In this document: piece by piece, positions 1 through 64,000 of the stretch
Position numbering within the stretch: the first letter of the stretch is position 1
Layout of the letters: each line of letters opens with the position of its first letter
NCBI RefSeq assembly: GCF_006345805.1
Contig: NC_043015.1
Location: 16,740,001-16,804,000 of the forward strand
Direction: 5' to 3'
DNA: 64,000 nucleotides
DNA from: Octopus sinensis
Taxonomy: Eukaryota
The notes under the pieces: generated by a model
Told to the model about the DNA's origin: nothing
Databases searched by the model: none
What the model saw: only the letters and a program-made list of their open reading frames with translations
Position numbers and translations under genes: made by a program

Positions 1-432
1 CACAACGTAACGGCAGACGAAACCGTGTGCATCAACTTCATACATTTCTGTAAACCAAACTTCAAGCTCTGAGAATCTTATTTACTTTAATGGCATATTA
101 TGGACATGATTACTTTGTGCAGTATATTCATCCGTTTTCAAGATATCGTCAGTTAAAATTTGGAAGATTTAGTAGTTAATTTTTGTAGGTTGAGCGATCA
201 TGTAGAGCAGTACTGCCTCCTTGGGGGTGGTAGATAGATCCAGTGGGGCGTTGAAGAAAAGTGGGATGATAATGGGGTAATAAATGTAAAAAAATATTAA
301 TAGGTAAATTAGGTTTAAGTTTTATTTGTGAAATACAGTTGTTTTGAATTTGCTGCAGAAAGTGGTCTATATATTTACGTTGTGTGGGTGGTGTGCTAGG
401 AATATGGCCTGAAAAAAGTTTGGGAACTACTG
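1..432. mobile_element. End of a probable hAT/Charlie-like non-autonomous DNA element
   Basis: Ends ...aaaagtttgggaactactg, whose reverse complement CAGTAGTTCCCAAAC resembles hAT-Charlie TIRs; the partner TIR would be outside the window. Confidence 0.35.
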
Positions 433-1157
433 ATGTAGAGGTTCTTTCCTTTGCTCACACAGTTTTAAATCCATTTAAAAGGCAAGGTTATTTGGAACAC
501 AGTTCACAAAAGTACTTATTTTTGCAACATGTTTATCTTGATAAATTTAATATATTTTTATAGCTATGTATGTAAACAACAAATTGTATAACTATGTTCT
601 ACAAGGACCTAGAATATTCACAAAAAAATGTAATTTTTGTGACCCAGGACATTCATATTTGCATATTTCGGCATGAACTGGCGTTGTCAATTTGGGGTAT
701 ACAAAATCTTTTGACAACAAACAAAAACCGCACAACAGCACACTTTGAATCATTACAGTTGTACACAGCCTCCCTAAGACAACAAAATAATACTAAAACT
801 CAAAAACCACCTGGGTATGTGAAAAGTACAATTTGTGGCTGCAGCAACCCCAGGCTTAGTTTCTACAACTACACATCCAAAACATCAGAAAACATTTACA
901 AAACCACATATACTTCGACTCAAGCCAAGACAAAAGCTTACACATAGAAATAGCTGCAATATCCATAACCCCAAACATAATGTGATGTAAAGTAAAACAA
1001 AAATAAAATCTTTCTCGAAAACGTTTTGCTTTACTCCATCCTCATTTCAAACAATAATCTTAATTATTTGGACCTATACAACAGCTACTAAAAAGACAAT
1101 GAATAAGAAATGATCCGTGTAGTTACAATTAATTTACTATCCAACAAAAATATTCAA

Positions 1158-2840
1158 TTACTTATTTCTCATGTGCTCAATTTTTGCTCTTAAATCGGAG
1201 AAAGACTCCCTAAAGTCAGGTTTTTTCTTCAGATTAACTCGAGAAACTTGTTTTCTGCTTTCTCTTTCGTGCTCACCTTGAAGAAGGTAGGTAATGTTGT
1301 TTAACAAGTGTTTGCTATTCCTATTTTGCAGAAAACTTTCTTTTACATCAGCTTGAACAGGTTTCCATTCCAAAATGTTTTCAGTGTTGTTCTGTGCTAA
1401 TGGACGTTTCAATAAAGTAGCTACTTCACTGAATTTAGTTATAGTGATCTTTTGTAGCTCAGACCGTTTGTTTGGTTTATCCTCGATTATAAAAGGACCC
1501 TTGAGAAACTGAACTGCTTTCTTTTCAAAGTCTTTTATTGCTTCATTAATTCTTTGTGCAGAGCCATAAAATGACATTACTTTATAATCTGTTAGTCGTC
1601 TTTGTAATCGCTGTGGAAGTGGGAAATGACGCGAATGATTCAGTGTTAGACGGTCGTCAGAACAAGTGATTGAAGGAATATCAAATACTTTGCTTCTCAA
1701 TATGATGTGGTCTTCTTCAAAGAAAATATTAAAAAAGATGTCCTGTTCACCAACATCCACCGAATTTATCCCCTTCGAATTTCCCAACAATCTAAACGTT
1801 TTACTATTGCAGTTTAGCATTGATCCAAGTTTCAAAAGAGTATCGATCTTGTGACTACTTTGAGAAAGATTTCCCTTAGCTTCATACAAAGTATTTGTGA
1901 TACTGAAACACGTCCAGCGTAAAAGCATAGATTCACTGTCGTTAAGATCATGTTTTCGGGCCACACTTCTACACAATAACATTACTTGACTGTAAATGAA
2001 ATCCATAAATACTGTCGCAAATATATTTGCCAATAATTTCGGTTGTCCTTTTGAATTTACCGAACTCTGTCGCTGACCTGCTAATATCATTTGATTCTTT
2101 AAATTTAAAACATCACAGTCTAACGAGGCAGCCGAAATATCGAAGAGGGAAATATTTTTGGTTTCAGCTTTCATCGAATTTTTGCGAATTGATCTTTTCC
2201 ACCGTACTTGCCTTCTTTTCCATACATTTTTTAATAACACTAAAGTTGCTGTGGTTATTAATATTGCAATCAAGACAATAACTTTATCAATAATCATAGG
2301 GATGTAATCAATAATATCGTTGTACAGTTGCCCACCAATAACTGATTTTGTCCATTTGCCGAATAACAAAAGAGAACGAGATACAAAACTGACAAACTTT
2401 AGAAATGATTTAAAACTATATCTATAATAAAATACTTGTAAGCAGAAGCCAGTCGTTGATGTCTTTAACCAGATGTTCAATAAGTTTACTCGCTTTTCTA
2501 ATTTACAAATCTTGCTCAGATAGCAATATATAGAACACATAAGAACAAAAATTGCTGCCCAAATAATCGTTTGCTTTAAGCAAGTCTGAATATCTTTTAA
2601 AAGATTATCCACATATTCAATATTTTTGCACATCTCTCGGCACGGAAATAAAGGAAATTGTGCGAGGCGTACATTTTCCGAGTCTGGGATTAACGGAACA
2701 TTGGATTTACGGCATCCGAAAAGGGACAAGATTTCCCAATCGCGTAAAGTACTCAGTCCGATGAACGGAAGTAAGAACTGAAGGGATAAAGTTACATCTT
2801 GAAGAAAAGAAATCTGAGATTGAAGCTTATTCCGATCCAT
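1158..2840 (-). CDS. Intronless 560-aa protein of unknown function with 3-4 predicted N-terminal membrane segments
   Basis: 1683-nt uninterrupted ORF in AT-rich DNA. Hydrophobic runs (IIWAAIFVLMCSIYCYL; VIVLIAILITTATLVLL followed by KNVWKRRQVRWKRSIRK). No family recognised. Confidence 0.75.
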   Translation of the reverse strand: MDRNKLQSQISFLQDVTLSLQFLLPFIGLSTLRDWEILSLFGCRKSNVPLIPDSENVRLAQFPLFPCREMCKNIEYVDNLLKDIQTCLKQTIIWAAIFVLMCSIYCYLSKICKLEKRVNLLNIWLKTSTTGFCLQVFYYRYSFKSFLKFVSFVSRSLLLFGKWTKSVIGGQLYNDIIDYIPMIIDKVIVLIAILITTATLVLLKNVWKRRQVRWKRSIRKNSMKAETKNISLFDISAASLDCDVLNLKNQMILAGQRQSSVNSKGQPKLLANIFATVFMDFIYSQVMLLCRSVARKHDLNDSESMLLRWTCFSITNTLYEAKGNLSQSSHKIDTLLKLGSMLNCNSKTFRLLGNSKGINSVDVGEQDIFFNIFFEEDHIILRSKVFDIPSITCSDDRLTLNHSRHFPLPQRLQRRLTDYKVMSFYGSAQRINEAIKDFEKKAVQFLKGPFIIEDKPNKRSELQKITITKFSEVATLLKRPLAQNNTENILEWKPVQADVKESFLQNRNSKHLLNNITYLLQGEHERESRKQVSRVNLKKKPDFRESFSDLRAKIEHMRNK

Positions 2841-3969
2841 TGTACTAAAACCCTTAATATTATAAATATTAAAGGTGAATAGTTAGAAAACTTCAAGGAT
2901 TCAGATAAGAATATAATTAGCTTTTTGTTAGCGATTATCCTTTTGACTACTGTGAGAAATTTTGAAAAACGATAGCGCTATTTTAAAATCATTTTAGCGT
3001 TCAGTGTGGATCAACTCCTTTTCATGCCTTCAGGTTCTTCGGGAGAGTTCATTTTCGATGGATTTTATTAACACGTTTCTTTTTCGAATTTATTATCTGT
3101 TTGTTTGGCAGCTGACGAAATTTTTTTTTTTTATGCCGGCTTGTAATGTCTTTCCTAAGATTTTTCCCCGATTGAATTTCAATATCGCTTTGTTTAGAGA
3201 AGAATTAGTTTGACTTTTTTCAATGATATAACAAGATCGAAATAAATCATTTATTTATTTATGTAACATATTCTTTTAGGATAAATTACGGTATAAGTAC
3301 CGTTACTGTCAAACTGGAGCACGTGCTTTTGTTTACATATGAAGAAGATCGTCACTTTCCGTAAAAAAATTTTTAATATATATGTGGGGGGGGGGGTATT
3401 TTTCAAAAAGCGAGACAGAGAGCGCGCGATTGGGTCGGGGAAGTTCTTTAGAAGTTGGTGTTCCGTCCGTGTGTGTGAGTGATACAATTTTGTTCCTGTT
3501 GCTAACTTTTTTCTTTCTCTCGGTTTATTTGTTTTATGTTTGTTGGCGATTTTATGATCAGATTCATAGATACGTTTTTATTAATTTTTTTGTTTCGTTT
3601 ATATTATTTGTTTTGAAATGTATTATATAAATACAGGCCTGTAATTCTTGGATGCAGAGACATTTGGAACTTAAAATCTTTCATTTTATCTTCGTTTTGC
3701 GCACACACGCCTGTACACATAAACAGACTCACACCCACACACACAGACACAAACAGACAAAATTTTGCACACACACACGCCTGTACACACAAACACAGAT
3801 TCACAAGCACACACATACATACACAGACACACAAGCACACATAAATATCTGGCAACAGACTCTCCTGTACATTTTCTCAATTCCTGTTAAGACAATTACA
3901 TCATATACTCTTCCATTAGATTCCCCTATGGCTGGGCTGGACGATATAGGATTATTGAATCTGTCCTTT

Positions 3970-4880
3970 CCGTTGATGACATAACTCAAAGATCTCACAA
4001 TCTGCGAGACATTATTGTCATAACGAGTAACGCAGATTCAACAAACCAACTCCTGGCATCTGTGAAATTGATCCACAATTCGTCGGAATGCTGTAATGAG
4101 TGGATGTACCTTGCATCACGCAATACAGTATCCGATGGGAAAATGTGGAGGTGTACTGTTGGCAGGCAATTTCGTAGCATTAGGCAAGACTCGTTTTTCT
4201 CGGGTTCACACCTGCCATTGACTCGTCTCCTTCAGTCGATGTATTACTGGGCAAAAATTGAATGTAAACAGAGTGTTGTGATGAGTGAAGTTGGAATTGG
4301 ATCAGAGGCGATTGTCAACTGGTACAATTACTTCAGCGATGTTTGTGCTATGTGGTGTTTTGACCACCCTGTGCAACTTGGAGAAGATGTTGTAGAGATC
4401 GACGAATCCATGTTCATGCACAGGAAACATCATCGTGGTAGTTATCAAGAAGGTCATTGGGTTTTTGGAATGGTTGAACGGGAAAGTCTGGGATGTGTCT
4501 TAGTTCCTGTGGAAAACAGAAGTCAGCAACATTGCTGCCTATTATTACCCGCCATGTTTTGCCAGGAACTAAGATTATCACAGATTCCCGGAGAGAATAT
4601 AATAGCCTACCCAACCATTTGACTGTGAACTACAGTGTCACAGTATCCCAACAATGCCTAAATCCACACAAACACTGTGGAAGGGATGTGGAGTCACGTG
4701 AAATCAAATTATCGGATGATGCATGGAACGTCCGATAATTTGTTTTCAACATATTTGCATGAATTTTGTTGGCGACGTTACAACAGCAGTAATACTTTTA
4801 TGACCTTCATAAAATGTATTAGAAAGTATGATTTCAAAAATGTGTTTTATGAAGTTCATAAAGTGTGTTCTGTTGTTTAA
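3970..4880 (+). pseudogene. Merlin / ISXO2 (IS1595-like) DDE transposase, frameshifted
   Basis: Three frames give DGKMWRC...SIRQDSFF, VVEIDESMF...WVFGMVER, ATLLPIITRHVLPGTKIITD, and NTVEGMWSHVK...YLHEFCWRR, the ISXO2 D-D-E motif layout. TIRs not identified. Confidence 0.88.
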
Positions 4881-5022
4881 TTTAGCCTCAAATTCATGGG
4901 AATCTGTATGATTTTATTTTTATTATTAATTTCTTTTTTTGCATCTTAGTTATTTGCATTTCTTTCTTTTCTCTATGCGCATTTCAGATCTTGTAACTTG
5001 TACGATTTTCGGAATTTTAAAA

Positions 5023-6540
5023 TCATCATCATCATCATCATCACCATTTAGCGTCCGCTTTCCATGCTAGCATGGGTTGGACGGTTCAACTGGGGTCTGT
5101 GAAGCCAGAAGGCTGCATCAGGCCCAGTCTGATCTGGCAGTGTTTCTACGGCTGGATGCCCTTCCTAACGCCAACCACTCCGGGAGTGTAGTGGGTGCTT
5201 TTTACGTGCCACCCGGAGCTGGCAAACGGCCACGAATGGATGGTGCTTTTACGTGCCACCGGCACGGGGGCCAGGCGAAGCTAGCAACGGACACGAGCGG
5301 ATGGTGTTTTTACGTGCCACCGGCATGGGGGCCGGGCGAGGCTGGCAACGGACACGAACGGATGGTGCTTTTTACGTTCCACCGGCACGAGGCCAGTCGG
5401 TGCGGCGCTGGCAACGGTCACGAACGGATGGTTCTCTTACGTGCCACCGGAACTGGTAACTCAGCTGCAATTTCCATTGATCGATTTCGATTCTGATCCT
5501 CACTTGCCTCAACAGGTCTTCACAAGTAGAGTTTTGTGTCCCAAGAAGGGAAGGTATGCATAAGTGGACTAGCTATATCCCGTGTAGAAGGCCACGGGTT
5601 ATGGTCTCACTTGTCCTGCCAGGTCTTCTCGCGCACAGCATACTTCCAGAGGTCGAGGTCTCTAGTCATTTCCTCAGTGAGACCTAAAGTTCGAAGGTCG
5701 TGCTTCACCACCTCGTCCCAGGTTTTCCTGGGTCTGCCTCTTCCACAGGTTCCCTCAACCGCTAGGGTGTGGCACTTTTTCACACAACTATCTTCATCCA
5801 TTCTTGCCACATGCCCATACCAGCGCAAACGTCTCTCTTGCACACCACAACTGATGCTTCTTAGGTCCAGCTTTTCTCTCAAGGTACTTACACTCTGTCG
5901 AGTATGAGTACTGACATTACACATCCATCGGAGCATACTGGCTTCATTTCTTGCGAGCTTACGCATATCCTCAGCAGTCACGGCCCATGTTTCACTGCCA
6001 TATAGCATGGCTGTTCGTACACACGCATCATATAGTCTGCCTTTTACTCTGTGCGAGAGGCCTTTTGTCACCAGCAGAGGTAAGAGCTCTCTGAACTTTG
6101 CCCAAGCTATTCTTACTCTAGCAGTTACACTTTCAACACACCCACCCCTGCTGCTGACTTGGTTACCTAGGTAACGGAAGCTATCAACTATTTCTAGTTT
6201 TTCTCCCTGGAAAGTGACGGAAGTTGGTCTCAGAGCATTTTCAGTGTTTATTGTTCCTGAGCATCTGCCACATACAAAAACCTTCTTCCTAGTTAGCCGT
6301 CCTTTGACATTGCTGCACCTCTTATGTGTCCATAGCTTACACTTGGTGCATCTTATAGAGTTTCTACCTACACCTTTTCTACAGATCGAGCAGGGCCATC
6401 TACCTGAAGGCGTTTGTGATTTGTCTACCTTCCTACTGATTACGACTTTGGTTTTAGCTAGATTGACTCTAAGGCCCTTCGATTCTAATCCTTGTTTCCA
6501 CACCTGAAACTTCTCCTCCAGTTCTGATAGTGACTCAGCA
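5023..6540 (-). mobile_element. 5'-truncated RTE-clade LINE (RT C-terminus with PHD finger, repetitive 3' UTR, (ATG)n tail)
   Basis: ORF 5607-6503 (NLAKTK, VDSFRYLG, LYGSETW, LRWYGHVARM, GRGRPRKTW); (CAT)n tail at 5023-5043. Confidence 0.93.
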
Positions 6541-6999
6541 ATTGTAAATACCTTTACAAAATTGTCTTATACACACAGAAATAACCCGTGCAAGCCAAAT
6601 TTGGTCTGTTTAAAGTTTTTATTTGTCTTTTATTTTTTCAATGGCTTTTGAATTTGTAACCATTACATCGAGAGTCTGAACCAAATTAAAAAACAAACAA
6701 GAAACAAATTGTTACCATGCACAATTAATATTTCCATTTCCTTCTCTGAAATTTGCTTCCACAATTTTCAAAACAGATGTGCATTTTACAGAAATAAGAG
6801 AAATGGTTAGAACGAACTCTAGCTATTTATACATATGTAGTGACTTCATTTGAACATAGATTAAATTCGAACCTAAATCGGTAAATTTCCACTAATGAAT
6901 AAACTGCATTGTTCTTTGAGTTACTTTCATCACATGGCTTTGCTAAGTCAACTGATGTGTTTTCCATTTGACTTTAAACTTTTCCGGGTCTACAAGGAC

Positions 7000-7700
7000 A
7001 CCACACGAAGACAATAGCTATCACGATGATATACCTCTTTTTCTAGTCGGCCAAAATGAAGAAGTGACAATGCCACCTTCACATTCTCTATTGTCAGCAT
7101 CGAGCATTACCTACTCTTTCTCACTCTACTGACAGAATGACAAGAGAGAACACATCTCGCTGTCGACTACAATCAACGAGCAAAGTTTTTGTTATTAAGC
7201 GCCACATGGTACACGGCTAGACGGCTCCGACACTTGGTGACAGACTGACGTTATTAGAATACATCAACCACAACGATACAGCTGGTTACTCACAACATGA
7301 TTCGAACACAATAACCCTGCCACAATTGCGGACTCCCGAGCCACAGAATTGCAGTCTCCGTTACCTTATCCATTACATTTGGTGAGCCTGACTTCAAAGA
7401 CTTACTGCTTCAGCATCGCATGACCTCTTGAAAACAATTACAGGACACAAACTTTCACGACTCATAGTTTTCAGTTCCATTGTCACACAACACGAAAAGA
7501 ATGAAGTCACCGACTCAATGGACACACACCAATTACATTCCACGTGGCAGACAATGTACTGCAACCCGATGCACAGATCCACTAGGGAAACAGTTGCCAT
7601 ACATAAATGCAACATTTAGGACAGCTACCCAACCAAGAGAACTATATGCATGCTTGCACCCAGTTTCTGTGCACATCTATAGACTCTTAACTTTTTTTCC
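7000..7700 (+). mobile_element. Possible decayed LTR-retrotransposon gag-pro fragment
   Basis: 7318-7359 reads CHNCGLPSHRIAVS = CX2CX4HX4(S); the last codon TCC is one change from Cys. Block is visibly CpG-richer than flanks; all frames contain stops. Confidence 0.35.
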
Positions 7701-8019
7701 TTTGCATGCAACTCTTTTCTCATGAGGATAACTCCTCACTTTATAACTCTCCCGTCTTTCTCTTAGTATTTCATCATCATCACATCAACAGACATTACTC
7801 TATCAGTCCCTTGCATGATGCCATAATGATGAAAATAGACCAAGTAGAAACTAAGGCTGCACAGTAGCAGTCGAGAAGGCACATGTAACAGTTGAATAAA
7901 AAAAAATTGGGTCTATAACTTCGACCACTGTCATTATACATCATTTTCTACATAGCAGACTGTTACATAAACATATATGCAAATAAGCAAAAACAAAAAA
8001 AAAAACATACCTTCTCTCT

Positions 8020-8820
8020 CCCTTGTCAAAAGCTTTCTCCAAGTCAACAAAAACCAAGTACAGAGGTTTATCTTTGGCTAGATATTTCTCTTGCAGTTGC
8101 CTTGCGAGAAATATAGCATCAGTGGTGCTTTTGCTTGGCATAAACTGCATCTCGTCTAGACTAACCTCTCTCTGACTCTAACTCTCCATAACTTCATTAC
8201 CTGATCTAACAATTTGATACTTCTGTAATTATTTCTATCTAAGGCAGTTGTAGCAGCTGACTATTGGTTCTGCTACACCAGTCATTGGGTATGATTCTTT
8301 CATGAACCACCTGATTTACAATACGAGTAACTGGACCATAACCCACACTGCAAGATATTTTAAGCATCTCAGTGGTGATTCCTCATGGGTCAGGGGCTTT
8401 CCCTGTCTTCATATCCTTAATTGCTTTATCTACCAGGGTACTGTCGATTTGGGTAGCTGGTTCCTCAATTGGGTCAACATTTGGCAGGTTTCCCTCCTCC
8501 CATTCATTTTCCACATTCAGCAGTCTTTCATAATGGCATCTCCAAGCCTCTTTTTTTGCAGAATCATTAAAAGCAAGTGCACTATCATCCATGCAAACAT
8601 ATTTTTCTCCTATGACATCACAATTTTCTCTCACACACTGCCTAGCAATCCGAAATACTTCATTTATTTGGTCCTCACGACGCTGAACATAGACAAACTT
8701 CTTCGTTTCTACTTCTCCCTTGGCTAGATATACCTGTCTCCTAGCTTCCCTTCTGGGTATCTGATACAGTTCCTTGCTGCCCCCACTCTTCCAGGCCTGT
8801 TTCTTTGCTCTAATGTCTCT
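8020..8820 (-). mobile_element. Internal RTE LINE fragment (RT N-terminal part)
   Basis: QFMPSKSTTDAIFLARQLQEKYLAKDKPLYLVFVDLEKAFD and KKEAWRCHYERLLNVENEW...MKTGKAPDP, with stops and frameshifts. Confidence 0.88.
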
Positions 8821-9507
8821 AGAAAGGTAACAGTGACAGAGTAGGTGGCATGGACATACTTCTTGCAGAGGAATGGGTGGAATGTTTCTGGTTACTTTTG
8901 GGTACCTCCTTGAATATAATCAAGGGAACTCTTTGAGGTAGTTAAAATTCATCATGATAAAGGTAGACCATTAGAAGACTTGAGAGAAGTTAATTTAATT
9001 ACACATGAAACTACTGAGTATCAAAGATGTATGTATTCTAGACCCACTCATCCCAAGATGAGTATCACAGAAAATGGATGCTGAAATAAAAATGATGACT
9101 GCAATGGTAATGACAATCACACTAATGGAGATAATCCATAATACTAGGTTTGCCATGACGTACCTAAACCACAATAGGTTTCATTGCTTCATGTGTAAAG
9201 CATTTAGCAACAATAAGCAAAAGCTGACAATTACGAAATCTATTTACCTTTGCTTGTATGGTAAAAGTGGACATAAAGCAACATAAAAAATGTAGGTTTC
9301 AAAAATATTAAGATTACAATATGTAGTAAATTATAATTTTTATTTTACAAATATAGTTTTCTTAAATTCTTGTATTTTTAGCAATAATTTATGCTACATT
9401 CTTTTTAAACAAAATTGGAAACCAATATTGCATTTAGTGTAAATAAAAGAAATGTTCAACATTCTTTATTACTCTGATATTAGTTGTTTAATCACATTAC
9501 TTTTTAA

Positions 9508-9656
9508 TCACTTTTTATGAAATAATTTACTGCTGTCATTTGCATGATCCTTCAGTAGTTGACAAGGAGCGAAGTGTTCTCCATAGTGACTTTCAAATAC
9601 AGACATTCTGTCCACTAACTGCTTTGCTCCATGAAGATCCACATACCGAAAAGGAC
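9508..9656 (-). CDS. HADHA: HADHA last coding exon ([17 protein letters not shown]...[21 protein letters not shown])
   Basis: 149 nt from tttgtag| to TGA at 9508-9510; AATAAA on the minus strand at 9465-9470 and 9339-9344 are candidate polyA signals. Confidence 0.95.
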
Positions 9657-10280
9657 CTACAAAATCAACAATATATATGGAAGAGTGTTTTATGAAAGAG
9701 TATTACAATCATATTACAAAGAACAGAAACATTAAACAAAATATCATTATGTAGAACTAAATATTACACCAGTTAAGATCTTTAAAGGAAATACCAAAAT
9801 TATTATGTACCAAAATAAGGTACATAATGATCACAGATACAACCATTCAAATACTTCTCTTGTACACATACACATATATACTCACACAGAGTTGAAATGC
9901 TGTTTGATTTTTTTTCACTATAGAACTTCCATCATCCCACTCTGGGTTTGCCAGCACCCACTTCTTTCATTATTCATCTATCACTCCTTCCTTTCTCGTT
10001 CATATGTTGTGACGGAGAAAAACATAAGATACATGATGTGCTCTTTGCCACTTCTTCTCTCTCATTGCTATTACTTTCTCTCACTCCCTCTCAATCAGGA
10101 CTATTACTCTCACTACTTCTCCTTCACTGAATTACTATTTTCTCTCCTCTCCCCTCACTTATATACTCTTTCTCCTACTCCCTCCTGCACCCGAAGAGAT
10201 GGTGTTGTGGATTTCCACCTCGGCATCTGAAGCTCAGAGTTTTATCTTGGCTACCGAATAACTGTCACATATCATTTTAC

Positions 10281-10335
<55 letters not shown>

Positions 10336-13300
10336 AACACACACACACACAAATATATAAAAACACTACGCTCATTATTATATTAGGAGATATTGAATTG
10401 TTTTACTGAGAATGGTTTAATCAAAGAAAATATTGCAGAAGAATTGTCTAACAAAATTATTAAGGAAAATGTTTTGTTAAATTATCATTAAAGATTTCAT
10501 TAAACAGAATAACAGAATATTTCAGGGACATTTTATTGAATAAACTTATAGAAATCTAGAATAATTATAGAATACATCATACACATAAGACATAATACAA
10601 TTCAAATAATATTACAATAAACTTTCCATTAAAAAAAAACATGTTAATATACACTTCCATTTAGAAATGGTTAGATTTTTTAAAAACCTTTTTGATATCA
10701 AACTTCTATTGAAATGCACTGCTTGTGTTTCAATTAATTTTGAAAATAATGAAGAATTTAATAAAAATAACTTTGTCCTTATTAACCCTTAGGAGACACC
10801 AGGTCTAATCTATTGGCCAAAAAGTTGAATAACAAAGAAAATTGTATTAGTTCATTCAATTTCCTACAAGAATATACATAGTTTTATATATGTAAAGTAA
10901 TTACTTTATTGTTTTTAATTTTTTTTTTTTTTAAAAGTGCATGCCCTCTGTAAGGCTTGTCAAAAGGATCCAAAGGGTTAAGCTGTTGTTTAGAACATAA
11001 ACTAATATGAAGTTATTATGGAAGGTTATCATTTAAATCATTTTAAGCAGGAAGTTTGTATGATAGGACCAGGAGCAGTCTCAGACAGTATAGTATCAAA
11101 AAGAGAAAAAATGATGGGGAATTAAAAAATGTGTGTGTATACATAGATATAACTCACCGCCTAAAAATGGTGGGAAGCCCAGTCCAAAGACAGCACCGAT
11201 ATCTCCTTCTAGCTGTTTAATGATAATATATAAAACATTGGGAACATTGAAAGTTTTGCCAAAAAAATCATATTGTCACAAACGATTTAACAGACTCAAC
11301 ATGAAAGGGTTGTCTTGTAGACTACTGAAGTTTGAGTAAAAACAATAACTACTTCATTTGACAGAAGTTCTTTAGTGCTGATGCCACAATAAATGCTCTT
11401 TGATTGAAAAGAACAAATTAAATTGTAAAATTTCCAACCAAAATTACTTGGTATAGTGAGAAACACTACCAAACGTATCAATGGAACTAGCACTGACATT
11501 TTAGAGCTGCATGTATTAAGATATTAAGAGGGCAGCAGTTATAATTAGATACGGCCAATCTGCAGCTTCATGGCAATATGGAAGTGACACTAATGATAAT
11601 GAAAATCATGATTGTTGGGACTCTAATAATAGTAGTGTTCAATATTGATGACTGGAAGAAAACATAAGAGTAAGAATTTTCAGAGGTGAAGTCCCCAAAA
11701 AAGTAACATATACACAATAGTGTATATGTTCAGAGGTGAAGTCCCCAAAAAAGTAACATATACACAATAGTGTATATGTTCAGAGGTGAAGTCCCCAAAA
11801 AAGTAACATATACACAATAGTGTATATGTTCAGAGGTGAAGTCCCCAAAAAAGTAACATATACACAATAGTGTATATGTTCTTAAACATATACACTATTT
11901 CTTCTTGAATATATTTTTTGTAACATGAACAAATAGCATGTGCAGCCATACATCAAATTTATTGCATACTCATAATAATAATATCAAATGCCTTTTGGAT
12001 ATCTGGAAAGTGGATGGCAGATACATATGTGGCAACCAAGATTCTGTTGGTGGTTGCTACTTTCTTCCACAAATTACTGTGAAGTTTATTTCCACACTGT
12101 AACAGCAGCTTTAGAACAATCTCAACTGACATCCTAACCAAATATGCTAGATTAATATGCACAAGATTAATTCTATACAAATGTATCATAAAATCTGTCT
12201 CTTTTTACCGCCAAAAGTGTTTCGAGATCTTCCTGATGAATTAAGAACTACACAGACTAGCAACACTTTCAAAAAAGTTGACTTTTCTAAAATTATTTCA
12301 GTATATTGGTAAATACTGCTGTTCATGTCAGCCCAACTATCAGAACTGTAGCAGTAAAATATTAAAGGCAAAAACAAAAGAATAAAATAAAAGGAAAGAT
12401 TTATTAAAATAGATACGTATAATAAAGGCGGGGATGGTATCCATGAATGACTAAGAAAGGATTAAACGAGAAATTTACTTACAGGATTAGCTAAGATGCC
12501 TTCTTGAAGACACAATATGGCTTCATTGACAAATCGAGAAAATAGACGATATTGTATAACCTCATCAGTATTTCTGAAAAATAAAATGGAAATGTTATCA
12601 ATGTTGCATTTAATAGTAATTAATATGCAAATCTAGAAAAGAAATCTTCATCTAGATAAGATTAATGACAAACATATAACAAATATATATATATATATAA
12701 AACGATGTAGATAAGATCAAAGACAAGCATACAACAAAGAAAGTGATAAGATTTGTAAATATAAAGACATATTTTCCCAAATGTTAAAAAATATACATAC
12801 ATAAAATAAGAAATAGATATAACTTACACAATTTTTCTAGTGGCTTGTGTGGAAATTATTTGTAAGAATGTATTACTGAGTAGAAAGCGATGGTAATATA
12901 GGGAAAGGCTAAGTAGCAATAAAGTTAAATAGTGAGCTAGATACACAGCAATACAGATAGTAACAGAAGCAAGAGACATATGGCAGAAGAGTCTAAAATA
13001 CATGAATCTGCCAAACATATAGAAATGGAATAGTTTAGCTGTCAATAATATTTTGTAGTCAGTGCATATAAAAGCTAAGCTGTAGCAGATTGAAAGAGAA
13101 CCAGGATTTCGGGTGTGAAAGGTGTCTGAAATAGTCTGCCTGATTGATAGAGGAAAAGAAATATATGGATATACAATGGACACCACATGCTGGTGTAACA
13201 AAACAACATGATGGCTTGTGATGGACTCTCCTGTCAGTTTTCAAATCTGATGTGAACATTGACAAGAAGTCCATGGCAAACAGAAATTGAATGACCTACT

Positions 13301-13603
13301 TATTGAATTTGCATATGAAATGGCTGAAGCATAATTGATTAGACACAAATGTGACAAAGATGTATCTTTGATTTACAGATACAGTCCATCTGATGGGCTA
13401 CCATACAGTTTCTGGGAAACCCAGTTTCACTTACTATTCTTTGGTCAATCCAAGGTTTAAACAAGGTTAAAGATAATTGCCTAAAATATCATGCAATGAC
13501 ACTGAACCTGGTAAGAAGCAGAATTCTTAATCACTCAGCCATGAACCTGCATCCATATGCAACATTAAATCAGAAAGAAATAATCTCTGTGTGTGTGTGT
13601 GTA

Positions 13604-13640
<37 letters not shown>

Positions 13641-16600
13641 ATGTTATGTAAACTGATGTCAAGCTGTGTATCTTCATCAAAACTAAAATGTAACAATACA
13701 ATAAGTACTAGGTTCAATATGTTCAGCTAAAACTCTTGAAAGCAGAGCCCGAGAATGGCCGACACAGTGAAAGAATAATAAAAATTGATTTCAAATTTTG
13801 GCACAAAGCCAGTAATTTTGGGGGAGGGGGTAAATCAATTACATCAACTCCAGTGCTCAACAGGTACTTATTTTATTGACCCTGAAAGTGATGAAGGGCA
13901 AAGTTGACTTCAGTGGAATTTGAACTCAGAAAGTAAAGATGGACAAAATGTGACTAAGCATTTCACCCAGTGTGCTAACAATTCTGCCAGCTCACTACCA
14001 CTACCTTGAAAGAATGATAAATATTGAAAACAAAACAGTGTAGCTTGTAACTTACACAACTTTGGGTTCAAGAGAAAATTTGCTGATTATCTCAGCCACT
14101 TCAGGGTTTTCTGTTTTATCTTTTGATTTCTTTTCATAAAGGAAACAACCTTTACCAGTCTTCCGACCTGCAATAGTAATAAAGAGTAATCTATTAGCCC
14201 AACGCATTTTGTTTTTATAAATAGGGGTTACATCCACATTGTGGTTGCTTTTGATTTGTCAAAATATTAAAGATGATTCGGTTTAAAAAATTAAATCTGC
14301 AATTTGTTTCTGTTTATAATTTCAAAATAATTTTCAGATGCAAAGGTGCGTGATTTAAGGGAGATTTAGCTTTTGTTTCTAGTATATCCCATGTCCATTT
14401 GGTACCTTCCTTGTTTCTTTGCCACTCTGACATGTATTAATTTTTTTCAATATTTTTATCTCCATAAACACATTTTATGGAATTATGATGTAAAAGTGAC
14501 AGTTTTGTTTAACCCAAGGGTGATCCATTGCTGGGATTTAAGCAGCACCAAAAAATAATTCTGCAATTAAAATTTTTAACATCCACTCCATATCAAGTGA
14601 GTCTCTGCTTGTGTGTATAAGGAAAAACACTTTTACTAACAGAAAAGTATGCTATTAAAATAAATTATCTTTTACATACCTTTTTGAAATCACTTTGTTA
14701 CTCTAATAAAATTCCTCTCTCAGTCACTCACTTACTCACACACAAAGTCAGCAGAGAGTGTAGCAAATATATATAGATATAGATGAAAAAAGTGAAAAAT
14801 GAAAGAGAGAGAGAGATCTTTTCTGTTACTGTCACAGATTTAGAAATTTTAAAATTAAGTGAAAATTTTCAAATTTGGTATATTGATGTACTTTTTCATG
14901 CTGAATCCAATTATGAGATTCATTTATTCCAGAAATATTTTAGTAAAATATTACACAGGTTTAAAGTATAATAATTTTTATCCAATAAGAAAACATGATT
15001 TGTCAGCTAACATTTTGTGCATAATAGCAGTGTATCATAAAATGAAAGTAAACAGAGAAAGAGAGAGACAGAGATTGAGGTAAATAAATAGAGAGAAGGA
15101 AAGGCATAAAAGAGAAACAGCCTGATGGTGACAGAGAGCAGATTTATCAATCTAAAAGTTGAGTCATTTCTCATGGCAGGTTATATTTTTTTATTATTAT
15201 TTACAGACAACATTCTCTTTGGGATGCAGATTTCAAAAATCAAATTCATTTTTCTCAAGGGTGCACCATTTTAGAGTCTTTTGAGGCTAAACAGACATAC
15301 ATAACCACATAAACTTGCATTTATACAGAAGGTAAACAACTGTGATAAGAGACTTGGTCTGTTTTAAACTTTAGGAGCTTCCTTGTTTCAACTTCAGCAT
15401 TTTTTAATTTTTCTGACATAATTTATATTATTGGTCAGGTTTCAAATTGTTTCTTGGATTTTGCTCATTATCAAAGACACTGTTTATAGTGTTCAAAGTT
15501 CCAATGTTTTTATAACTTTTACAACTATTGCTACTATTAATAATTTAATAATACAACTATTGTTGTACAGTTACTGATTGACCTTACTGCTGCCACTTTA
15601 TGTCTTGAAGTACTAAATAAATGAATGAATGAATAAATAAAATCAAAGCAAAGTCTGGATCAGGTTCAGTCCAACCACCCAGCTTCACAGAGATATGAGC
15701 TAAAGAAGTGTGTTCAATTAAAAGACAATTTTTATCACAATTCCCATGGCTCTCAACCACTAGGATCACATTCCAAAGTGTTATAGATTCTAGCATAGGG
15801 ATTAATGTATGTTGCCCTATTTGGCTTGTTGTTAGCAACCAATAAGATGCTTGAGAATTCCTCCATCTCATCTCTCAGGAAACATTAAAGATACTGGAGA
15901 TACTAATGCCAAATGATGGATGAATGTCTGAACTGTGACATTAACATCACAAGAGGAAAAAGATATATGCAATATTAGGCAGATGAGGCATATGCAACAT
16001 GCTTGCCTTAGGTGTTCAGCTCTTTCATGGAGTCACTGGAGCACCAACATAACATATAGCAAGATTTGGGCATTTTTACATCTGGTGAAGTCTTTGCCTC
16101 TCCAGGTTTTATCACAGACAACCTATGTAAAAAGCATCCTGTCCACACTGTAAAGTGGTTGGCATTTGGAAGGGCATCAAGCTGTAAAAACCATGCCAAA
16201 ACTGACCTCGCCTGTGCTAGTGACACATAAAAAGCACTCAGTCCACTGTACAGGGTGGTTGGTGTCAGGAAGGGCACCCAGCCATAAAAACCATGCCAAA
16301 ATAGACATAGGAGATCCTGTCAAACCGTCCAATGCATGCTAGCATGGAAGGCAGACATTAAACGATGATGATGAACTTTTTCCAAAATAAAGTCAAAGTG
16401 AGAAAAAGGAACTGATTTCAGTGCAAGACTAGTATTTTATTTATTGACTCTGAAAGAGTGAAATGCATAATGATTCTGTCAAGTGGCCCCATTACACACC
16501 ACACTATATAATTTCATCAACATTATACATCATGCTGTATAATTTCAATGTTTGTACTAATAAGAAAAGTTCCTCTAATCCTCCCAATTTGTTGGAAAAC

Positions 16601-17422
16601 ATTAAACAGACTCAAGTAGAGATTGATTGTAGGAAAGAGACATGGCTGTCAAACATAATTCTGCGAATACATATAAAACTCCAAGTTGGCAGATTATTCT
16701 AAAACTATGGCAGCATGGAGAAACAAAAGTCAAGTCTAAAAAAAAATGAGAAATACAAAAAGTGAGACAGCAGAAATAAAAAATTTACCTAAAGCTCCTC
16801 TAGAAACCATTTCTTTGAGTAACTCAACATTTCCACCACCAAAGCGTGACCCAAAAGCTTTACCAAGATCCTCAGCAACATGGGCAGCAACATCAATGCC
16901 AACTTCATCAACTAGAGTTGCAAGGCCAACTGGAAAACCAAACTTTTTGGTGAGTTTGTCCAGCTGTTTGGGTGTTACTCCTTCCTGAAAGAGGGATGGA
17001 TAGTGAGGTTAAGAAAATGTAAGAAATAAATATGTACGTGTCCCACTGCATGACATCTTGGGCAAGTTGTTTTCTACAATAGCCATAGGCAGACCAAAGT
17101 GTTATGAATGGACTTGGAAGACAGAAACTGAAAGAAATCTGCCATGTGTGTGTGTGTGTCTTTGTGTCTGTGTTTATTCCCCACCTATGCTTGACAACTG
17201 ATGTTGTATTTACATCCCTATAACTAGGCAGTTTGGCAAAAGCAATCAATAGAAAAAGTACCAGACTTTAAAATATAACTTCTAGGGTTGATTCATCTAA
17301 CTAAAATTCTTCAAGGTGGTGCCCCAGCATCGCAGTAGTTTAATGACTTAAACAAGGTGTATGCATGTATGTATATATATACATATATATACACACACAC
17401 ACACACACACATATATATACAT

Positions 17423-17473
<51 letters not shown>

Positions 17474-20400
17474 GTGGTATCAAAAAGTTCGCCAGCTAGT
17501 TATGTTTAATAAAAAAAAAACTTATTTACCTAAGTTTTAACATCAACTCTTTTAAAACAGTCACCTTGTGCAGCAATACACAGTCCCAGCATTCTTTTGG
17601 AATCCAGCCTGGAAGTAGTTTTCTGTAAATGAGTCAAGGAGCTCCTGTGATTCTCTCTGGATCTTGGAAATGGTGTTAAAACAGCAACCTCTGAGTTGCA
17701 TTTTCAGCTTGAGGAGGTGATGGAAGTCCACAAGTGCTAAATCTGGTGAATAAGGCGGACACAGAAGCTGTACCATGTTGTTTTTGGTGAGAAACTTACG
17801 AGTGAGGAGAGCTCAGTGACAGGGTGCATTGTTGTAAAGAATCCAATTCTTCACACTCCACAGATCCAGTCGCTTTCACTGAATGTCCTCTCTCAAATGC
17901 TTCCAAACATTGCAATAGAACTCTCAATTGATGGCCTGGCCCTGGGGGACAAATTCTTGATGCACAATACCACATTACCAGGTACAACGCTTATGGCAGG
18001 TGTTCCAGAGACGTTCTTCGGCTTTTGAAGCACTCACACCACTTGAAACATTGCGTACAACCTATTGCCTCATCACTGCAAGCTTACCAAAACATGCTCA
18101 ATGTCTCTGTAGCAGACTTCCAAATTTCAGCACAAAATTTCACATTGGCTCTTTGTTTCTGACCATGACAAAATTAGCAGACTACAGCATAGATGTGATC
18201 ATAAAAGCACAAATTCCACAACTTGAGAAGTAAACACAGCAATGTCACTCAGCACACTGCGTGATGAAGGTCACTGCTAGCTCTCACTGTGCATGCAACT
18301 GTATGCTGCCATCTGTTGGTGTGCTACAGAACTAGTTTGGGAACATTTTGATGTCACTTCATATATGGTTCAAAATTGTATACAAGTAAGGGAACAACAT
18401 GCAAAAAATAAAGATGTTTGCTTGACATTTAATAATTAGTTATACATTACTAAGTGATTAGTCTCTATTGATTGCAGAGAAGGATTGATGAAGATTATAA
18501 CAACCAGAAACTGTACTTTGTTCACAGAGTTGGTTTGCTAGGACATACAGCCTAGATGTTGTTACTCGTCATATATAAGAATGTTTGGTGTGAATGTGTG
18601 TGTGTGTTGCACATGATATTTACTCATAAGGCAATGTAGGTAAGTATTTTCTTGGCTTATTATTCATATATTTCCTATATCTAATAGAGGAACTGGAGGG
18701 CTCTTAAGGTTATATGTAATAATAATAATTTCATGTATTACTATGCTACTAGTTTAAAACAATGACAGTTAATGGTCAATCTAAAATGAAGAAATTACCT
18801 GTAAGAGACGTACACACTCAGCAAGCATTGGTGCTAGGATACGGGTTGTATAAAAACCAGGTCCATCTTTTACTGTAATCACAAGTTTGCCTTGTTTCAA
18901 TCCCACACTGACAGCACGTGCTAAAATACATAATAATGCTTTTTAAGTTCTTTTTTTATAAAGGCATAAATTACCATTATGCAACCGAGATATTTTAAAG
19001 AATTAATTACATAGTACAAATTAGCTAATATTTCTTACCTTTAAGAATAATAATACCAGATAGAGAATGAGATGATCGACACAATTTCAATGTATACTTT
19101 ATATTTAAGGATTGATAGATGAGCAGAGGAATCCTATTTATAAGCAATATCTCAGAAATAGATAACATTATTTAATGTGTGGCTGTAGTGGTGAAACTAA
19201 AAATTACAAAGATAGAAGTTATGTTCTTTCCACATAAAATCAAGAGGGAACTGAAAGTAAGCAAACCTAACTAGGGGATAAGCAGAGTATATGTGACTGT
19301 TCACACACACACACACACATGTATATATATATATGAATGAGAGTGGGCTGAAAAGTTCATATGCTGACTATGTATTGTTTCTTTCCAAGTAAACTGACAT
19401 CTGACTGTTCAAAGAAGACTTCAAAAGAAACCAGTAGTGAGACTTCTCTTGAAAATGGACAAAATTTGGCATTGTAGTGTTATCAAGTACCTGAAGAAAA
19501 AGGTTTTTGTCCCTAATGACATTCGTGCTGATATGATTGTTACATTAGGGGATGATGCTGCAACATTACTAACAGTGCAAAAGTGGGCAGCTGAATTTAG
19601 GACATCCTGCAACTGCTACCACTGAGGAAAGCATTGATCAAGTTCACCACATGGTGATGGATGACACGCAATTGACTATAAATCAAATAGCCACTGCTAT
19701 TAGCATATCCCATGAAAGAGTCGAGAATATTCTGCACAATGAACTTGGCTCAGTGAGTGCCACATCTTCTGACAGCTGATCGAAAGTGTAAAAGGTTTTC
19801 TGTCCCACCAGGTCTTGAAGAGGCTGGCCACATCTCCAGCTACACCGACACTGATGGCTGCACCTTGAACCTGCATGTATAGTTTTTTTTTTAAACTTTA
19901 CCATGTGGTTCTTCAAGGCGGTTTTTACACTAGCCCCTATTGCATGTGCAATCATTTCTTTCACCTGATTGTTGTTCTCAGGGTTTTGGATGGGTGTGGT
20001 CCAGCCACTCCAGGGCTCTGTAGTGCTTTTTCTCACTGCTGAAGTTGGTGGTCTTCTCCTCTGTGACCTGGTGGGGAAGAATTTACTGAGATCATGGTCA
20101 TCTAAATAGTCACTGTCGTAGCTTAGTCTGAGGAGGAGGCCCAGTTCCCTCTACTTCACTCTCACAGATTACCTGAATGCATTTCTCCACAGCAAAATCT
20201 ATGTCTATAGATGGGTAGAGTGAAACCACATCCATACTACCCACTACACAACCTGTGAGGTCGTTGGAGTGGTTGCAAGTACTGATTTTACTGAGGAGAT
20301 CCCATGTCACACAGACATCTGGAGACGTCTCTATGAGAGGTCGTAATACCTGTGAGAGGAAGTAAACCAGTCTATAGTTGCTGGAGATGTTCGCTCCACA

Positions 20401-21989
20401 AACTGGTCTGGCTGGGGGTCCCATGATAGGGTTTATGTAGGGTTTGTGGTCTTTGCGTAACCTGTATAGTGTAGGAACATCATCGTTGGATGCCTGGAAA
20501 TTGTATGCTGTCCTTTTCATAGATTGGAGTATGTTGCACCACATTCCCATGTGTGCATTGAGGGTTTTTTCCACTCTTTCATGTTCCTGTGGTGCAACTT
20601 CTCTCATGCTACTCTTGTGTTGTTGCATGGTTTGGACATAGTTCTGTGAGCTATCTATTGACAGTCTGCCAGACTTGTCCGTAGGGAGGCGCACTAATTC
20701 TCTGTTCCTAATTCGCTATTTCAGTTTTTGTAGGCCTTTGTCAACAGATGGACTGAGTTGATGGGTCCCCTCCTCACTATGTTTTTTAGTGGATTTGTTG
20801 TATCGGTCTAAGATATGTTGGTGTTTATTTCTAGCTAAGGAGATCTTTGCTTCTGTTTCACTGTCAATTTGGGGTGGGATACATACCCTTTTGTTAAAGG
20901 GGAAGTTTGTGGGGTAGATCCTTGTCATGTCATAAGATTTGTAGTTAAGGTTATAGAAGACAGAGTGTAGAGTATTATTATCGTTGTGGTTGTTGTTATA
21001 GTTACTGGCTTTGTTGTTGTTGTTGCTGGTGGTGGTGGTAATGCTTGTGTTGTACCTATTGTTGTTATTGTTGTAGAGAAATGCATTCAGGTAATCTGTG
21101 AGAGTGAAGTGGAGTTCCGTAAGGTCAACACAAGGGAACTGGGCCTCCTCCTCAGACTAAGCTACGACAGTGACTAATTAGATGACCGTGATCTCAGTAG
21201 ATTCTGCCCCACCAGGTCACAGAGGGGAAGACTACTCACCATCACCTCAGCAGTGAAAAAAAGCACCACAGAGCACTGGAGTGGCTGGACTGCACCCACC
21301 CAAAATCCTGAGAACAACAATCAGGTGAAAGAAATGATTGCACATGCAATAGGGGCCAGGGAACTCCGTCAGACACAACTATGTAGGACATACCCCTTTG
21401 AGAATACTAAAATGCATCAATGATAACTGCATGGCATGTAGGGTTAGCCCTGGCATTAACTGTATAACTAGAAATGTAGTTTACAGCATAAGATGCATAG
21501 AAGGTGCTTGTAAAGACATGAACATGACACACATAAGGGAGACATCTAGGAGCATTGCGGAACAACTAAATGAACATTTGAGACAATATGATAGCAAAAA
21601 AACAGTCCTCCATACTCTACCAACATGAAAGCACCCTGGGTCAACTTGACATTCGCATCTTATCAAGCACCCAAAGGACCCAACACTCAGACAAAGACGG
21701 GAGTACGTCCTTATAAATGAAACTTCCCCAATACTAAATAGGAAATATACATAGTAGATATCATACCCCTAAACCCACAGTTTACACAGGTAGAGTAGAA
21801 TAGTTAGTGGGCTGTTATGTAGTAGATAGATGTATGTATGTATGAGGGTGTATATATATATATATGCATATGCACATGTATGTAAGCATATGGATATGAA
21901 AGTAAATAGATCAACATACAGACGGTTAGGTACTTAGGTTATATGAACAGACAAGCACACATATGCAAATGAAGACTGAAACATATGAC

Positions 21990-22033
<44 letters not shown>

Positions 22034-22423
22034 TAAAAACACAAACACAGACATGCAAAACATGAATATGCAGAATACATACATACAAATGTACATACAT
22101 AAATAAATATATACATATGCACACACACACACACATGCATACATATATAAATGCATGCATGTATAGGCACACACACTGATCCACACACATGCGCACAAAC
22201 AAACAAAAAGGAACGCAGTGTAAATAATGGACAGAGACAAAACTAATGAAAAGGTTGCAAGATGCAACGAAAATTTTAGACAAATAAAAAAGAAATAAGT
22301 GGAAATTTTAAGGTGAGTGTGTTAAATTATGAGGTACCAAAGGAGAATGACTCTCCCCAGACACAACAGAATATGCTTCAACACACGAATCACAAAATCT
22401 TGCAAACCAAATCCAAAACCGAA

Positions 22424-22455
<32 letters not shown>

Positions 22456-22634
22456 GAATCCAAAACCGAAATTATATATATATATATATACACACGAATC
22501 ACAAAGAATCTTGCAAACCAAATCCCAAACCGAAATTATATATATATATATATATATAATTTCGGTTTTGGATTTGGTTTGCAAGATTCTTTGTGATTCG
22601 TGTGTTGAAGCATATTCTGTTGTGTCTGGGGAGA

Positions 22635-22701
<67 letters not shown>

Positions 22702-25700
22702 ACTCTCTTACTATTAGAAACAAACCTCATTTACCTATTGCTTCATTACAGGTTCCTTCATGTGTAATGATCTCCAAAAGCTGCATCTTATCAACAGGTG
22801 AGAAGTAGTGCATTCCAATTACCTTTTAAATAAAATATAATTACAGAGAGTAATTATTCATCCCTCTACACAGCATATTATATTATCTATTGTGAACATT
22901 CTTAGTCTCCTTTGAGGATTATACTGAATTCAAAATTAGTATAATTCTATTATACACCATGAGATAAAAAGTTACATTATTTTAAAGTAAAATACATAAT
23001 TAAATGCTATGCATGTAAAAATGATAAACATATTTGAATATGAATGAAGTATGTCCCCCTGCTCATAACACAAGATAATAAACATAGCTTTTAATGTGCA
23101 AAACAATGTTGTATCTATCATCGTATGTCATTCTGAAAACAATACTTATGAAAGAGTCTACTCTATATTGCCAACATAATCTAGCAAAAAAAAGAATTTC
23201 ATATAATAGTCTACCTCACCAGAATCTCAACTCCTGATATTTGTAGTATTTTTTTTTTGTTCACAACAAGCAGCTCCATATTTATGTGATCTAATAATTT
23301 TTACCAAACTCTGAACAGAAAATTAACAACCAAATATTTGATTAAGATTTAATGTCTTTTCCTAAAGAACAGCTTTGTAACAATTTACAGTTCTTTCAAT
23401 GAATTAAATCTTACTTTTCATGTACTTTTCCCCTTCCTCTATTCAAAGAAAATAAAGCACCACATACCATTTCAGGCCTTTTGCTTGCTTTTGCAATCTG
23501 TGCAATAGGGAGAGCAGATGTATTGGTTGCAAAAACACAATGTTCTGGGATATACTGAAAAATATTTTAAAAAATAAATTGACATAATTATAACTAAAGC
23601 ATGAAATAAAAATAATTATAAATAAAGGATAAAATACAAAATACAATTAATATTTTTTAAATCTCTGAGCGAGAGGAATACAGTAACAGTACTAGATAGT
23701 AATGTTTATATGCCAACATAACATGGCAGTCCTGTAAAGGACGATGTTACTGTTGTTTTAGCCTCAGGAAAACATCTTTTCCAGCTGGCTAATGACACAC
23801 AGGCTGTGTCCATATATAGCATTTGCAAGGGAGTTTCGTCACTAGCTGGTGATTGTCTCACACTGAGGACAGATAACATCCAGAAACCTAGGTCTATGAG
23901 TATCACATAAGGCTACAGATGGGAACAATGACCTCCTTTGCAAATGCTATATACAGACACAGGTTGTGTGTTGTTGGCCAGCTGGAAAAGATGTTTTCCC
24001 GGGGCTAAAACAACAGTAACATCGTTCTTTACAGGAATGCCATGTTATGTTAGTATATAAACATCACAATTAATATTATAAAGAAAGTTGAAGCAGTTAC
24101 TATAAAATCTTGAATAATTACCATTAACCCTTTCAAGTTTATGTCAGTTATATTCATAATAATTTATTACCACAAGTTTTATAACAGTTAATCTGTAATG
24201 AGTGGGGTTCACAGATTACAGCTGCTCAAAATACTATAATAGTCACCAAATTTAACAATTCTATCAGTAAATCCAATTAAAACAAAAAAACAAACCAATT
24301 ATTTTCATAGAAAATAAAATCTAAATTTTAAAAACAGATTTTCTGATCATTATTTTGAGGGGACAGAAGTGATGTCAATTGCATAACAACTTGTTCATCA
24401 CTTTTCAATCATGTTAAAACACTGTTTTTTTCATAATAATAATAGAATCCTTTTCTTTCTTATTTAGTCATAATTACTAATATCATATGGTTATTCTCAT
24501 CAGCTAAACCGTTATCTGCTCTGATGCTCCTTCATACTTAGCAGGGTTACAATGTTAAAATATTTTACATGAGTTTACATTTATTACAAGTATCATAAGG
24601 ATGATGAGTCCAGGTATGGATTTTGCTATGAAGTCGCAATGGGGACATTGATGACTTTGATTTTGCCTGAAATTAGACAAACGTGTCTGTTGATTATAGG
24701 ACATAATTTTTTTATTGTTCAGTTTAACTGCATCATGATATTATTTATGCCACTAAGATTGATCTAGGCAATAATTTTCTCCTCCTCCATGCCACTGCCG
24801 CTGACAATAATAATACATAATATTATATTAAAAGGACTGATATAACTCCTCACAAAGGTAAATAGACAATACAAAGAGTGTGAGGTGATTGCAATAGATG
24901 TTTTATTGGTTGAACGACATTTTGACAGTTTGCCTGTCTTTGTCAAGTTCAAAATGAAAAGTGATACATAGAAATTCAAAATTGCTAATCATGTCTTCAA
25001 TTTTCAAGTTTACAACAGGCAAAAAGAAAAAGATGCAGTGCCAGGTTGTGGCTCTCATGGCTTCTGCTTGGAAATGTTATCATGTACATGTTTATCTTCA
25101 TATAAATGATGGGCTATAGCAAATATTCTGCTCAAAAAGCCAGTCCGTTTTTTTTTTCTATAGCTTTTCATAATCGAATCCAATGTCAGCGTCAGCCTGA
25201 GGTCTAGGTCTCTGGGTAGCTTTTTCTTTCTTTTCATTGGTCCAGTGGATTTCAGGATCTGGAGTTTTCACTGATTTATTGAGCAGTAATACTTGTATAA
25301 TTAACTGGACATCAACAAGAGCTCTCTGCCTTCAGGCAAACCTTCGCACAAAATACTTGTTCCAATGCCCCACTCTAAAATTAAATCTTTTAGGAACTCA
25401 CTAACTACTTTGCATATAATCAACTGGAGTGAATGAAAGTTGTAAGAGAGACAAGAGATTTGAAAAGGAACCAAAAGCAGAATGAGCTGAGAGAGAGAAA
25501 TGGAGATAGAGAGAGAGAGAGAGAGAGAGAGGAGGAACAAAATTTTTTAACCAACAGAAAATTAAAAAAAGAGTCATTTACTTTTTCAGTCTCTTGAATA
25601 ACTTTATGTTTGATGTTGAGATCTTCAAATACAGCCTCAATCACCATATCAACATGTTTAAAGTTGCCATAGGACAGGGTTGCATCAAGATTTGATATCA

Positions 25701-28700
25701 TTTTCTCAGATTCTAAACTGAATGTGTGAAAATGAAAATTACTTTTTGTTTAATACTCAAAGTAATTCATTACATTTCAAGTTTACATTGTTATATTTTG
25801 CTTTAAGTACCACCCATTCTGTCTGCCAACAATACCTTCCACCTGTTTCATCTATCATATTTTCTACATTATGTGCCACTCCCACTCACTTCTGTCTGTA
25901 ATTATGCTATCCAACATGACTTGCATCTCTGCATGTGTCAGCTAACACACCTTGCATCTGTTGTATATGCTATCTAACACATTCTGCATCTTTAATGCAA
26001 TTCAGCAGAGAGTGATTTCTAGAGGTCTTCAAGTCCGTTTTTGTTATGGTAAATGTTTGATTAAATTATTTAGCGCAGGGTTTGGTGGGTGAGACCCAGC
26101 AGTGATGGTAAGAGGAAGGGAAGCTTGCATGTTGACTAGTAATGTTAACTAGGCTGTTAGTTCAGAGTAGTAGGAACCATACTCTTTTACATGTTTCAGC
26201 TCTAAGGTTGTGGCCATGTTGGGGTACTGATTTAAAAAAAAAAATTTATTTGCAGACTTTAAAGGAGTTCCATGTAAATCAGTAGAAAAGGCATGAGCAA
26301 GCAGATTACAGAGGGTTGATGTTCTGGGGGAAGACAGACTAAGCACAGTGGTTAGTGTGAGGCTAGGTGGGATTGGATGCTAGATGGTGATGAGAGGTGA
26401 AGAGCAAGTAGGTCAGGGATGCCTGGGTGGTGGAAGTATGAAATCAGCCAACTTTATAGAAATGACAGCATGTCTGTAGCCTGGTGTTGCTGCATGTCTA
26501 TTAATAAGTGAACACTAATCAGTCAAGTGACCTTTCCTGGACATGACCCAGGATGTCAGTGTGCATAGCAGCAGCAGCAGCAGTATTGTTGCAGATGTGG
26601 GAGCAGTACTCTATTGTGGGCCTCATTTGAGCTTGGTAGAAAGTCAGCAGCTGTTAGGGATTACACTATTTTCTGACCATATACAGCTGAAGCAGCATTC
26701 TAACTATGCTGAGTGTTTTCTTTACCAAGGAAAACTGTCTGTTTATAGTGAAGCTCAATGTTTGAGGAGATGTAAGGGATCTAGCTGAGTGTTGCTCATA
26801 TTGAGAAAGAGGTGCAGAATAGTGATATTTTCTTTAGTTGTTTTATTGTTAAAAGAGAAAAGGTTGGCATAGTTCTACTGGAGGATGCTCTCAAAGTCTG
26901 CTTATGGAATAAATGCAGGTTAGGTATGCAGTATCTAGGTTGCATGTGGATAATGCATAGCTGGGAAAAGTTAGTGCATAAAAGCATGTGCTGTTGGATA
27001 TGACAGTCTGTAATCACTGGTCTATAGAAGAAAAAGAATGAAAGTGTGAAACGAACACTGAATTGATTATGAGTGGGGCAGAAAGAGCTCCTTCCACACA
27101 TGTTGCTATCAGATAGGAAGCTACTGAACCAATATATAAGAGATAGGTGGAGTCCATAGGTCAAAGATGCTGTCAAAGATTTGCATGCCAGACATAGTTG
27201 AAGGCTTTGCTGATGTCTAGAGCAATGACATTGCTTTAACTCAAGTCAGAGGGATTAGTGGTGAGTGACTAAGAGAGACTGCTTTAGAACTGTATAATTT
27301 GTGGTTTTGTGCAAATCTGCTCATGAGACTAGATTATCTAGAAATGGGTCTGCTGAGCTCTCTTGACTTAGCTATATTAAATGAAGACAAAGTCAGATGG
27401 GTGTCATGGTTTAGCTGTTATACAAGCAAGCCTGCAATCTTATAATATCACTTTTAAATATTTGAGCTGACAGGAAGCACTTAAATTTTAAAAATAAAGC
27501 AATAAAACTAGTGATTAATAATTAATCTTCCCTAATTAAACTACTTAAATTACATTATTAATACTTATTTTATTAAGACCAAAGATTAAAGATTATGTTA
27601 AATTTAGTTTTGATCAGTGAACCATGACAGTAAAGTCTCTACAACATTTATTAAAGCCATTACAATTGTTAATAATATTAAAAACTGATATACCTGCTGA
27701 TTTTTTTCTTTTTCACAGAAGTTTGTAATCCTTTTTGTATTTGTTCAATACCTCGGGAAAGGCCAGTTTCAGACATGTCCTTCATCAAAACATTAAAACC
27801 CTTATCAATACTCACTTGACAAATACCAGCTCCCATGAGACCAGCTCCTAGTACACTAACTGTTCTGAAAAAGCAACAAAATATTCATGGTACAAATTTT
27901 TATACATAAAAGTATATTGTAAAACGTTTGAATAACAGTTGTTAAATTTTAATAACTGTAATATAATACTGATTTTATAATTCAGTTTTCATATTCTAAT
28001 TGACCTGAAGTGAGATACCATCAAAATATCTGCTCATAGATATTATCAATACTATATTTCTCCATGATCCATTAGAACAATGTTTATCTTTGGTTTCTGT
28101 ACCATTAAGAGACAAACTTCCTCTTGGATAGAACACTAGTTTTTCTGAGATAACATTTTTCATGGAGAAGAATTGAAGTCTGTACTGCAAACTACTGGAA
28201 CACATCTTATCTCTCTTAGCTTGTTTCAGTCACTGAACCATGGCCATGCTCATACTTTCTTCCTCTTTTCTTTTTCTTGCTCACCCTCTTTTCCTCCTTG
28301 TTTATCTCCCCTCTACCTTTCCCTTTGTGTCTTTGATTTTTTCTAATCCTTCAATCCTGCTGCCCACTACACCTCTCTCCTCCTTCCGGTGTTCGGCCAG
28401 CCACGATCTTTTTTTCTAGGCCTGACTGTTGACCGCCGACTCCTCTTATGTCCATCTCCTACGTTCCTGCCTTTAAGCTTTCACTTTATACACACCAGCT
28501 CAGTTTGATTCGTCCTCAGTCGAAAGTCACCTGTTGTTATATTCTTGTTGTTTGTATTTGTAATTGTGTACCATGTTCTCTGGGGTTTTTTTGTCTTTGT
28601 TGTTGCACACATTCACTTGCTTTCTTACAAAAAAATTTAATGCCCTTAGCTTAGACCTTTTTTGAGGGAAACTAGATCAAACATTCTCAAGTGTAACTGC

Positions 28701-30327
28701 CCAAAACTGTAAGGACATCTGGTAACTTGACTGACGAAAGAAGGCCATGAATGACTCGTGTTTTTCTTTCTGTCTGCCTCCTTTGAATCATCTATCTGTA
28801 TATATATGTGTATATATATATATATATATAAATATACATATACATATATATATATACATATATCATCATCATCATCGTTTAACGTCCGTTCTCCATGCTA
28901 GCATGGGTTGGACGGTTCGACCGGGGATCTGGGAAGCCAGAAGGCTGCACCAGGCTCCAGTCTTATCTGGCAATGTTTCTACAGCTGGATGCCCTTCCTA
29001 ACGCCAACCACTCCGTGAGTGTAGTCGGTGCTTTTTACGTGCCACCTGCACAGGAGCCAGGCGAGGCTGGCAACGGCCACGGTCGGATTGGTGTATTTTA
29101 TGTGCCACCGGCACGGAAGCCAGTCGAGGCGGCGCTGGCATCGGCCACGAATCGGATAGTGCTTTTTACGTACCACCAGACCAGGGATCCTGGCTGGTTC
29201 AATTCGATTTCGCTTGCCCCAACATGTCTTCGCAAGCAAAGGGGGGTTGGCATGGGTGCCTGTTGTACGGTTGGATTGGTGAATTTTACGTGCCACCGGC
29301 ACGGAAGCCAGTGGAGGCGGCGCTGGCATCGGCCACGAGTCAGATAGTGCTTTTTACATACCACCAGACCAGGGATCCTGGTTGGTTCAATTCGATTTTG
29401 ATTTCGCTTGCCCCAACATGTCTTCGCAAGCAAAGGGGGTTGGCATGGGTGCCTGTCGTCGGATGAGGTTCTATATCGACTTCGCTTGCCTCAACAGGTC
29501 TTTGTGTCCAAGGGAGGAAAGGCATTCATAAGTGGGCTGGGCTCACTTGTCCTGCCTGGTCTTCTCACGTACAGCATATTTCCAAAGGTCTCGGTCGCTG
29601 GTCATTTCCTCAGTGAGGCCTATATATATACATATATATATATCAGACTGGAGCCTGGTGCAGCCTTCTGGCTTCCCAGATCCCCGGTCGAACCGTCCAA
29701 CCCATGCTAGCATGGAAAACGGACCTTAAACGATGATGATGATGATGATGATGATATATATATACATACATATATATATACATACTTTTTATACATATGT
29801 TAGGTTCCTATGGTAACGTACTTTTGTTTGACGTTATAACGGCTAGAGTTTAATTTCACTTCATAAATTGAAACTGATTTGAAAATCGGAAATCCACCTG
29901 AAGATTGTCATTGAGGACATGAAACAATTGTAGTGGCAGTTTTTTTACTTTTTATTAAAATTTTATGTATTGATTAAGTCTCTCCTTGTTTGTTTTACAA
30001 AATAGTGGTTTTGTCTCTAATTAATATTATATAATATTTTACTATAAAATTGGATTTAATCCTAAATCTGATTTTTTCCCTGTAAATTTGGATTTATTCC
30101 CTAATATTTGTTATTATACATACATATATATATATACATATATATACACACATATATATATACACATATATATACACACATATATACACACATATATATA
30201 CACATATATATACACATATATATATATACACATATATATATATACATATACATATATACATATATATATACATATACATATATACATACATATACATATA
30301 TACATACATATACATATATACATACAT

Positions 30328-30376
<49 letters not shown>

Positions 30377-30449
30377 ACATATACATATATACATACATAT
30401 ACATATATACATACATATATACATACATATATACATACATATATATATA

Positions 30450-30498
<49 letters not shown>

Positions 30499-30539
30499 CA
30501 TATATATATATATACATATACATATATATATACATACAT

Positions 30540-30582
<43 letters not shown>

Positions 30583-33500
30583 ATTATATATATATACACA
30601 CACACACACAAACACAAAGCAGGTTTCCATACTGTTTTCCTATACAAAATTTACTCACAAGGCATTGGTTGGCAAGGGATTACTGTAAGTACAAGGAAAG
30701 ACCTATTTAATGAAGATAGAGAACTCCAGAACCAAACAAAAGTTTGGAAAATATATTTTTATATCAACTCATTAAAAAATGCAATTCTAGTGACTTGAAG
30801 CTCACATAATAGTTGGTGATCTATCTCCCGAAGTAACTAATATTATACATGGTTCTCTTATTAGGAATGGTAAAGTTAACAAAGAGAAAGAATTACTATA
30901 GATATAAAGCTATTATTAAAAAAACGTACTTGGCTTCTCGTTTTGGTGCTCCAAATCTGTTTTTCTTTGTTGCAGTCTGCCCATCATATAAGCCAATAAG
31001 AGCCTGGCTTTCTTTTGTCATGGAAAGTAAACCAAATTCCTGTAAAATATTAATAATTATTTAAAAATTCCTGAATATTTTCATTTCTCTCATTATTATT
31101 GTCATAAAAAAAAAATAGAAAGAAAAGAAATATAGATTTATTTCCAAGTTTTTCCCATTGAGAGTAGTTTCTTCCTCTCTTATCTGACACTAAACAATTT
31201 TTACTGTCAAGTACAACTGCCTTAAAGCAGACTCTGACTCAAGACAAGTTTCCTCAAACCTTATTTTGGCTGTTAACAACAATCACTGACTTTTATTATC
31301 CTAGTTATCAACTAGCTTTAAATATTATTTAGTTTTCTTTGACTTTGCTATACATAATATCCAAATAGTGTAGACTCGCTCTCGTCTTACCACCTAATAA
31401 TCAATATTAACTACAAACTCTCATGCAGATGATAAAATATTGCTTACTTCTCTAAAATCATATTGTTCCTATCCACTGCTAATATTGGTTTCAAATATTG
31501 GCAGAAGGCCAGCAAATTCAGGAGAGGGGGTAAGTTGATTACACTGACCGCCAAAGGGTTAAAATAAAAGATGCCCCACATGATGGAGTTCACCACTTCT
31601 ATTGAACTACAAACCTGATAAAACTTTATGGAAGCAAATTTATTTTTCTTCAGAATTAAGAAATATTTGTTTTAATCTATTGTTGACACAAAATTTTCTC
31701 AATATGCAGCTCAATGGATTATTGTTTTTTTATTTTTCATATATCTAAGATGGTTTTATTTCCTTCAATAAACTCTTTCAGGAAAAGTTCAAAAATCTAA
31801 CCAAATTTTGATAGTGGGTTTTGTCTCTTTCTCTTTTATTGATACCATATAAACAAGGCTGTTATTAGAACACATAAACAGTAGTTTGTCTTAATATAAT
31901 TTTACTTGCTTTTGATTGATTTTTTATTGTGCAATCATTCATTTAGACAGCAACAGTCATATAACCAGTTAAAAAATAAAGCCAGTCCTATAAGATGAAG
32001 TAAAGTTTGAATTTCTGAAACTTTAAAGTGGCCCAAATCTTAAAACTTTATGATTTTTATAATGCAATATTAAAAGAGTCAATAAATAGTAGTATATATA
32101 TATATATATATAAAAAGACAGTAAATAATGGCTTAAAAAATCAATACCTTACCTTAGCTTCTACATCATAGCCAACTTTGGGACCTTGTTCTAAACCTTT
32201 TTTTGTTACCTTAATGACAGAAAATAAATATTTAACATAAAATTTAAAAGCAAATAATTTTATAAATCAAATGAGTTATCAAGTTTTACTCAATCAAGAT
32301 TGACCAGATCACCCAGTCAATTCAAACTAAACCAATTACTAAATTTTATCAATATATTTGTTGAAAAGTAATGATTCAAAGAGTTTTTAACAGTTTTCTT
32401 TTCATTTTGTTAATTCTCCGTTTACTTTTAGGAGAATCATAGTCCGATGGTATTATAGTGTAGATGTCCAATTCTGGTGGTGGTTTTGTTTGTACATAGA
32501 TTTCTGTATATTTGTGTTCTATGTAGCGGTCAATATATTTTTTCCAAATTGTCAGCCACATGAGGAGTTTAATTCTACTTTTCCCCATTCTTTCAGTTGG
32601 GGCATTGATTGTTTTGTTTTGTAGTAGAATAAACGATTTTTTATTGCATTTTCATCTTGAGGGACCACCCTCCATGGGTCTGTGTTACTTGTGGAGAGGC
32701 TTGGTGTTCTTTTCAACATCTTTCGTTTTGATGCTTTATGTTGATGTAAGTTGATGCACTTCCCTCCTTCAACATTATTTGTGGTAAACCACATTTCGTC
32801 TGTATAGATTAAGGGTTTATCTATACAGGTTCCAAAAGTGAAACTGTCCAATGATTGGCATCGCATTCTTCCTGTATTCATTAGTCCATTACGAATCGAT
32901 CGTAGTATGTAGGATTTGCCACTGCTTGATGTTCCCGTAATATGAAGTCCATTTTTTTTTGGGGGGGGGGGGGGTATTTTGTGGCAAACCTCAAATGTCT
33001 CTTGTGCAAATTTTTCTGGGTCAAAGTTATGATGTTTTAGCCATGCTGTGAAAATATTGATGGAGGTATGAACATTATGAAATTTGCAGTTCATTTCGGA
33101 AAATAGTTCTGTTTTTTTGTTGGATTTGCTGCCATATTGGAATGGATACAGTTTCTACATTTAGTTCTGTTGCTGCTGAAGTTATAATGCTTAGCAGGTT
33201 TGGAGTATTGCAGTATATGTCGTTCCATTGTTTATTTATATTGGTGCTGTTTGTATTTTTAGCATAGGCTATTAAATCTCCTAATTCAGTTGAGTTTGTG
33301 GCTGACATGAGTTGTTTTATGAAATCATGTTTTTTACCGCACACTATTATTTTATCGGTGTATGCCCAAGGTACCATGCAGTCTGACTAAACCCAGAACC
33401 ATGTGGTTGGTAAGCAAGCTACTAACCACACAGCCACTTCTGCACCTATGCATAAACATTGATTAACATTTTTACAAACTAAGAAGCTATTAAGAACTTA

Positions 33501-36500
33501 CATCAAGGATTTTCAATGGAGCAGGATAGAGACCTCCAGAGAGTTTCATCACCTTTGATCTTGCTTGTTTAAACACAAAGTTTCTTCCAAATTCATATTG
33601 CAATATTTGATCTGTTATTTCTAATTCAGAAACATGAAACAGAATATGAAAAATGAGAGCAGAAAACAGTGAACATTTATTTTTCAGAGATACAGATTGA
33701 AATTAATTTGAAAATAAATCAAAGTTTAGTTTTTCATTGCCCAAATATTATCTCTTATATAAAATAGACCTGTGTGTATGTGTTTATTTGCATTCTATGC
33801 GAAAATGGCTGCATGAATTGCTTCCATACTTGGAATGCATGAATAATTTGACCTTGGATACATAATAGGATCTTCAGTTTATTTTTTTTATTAAAAATAA
33901 ATAATGTTGCTTTAGATATATGATTCATTTCTTTAAAAAGGTTTCTCAATATCAACATCCGGTATTGATGTAGCAATGGCAAAATTTTCTGTTTTCATTT
34001 GCGAAATCTCTCATTCTCTATTTTAATGCTTTCATTTCAAGTTCACAAATTTCACTTGAACCTGCACACTTCATTAATTTCTATAAAAAGTTTTATTTAT
34101 TTACTTTTTGTGTGCCGTGTTCAGCTCTGTATATTTGTAGTCAGTCACACATAAACATGTATTTTTGTATGTATGTTTGTATACATTTATGTATGCATAC
34201 ATACATAAATACATATGCATACACCTTTTTTGTATGTATGTGTGTGTGTGAGAGAAAGAGAGAGAGAGAGAGAGAAAGAGAGTGATGTCTAAGTGGCACA
34301 CTCTCTTTCTCACACACACACACACATACATACAAAAAGATGTAAAGTAAAGTCTACATTAATTCACATATTTGTTTTCTTGTGATTTACCTTGCATTTA
34401 CTTTGCATTGTTTTGGCCTTACCCACGATCCTTTATGCAATATATTCTACACAATGCTTCATAGTAATTATTATATTTATTTATGTACATACACATGACA
34501 ACACACTCCTTCACTCACTCTCTCTCTTTCATGTCCATTTAATCTGATGTTTGTATGCATGTGTACTTGTGGCATTCCACAATCGCCATTTATTTCAATC
34601 ACTCTTGTGAAGATATTCACATAACTCATTTTTTTCATTTAATCCCCATTTTAATTTTCAAAAAAGTTTCCGAGAACAGAATTCTCACACTCTACGAGGG
34701 GAGTCGGGGTAGGTGTAGATGATCAGTATTCTACAATGAAGCAAAGACAAGTACAGGTAGCCAGAGTCAACGTTGAATTCTGCAACTCTTTTAACTCTAA
34801 TAAGTATGTTTGCAAATATATAAACAGGTTTAAACGCTGCAACACTCTTATGCAGAATGGTAATCAGCAGATAAATAAAAATGACGAAGATGCACAGTAT
34901 GACAGAGGAAGATACATCAGTATCTACGAGGCTTTTTGGCGCATCTTCAATTTTCCCTTTCAAGAGAGGCACCCAGCCATCATTCATCTAAGTGTCCATC
35001 TAGAGAATGGCCACAGGGTTATCTTTACAAAACAAGCAGCCTTGCAACAAACACTCTCCAAAAGAAACTACCCTTACTGCCTTTTTTAAGTTGTGTCAAG
35101 TAGGTGAAGGTGCAAGAAAACTCCTTTACCCACAATTACCCAAGTATTACACCTGGAGAAACAATAAAAGGCACAAGAGGAAATATGGGGCTGAAACACG
35201 TGCAAGAGTTTACAGTGTCCCCTCCAACCCAAGCAGAATGCTACTACTTACAGCTCCTTTTGCCTGAAGTACATGGTCCCAAATCATTCCAAAATTCAAG
35301 GAGGGTAAATGGTCACGTGTGTGAAACTTATAGGGAAGCATGCTATCAACAAGGTTTTTTTAGATAATGAGCAGCATTAGGACCTTGCATTGACTGAAGC
35401 ATCAGTATCAGATTCTCCAAGAAAACTCCATAACTATTTTGCAATTATATTGAACATGTGTCAACTTGGCAGTCCCCTACAGCTTTGGATGAAACAATGT
35501 GAGGACTTAAAGTATGCAGTTCAACAGGCAAACCCAGATATCAATATTCAGTTCTCTGAAACAATTTTTAACCAAACACTGATTGAAATGAGGATCAAGT
35601 TTTGACCATGGGAGGCAAAAATTAGGAGGAGTATCTGGCTCTGGACTACCAAAAACAAACTGTCAAATTAGTGATTTAACTTCAAGAGGCATAATAAGAG
35701 AGAGAAATTATGACATCACATTTGTGAACGAACATGAACCTAAACATCTTTCAGAACAAAATTGTGCATATGATAAAATTATTTCGTCAGTCAGAAAAAA
35801 AGCAGAGAAATTTTCTGTCTTGATGCTCATGGTGGTAGAGGTAAAACATTTGTAACAACATTGCTTCTCTCCAAGGTAAGGCAACAAAAAAGAATTGCAG
35901 CTACTGTAGCATTGTCTGGCATTGCTGCCACCATTCTTACAAGAGGACGAACAGCTCATTCTGCTTTTAATTACCACTAAACCTAATCACAAATAACAAT
36001 CCAATTTGTGACATAAGCAAAGATTCAGGTTCAGCAGAAGTGTTGTGCCAATGCCACCTTATCATTTGGGATGAATGCACCATGTCACATAGAGGTGCAA
36101 TGGAAGCCCTTGGTAACACCTTACAAGACATTGGAGGCAACAATAAATTTATGGGAAGATTTACATTACTTTTATCAGGAGAATTCAGACAGACATTACC
36201 AGTCATTCTGAGACAAACAAGATCTGATGAAATAAAAGCATGCATTAAGTCTTCACACCTCTGGAATAAAGTTCTGAAATTCTCCTTCAATACTAACATG
36301 CCAGCTTCATTACATGGGGACCAATGTGCAAAACAGTTTTCAACCTGCCTCCTCCAATTAGGAAATGAGAAAGTACCACTTAATGGGAATGGTGATATCA
36401 GTTTGGCTCATATTGCTATCATGATGAATTCCCCAGCTCAATTGAAGAACAAGGTATTACCAGACTTAAGTGATGATTATAATTCACATAAATGGTTGTG

Positions 36501-39500
36501 TGAAAGGGCAATTCTTAATCTAAAAAATGAGACAATAGCAAGGATTAACCATGAATTAATGAATAAGATTCCAACAGTCATTAAGAAGTACAAATCAGTT
36601 GATTCAGTCTTTGATGAAAATCAAGCTGTCCATTACTCAACAGAGTAAATTCTCTTGAGCCACCTGGAATTCCTCTACATAAACTTTTTTTGAAGGTAGG
36701 AATCCTAATAATGCTTCTAAGAAATTGAGATGCTCCTATATTATGCAATGGTACAAGATTGATTGTGAAGACATCATCACCAAATGTGATAAAAGCTACC
36801 ATCATCACTGGATGTGCCTCTGGGGAAGAGGTTTTCATTCCAAGAATTCTAATCAAACCAACAGACATGCCTTTTGAGTGACACAATTCCTAGTGAGACT
36901 TTGCTTTGCAATGTCTATTAATAAAGCTCAAAGTCAGACTTTGAAATCTACTGGCTTGCATTTTATTGAGCTTTGCTTTTCTCATGGTCAACTTTATGTT
37001 GGTTGCTCCAGGGTTGGTAGTTTGCAAGACTTATTTGTCAATGCTCCAAATCAGAAAACAAAGAATCTTGTTTACCCAGAAGCTCTTACATAATTTCCTT
37101 CAATATGTGATAGAATTTATCTCCCTTCATAAAGTAGTAAATTTTTGTATTTTTGTTTTTCATTATTGAATTCAGAATTGATTTCCCAATTGAAGAATAA
37201 ATTGAATTTAGAATAACAAATTTCTATACAACATATTTTGCTTTTTTCTTCCAATATATAAGGAACAATTCCATTCCCAGGCAACACCGGGTGCCTCTGC
37301 TAGTATTTTATAAATATAGTTTACCAAGAAACAATCAGTTGACCAATCAGAATGTAGGAAACTACATAGATTTAGTCCATTCTTGGCTGTTTAATACTAT
37401 TTGATTTTTTTTTTTTTTGTTGGCCAGTTGTATAAAGTCCACCTAAATTAAAACCGACAAAGTAACCATACAAGAAAAAGAAAAAAGAAAAGCCCATTTA
37501 ATCACAACAGGGAGGTGAGTTTACCAAATTGTAGTAATCCAGATTTACAGATCTGAACTGAATCCAAATCTCTCCTGAATTTTCAAGAGAAATTTCTTGT
37601 TATCTAGTTGAGGTTATTGCTTATATAAATATCTCTTAGAAAACAACAGGTTTGATGTAAGTTAATATAGAATAAACTACTAGGTTATATAAAAAAAATA
37701 CTTCATTGGTTATATTGAATAAAAATACACTTACTTTCAGTGAGATTTTTCTTTCTTGGTGCTCTTTTACCACCATTATTTGCAAGATTTCTGATAATGA
37801 AAATTAAATTAAATTAAATATTTCTGTAGACTAAGAACAAGGACAATATTTATAAGAGAATAGATTATGAGAATAAGCACAGAATATCACCAATACATCA
37901 ATACCTTGATTAATGAAATCAATATGTCCCACATTTATATGTTGTTAACATTTGTACAAGGGTATAACTGACTGAAACCGTTTCATCTTCTATCCTATGG
38001 CCATTCCTAATTACATTTGGACACGCTTTTTCTAAATCTCAATGAGACATACATTTAACTTCTTAAGCATCTTAAATACCTTTATGGCATACTTGATATA
38101 ATTTCTCAAGAATTCTTTTATAGGCTGATGTTTATCATCAGCCACTGTTATCAAATAACTTCTTCAGTTGATTACAGTTTTATTAACAGTGGATTACATC
38201 ATCATCTTTCAACTAATTAAATAAATTTAATGCCTTCTGCTAGATAGTCACTTGGTTGAGTAGAGAATAATGCCTTCACATAACAGTTTTATTTCATATG
38301 TTTCATGATTTTGCTGCACCTGTATGTTAGTTTAGAAGTATTGTAATATTTACTTGACTTTTGCATGGCAACCTTTTCAGATTAAGTCATTATAGTTTTT
38401 AAAGCTGGCAGTGCGGGTCTCAATGATTCTGCAACAACACCTTTCTCCCCTAACTATTCTTTCCATAATTTTTACATTGGTACATAATGATATAGCTTTA
38501 TACTTGTATTATATGATGAGATAATAAGTGTACTGGATTTTTTTTTTTTTTAATTATTTGCATCATGTGATAGTTGCATTGGGTTGCTGATTTGGTATCC
38601 TGATATGTAGATAGAACTCTCAAAGGTAATATCATGCAGCCACATGGGAATCATGAGATGAGAGATGAACGAGCTGGCAGCCATAAAAAGGGGAATTATT
38701 GCTACACACAAGAGAACATTACCAGGAATGGTACAGCGTGGTTCTCGAAAAGTGAGCTGTGTAACTTGCAGTTTCAAGCATTCAACATTTGTCCTTGTGA
38801 TGGAGAGTTACAACACCCCCTTGCGAGACATAGCCTGGTCTGAGTAAAGTATAAATAGTAATGATCTGAGTGAGCTCAGAGTTCAGAGTTGAGCAAAGTT
38901 CACGTTAGTTCACAAGGAATATTGATTGTTGGTTTGTAAAGAGATTTGTTTAGTTTGTTACACTCTTTTTACTGTTGTCTGCTTTTCTTTATTGTACATA
39001 ATAAACTGTGTTAGAACATCTGGCAATAAGGTTTTCAAAGCTCACGTAGGTTATTTAACAATTTGTTCGTGATACAACTTGTTAAATAATAGAAGACATA
39101 TTAGCTTCCATAGCATAGTTGCAATAGCAGCAACAGGCATTGCAGAAGCAACCATTACAGCAACAACTACAATTATTGGAGCTATATTCAAAGAAGTCCA
39201 AAAATGAGGCAAATTCGTTTTTGCCAGACGGCATTTTGAACTCGATTAATGAATTAAGTTATAACCCAGAGGAGGGTATAACTTTTGCATTGCACTACAG
39301 AAGGTATGAGGACATTTTTAAGCAAGATTACAAATCATGGTCAGATGAACAAAAAGTGAGATTGTTATTGTGAAAATTAGCTCCGTTAGAGCATGAACGT
39401 TACTGTAATTTCATATTGTCCAAAAAACCCAATGAAATTTGTTTTAAGGAAACAATAGAATTACTGTCTAACATATTCAATGATAAAACTTCTCTATTTA

Positions 39501-42500
39501 ACACTTGAATGGAGTGTTGGAATATAACAATAAAAGAGAATGATGATTTTATCACATACACAGGAACAGTCAATAGGATGTGTGAAAGTTTTAAACTTTG
39601 CCTATGAAATGTAATTTCATAGGCAAAATGTGGACTAATGTCACGTTTCAAGGGAAAATATACACGACAAAAGTCTTCATTGTTAAAAATGCAACCAATC
39701 TGTTTGCAACCGATTGGTTAGAATTATTCAATTTACAGGACCTCCCCATAAATCTCTATTGTAAAAACATAAATGGTTGCCCTCTAAAAATAATTCGTCA
39801 TGAAGAGATATCTATGAAAAAATAAGTTGTTGAAGTTCACTCACTGTCATAGAACTTGTTTCTTGGGGAAGCAAGGAAGTCATGATTATAAATTCAAATT
39901 CTTCTACATAGTCTCTATGATATATCATCCACACATTCAAATACTCTTAATATAGCATATGGTACGTAAGTGAAACAAAAGACATGTACACCCCACCCAC
40001 TCACTCAGCCTATAAACTGCCACTACACGAGCCATAGTATCACCCCTGTTTGCCTCTTGGACATATGCACATGCATGTGACAAAGAAAACATCCTGTTAT
40101 TGGAACTGTGAAATGAAAAGCTCCATATACAAGGATTTTTGTTGTTTTCTGGAAATGAGAGGATGGCTACAGATATTAATGGTTATTGATAATAGTATTA
40201 AATATCTTGTACAAAAGTACATAAATAAATAAACATATATATTATACATTTTACAGATGAAAATAAGGGAGTGTTGCAGCTGTACAGTATCTAAGGTGAA
40301 CTGTTATTGGTTAAAATGAGGTTTTGTACAGAAGAAATATAAAATGAGATACTGGTGTATTTGTTTCATTAACAATCTATACAAGATTAAACAAAAAAGT
40401 CAACCCCAGGAATATCTGAAAAAAGTCAACCCAAAAATATCTGAACTTTGACAAGTCACCTTTTCCTTCAAAGATTACATACAACATGAAGTTTTCAGTG
40501 GGGATTTTCATGATTCCAACTGTTTTTATTTAGTTATTAAAGCTCAATGGGTTTGAACTTAGAATAGCTAAACACTGAATTAGATAATAAAGAATTTAAT
40601 AACATTCTAAAAATAATTTAAACATCAATTACTGAATAAAATTTATTGCAATCTTTTCTTCTTTTTCCTTTATACTGGCAATGTGTTTGTCAAACTCTTC
40701 CACTTCTGTAGTACTGTATATATCATATATACAGTTTTACTCATAATAGAAATAACAGAAATCCTAAATAATACCTAGCAGCATCAACAGCAATCTTCTC
40801 TAAGTATGCTAAGGTCCCATCTTCAGCACTTTGTAATCCAGGGCCTAGAATAAAGAGAAAATATGTTACTGGATTTAAATGACTGAAACAAGTAAAAGAA
40901 AAAAAGAACAGTTTAATATTTTAGATAATATATTTATTCATTTATTTGTTTCAGTCATTTGACTGCAGCCATGCTGGTGCACCGCCTTTAGTCAAGCAAA
41001 TTGACTACAGGACTTATTCATTGTAAGCCTAGTACTTATTCTATTGGTCTCTCTTGCCGAACTGCTAAGTTACGGGGACGTAAACACACCAGCATCGGTT
41101 GACACACACACACACACACACAAATACAGTAAAAATATTCTACATGAAAAATCTTATTCAAAATAGAAAATGATAATTTTATCATCTTTAATGAGTAAGA
41201 AAATATAGAAAACTATGAAACCAACACAAGTATCTTGAGAGGATCACAACAGATCCTCTCAAGATACTACTGTTGGTTTTTCTCTTGTATTGTTTTTAAA
41301 ACCATTCTATTCTTTCACCATTCCATATTAAAACAGAGGCTTTTACAACTTATTCTACAGTGAATGCAATCATTAATTTTGAGAAAACTCATGTTTATTA
41401 AATCAGTATTGTTCTGACATACAATTAAACCAGATTAACCAACGATCAGTGGCACTCTGTACATATTGAAACAGCGTGTGTGGAATATTAAATAAAGTAA
41501 ACTTGGCACATTTGTATAATAAATATACACTTTAATGACAACATCTGTACTCTACAATATAGTGACAGTATAGTGTAGCTGTTTAATAAGGATAAAGGTT
41601 ATAATGGCAGCAATCAATCTCTTATTTACTTCAGAAGCTCCATGCCTTTCTTCTCAGTAACACTATGCAAGCAATTACACTTCAGTTTGATTTACGTACA
41701 TGATACAATCATTTAGGACAATAGCTTTAACTTAAATATTCAACACCAACTAGCATCTGAAAGAAATAGTTTCAATGTAACTATTTATGTAAATATACCA
41801 TATTTCTATCTAATTTCACATATAACTGATTTAATTTTTATAGGAACCATAGTTCATCAAGCATGTAACCAAATAGCTTGTTCAGAAAGAAAAGTTTCAG
41901 GAGAATCTTTCGCTTGTAACATTACTACTAAAAAGTTTGGATTTCTTAGCTTCAATAGTTTTCAAGATACACTCAAGTGTATCTTGAATCAAGTAAATAA
42001 TATGGAGAAATAAAATATTATATAATACTTTGATTGTTGGATATGTTAGATGGGATGGTGGGGTTAATGTCAGTGGTGCACAACTAGAAACAAAATCAGT
42101 ACAAACTGTAGATCATCAATGCCATCATTATCTAAGTTGAAGGTCATTATTTTTATGTTGACATAGACTTGTAGTGGATCTGAGATACAGCAGATCATTA
42201 ATGAATTCCTTCTTTTATCATCTCTTCTGTGATATCCTGTGTACTGAGATTTGACTTTACCACTTTCAATGCCACCTTCCTTACAAAGTAATGTATACTA
42301 CTCTGTACTAGTCATATGTATTACTGTCTCATCCAAGACTCATTACGCACCCTCAAGATGTGAAATACTATTGATACTTGACTTACCAAGGGCATCAACA
42401 ACTTGATCAACGAGACCCATCTTTTTAGCTTTATCAGTTTTAATAGTTTTCCCTGTGAGCATCATATCTAAAGCATTTGGAACTGAAATCTAAAAATTAA

Positions 42501-45500
42501 AAAACAATAATAAAAATTACTAAAAATTGTCATAAAATATTCCTTTACAGTCTACAATGAAAATCATGATTTGAAATAGAAATTTACTTCTTAGTAATTC
42601 TGAACATTTTAAGAACTAAGGTTTAGATAGCAATCATTACATAACTATACATTGGTGAACATTTACAATAACAGAAAGAGTGTTCAAAAAGGAACGCCAG
42701 GGGTGTGTTCATGGTTTGAACTTGTGATCATGAAGTTATTAACCTCACAACTTCACCTCAGAGCCTCCAAATAACAATGTCTTAGATTAATATTTGGAAG
42801 AATATGTAAGGGAAGGTGTTCTTGATTAAAATTCCAATATATTTCAAGTACTTACTTTATCTATAAGATATAAAACTGAGAATATGTGTCTGTTTGTACG
42901 TGGGTATCACTAAAACTCCAGAACAACCCAACCAATTTCATGCAAATTTTTCACATGCCTTACTTAGGGTCCATGCAGTGTCATATGCCAACAAAATTTT
43001 CAACTTCTTGCCTAAAGCAAGCCTGGAGCAATATCTTATCCCTCACACTATTTCAGTATTACGTGTCAAAAGTGAAACAATAACATGTCTATTGTAAAGT
43101 GAGGTAATACTTTCAGTCTAATACTTTCAATATGTATATAATATACTAGCAGAGATACCTGGTGTAGCTTGGGATTAAAATGGCATAGTTTTTTATTGTT
43201 TTACGTTTTTCAGTGATGTGACTGTGGCCATGCTCGAGCAGAATTTATTCCTTGTAAGCCTAGTACTTATTTTATCAGTGTGTTTTGCCAAATGGCTAAG
43301 TTATGGGGACATAAACGCAGCAACATCAGTTGTCAAGCGATGGTGGGGGTACAAACACAGACACAGAGATTATATATATATATGTATGTATGTATTAATA
43401 ATAATAATATGACAACAAAAGAATGAATGAGACATCGATATTATGTAAAATAGAGGAATTTATCTATAAATATATGTGACAATTAGTTGGTTGTCATAAT
43501 AAAACTCAGAGTTTCAGATACTGGGCCTGGAGTCTGCTCCATCATTTCATCAGTTATTAAGACAAAACGCTATGGAAAAAAAAAACCCGTTGAATAAAGG
43601 TAAATTACTCCAATAGGCATGGTGAAAGTAATACTTCATTCAAAGAACCGCATACATGCACACATGTATGTATATATATCTATATACATACAGACACACG
43701 TATGAACATATACATACAAACACACATATATATATACATATGTCTATGCATACACGCACACACACACACACATATATACCCATGCACGCATCACTACGCT
43801 CATATATACATCTCTACATGTACACACACATATGCATATATACAAAACATAGTTTATACACACATGCATACACATGAGTGGAAAACGTATATACAAATAA
43901 AAACACATACACAAAAATGCACGCATCATTATGTTCATATACACATCTCTATACACACATACTCATACATACACGGATATACAAAACACAGACTATACGC
44001 ACATGCACATACAAACGTGGATAGACGTATATACAAATGGAAACACAAGCTAAAAACATAAGCCATAAAACATTCACATTCACCGCAAAACTTGAATATA
44101 CAAATGAATTATATATGTATATACACAAATACACCCTCCTGTCTGTCAAACACATCTACACCTGCAGATATATAAATGTATATACATACATGTATGTATG
44201 TATGAAGGAAGGAAACAAGTACAACAGGTAGTGTCTTGCACTCGTATATATACAATCATTCGTACACATGTATATATGCACGCACATATGCATTAGGTAT
44301 ATACTACAGGCGTATAAGTTACACAATTATAAAGGGTGAAAAATAATATACAAAAAAATATATATAAATACAATACATATAAATATATAAGACATGTCAT
44401 CACAAACCAAAATCATCACAAGCTGAGTCAAATGCAGATACAAGAGATTGCAGACCTGTTTCTGAATGACTGATATGACCACAATCATCAGCATACAAAA
44501 GTTCCCTAATGAGTAAACTAAAAACCTTCATTTTGAATTTCAGTCTGGTCAGATCAAAAACATTCCCTGTTGTTCAATATTTTATGTAAATACCCTTCTC
44601 AGAGTTTTGAAAAGCGTGTGACAGCACAACAGTAAAGTATACTGCAAAGAGGGTGGGTGCATCAAGGTCTCCTTGCTTTACTTCATTTGCCAAGGCAAAA
44701 GATTCAGAGAGCCTACCACCAAAGTTAACTCTAGCTTTCATATCTTGATGCAAAGCCCTGATCATGTTTACAAATTTTTCTGGGCAACCTATTTTCCTTA
44801 GAATTAGCCACGGAACATTTCGATTAACAGTATCGAATGCTTTGCTCAAATCAACAAAGCAATAGTATAGAGCAAGATTCTGTTCAATGCACTTTTCTGG
44901 AAATTGTCTGATAGTAAAGATACAATCAGCTGTGCCCCAGGAGGAACAAAAACCACACTGAGACTCAGACACTTTATTTAGAACTACGAATGTATTTAAA
45001 CATTCTAACAAAAGCGAAATCCCATGAAAATTACCACACAGATCCTTTGGCCCCGATTTATACAAGGAGACTAAATTGGCATCAATCTAGTCTTGAGGCA
45101 TTTTCTCAGTTCTCCAACAGTGACAAATTAATGTATTTAAGAGTTCAAACATTTTATCACCCCATATTTCAAGACTTCTGCACAGATTCCATCAGACCCT
45201 GGAGACTTGTTGTTATTCAGCTTATTCACAGTTAAATAAATGTCATTTAGATTTGTTCAAATGCCACCTCTTCTATAACTGGAAGATGTTCAATTTTCTC
45301 TATTGCCCTCATGTCAGCAGATGACGGTCTACTCAAAAGTGCAGAAAAATGTTCTCCCTAGCATGATGTCAGTCAGAAGCAAACGTCCATTTGCTGTTCT
45401 CACTGGAGCTATTGAAGAAGATTTTGGGCCATAAACCTCCTTAACATAAGAGTACAAACCCTTGGCATCATTTCTATCATCTGCTTCTTGTGCCTCTTTT

Positions 45501-46324
45501 GTTCTATCATTCCACCATTCCTGTTTAATTTTCCTTAGAGAAGTCTGCACTTTCCTTTTCAGCTTTCTGTAAGCTTCATATGAGTTGGGGTTCAAGGACT
45601 GAGAAAGAAGTGCATTGCCTAAGTTTTGTTTTTCTAAAAGTAGATCATGAATTTCTGCTGATCTATATGAGAACCAGTCACTGGACTTATGTGACTTAAA
45701 TCCCACTGACAAACTTGCAGCCTGAAATACTTTTGTTTTGAAATCTTCCCATAGTTTGGGTCAAGTCTGATACTTTCTATAGCACTGTGGAATCTTTCCA
45801 AGTTGCTTGATAATTCAAAGTTTGCAACATTTAACTTTTTGGGTCCCTTAGGACCAAACTGTTGATTTTTAGGCATTATTAAAAAATCTATTTTTTCCAT
45901 GCACTAGATGATGGTCAGTCCAGCTCTCTGCCCCTCTCATGGCCTGAATGCTAGAAACGTCTTTCATATCACATTTTCTGATCAAAATATATCTATGAGA
46001 TGCCAGTGCTTAGATCTTGGGTGTATCCAGATGGTTTTATATTTATTTTTCTGCTTAAACTCCAGATTGTTCTCAGTACAAAACGTCAAAAGAGCTACTC
46101 CATTTTTATTACATTTTCCAATACCATGTCAACCTAAAACAGGTCATGAAACATAGTCCTTTCCAACTGTTGCATTGAAATCTCTCAATTGGTACTTTCC
46201 TCACTAGAGCATCATAAAACTGTCCTGCAGTTTCATCAGAATGGGGCATTGCTAGTGCATAAATACTGACAACGGTAAGAAACCTACCTTTTGTCAGTTT
46301 AATACAGCATGACATGGTTTGTTC

Positions 46325-46379
<55 letters not shown>

Positions 46380-47185
46380 TGTATATCCACACACACACAT
46401 ATATATATATACATACACACACACATATATATATAGATGTGTACATATACATGTGTATATATATATATGTATATATACATGTATATATGTATGTGTGTAT
46501 GTGTATGTATATATATGTGTGTGTGTATGTATATATATATGTGTGTGTATATATGTATATATATATGTGTGTATATGTATATATATGTGTGTGTGTATGT
46601 ATATATATATATGTGTGTATATATATATATGTGTATATATGTGTGTGTATATATATATATGTGTATATATGTGTGTGTATATATATATATTTATATATAT
46701 GTATATATGTGTGTGTCTGTGTTTGTACCCCCACCGTTGCTTGACAACCAATATTACTGTGTTTACGTCCCCGTAACTTAGCTGTTTGGCAAAACAAACC
46801 GCTAAAATAAGTTCTAGGCTTACAAAGAATAAATCCTGGGGTCGATTTCTGTGACTCAAGGCAGTGCTCCAGCATGGCCACATTCACATGACCGAAACAA
46901 ATAAAACAATAAAAACTGTGCCATTTTAATCCCAAGCAATGCCGAGTGTCTCTGCTAGTCAACACTAAAAGAATCACAGAGTTTGAACCAAAACTAAGGC
47001 CTTTAGTATTATTGTCAGTCTATTGACTACCAATTGATAAGCAATAATATAAACTTTATACCTACCAGCCGAGGCAAACGCTGGGTTCCACCACCTCCGG
47101 GTAATAATCCAAGCATCACTTCAGGAACTCCCAGACCAGTTTTTTTATCTTTAACTGCAATTCGATGATGACAAGCTAGAGCAAC
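9508..47185 (-). CDS. HADHA: Mitochondrial trifunctional enzyme subunit alpha (enoyl-CoA hydratase / long-chain 3-hydroxyacyl-CoA dehydrogenase); 5'-incomplete, 17 coding exons found
   Basis: 17 exons with canonical AG/GT ends and compatible phases total 1842 nt (613 aa + TGA). The product aligns collinearly with human HADHA from ~residue 152 to the C-terminus ([83 protein letters not shown]). Confidence 0.97.
10786..10977. mobile_element. piggyBac-type MITE
   Basis: TTAA|CCCTT ... AAGGG|TTAA. Confidence 0.6.
11158..11212 (-). CDS. HADHA: HADHA exon ([18 protein letters not shown])
   Basis: 55 nt, aaacag| ... |gtgagt. Confidence 0.95.
11681..11880. repeat. Perfect 50-bp tandem repeat x4, each unit containing an 11-bp hairpin
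   Basis: Unit cagaggtgaagtccccaaaaaagtaacatatacacaatagtgtatatgtt at 11681, 11731, 11781 and 11831. Confidence 0.97.
11990..12310 (+). mobile_element. Very decayed CR1-like LINE 3' end
   Basis: Fragments [10 protein letters not shown] and [19 protein letters not shown] resemble CR1/L2 ORF2 C-termini. Confidence 0.3.
12483..12573 (-). CDS. HADHA: HADHA exon ([30 protein letters not shown])
   Basis: 91 nt, tttcag| ... |gtaagt. Confidence 0.95.
13385..13550 (-). mobile_element. tRNA-derived SINE fragment
   Basis: Similar to the SINE head copies at 33362-33448, 54575-54660 and 55440-55560. Confidence 0.55.
13789..13998 (-). mobile_element. tRNA-derived SINE (second family)
   Basis: Minus strand reads ggtagtgagctggcagaattgttagcac...gagttcaaattcc (A/B-box-like), then a central domain; partial relatives at 31490-31560 and 59135-59270. 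Confidence 0.65.
14056..14167 (-). CDS. HADHA: HADHA exon ([36 protein letters not shown])
   Basis: 112 nt, ttgcag| ... |gtaagt. Confidence 0.95.
16120..16373 (+). mobile_element. RTE LINE 3' end fragment with internal duplication
   Basis: gtggttggc..ggaagggca..ccatgccaaa occurs twice, then catgctagcatggaagg..aaacgatgatgatga tail. Confidence 0.8.
16789..16984 (-). CDS. HADHA: HADHA exon ([42 protein letters not shown]...RGAL)
   Basis: 196 nt, tttcag| ... |gtaaat. Confidence 0.95.
17090..17345 (+). mobile_element. SINE body and tail
   Basis: aaactgaaagaa..(GT)n..cttgacaactgatg..aaggtggtgccccagcat; same family as 40945-41115 and 55235-55560. Confidence 0.7.
17470..18361 (-). mobile_element. 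Internally deleted mariner transposon
   Basis: TA TSDs; ~30-bp imperfect TIRs (tgaggtggtatcaaaaagttcgccagctagtt / aactagtttgggaacattttgatgtcacttca); PPYSPDLAL motif in ORF 17561-17776. Confidence 0.88.
18799..18920 (-). CDS. HADHA: HADHA exon ([40 protein letters not shown])
   Basis: 122 nt, ttttag| ... |gtaatt. Confidence 0.95.
19338..19790 (+). mobile_element. Mariner 5' fragment (left TIR + HTH domain), truncated by the Penelope insertion
   Basis: tgagagtgggctgaaaagttcatatgctgac TIR-like start; [13 protein letters not shown]...[27 protein letters not shown], then [22 protein letters not shown]. Confidence 0.8.
19790..21740. mobile_element. Rearranged Penelope-like element: RT on minus, GIY-YIG endonuclease on plus
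   Basis: Minus: [34 protein letters not shown]. Plus 21398-21628: [13 protein letters not shown]...[15 protein letters not shown]. Confidence 0.87.
22351..22635. repeat. 75-bp inverted repeat with nested partial copies separated by (TA)n
   Basis: 22351-22425 is the reverse complement of 22559-22635 except for a 2-nt indel. Confidence 0.93.
22735..22822 (-). CDS. HADHA: HADHA exon ([29 protein letters not shown])
   Basis: 88 nt, taaaag| ... |gtaaat; carries the dehydrogenase His-Glu catalytic pair. Confidence 0.95.
23468..23554 (-). CDS. HADHA: HADHA exon ([29 protein letters not shown])
   Basis: 87 nt, tttcag| ... |gtatgt. Confidence 0.95.
23702..24064. mobile_element. Foldback / MITE with ~132-bp terminal inverted repeats
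   Basis: 23702-23833 vs 23933-24064, roughly 85-90% complementary by eye; ~100-bp spacer; no clear TSD. Confidence 0.8.
25582..25717 (-). CDS. HADHA: HADHA exon ([45 protein letters not shown])
   Basis: 136 nt, attcag| ... |gtaaat. Confidence 0.95.
26090..27200 (-). mobile_element. Decayed CR1/L2-like LINE RT fragment
   Basis: Minus frame [20 protein letters not shown]...ILGHVQER at ~26530-26655. Confidence 0.65.
27694..27864 (-). CDS. HADHA: HADHA exon ([29 protein letters not shown]...KKKKIS)
   Basis: 171 nt, tttcag| ... |gtata; Rossmann GxGxxG motif. Confidence 0.95.
28862..29620 (-). mobile_element. 5'-truncated RTE LINE 3' end with a 188-bp tandem duplication
   Basis: (CAT)n tail at 28862; homologous to 5023-5700; ggattggtg recurs at 29085 and 29273. 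Confidence 0.9.
29643..29754 (+). mobile_element. RTE LINE terminal ~112 bp, inverted relative to the adjacent copy
   Basis: Near-identical reverse complement of 28862-28975; ends in (GAT)n. Confidence 0.9.
30115..30610. repeat. Compound (TA)n/(TACA)n microsatellite
   Basis: Direct inspection; similar tracts at 3700-3845, 10284-10350, 21835-22200, 43650-44300 and 46327-46720. Confidence 0.97.
30930..31039 (-). CDS. HADHA: HADHA exon ([36 protein letters not shown])
   Basis: 110 nt, ttacag| ... |gtacgt. Confidence 0.95.
32153..32209 (-). CDS. HADHA: HADHA exon ([19 protein letters not shown])
   Basis: 57 nt, ttaag| ... |gtaagg; aligns to human VVKTGIEQGSDAGYLCESQ. Confidence 0.9.
32376..33362 (-). 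pseudogene. Endogenous parvovirus-like element: NS1/Rep SF3 helicase fragment
   Basis: Walker [17 protein letters not shown] (GxxxxGKS at 32912-32935), Walker [17 protein letters not shown], motif [12 protein letters not shown], Arg-finger region AIKNRLFYY; three overlapping ORFs joined by frameshifts. Confidence 0.88.
33362..33448 (-). mobile_element. tRNA-derived SINE head, 3'-truncated, fused to the NS1 fragment
   Basis: ggtgcagaagtggctgtgtggttagtagcttgcttaccaaccacatggttctgggtttagtcagactgcatggtaccttgggca matches SINE heads at 54575-54660 and 55480-55560. Confidence 0.75.
33502..33620 (-). CDS. HADHA: HADHA exon ([39 protein letters not shown])
   Basis: 119 nt, attag| ... |gtaagt; GLYPAPLKI motif. 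Confidence 0.95.
34685..37303 (+). mobile_element. Helitron RepHel pseudogene (post-Rep region + PIF1 helicase) with recognisable 3' terminus
   Basis: [69 protein letters not shown]; subterminal hairpin cccaggcaacaccggg and CTAG|T at 37300-37304. 5' end not located. Confidence 0.92.
37735..37790 (-). CDS. HADHA: HADHA exon ([18 protein letters not shown])
   Basis: 56 nt, atcag| ... |gtaagt; phases match both neighbours. Confidence 0.85.
38566..39830 (+). mobile_element. Gypsy LTR-retrotransposon remnant (probable 5' LTR 38566-39018, PBS, gag, protease piece)
   Basis: TG...aataaactgtgttagaaCA followed by tctggcaataagg (PBS-like); gag [23 protein letters not shown]; protease tail [24 protein letters not shown] start is tentative. 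Confidence 0.75.
40775..40844 (-). CDS. HADHA: HADHA exon ([22 protein letters not shown])
   Basis: 70 nt, ttctag| ... |gtat; phase 1 to 2. Confidence 0.9.
40945..41115 (-). mobile_element. SINE 3' half
   Basis: tcagtcattttgactgcagccatgctgg..taagttacggggacgtaaacac; same family as the core of the 43144 and 46722 arms. Confidence 0.75.
42387..42489 (-). CDS. HADHA: HADHA exon ([34 protein letters not shown])
   Basis: 103 nt, ttttag| ... |gtaagt; in frame with neighbours. Confidence 0.95.
42860..43135 (+). mobile_element. Probable non-autonomous Helitron 5' end
   Basis: a|TCTATAAGATATAAAACTGAGAATATGTGTCTGTTTGT...CCAATTTCATGCAAATTTT resembles common Helitron 5' termini (TC start after A). Confidence 0.45.
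43144..43372 (-). mobile_element. SINE-tail + Helitron 3'-end chimera (left arm)
   Basis: Minus strand ends aatcccaagctacaccaggtatctctgCTAG|T; preceded by SINE tail sequence. Confidence 0.75.
43493..43563 (-). ncRNA. Minimal type I hammerhead ribozyme motif (Penelope-type)
   Basis: GUCUUAAUAA-CUGAUGA-[31-nt stem II]-GAA-ACUC-U-GAGU-U-UUAUUAUGAC. Full core, stem I 9/10 pairs, palindromic stem III, GUU cleavage triplet; stem II imperfect. Confidence 0.7.
44540..46315 (-). mobile_element. Decayed RTE/BovB-like LINE (endonuclease + RT fragments)
   Basis: [79 protein letters not shown]. Confidence 0.88.
46722..46960 (+). mobile_element. SINE-tail + Helitron 3'-end chimera (right arm)
   Basis: Ends aatcccaagcaatgccgagtgtctctgCTAG|T; inverted homolog of 43144-43372. 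Confidence 0.75.
47066..47185 (-). CDS. HADHA: HADHA exon ([40 protein letters not shown])
   Basis: 120 nt, tttag| ... |gtagg; crotonase domain with the catalytic PEV glutamate. Confidence 0.95.
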
Positions 47186-47545
47186 CTAAAAGGATACAAA
47201 AATTACACATAAACAGAGAACTTTTTTTCACACAAAACAGTGGACTGATTACTAGTCTCATTGCTATTGTCAAGTTGTTGTCTTACTATAGTCAGAAAGA
47301 AAGCAGCTAGATAAGATAAAATAAACAGTCAAAAAAGACAATGCATCGCTTTCATTTAGTTCAAACACTTGATTCATACTTCAATAATTTCAAGAAATTA
47401 CTAATTCATTGTATACTTTGCTTCAGCTTCCAGTTTAGAAGCTGTTGCATCAGACCAATGAAATTGGATTCAGAGAATCTAGAAACCAATTCAATGGAAG
47501 TCAAAATTCCAACCTTATAATTGTCATTGTCAATCTCAGATCATT

Positions 47546-48950
47546 TATCATCATCATCATTTAACATCCACATTTCCATGCTTGCTTGGGTCATATGGAA
47601 AACCTGGTTGGCCAGAGTTTGACCGGAGCTGGTAAGGCTAGGGGCTGCATCAGGCTCCACTGTCTGTTCTAGAATGGCTTCTACAGATGGATGCCCTTTC
47701 TAATGCCAACCATTCCACAGGGTGTACTGGGTGCTTTTGATGTGGCACCAGCATGAATGCTTTTTGTGTGGCACAAGCTCTGATATCAATTTTGCTCTGG
47801 TGGACAGGTCTTCTTGAATACAGCAATGTGCTAGATATCACAGGCCTTTGTCATCCCCTTCATAAGCTTCAATGTCTTAAAGCCTTCAATACTTCATCCC
47901 ATGTCTTTCTTGGTCTCTCTCTTCCACAAGTTCCATCCACTTAAAGTGATTGGCACTTCTGTATGCAACTGTCTACATTCATATGCAACAAATGACCATA
48001 TCATTGCAGTCTTTTCTCTTGCACACTGCTTCTAATTTCTCTTATGCCCAACTTTTCCCTCAAACACTAGCACTCTGTTGCACATGTACACAGGCATTGC
48101 ACATCCAGTGGAGCATACTAGCTTCATTCCTTTCTAGTCATTCAGGGTTCACATCTCACTATCTTGTAGTATTGCTGTTTGTATACATGCATCATACAAT
48201 CTTCCGTTCACAAGGAGAAAAGACCTTTGGTTACCAACAGAGGTAAAAACTTGATCCTATTTTTATTCTAGTGATTACACTTTCTGTATATCTTCCCCTA
48301 CAACTAATTAGGTCTCCTAGATAGCAGAAACTGTCCATTACCTCTAAATAGCCTCTGAAGCATTTAAGAAAATCAATTTCCCAAGTATCTGTTGTTTATA
48401 TGGCTCCTGTGCATCTTCCATATACAAACACTGCCTTCTCTGATAACCTTCCTATTATTTCACTGCACTTTGTGTGTCCATAGCTTGCACTGAGAACACC
48501 ATATGGAATTCCTGCCTACACCTTTTCTACATATTGAACAGGGCATTTACCTGATGGGGGAAGGGTGCTGTTCATTTTCTTGCTTACTAGAATCCTAGTC
48601 TTTGCTAAGTTAATCTTAAGGCCCTTTGATTCCAGGTTTTGCTTCCACACCTGGAATTTCTTTTCTAGCTCTGATATAGAATCTGCTATGAGAGCAAGAT
48701 TGTCAGCACATAGTAGTTTCCAAGCATGATGAATGGGAGGGGATTGAGAAACAAACCTTAATGAATGCCTACCTCTACCCTAAATTCATCACCTCTGTAC
48801 ATGGTTTGTAGAACTTTCACAAGCAGCTCATTTACCCCTAACTTTCTCAGAGCCCACCATATCACACAGCGGGGTCTTCTGTCAAAAGCTTTCTCTAAGT
48901 CAACAAAAGCCATGCATAATGGTTTATTTTTGGCTAAATACTTCTCCTGA
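47546..48950 (-). mobile_element. Older RTE LINE copy
   Basis: (CAT)n tail near 47546; homologous to 5023-6540; FQEKYLAKNKPLCMAFVDLEKAFD at ~48880-48950. Confidence 0.85.
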
Positions 48951-49557
48951 AATCTCTCTCTCTCTTTCTCTCGATATATATATATATATATATATACAGC
49001 TGAAGTTGTCTGCATGTGTTTGTGCGTGTGTGTGTGGCAGGTTTGGTAGCCTTCAACTAACACTATCTCCTACGAGACCCTGCGGTGCAAGTTGACCAAA
49101 ATTGAGAGTATGATAGAAGGCTTGCTCTTCATTCCGTAGAAGAAAAAAATTCAAATCAGACCATGTTAACACCAAAAACTATTTACATCAAAAAGGTGCT
49201 TTTTTTCTATGAAAATCCCAATTTTTTACGATTTTTTTGACTGCTGTGTGCTTTTTCTTAATGAATACTGTTGCAGTGTTAATTTATTAATAGATTTTCA
49301 GTGCAGTTCAAAACTTGAGCTTCATTTTGCTTTAAATCTACAGGTATTTTTTTTCTCCATAATGTTAACAGAAGGAATATTGACCAACAATACCTACAAC
49401 TGAAGTCGGCGTTACACATTTGCAGCACATTCAGAGCAAACTCAAGCATCGCCACACTATACTTTTATTCATAGATTGAAACTATGTCAAAACTGATATT
49501 AAGAGGTACAAGAGGAATGAAAACTGATATCTCTGCATGCTTATATGGATGGCATCT

Positions 49558-51090
49558 AGCTAAAACCAAAGTCCTAATATGTAGGAAGGCAGGCAAACCA
49601 CAAATCCCTTCAAGTAGATGGCTCTGCTCAATCTGTAGTAGAGGCGTAGGTAGAAACTCTATAAGATGTAGCCTGTGTAAGCTACGGACACATAAAAGGT
49701 GTAGTAATATCAAAGGGAGGCTAACTGGGAAGAAAGTTTTTGTATGTGGCAGATGCTTGGGAGCAATAAACACTGAAAATGTGCAGAGACCAACTTCCAC
49801 CTCATTCCAGGGAGAAAAACTAGAAGTAGTTGATAGCTTCCATTACCTAGGGGACCAAGTCAGTAGCGGAGGTGGGTGCGCTGAAAGTGTAGCTGCTAGA
49901 ATAAGAATAGCTTGGGCAAAGTTCAGAGAGCTCTTACCTCTGCTGGCAACAAAGGGCCTCTCGCTCAGAGTAAGAGGTAGACTGTATGACGCTTGTGTAC
50001 AAACAGCCATGCTACATGGAAGTGAAACATGGGCTGTGACTGCTGAGGACATGCGTAAACTCGCAAGGAATGAAGCCAGTATGATCCGATGGATGTATAA
50101 TGTCAGTGTGCATACTCAACTGAGTGTAAGTACCTTGAGAGAAAAGTTGGACCTAAGAAGCATCAGATGTGGTGTGCAAGAGAGACGATTGTGCTGGTAT
50201 GGTCATGTGGCAAGAATGGACGAGGACAGCTGTGTGAAAAAGTGCCACATCCTAGCAGTTGAGGGAACCTGTGGAAGAGGTAGACCAAGGAAGACCTGGG
50301 ATGAAGTGGTGAAGCACGACCTTCGAACTTTAGGCCTCACCAAGGAAATGACTAGTGACCCAGCCTTTTGGAAATATGCCATGCGTGAGAAGACCCAGCC
50401 AACCATATTCTCATGGCCTATGCCAGGGGTGTAACCAGCCCACTTGTGCGTAACCTTTTCCTTCTTTGGACACTAAAACTCTAATTGCGAAGACCTGTTG
50501 AGGCAAGTGAAATCAAATCAATCAAAAGCAAAATCAAAATCAAATTTGATAACTGGAGTCCGTGCTAGCAGGTTGCAAAAAGCACCATACGAGCATGATC
50601 ATTGACAGAGTGGCTAACCGGCTTCCATGCCAGTGGCACTCAAAGGGCACCATTCGAGCGTGATCGTTACCAGCGTCGCCTTACTGGCTTCCGTGCCCGT
50701 GCTAGTAGGGTGCCAAGAGCATCATCCGAGCGTCATTGATGCCAGAGCAGCCAACTGGCTTCCGTGCCAGTGACACATAAAAGGGCACCATTCGAGCGTG
50801 ATCATTACCAAAGTCGCCTTACTGGCACTTGTGCTGGGGGCATGTGTAAAAGGATTCGAGGGAGATCATTGCCAGTACCGCCTGACTGGCCCCCGTGCCA
50901 GTGACACGTAAAAAGTACCCACTACACCCTCAGAGTGGTTGGCGTTAGGAAGGGAATTCAGCTGTAGAAACTCTGCCAAATCAAGATTGGAGCCTGGTGC
51001 AGCCATCTGGTTCGCCAGCCCTCACTCAAAATCGTCCAACCCATGCTAGCATGGAAAACGGATGTTAAACGATGATGATGATGATGATGA
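49558..51090 (+). mobile_element. 5'-truncated RTE LINE with PHD finger, repetitive 3' UTR and (GAT)n tail
   Basis: ORF 49484-50434 (element-derived from LAKTK onward) is about 80-85% identical by eye to 5607-6503. Confidence 0.93.
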
Positions 51091-51431
51091 TTAGTGGAAA
51101 CAAAGAGTGAAGCAAAACGTCTCCTCCCACAGTTGAATGAGCTATTCCATAATATTCAACATCCAAAGATTACAGAAAACTCTGACACATGCAAGCATGA
51201 AAAATAAGACATTCAAATGATGATGCTTATATTATATGTTGTAGAAGTTCTTTTATAACCATTGTACATAAAGTCACAATACAGAATAGATATATTATAT
51301 TTGACTTCCAAATGGTTTAAGTGTCCCAGGCTCGTATTCTATAAGCATATTCACCAACATTTCTACATGCCAGAAAACATTAGATGAGAGTTTACATTCA
51401 CTCTATTTATCATACCTTGCAGTATCAAATT

Positions 51432-51531
51432 NNNNNNNNNNNNNNNNNNNNNNNNNNNNNNNNNNNNNNNNNNNNNNNNNNNNNNNNNNNNNNNNNNNNN
51501 NNNNNNNNNNNNNNNNNNNNNNNNNNNNNNN
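51432..51531. other. Assembly gap (100 N placeholder)
   Basis: Run of N; true size unknown. Expected to hold HADHA exons for the first ~150 aa and the shared promoter. Confidence 0.99.
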
Positions 51532-51607
51532 CTTGCAAAAACAATGAAAAGAGGAAACAGGTCGGGAACTTAGCTGATGTTTTTTCATCCTGCGGTAGCG
51601 AGTGAAG
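51532..51607 (+). other. HADHB: Probable first exon / 5' region of HADHB, abutting the gap
   Basis: Non-repetitive CpG-containing stretch ending in a strong donor gaag|gtgaga at 51607/51608, followed by a (GA)n tract; in the right position and orientation for HADHB exon 1. Confidence 0.5.
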
Positions 51608-51804
51608 GTGAGATATATACCGAGAGAGAGAGAGAGACAGTGAAAACAGAGGGAGAACCGACACCACATAGCGAGAGAGAGAATTGGGAGATGAGGTTTT
51701 AGGCGGCAGAAAGAAGACAGGATTGAGATGAATGCTTTGCGGTGGTGTGAATAAGTTTTTGTGAGTGAAAGTTTTTATGCTTCAGCTAGCATTTGAGACG
51801 AAAG

Positions 51805-51859
51805 ATATATATATATGCATAGGTATGTGTATATATATATATATATATATATGCATAGG

Positions 51860-51909
<50 letters not shown>

Positions 51910-52016
51910 TAGGTATATATATATATATATATGCATAGGTATATGTATATATATATATATGCATAGGTATATGTATATATATATATATAGCATAGGTATA
52001 TATATATATGCATAGG

Positions 52017-52054
<38 letters not shown>

Positions 52055-52102
52055 GCATAGGTATATGTATATATATATATATATATTATATATATGCATA
52101 GG

Positions 52103-52133
<31 letters not shown>

Positions 52134-52140
52134 GCATAGG

Positions 52141-52181
<41 letters not shown>

Positions 52182-52341
52182 CATAGGTATATGTATATAT
52201 ATATATATATATATGCATAGGTATATATATATATATATATATGCATAGGTATATGTATATATATATATGCATAGGTATGTATATATATATATATATATAT
52301 ATGCATAGGTATGTGTATATATATATATATATATGCATAGG

Positions 52342-52374
<33 letters not shown>

Positions 52375-52455
52375 GCATAGGTATGTGTATGTATATATAT
52401 ATATATATATATGCATAGGTATGTGTATGTATATATATATATATATATATAGTAT

Positions 52456-52488
<33 letters not shown>

Positions 52489-52500
52489 GCATGTATGTAT
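51805..52500. repeat. Minisatellite of atgcataggtat(g/a)t cores separated by variable (AT)n, about 18 units
   Basis: Direct inspection; in the presumed first intron of HADHB. Confidence 0.93.
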
Positions 52501-55234
52501 TTAATGCAGTGAATTAGAAAATGGAGAAAACCACAGATTAACCAACACATAGTGTTGGACTACATTGATAGCTTAGTTTTTAATACAAAGCACCTCATAA
52601 CAAAATAGGTGATGTAACATATCTTATGGACATTACTACTGAGATTGCCAAAATGCATTCTATACATAAATGTGAGAAGAATATTTTTCATCTTCATAGG
52701 GCATCTGAATTAAGGTAACGGATCTTCATCAGAGTGCTACTTATTTTTGCCAGCTGAGTGGATGGGAGCAACTTGAAATGAAGTGTTTTGCTCAAGAACA
52801 CAATGTGTCGCTCATTCTTGTTATTGGCCTTCATTGGTTTAGATATTTCCTTATGACACTGCTTGTATGACAGTGACACACATTTAGAACTACAATGTGA
52901 AATTTAGACAAGGAGAAACAAACACACGCACATACAGTAAGCATTCTGTTGCTATTTACCAAATCCACTCATAAGTGGAAGATACTTGCCAAATGTATCA
53001 TGCAATGGGACCCAACCAGGAACCATGGAAAGCAATCTTCTCAGCTACACACCTAGATATATATATATGGTGGACTCCTTCAGATAGTTCAGTGCCCTCT
53101 TTTACAGTCTTCTCTAATCTGCATCCCTGTAAAGCGATTCACTTAGCAGCTGTCTTAGCCTATTGAGCTACTTTGGTGAAACCTACAGGCTAAAGAGTGG
53201 GCTCAGGTTACCCTGACTGACTTTCACCTTAAAACTACTAAGTGCAGGAAGAAAGGCTCTGCAGTGTCAAGAATTGGTTTACATAATCACATGAGGTTGT
53301 GCTACACTTCCTCATGATCTTCTGATACAAATAAACTACCATCATGCTATATATTTATACATAACATATACACACACACACATACATTATAGACATGTGT
53401 ATGTGTATATGTACACACATATACAGAAATATAGATTTTTATATAATGCTCTCACTCATGTGTATGAAGCTTCTTCTACTTGACCAGTTTTTATTTTATT
53501 TTTCTACCTAAGATTTTTGTAGCAAACATGATAGGTCCTTGTTTTAAGTCATATGTTTAATTCTAGTTTATGCCACTCTCAATATCATTCCATTTTCATT
53601 ATCATCACTTTCATCTTGTGATTGGCTAGAAGTCAAAATTTGTGCTGGATATTCTTATTGAGGAAATTCCTGTTTGAGGTATATTGTATGTGTATGCATG
53701 CACACCGGATAACAGCTGAGTCTAGGAGAGAGAAAGAATTAAAGTATTTGGAGAGCTGTTGTGTAAACCAGGATGTTAGCATTGTTTGTGTAGGAGGATG
53801 TGAGAACAAATTTTTGTACATTCATGATATGTTGAGAGAGTGAGATGAAATGAAATTGTCCTTGCTGTAGGATGAGAGATAGTTTGATTCATATTAGTGA
53901 AGGAGTTTGAGAGTTGTTTAAAGTCTTTGTTGCAGATGTTCAGGTGAGACAGGAACCAAAATTCCATTGAAGTCATGCATTTCAGGTCCAGATTTTATCT
54001 CTTAGATTAATTAATACAGAGGCTACTGTAGATAACGTATGTATATAGAATGTTATCTGAACATTAAATGGAGTGCTGTTTGTTTGTGTGTGTGTAAAAA
54101 AAACATTTGTAGTGTAATAATCTAAATACCAGTTTAGATATTTAGATCACTAGAATGAAGTCTATATGTCGTCACATTGTTTGAATGTCCTTTTTCCATG
54201 TTTGTATAGGTGGGGCAAATTTTCTAGTCCTTCAAACATGGAGAACACAATGATTGGACGTATTTTTATGAATGATTGCAAACAAACCACACCACTTGTA
54301 CGATAGTAACTTTGCAGTTTTAAGGCTTGGGGACATGAATATATAAATGCAGACTTTTTCAGTTTCCATCTACCAAACCTATTGATAAGGTTATGGGGGT
54401 TATAGTAACAGTCACTTCCCAACGTACTGCACAGCTTTATTGAACCTGAAACAACATGGTTGTAAAGTATACTTCTTAATGTGCAGCTATGCCTATACTG
54501 AAAATAATGAAGAATTTAATAAAATAACTTTGTCATTTGGCTGGTGTTTAGAGCATAAATTGTTTTAGTCATTAGACTGTGGCCATGCCCAAAGTGCCAT
54601 GCAGTGGGGCTAAATCCAGAACCATGTGGTTGAGAAGCAAGCTTCTTATAACACACCCACTCCTGATGGAAGGTTTTAATTGAGATTATTTTAAAACAGG
54701 AAGTTTGTATCCTAGAATTAGAGAAAGTCTCTAGCAGGTTGATTTCAAGAGTTAATGATAAATTCTTCATGTAGTGTATCTACTACAAGAGTTTTGATTC
54801 AATATCAGTACCATGATAATCAAGTTTTTCATTATTCAAAGGTCAGAATGATGGAGTACTATAGTTGCATTTGGATGGCCTTGGCATGTCTTTGAAGTGC
54901 AGCTGTTTCTATCAATTTTTATTTTCATGTATTGTACGGGCAATACACATAAAAGGGAAAAATGTTATGGGGGAAATAGCTTGCCTGATGCAGATTGTAA
55001 TTCCACATACAGAATTGTCAGTTGAGCCTTTTATCTGAATAGGCTGGTAATATATGTAATGTAGGGAATATGAAAAAAAAAACTAATTACAATTATTCTT
55101 TGTGGCATAAAATTTATTCTGTTATTAGTTGCCAATACATACCTGCTTTAAGTTCCTCAGAATCTATTAATTTACAATAAATAATTATAATTAAGGAATA
55201 ATAATATTGGTTATGATTAATACTATCTTTTAAC

Positions 55235-55560
55235 TTTTGTTTCAGTCATACTAGGGCACCATCTTGAAGAGTTATTTAGTTGAACACATTGACTTATATT
55301 TTTCTAAAAGCTTAGTTCTTATTCTATTATTCTTTTTTGTCAAACTGCTAAGTCACAGGGACGTAAACACACCGTCAGTTGTCAAGCGGTAGTGGTGATG
55401 GGGCAAGCACATATAAAAAGACACACACGCACATATATGATGGGCTTCTTTCAGTTTTTGTCAGCCCGAGGCTATAGTACTTGCCCAAGGTGCCACGCAG
55501 TGGGACTGAGCTGGGGAGTATCTGGTTGAACCAAGTTTCTTAACACACAGCTATGCCTAT
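55235..55560 (-). mobile_element. Near full-length tRNA-derived SINE
   Basis: Head (cttgcccaaggtgccacgcagtgggactgag on plus), body (gggcttctttcagtttt) and tail (ctaagtcacagggacgtaaacac). Confidence 0.75.
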
Positions 55561-57603
55561 GCCTATACTTTTATACTACTGTACATTTTTTTTTTTTTTT
55601 GCTACATAAGATTTGCCAGTGTTGGACTGTTAGTCTCATTCAACTTAGTTCTGTAAATAAAGGAGATGTAATTGATGAATGTTTCTGATGAGCTCAAATC
55701 TATCACTTTGCTACTAGAAGTAGATCTACTAATAGTAATGCAGAAACATGTTAGAGTTGATATGGCTTTCCCAGAAATAAGAATATATGACCAGACATAT
55801 TTTCATTGAAGACTGGAAACAGCCATCATTGCTTGCAAGATTGATGTTTGTTTACAGTCATTATATGATGTCAAGAATAAATGTGTGTGAATGAGTGAGT
55901 GAGTGAGTGAGAGAATTGTATTTGCAAAGAGAACATTGAGGTCAATGAACTGATCTGTGTAGTTACGTCATTACACTGTCTGGGAGCTAATCATGTTTTA
56001 CTACAGACATAGAGCTTTCTCTTTTATTACAACACTCTTCATAGTTAATTATTTCGATAAAGAGTAAATCTTGTTAATGATGTGAGTTTTAACATCTAAT
56101 TCTATGATTAAACCTAATTTTGCTTTGTTTTTCTTTCCCCCATAACTCGCCACATTTATTAAAAGTATTAGCAATGACTGCAGCAGCCATTGTGTGCTAG
56201 AGGAAGGGTGGGAGGGCACTCTCTTAATAACTACTTTTCTGTTGATTTAATGTCAAAATATAGGATGCAGTAAACTAGAAACTGCAGTGAAAAAAAATTT
56301 TACTTCAGAGTTACAAATATATTTTTTCTTTAACCTTATTTATTTCTGTCTCTTGTTCAGTCACATAAATGTAATTTTGTTATTTGTTTCAACAACTATT
56401 AGTTAAGTTACACAAATGATTTTTATTTGGCTGCTTTTCATACCAGCAGCTAATGAACCTTGAAAATGTAGTATCTAATTTTTTGGAAAAGCAAATTGAT
56501 GGCACTTAGACTCAGGTGCATTACCCATATGATACTGTATATTTGCAATCCCTACAGGTTGCTGTGAGCCAAGCATCATTTAATACTATCTTTTATATTC
56601 AAAATATCAGCCAATGAAAGGAGTAAAAGAGCAGTGTGCCTGAATAGAGAACTTTGGCCTTGATGACAGTCATGTGATTGAACAAGCTGACATTCTGTTA
56701 ATGTTTCTGATTGAGATATGTATGATAGTTGACTTCATCTTCATTTCTGATTGCATGTAAATCACAAGTTTATTGTGCCTGCAGATCCCAATTTTAGCCA
56801 ACCAGAACTCCTTCTTCATGTGTCAAGTTCTAGAATGTTCTTTCAGCAACAGCCTTATAAACAGCCATTTTTAGCATGAAAAGGAGACGGAATTTGGACA
56901 CCATTCATTATGGTCCGTGGTGAATTCTTCTCTCATAGCTGTTTTCATAGCTTCATACTCAAACCAATGTGATTTTCTTAATATGTTTTCATAGCTCTAT
57001 ACCAACTCGGAGATGGGTGAAGTATCAACACAGCCTTATGTTTTTGCAGTGATGTGAAGTATCAGTTTAATCATTAATTATCTGTGAAGACTTTCAGCAC
57101 CTGTGACATAACAATGCTACAAATAAAGTTGTTTGTACAGAGGAAAGAAACTGGCTCCTGTATTGACTAACTCTCGAGTCTATGAAATTGTACTTCTGGA
57201 TAAATTGTTTGGAGTAAAAGCATATAACTTACAACTTATGATTAGGTATTTTCATTGTTTATCCAACAAGCACAATGCTGTTTATTAAAGTTGGAGAATT
57301 ATTAGCAGTTACTGCCATTTATTTTGCTATCAGACTGATCAAAATTTGTGAAAATGTCAAACCATTGAGGTTATTCTCAATTACAGTAATCAGTACTGTG
57401 AATCTTTTCATCTGCTGACTTTTATTGATTAACTCTAATCCTAATTTTAAGGTGTCATGGGAAACTTAAGAAGTTGGTTTCTCTGGTCGGTAATCATATA
57501 ATTAGAAGGCTGAGTCTTTGAAAAATGATAGAGAAAGGAAGAGAAATCATTTTACTTCACTGTATAAAATAACAACTTTTGTCTTTTGTATCTCTCTTGA
57601 CAG

Positions 57604-57651
57604 GTGTTCGTTGTATCAGTGTATCGTTTGCTCACCAGAATGTTGCTCCAA
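57604..57651 (+). CDS. HADHB: HADHB exon ([15 protein letters not shown]), presequence-like
   Basis: 48 nt, pyrimidine tract + gacag| ... |gtaaga; phase 1 to 1. Confidence 0.75.
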
Positions 57652-60600
57652 GTAAGAAAGTTTTACATATTTAGTTGATTGTATGTATTATTATGCTTTA
57701 TGTAGCTGTTTTTCTTTATGCTGACTGCAAAAAGTGGGACTTTAAACTTAAATTTCAACTGTCTTCAGTGCTACTTTTGCTATAGCTGACATAGTTTTCA
57801 TGAATTACATTAGAACAAATTAACCGCTTGATAGTTATTTAGATTTAATCTCTTCAATTGGCATTCAAATTCCCATACTGCATAGTTGGGGAATCTAGAC
57901 AAATAATGTTTTAAATTTGAATCTTCCAAAATGTATTGTAGTGTGTATAAGTATGGTGTGATGTTAAATTATAAATCAATTCCTTTTTAACCCTTTAGCA
58001 TTCAGATTACTCTGTCAAACATATTGTTTATTTATTGAAATTGGTTTAAATTAATCATGTATTATCTCATAACTTCAAGATTTCAATAATGTGATTTTGT
58101 ATATTTTTAGAATGACATTGTATGGTAGGTGTGAAGGCCAAATCTGGTCAGCTTCATCATTAAACATGTAGAATATTTGGGCCTGATATGGCTGGTTTAA
58201 ATACTAAAGGGTTAATATGCAACTACTCTTTCCCTGGGTAAAAACAGTGCACTGAATATTACAGGGTAGACTTCAACATCGGAATTGTATTTGTTTGGCA
58301 AGAGATACACTGGAATAGATTACAGTAGCCAAGCCAAATATGTATGAGAAGAAACTAATATTATTATAAAATTAAACAGATGTAACTATAATGATAACAG
58401 TATGTCATAAGTGACTGTCATGATGCAACTTGAGCATTGTTGTATAAAAAAAAAATCCAGATGTTTAAATATCAATGTATTTAAAAGTTACAGGTGTAAA
58501 TGTAAAAACGCTGTTTATAACTGGTGCAAACATTGAGAAAATATCAGAATGGTCTACAGTATGCTAGGGATATGTCTAAATACACACTTGTAGTGGAGTA
58601 ATGTTCACCAATATTTATTATTTTCTCTTAGAAGTTTAGTACTTCTTAGGCAGATTTGTCATGAGGGCTAAGAGAAGTACTTTTATTCATTTCAAAGTTG
58701 TTAATGATAATTTTTATTTTGTAAGTTTTATATTTTTCCTTTTGTAGGTCGAAAAACTCTTTCAAAACCTGGTGTTCGGAATGTTGTATTAGTAGAAGGT
58801 GTCCGTATTCCATTTTTGACCTCAGGAACAACCTACGTTAACCTTATGCCTCATGATTTAGCTCGGAATGCATTGCTGTAAGTAAGCTGTATACAGCCAA
58901 ATAAATAAATAAAAATTAATTTCCTGAAATAGATCAAAGTACTACTAAATCTGAGATTTCTGCAGAAGGAAACTTTCATGTTTCCTCATCTAAAAGTTTC
59001 AAATGTCTAATTTCTAGTTTAGTCTTTTACACTGTTTGATGAAGTATTTGGTAAACTGCTGCTATTTTGTCATTTAATTGGATGAAGATTTTGTTATACT
59101 AATTATGTAAAGTATATAAGATTTGTCTGTAGCATAGGCACAAGACCCGAAAATTAGCCAAGAGGAGTTGGTCATTATCATGAAACCCAATACTTCACCG
59201 GTACTTTATTTTATCTACCTCAGATAAATAAAAGGCAAATTCTACAAGGCATTTTGGCCAATGCTCTAATGGTTTTGTCAATCCACTTTCCTTTAGGAAA
59301 AAAAAAAGTATTTTAGATCATTTTCTGAGAATTTCAGTCAACTTTTGGCTGCATATTTCTTATCTTAAAACCATAATTTGCTTTCTATTTTGAGAAAGTT
59401 TTCTTGAGTAAGGAGCCAGTATATTGATTTATTGGTAATCACTATACAGAAAGATACATTAATGAATATCCAATATAAAGAGTTTAATAGTAAAAAGTGA
59501 TTATATCAATGTATTCTGGGAGAGGAATATCTAAAATTTAAGATCAACCATTTTTCAAAGAATTCTTTTTTTTTAAATAAAAGTACCTGTTTGAAATATT
59601 AAATGTCCTTTACCCAGCATCCACATATTCTCTCCACACACTAATATCAAGAAGTTTTCTTGTGAATGTGACCTGAGCATTACTGTCAGCAGCAATTTGC
59701 ACTGGACAAAGCACATCTCTAAAATTGTCAAGAAGCCAAGGGCATCTTGGCATCACTCAGCAAGACGTTTGTCGGCCGCTCTCAGCTATCTATTTAAGGC
59801 TGTATATGGCTATGGTGTGGCCACATTTGGAATTTGCATCACCAGTCTGTAACCCCTATCTTGCTCAGGACATTGACCTCCTGGAAACTGTTCTGAGACA
59901 TGCAACCAAGCAAATACCCTCCATCAGGCATCTACCATACACTGAACTCCTTGCTTCCCTGGGCATAGATGTATTGAAGCTCCGACATCTGGGAAATGAC
60001 TTGGTAAACACCCACAAAATTATTAACCATCATACGAACAACCACCTTGAGCACTTTTTTGAGCTCCATATGTCTAACACATGTGGGTATGTCTACAAAG
60101 TCAGAAAAAGCACAGCTCCCATGACTTTCAGAAACATTTTTTCACACTCAGAGTTGCTGAAGCATGGAACAAACTACCTGCATCAGTTGTTAGTTGCTGA
60201 GACATTGCATCCTTTAAAACCTGCATGCTTCCTGAAATTCGGCAACACTACACCTGATCCATTCGCATGCACACATGTCTATCATGACTCATACACTGTT
60301 CGCTTTCCTGACTTTTGTACATAACTCTATGTACTGTACATGCACCTTTCATGAGTTGTAGTGCACCTGAGCACTATACACAATAATTTCACTATTATTA
60401 TTGGACACCAACAAACTCTTATTTTTTAAATATAATTTTGCCAGTGGCTTCTATGAATTTTAGGGATTATTTCAATTATATTCAATTCTCCCAGAATATA
60501 TATTATTATAAAAATCATGTTTCCCTTCTGTTCATCACATGTTATTTCAATGATTTCATGAAACCAGACATTTTGTAGTTTTGAAAATGTTGCACTAGAA

Positions 60601-62152
60601 TTTCATTTCTAACATAATTGTTCAGCAGAAAATTAAGGGAGGTGTTTTATTTTTTCCGAACATGCCACCAAAAAAATAAAGAAATAGGGATGTGAAGAAA
60701 GGAAAAAGATAAAGAGGAGGAAACTGGAAGGCAAAACAGAAAAGTATTGAAAATAGGTACTCATCATCATCATCATCATCATCATCATTTAACGTCCGCT
60801 TTCCATGCTAGCATGGGTTGGACGATTTGACAGAAGACTGGCAAACCAGATGGCTGCACCAGGCTGCAATCTGATCCGGCAGAGTTTCTAAAGCTGGATG
60901 CCCTCCCTAACGCCAACCACTCCGAGAGTAGTGGGTGCTTTTATGTGCCACTGGCACGAGGGCCAGTCTGGCAGTACTGGCAACGGCCACACTCAAATGG
61001 TGTTTTTTTACATGCCACCTGCACTGGCAACAACCTTGCTCAAATGTTTTGTTCATGTGCCACCGGCATTTTACTAAAACAACCAACTCTACTGTAAACT
61101 ACTTTCAATTTATTGAATGCAGTTCCTTCCACTTAAAACTACTTATAAACTATAAGTGGTGGCTAAACTAATTTACAAAGCCCTTCATTCAGTAAAACAG
61201 TCAGTCTTTCTATCTGTAAGATAAACCTTATTTTTTTAGAGAAATATTTGTTACACAGCAATTGAGAAACTACAAAAATAAGTCATGGAAATATTCCTTA
61301 TCATGAATGAAAAATAATTCACTGAAACTTATCAGTTACTGCTTTATGTATGAGGAGGTTTCTGTTAGGATATTTCACTGAGATGAAAATATGTTAATAT
61401 TTGGGACAAAATTGTTATTAAAATAATTTGACATTCTTCATTTGCCACAAATCTAACTAATCTACACATACTCAAAAATATTGGAGATTTTATGTGGTTG
61501 CTCAACCTGCTAGAAGTAGCTGACAAATCTTCAACTCATCCAGAAAGATACATCACTATAGTGAAAACAGTACCTTAAGGAATGTTGTTTATGGTGAAGT
61601 CTTCTGTGTCAGTGTAAATATTGTATAAACCAAGTTTGCAGAATGTGAAATAAAATATTTTTAAAATAAAAGTTTGTAGCTAAACAATATTAAAAAATTA
61701 TTTATGAAACATTCATTGAGGAAGATAACCTAAAGTTCAATAATTTGCTCATTTAAAAAGTACTTGATAGATTTATTTTCTTGAAAATGGAGATAACTTT
61801 AATGACTTTCTAATTTTTTTAAATACTCTTTGTGTTTTAAACTGAATATATTTTATATTATAGGTAAATGGATAAACAATATAATTTTAAAATTTTATCA
61901 TTGTGCTCTCATCAAAGCAATGAACATTGAACTGGTATTTACATAAGTTTATTCTCAAAAGTTCTGAAATGTTTTAATAATAAATGTTAAGAAAACTAGT
62001 CAGTTTTAACTGATGATAGTATACTAGAAGTTTTGTTTGATCAGTAGTAAAAATTTACTCAATATTTTATTTAGAAACCTCCTTTAAATAATATTTAATA
62101 TATTGTTTTATTTTTTGTAGTGGTTTAGTTAAGCGAACAAACTTGTCAAAAG
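57604..62152 (+). CDS. HADHB: Mitochondrial trifunctional enzyme subunit beta (3-ketoacyl-CoA thiolase); N-terminal exons, gene continues past the window
   Basis: Exons 57604-57651, 58748-58877 and 62121-62152 splice in frame to ...[69 protein letters not shown], matching human [48 protein letters not shown]. Confidence 0.93.
57991..58211. mobile_element. piggyBac-type MITE
   Basis: TTAA|CCCTTTAGCATT ... AATACTAAAGGG|TTAA; 12-bp near-perfect TIR. Confidence 0.75.
58748..58877 (+). CDS. HADHB: HADHB exon ([42 protein letters not shown])
   Basis: 130 nt, ttgtag| ... |gtaagt; thiolase N-terminal signature. Confidence 0.95.
59750..60402 (+). mobile_element. CR1-like LINE 3' fragment
   Basis: [64 protein letters not shown]; (TAT)n tail near 60393. 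Confidence 0.88.
60763..61070 (-). mobile_element. RTE LINE 3' end
   Basis: (CAT)n, then tttaacgtccgctttccatgctagcatgggttggacg and 1-3 UTR repeat units. Confidence 0.88.
62121..62152 (+). CDS. HADHB: HADHB micro-exon ([10 protein letters not shown])
   Basis: 32 nt, ttgtag| ... |gtaaat; phase matches the previous exon. Confidence 0.85.
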
Positions 62153-62539
62153 GTAAATTTATTTTTTCATATTATTAGATGTGAGAGTTGTGAGTGGACC
62201 ATTATGTTTGTATATTATGTTTGAATTGTGACTGCTATATTAGGTTTAATGGAGAGAAAGGAAATACTGGGAGTAAGGAAAGTTTGTGTAGACACTAGCT
62301 TCAATAAGATATTTATAACCAACTTTTTATAAATTTCTAAGCAACAATGGGCAGGTGAGAGTAGCTAAAACAGATAATTGTTTCTGAACTATTTCACATT
62401 CTGTTTATTATATTGGCATAATGACTCTTCCTAGACACAACAAAATTACATGGAATAAGTTAAGTCATAAGTAATTTGCAGTTACTTTATTATTGTCTAA
62501 TTTATGAAGCTGGGAAACAGTTTCAAATTCTTGACAATT

Positions 62540-64000
62540 AACAGAATAATTAAGCTTCCGCAAGTCATAAGCAACATGACAACTATGATCTCTGCACATG
62601 CACCCCAATCAAGTAGTAGGACTGTTTCTATGAGATCTTCTTGCAGACCAGCTCAATAACAAATGATGGCGAGTCTGGTATTACAGCTGGTTACTTTAAT
62701 AGACGTATTAGACTACATCATGATGGTTATCTGATATACAAGAAGACTATAGATATAATACAGGGAATGAAATCTTTTTGAGTTCCATGATGCAACTGAC
62801 TATAACCATTTGCAACACTAGCTTCAAGAAACCTACCAATCAGGTAGAATTCCTATTCATAAGGAATTAAAATAGGCAGATGGTTGTGAATATTCTTTCC
62901 ATGGTGAAAAATATACCATTCAATGTAGACAAGGTATATCAGAGTCAGAGTGAGATGAACAAGACAGTCTGAGCAAAGAAGGTAGGGAAAGACGTAAGTT
63001 CAAAAACGTATTAGCTGATATGAATGACAAGGAAAGGGAGGACAGAAAATAAATAGGTGTTTAAATGACAATCTGCTGTCAGCCACAGACTATATCAGTG
63101 TATAGAGCAATGTAGAGAGTGACACAAAACTAGATAAGTTAGATGTTGGTTATATTTAGGACAGAGAGAAACTGAATGTAAGAGGCTTGGTAATGTTCTC
63201 TAACAAGATCAGAGGTGTGAGGTGTTCTGAACTGCAATGTGTTAGGACAAGTGATGCCACAAGAGAGAAGTGTCTACAGAATAATAGCAGTGAATGTGCA
63301 TCATTGCTACTAAGAAGTGGAATAGAAATGTAATTATGAGATTTATGTAATTATGCTGAATGTAGAAAATATGTGAAGGACAAGTGATTATTGAAGTTGA
63401 CAGCTAATCAATCGAAAGTGCACTTCAATATACCAGCATGCACTATTAGGAATAGTTGCTGAGATGTTGAAAATCTCTGGTAAAATAAGAAATTTTGTCA
63501 CTTGCAAAGTTACTTAGTTATTTAGCCCTAGATCTACATTGTTCAATCAGGCCTATATTTGAAGGTATTGCAGCTATGTCAATCCTTTTTTACTGTGTGC
63601 GGAGAACACAGGATCACAATATCCAATGTGCCTTTCTTAATATAGTACAGGAAAGTGTCATACCCAGTAACTGGCATAGCAATATCCTCAGCAACTATTA
63701 CAAAGGCGAAAGAAATGCTCTTAAAAGAAGCAACTTCAGATGTATGAAACTGATGAACCAAGTTATAGCACAACTAATAAGGAAGTTAATTAGCTAAGAT
63801 GATATGAAATTAAGGTTTGTGTCAGAAGAGGTTAACACTGATGTCCTCTTTCTAGTGAAACTGCTACAGGTGCTTTTCTTAACTAAAAGCATTCACACAT
63901 GCTCTGTAGTCCAGTGGTTGCCAAGAAAACATTGTAGATAAATGGCATGTGAGAGTTGTACAAACCGTGTACAGAAATGCCATCTACAAGGTGAGTTAGC
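62540..64000 (+). mobile_element. Old interrupted RTE LINE (endonuclease remnant 62540-62850; RT remnant 63480-64000)
   Basis: MISAHAPQS and ICNTSFKKP (APE motifs); VIPSNW..NYYKGE..ALKRSNFRCMKLMNQV. Confidence 0.6.

What the first reader, a model, noticed from the sequence alone, without database searches (positions are those of the whole stretch)
32376..33362. Endogenous parvovirus NS1/Rep fossil occupying most of a 1.3-kb HADHA intron
Seen: about 1 kb of the 32210-33501 intron, on the HADHA sense strand, encodes an SF3 helicase. It reads [10 protein letters not shown] (Walker A), [41 protein letters not shown] and AIKNRLFYY. Established: AAV Rep reads FPFNDCVDKMVIWWEE..TAKVVESAKAI..PTPVIVTSNTN..LQDRMFKF, a collinear match. 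A shifted frame gives YINIKHQNE where motif B' should be, implying a small deletion plus compensating frameshift. Two more frameshifts and a C14 run show decay. No capsid gene or terminal hairpins are seen. Inference: germline integration of a parvovirus, probably of an invertebrate (densovirus/hamaparvovirus-like) lineage. I know of few described cephalopod parvoviruses, so this may record an unsampled virus. It is co-transcribed with a housekeeping gene and is a possible piRNA/siRNA source.
Basis: partly seen in the sequence, partly recalled or inferred. Interest (0 to 1): 0.85.

Follow-up and report, generated by a model that had tools for sequence, protein, structure and literature searches.

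The report
Octopus fossil parvovirus, capsid gene first
A broken piece of a parvovirus replication gene sits in an intron of a fat-burning gene in what is likely an octopus genome, and sister copies elsewhere in that genome carry the capsid gene ahead of the replication gene, likely marking a cephalopod parvovirus lineage with the reverse of the usual gene order.

Summary
Confirmed. Bases 33362-32379 (minus strand) of the HADHA intron 33501-32210 encode a 5'- and 3'-truncated, frameshifted parvoviral NS1 (Pfam Parvo_NS1 E=1.3e-10). An independent contig links it to the exon; near-identical alleles (0.6-0.7% different) lie in runs under other organism labels. It is a dead fossil, cut at its 5' end against a SINE head.

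It is one of at least 13 NS1 places in the genome. Intact relatives exist in Logan assemblies (49-64% identity). By eye it matches squid and cuttlefish ESTs reported in 2016, so the lineage was flagged before.

New: in 5 of 5 loci keeping both genes, a PLA2-bearing capsid gene lies UPSTREAM of NS1 on the same strand; the four measurable gaps are 28-125 nt. No capsid follows NS1 anywhere examined. A low-confidence model of an intact relative best matches parvovirus capsids (Z up to 11.2). A 2024 review puts NS left and VP right in all parvoviruses. The hamaparvovirus and ambisense-densovirus readings fail; a small-RNA role is untested.

The parts
33502..33621 (-). HADHA coding exon upstream of the intron
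   Evidence: phmmer to human trifunctional enzyme alpha E=3.6e-4; spliced contig covers 33498-33620
32210..33501 (-). HADHA intron, 1,292 nt, GT..AG
   Evidence: sequence; joint skipping 1,292 nt with CT..AC ends in run X10
32153..32209 (-). HADHA coding exon downstream of the intron
   Evidence: reading frame continues across the joint
33363..33449 (-). 5' head (about 87 of about 410 nt) of a very abundant host SINE, cut exactly at the viral junction
   Evidence: 86% identical over 85 nt to a full-length copy in L031; over 17,000 contigs per DNA run pile here
32379..33362 (-). Endogenous parvoviral NS1 fragment, residues 186-519 of a 642-aa relative; no nuclease domain, no C-terminal tail
   Evidence: tblastn with P0024 E=1e-86; Pfam Parvo_NS1
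33114..33362 (-). NS1 piece 1 (region before the helicase core)
   Evidence: 44-45% identity to P0024/P0001
32567..33118 (-). NS1 piece 2, SF3 helicase core (Walker A 32935-32912, Walker B 32809-32795, motif C)
   Evidence: 64% identity to P0001; AAV2 Rep hits
32952..32974 (-). T9-G14 run (C14-A9 on the coding strand), length-variable between samples
   Evidence: sequence; 9 and 8 nt shorter in runs X5 and X9
32722..32748 (-). Motif B' region displaced into another frame
   Evidence: ORF 32713-32808; gap in alignment to P0001
32379..32591 (-). NS1 piece 3 (after the helicase), ends inside the coding region
   Evidence: 37% to P0003; best genome match is sister locus C1425, E=2.6e-15

Best explanation
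This is a truncated, frameshifted piece of a parvoviral NS1 helicase gene fixed in a HADHA intron, likely a functionless fossil that is spliced out with the intron, left by a likely cephalopod parvovirus whose other genomic copies carry the capsid gene directly upstream of NS1 on the same strand. Shown: NS1 identity, host linkage, decay, presence in other samples, many sister copies, capsid-then-NS1 order at five loci with a 28-125 nt gap where measurable. Inferred: viral DNA entered the germ line repeatedly; this copy lost its 5' part in an event that also cut the adjoining SINE (order of events unknown); the virus had a roughly 4-kb monosense genome 5'-VP-NS1-3', each gene with its own promoter (TATA-like boxes lie about 45-65 nt before both starts at several loci), replicating by NS1 nicking and unwinding as other parvoviruses do.
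For: NS1: Pfam E=1.3e-10, AAV2 Rep top in PDB. Host linkage: a 1,319-nt contig of run X3, not marked as the source, spans exon, intron, fragment and SINE with 1 other letter and 3 gaps; X5 and X9 carry alleles with 7 differences in 1,019 nt and 6 in 959 nt. Decay: frame changes and truncation, shared by X3 and X5 as far as their contigs show. Family: 20 matches at 13 places in G000; 16-row clade 100/100, nearest row L023. Gene order: of the window plus 24 fetched stretches, L023, L026, L031 (and its 97% duplicate L032) and L033 hold both genes strongly and L029 weakly (capsid end E=0.008); all are capsid then NS1, same strand. Capsid end to NS1 start is about 94, 125, 58-97 and 28 nt in L023, L026, L033, L029; no long inverted repeat among those listed for L023, L026, L033. 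The three loci that keep the NS1 stop (L022, L023, L040) have no capsid match after it, and seven that reach the capsid's first 34 residues have no NS1 match before it. The upstream gene is a capsid: PLA2 domain E=1e-6; 36-38% identity to intact 606-608-aa Logan proteins; top 20 structural matches of a relative's model are all parvovirid capsids, Z 7.3-11.2 against 6.3 for the next. Contig lengths 4078, 4065 and 3790 recur in both a capsid cluster and an NS1 cluster, and many ~1.95-kb contigs carry NS1 only, as expected if NS1 is the 3' gene (circumstantial).
Against: No intact genome or Logan contig could be viewed, so gene order rests on decayed copies in one assembly. The window's own copy has no capsid and shows nothing about order. 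L029 is weak; L031 has a deletion at the junction; L023 lacks much of NS1. The capsid model is poor (mean pLDDT 40.7; first attempt 28.8) and sequence searches of the capsid body against Pfam and PDB found nothing. No terminal hairpins were identified, so linear versus circular is open. Host identity is inferred, not read from a record. Neutrality was not tested by any selection statistic.
Confidence: 0.8

Rival explanations
1. The virus had the ordinary NS1-then-capsid order; the sister loci are pieces of head-to-tail concatemers or circularised genomes that happen to span the end-to-end joint.
For: Parvoviruses form concatemers and circular episomes (own knowledge, AAV). The 2024 review states NS left, VP right for all parvoviruses (PMC11357303, passage). 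Only decayed copies were seen.
Against: The gap is 28-125 nt at four loci, too short for two telomeres plus untranslated ends, with no hairpin found. The internal NS1-to-capsid joint, which this model predicts to be the commonest, was seen in 0 of 3 loci keeping the NS1 stop and 0 of 7 reaching the capsid start. L023 and L035 share ~90 nt with a TATA-like box before the capsid start (69%, E=5e-8) and no NS1 match there.
Confidence: 0.08
2. The order is real but the genome is a circle (capsid and NS1 in tandem, origin between NS1 end and capsid start) that integrates opened at the origin; it would then be a parvovirus-related circular virus rather than a linear parvovirus.
For: No terminal hairpins found. 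All loci are compatible with opening between NS1 stop and capsid start.
Against: No locus shows NS1 end joined to capsid start, which random breaks of a circle should sometimes keep. L023 has a GC-rich, partly palindromic stretch after the NS1 stop (seen by eye). Both proteins match those of linear parvoviruses.
Confidence: 0.1
3. The intronic copy is kept for a function: a source of antiviral small RNA from the HADHA intron, or a short transcript driven by the SINE head's polymerase III promoter.
For: It lies in a transcribed housekeeping gene and directly behind a SINE head in the same orientation. It is present in several samples. Low-depth contigs of run X10 cover parts of it.
Against: Sense to HADHA, so intron RNA would match, not pair with, viral mRNA (inference). 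In X10 (RNA is the tool's guess) the spliced contig has depth 246 against 3.3-3.8 for the fragment, which pre-mRNA or DNA explains; depth is a poor measure. Multiple frame changes and a drifting homopolymer run fit neutral decay.
Confidence: 0.07
4. Contamination or misassembly: a viral contig was stitched into the intron.
For: None found beyond the repeat at one end.
Against: Contigs from X3, X5 and X9 (three studies) bridge one or both boundaries; the fragment is decayed.
Confidence: 0.01

Closest known systems
Cephalopod parvovirus-related sequences of Francois et al. 2016 (PMC5013282): Euprymna scolopes DW277466, DW283133, DW277051, GBHH01003248; Sepia officinalis FO193416
   Same: By eye, the supplement's trimmed NS1 rows match this clade closely (the Euprymna row is nearly letter for letter the helicase core of P0006). 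The paper says mollusc sequences branch outside all genera.
   Different: Those were short transcribed NS fragments with contamination not excluded; no capsid link, gene order or integration site was given for them in the passages and rows I saw. Not aligned by tool.
Octopus bimaculoides endogenous NS1 KOF81493/KOF62817 (same paper)
   Same: Endogenous parvoviral NS1 in an octopus genome; by eye matches G000 loci L037-L039 and L042.
   Different: A second lineage (100/100-type support, separate branch), only about 25-30% identical to this clade.
Parvovirinae (AAV2 Rep, protoparvoviruses)
   Same: Best named NS1 hits are AAV2 Rep (E=2e-13 with the clade profile); monosense; PLA2 at the capsid N-terminus; top capsid Z scores.
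   Different: Invertebrate host; gene order reversed; capsid scores tie within about 1 Z with a densovirus and a chapparvovirus capsid; PDB holds few NS1 helicases so the ranking is not a placement.
Swazi bat-associated megaparvovirus lineage (PMC13426907)
   Same: A PLA2-bearing ORF lies upstream of NS1 (passage).
   Different: There the capsid ORF is still after NS1 and lacks PLA2, in a ~6.4-kb genome; here the whole capsid gene is upstream.
Invertebrate endogenous parvoviral elements in general
   Same: Fragmentary, decayed, next to transposable elements (PMC5013282).
   Different: Nothing in kind for the window's copy.

Membership tests
Parvoviridae | NS1 with SF3 helicase domain (basis of family classification per PMC13426907 introduction) | tested here: met
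   Pfam PF01057 above cut-off; AAV2 Rep hits
Parvoviridae | N-terminal HUH endonuclease domain of NS1 | tested here: inconclusive
   Missing from the window copy. An HFH motif is seen by eye in L026, L029, L031 and P0024; Atlas neighbours of P0003 include Rep_N-bearing NS1 clusters; no Pfam nuclease hit
Parvoviridae | Jelly-roll capsid protein of parvoviral fold | tested here: met
   In relatives only: model of P0196 (pLDDT 40.7) has parvovirid capsids as top 20 matches, best Z 11.2, rmsd 6.7, 243 aligned; absent from the window
Parvoviridae | PLA2 in VP1 N-terminus (most members) | tested here: met
   PF08398 E=1e-6 on L033; precomputed on P0184, P0185
Parvoviridae | NS gene left, VP gene right (stated for all in PMC11357303) | tested here: not met
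   Capsid upstream of NS1, same strand, 5 of 5 loci with both genes; hence described as parvovirus-related and filed under no subfamily
Parvoviridae | Terminal palindromic hairpins | tested here: inconclusive
   None recognised at decayed copy ends; ends are often lost on integration
Parvoviridae | Linear single-stranded 4-6 kb genome in T=1 particles | not testable with these tools
   Only contig lengths of about 4.07-5.2 kb for relatives
Hamaparvovirinae (Hamavirinae) | No PLA2 in the capsid protein | tested here: not met
   PLA2 present; absence in hamaviruses from a passage of PMC9896142
Densovirinae, ambisense genera | NS and VP on opposite strands | tested here: not met
   Same strand at all five loci
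Parvovirinae | NS1 clustering with the recognised genera | not tested
   No named reference NS1 set was obtainable; only 2 of 10 tree rows looked up carried names
Papillomavirus E1 / other SF3 helicases | PPV_E1_C score above cut-off | tested here: not met
   15.4 bits against cut-off 26.5
Endogenous viral element | Joined to host DNA in independent data and decayed | tested here: met
   Contigs of X3, X5, X9; frame changes and truncation

The most novel reading that the evidence does not exclude
Octopuses, squid and cuttlefish host their own parvovirus lineage, possibly a new subfamily and probably still circulating, with a monosense genome in which the capsid gene comes first and NS1 second, the reverse of every described monosense parvovirus; it has left at least 15 fossil copies in this one genome.
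Probability: 0.7. Interest if true: 0.75.

Novelty: new variant of a known kind. Interest (0 to 1): 0.6.

Why it matters
The intronic copy alone is an ordinary viral fossil. Its family is not: NS-left, VP-right is treated as universal in parvoviruses and is tied to early NS1 expression from the left promoter and NS1-driven late capsid expression. A capsid-first monosense genome would show that this order is not required and makes the link between gene position and timing testable. The copies also tie a lineage flagged in 2016 as possibly contamination to a cephalopod germ line, connect its NS1 to a capsid, and point to intact relatives in public runs, which is relevant to cephalopod aquaculture and to parvovirus taxonomy.

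Tried and rejected
Pfam Parvo_coat (PF00740) against G000: no match, and the control did not ring, so uninformative. Homologue search with the decayed L026 capsid ORF: 0 of 1,299 candidates. The search for related loci in viral contigs and metagenome contigs (46 pattern hits, 0 confirmed): no intact contig, so gene order could not be read on one. First capsid fold failed (pLDDT 28.8); its Foldseek hits are driven by the PLA2 part and not used. Capsid alignments against PDB sequences: no hit at E<=10. No RNA holder listed on record; no small-RNA data. Parts without cover in X5, X9, X10 prove nothing. Retrocopy of a viral mRNA: rejected as unlikely, because the fragment ends inside the coding region with no poly(A) tail or target-site duplication visible by eye. 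Dating from the SINE: not possible, since it is unknown whether SINE or virus came first. Naming tree neighbours: 2 of 10 named (a bivalve genome protein and a bird-swab 'parvoviridae sp.'). L044 has two insignificant NS1 hits (E=0.07 opposite strand, E=0.56), not counted. Earlier findings of this scan: nothing. Literature: searches found no report of this locus or of a capsid-first monosense parvovirus; the library lacks most subscription papers, ICTV proposals and bioRxiv supplements, so absence from print is not shown.

Full report
1. Observation. The 200-codon ORF 33154-32552 scores Parvo_NS1 at E=1.3e-10, well above cut-off, while papillomavirus E1 stays below its cut-off; the best solved relatives are AAV2 Rep40/68. 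Against intact Logan proteins the match runs 33362-32379 in three main frame segments, 44-64% identical in the first two, and covers residues 186-519 of a 642-aa relative: the nuclease domain and the tail are missing. The flanking exon matches human trifunctional enzyme alpha and a contig of run X10 skips exactly the 1,292-nt intron. Upstream, the fragment abuts the first ~87 nt of a ~410-nt host SINE, cut at the junction.

2. It is a real germline insertion. Of 24 runs listed, 20 hold the stretch or part of it, 9 hold half or more of its words, from 9 studies and four organism labels. I laid 4 of them. One 1,319-nt contig of X3 spans exon, intron, fragment and SINE with 1 substitution and 3 gaps. 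X5 (7 differences in 1,019 nt) and X9 (6 in 959 nt) share several differences from the window, so the insertion predates the split of those lineages; the only indels listed are at the T9-G14 run and one single-base indel in a low-depth X10 contig. No calibrated age can be given. In X10 the spliced contig has depth 246 and the fragment 3.3-3.8; RNA is only the tool's guess, so this shows no independent transcript and excludes none.

3. It is one of a family. A search of G000 gave 20 matches of 27 candidates at 13 places; two more NS1-bearing places (L033, L040) and four capsid-led places came. Eight Logan proteins are 49-64% identical. In a 42-row IQ-TREE of the helicase (chosen from 111 rows of a FastTree run; rows under 130 aligned residues were dropped), these form a 16-row clade at 100/100 on a long stem; the window's nearest row is L023 (90/95). 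The tree has almost no named references, so it does not place the clade among subfamilies. Francois et al. 2016 (PMC5013282; I saw passages, one part of the text, and supplement rows) list NS fragments from Euprymna and Sepia whose printed rows match this clade by eye, and two O. bimaculoides proteins that match a second lineage in G000. That, with the genome's size and repeats, is my basis for calling the host likely an octopus.

4. The unexpected part. Six-frame reading of sister loci showed a second gene upstream of NS1. It has a PLA2 domain and is 36-38% identical to intact 606-608-aa Logan proteins. A model of one of these is poor (pLDDT 40.7), yet its top 20 matches among 48,161 chains are all parvovirid capsids, Z 11.2 to 7.3, the next being 6.3; Foldseek on PDB and BFVD agrees, as does the Atlas. 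Among the window and 24 fetched stretches, five independent loci hold both genes: L023, L026, L031/L032, L033 and, weakly, L029. All five read capsid then NS1 on one strand. The capsid's terminal motif is followed by the NS1 start after about 94, 125, 58-97 and 28 nt in L023, L026, L033 and L029, with TATA-like boxes in L023 and L026; L031 has a deletion there. No locus shows the reverse: 0 of 3 that keep the NS1 stop are followed by capsid, 0 of 7 that reach the capsid's first 34 residues are preceded by NS1. L023 and L035 share a TATA-bearing ~90 nt before the capsid start. Logan contig lengths fit: 4078, 4065 and 3790 nt occur in both a capsid and an NS1 cluster, many ~1.95-kb contigs carry NS1, and none of that capsid cluster's 7 members has a longest contig under 3.3 kb; I could not see these contigs.

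5. How it works. Shown: a dead NS1 fragment inside an intron. Inferred: it is removed with the intron and has no function; the donor virus had a ~4-kb monosense 5'-VP-NS1-3' genome with two promoters and invaded the germ line many times. Rivals are concatemer joints of an ordinary genome (0.08), a circular genome (0.10), a small-RNA role (0.07) and artefact (0.01). Against my reading: order is seen only in decayed copies of one assembly, no termini were found, the capsid model is weak, and the window's copy itself says nothing about order.

6. Comparison with what is known. PMC11357303 (passages) states that all parvoviruses have NS left and VP right. PMC13426907 (passages and introduction) bases family membership on the SF3 domain and describes a lineage with a PLA2 ORF upstream of NS1 but the capsid still downstream. 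PMC9896142 (passages) reports NS left in all 170 viruses and no PLA2 in hamaviruses. PMC11822035 (passages) mentions reversed organisations only for picornaviruses. Other papers were seen as listings only. Ten searches found no capsid-first monosense parvovirus and no report of this locus; coverage of the literature is partial, and supplements other than that of PMC5013282 were not read. It works like a parvovirus and meets the protein criteria; it fails the gene-order description, so I file it under no subfamily.

7. Verdict. Observation confirmed; interpretation partly supported. The locus alone would score about 0.3; the capsid-first family it reveals raises it to 0.6. New variant of a known kind.

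Noticed in passing
L037 (G000:C10:97.29 Mb), L038, L039, L041, L042: A second, distant NS1 lineage in the same genome, by eye the one reported from O. bimaculoides; L037 keeps a 316-codon open frame.
   Followed up: partly
L036:5097-3784 (-): Capsid piece (E=5e-7) followed on the same strand by an NS1 piece that looks like the second lineage (E=1.6e-4): the capsid-first order may extend to that lineage. One weak locus.
   Followed up: partly
Logan clusters of P0002 (34 members) and P0185 (7 members): Intact 606-aa capsid and a 370-aa NS1 lacking the nuclease start, on contigs of matching lengths in many runs: a recent expressed insertion or a persistent virus in some host. Contigs not seen.
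   Followed up: no
L033:4296-4580 (+), L023:7596-7315 (-), also L026, L031, L034: An alternative frame near the major capsid start encodes a similar hydrophobic stretch in five loci, recalling the SAT protein of protoparvoviruses (recalled); no start codon seen, and codon make-up could explain it.
   Followed up: no
L024:6027-6414; L031:6732-7135: Full-length, young copies of the same SINE are inserted inside NS1 (L024) and inside the capsid gene (L031/L032), so those integrations predate recent SINE activity.
   Followed up: partly
L022 ~5300-4900 (-); L040 ~4800-4900 (+); L028 1-855: Zinc-knuckle, LINE ORF1-like sequence directly abuts or lies near three NS1 fragments (by eye); LINE-assisted capture or mere abundance.
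   Followed up: no
L031 and L032 (G000:C18:27.88-27.91 Mb): 9.3-kb, 97%-identical tandem duplicate carrying the element; real duplication or uncollapsed haplotype.
   Followed up: no
window ~34650-36650 (+): Decayed ORFs that read like a Helitron Rep/Pif1-type helicase (by eye; label recalled).
   Followed up: no
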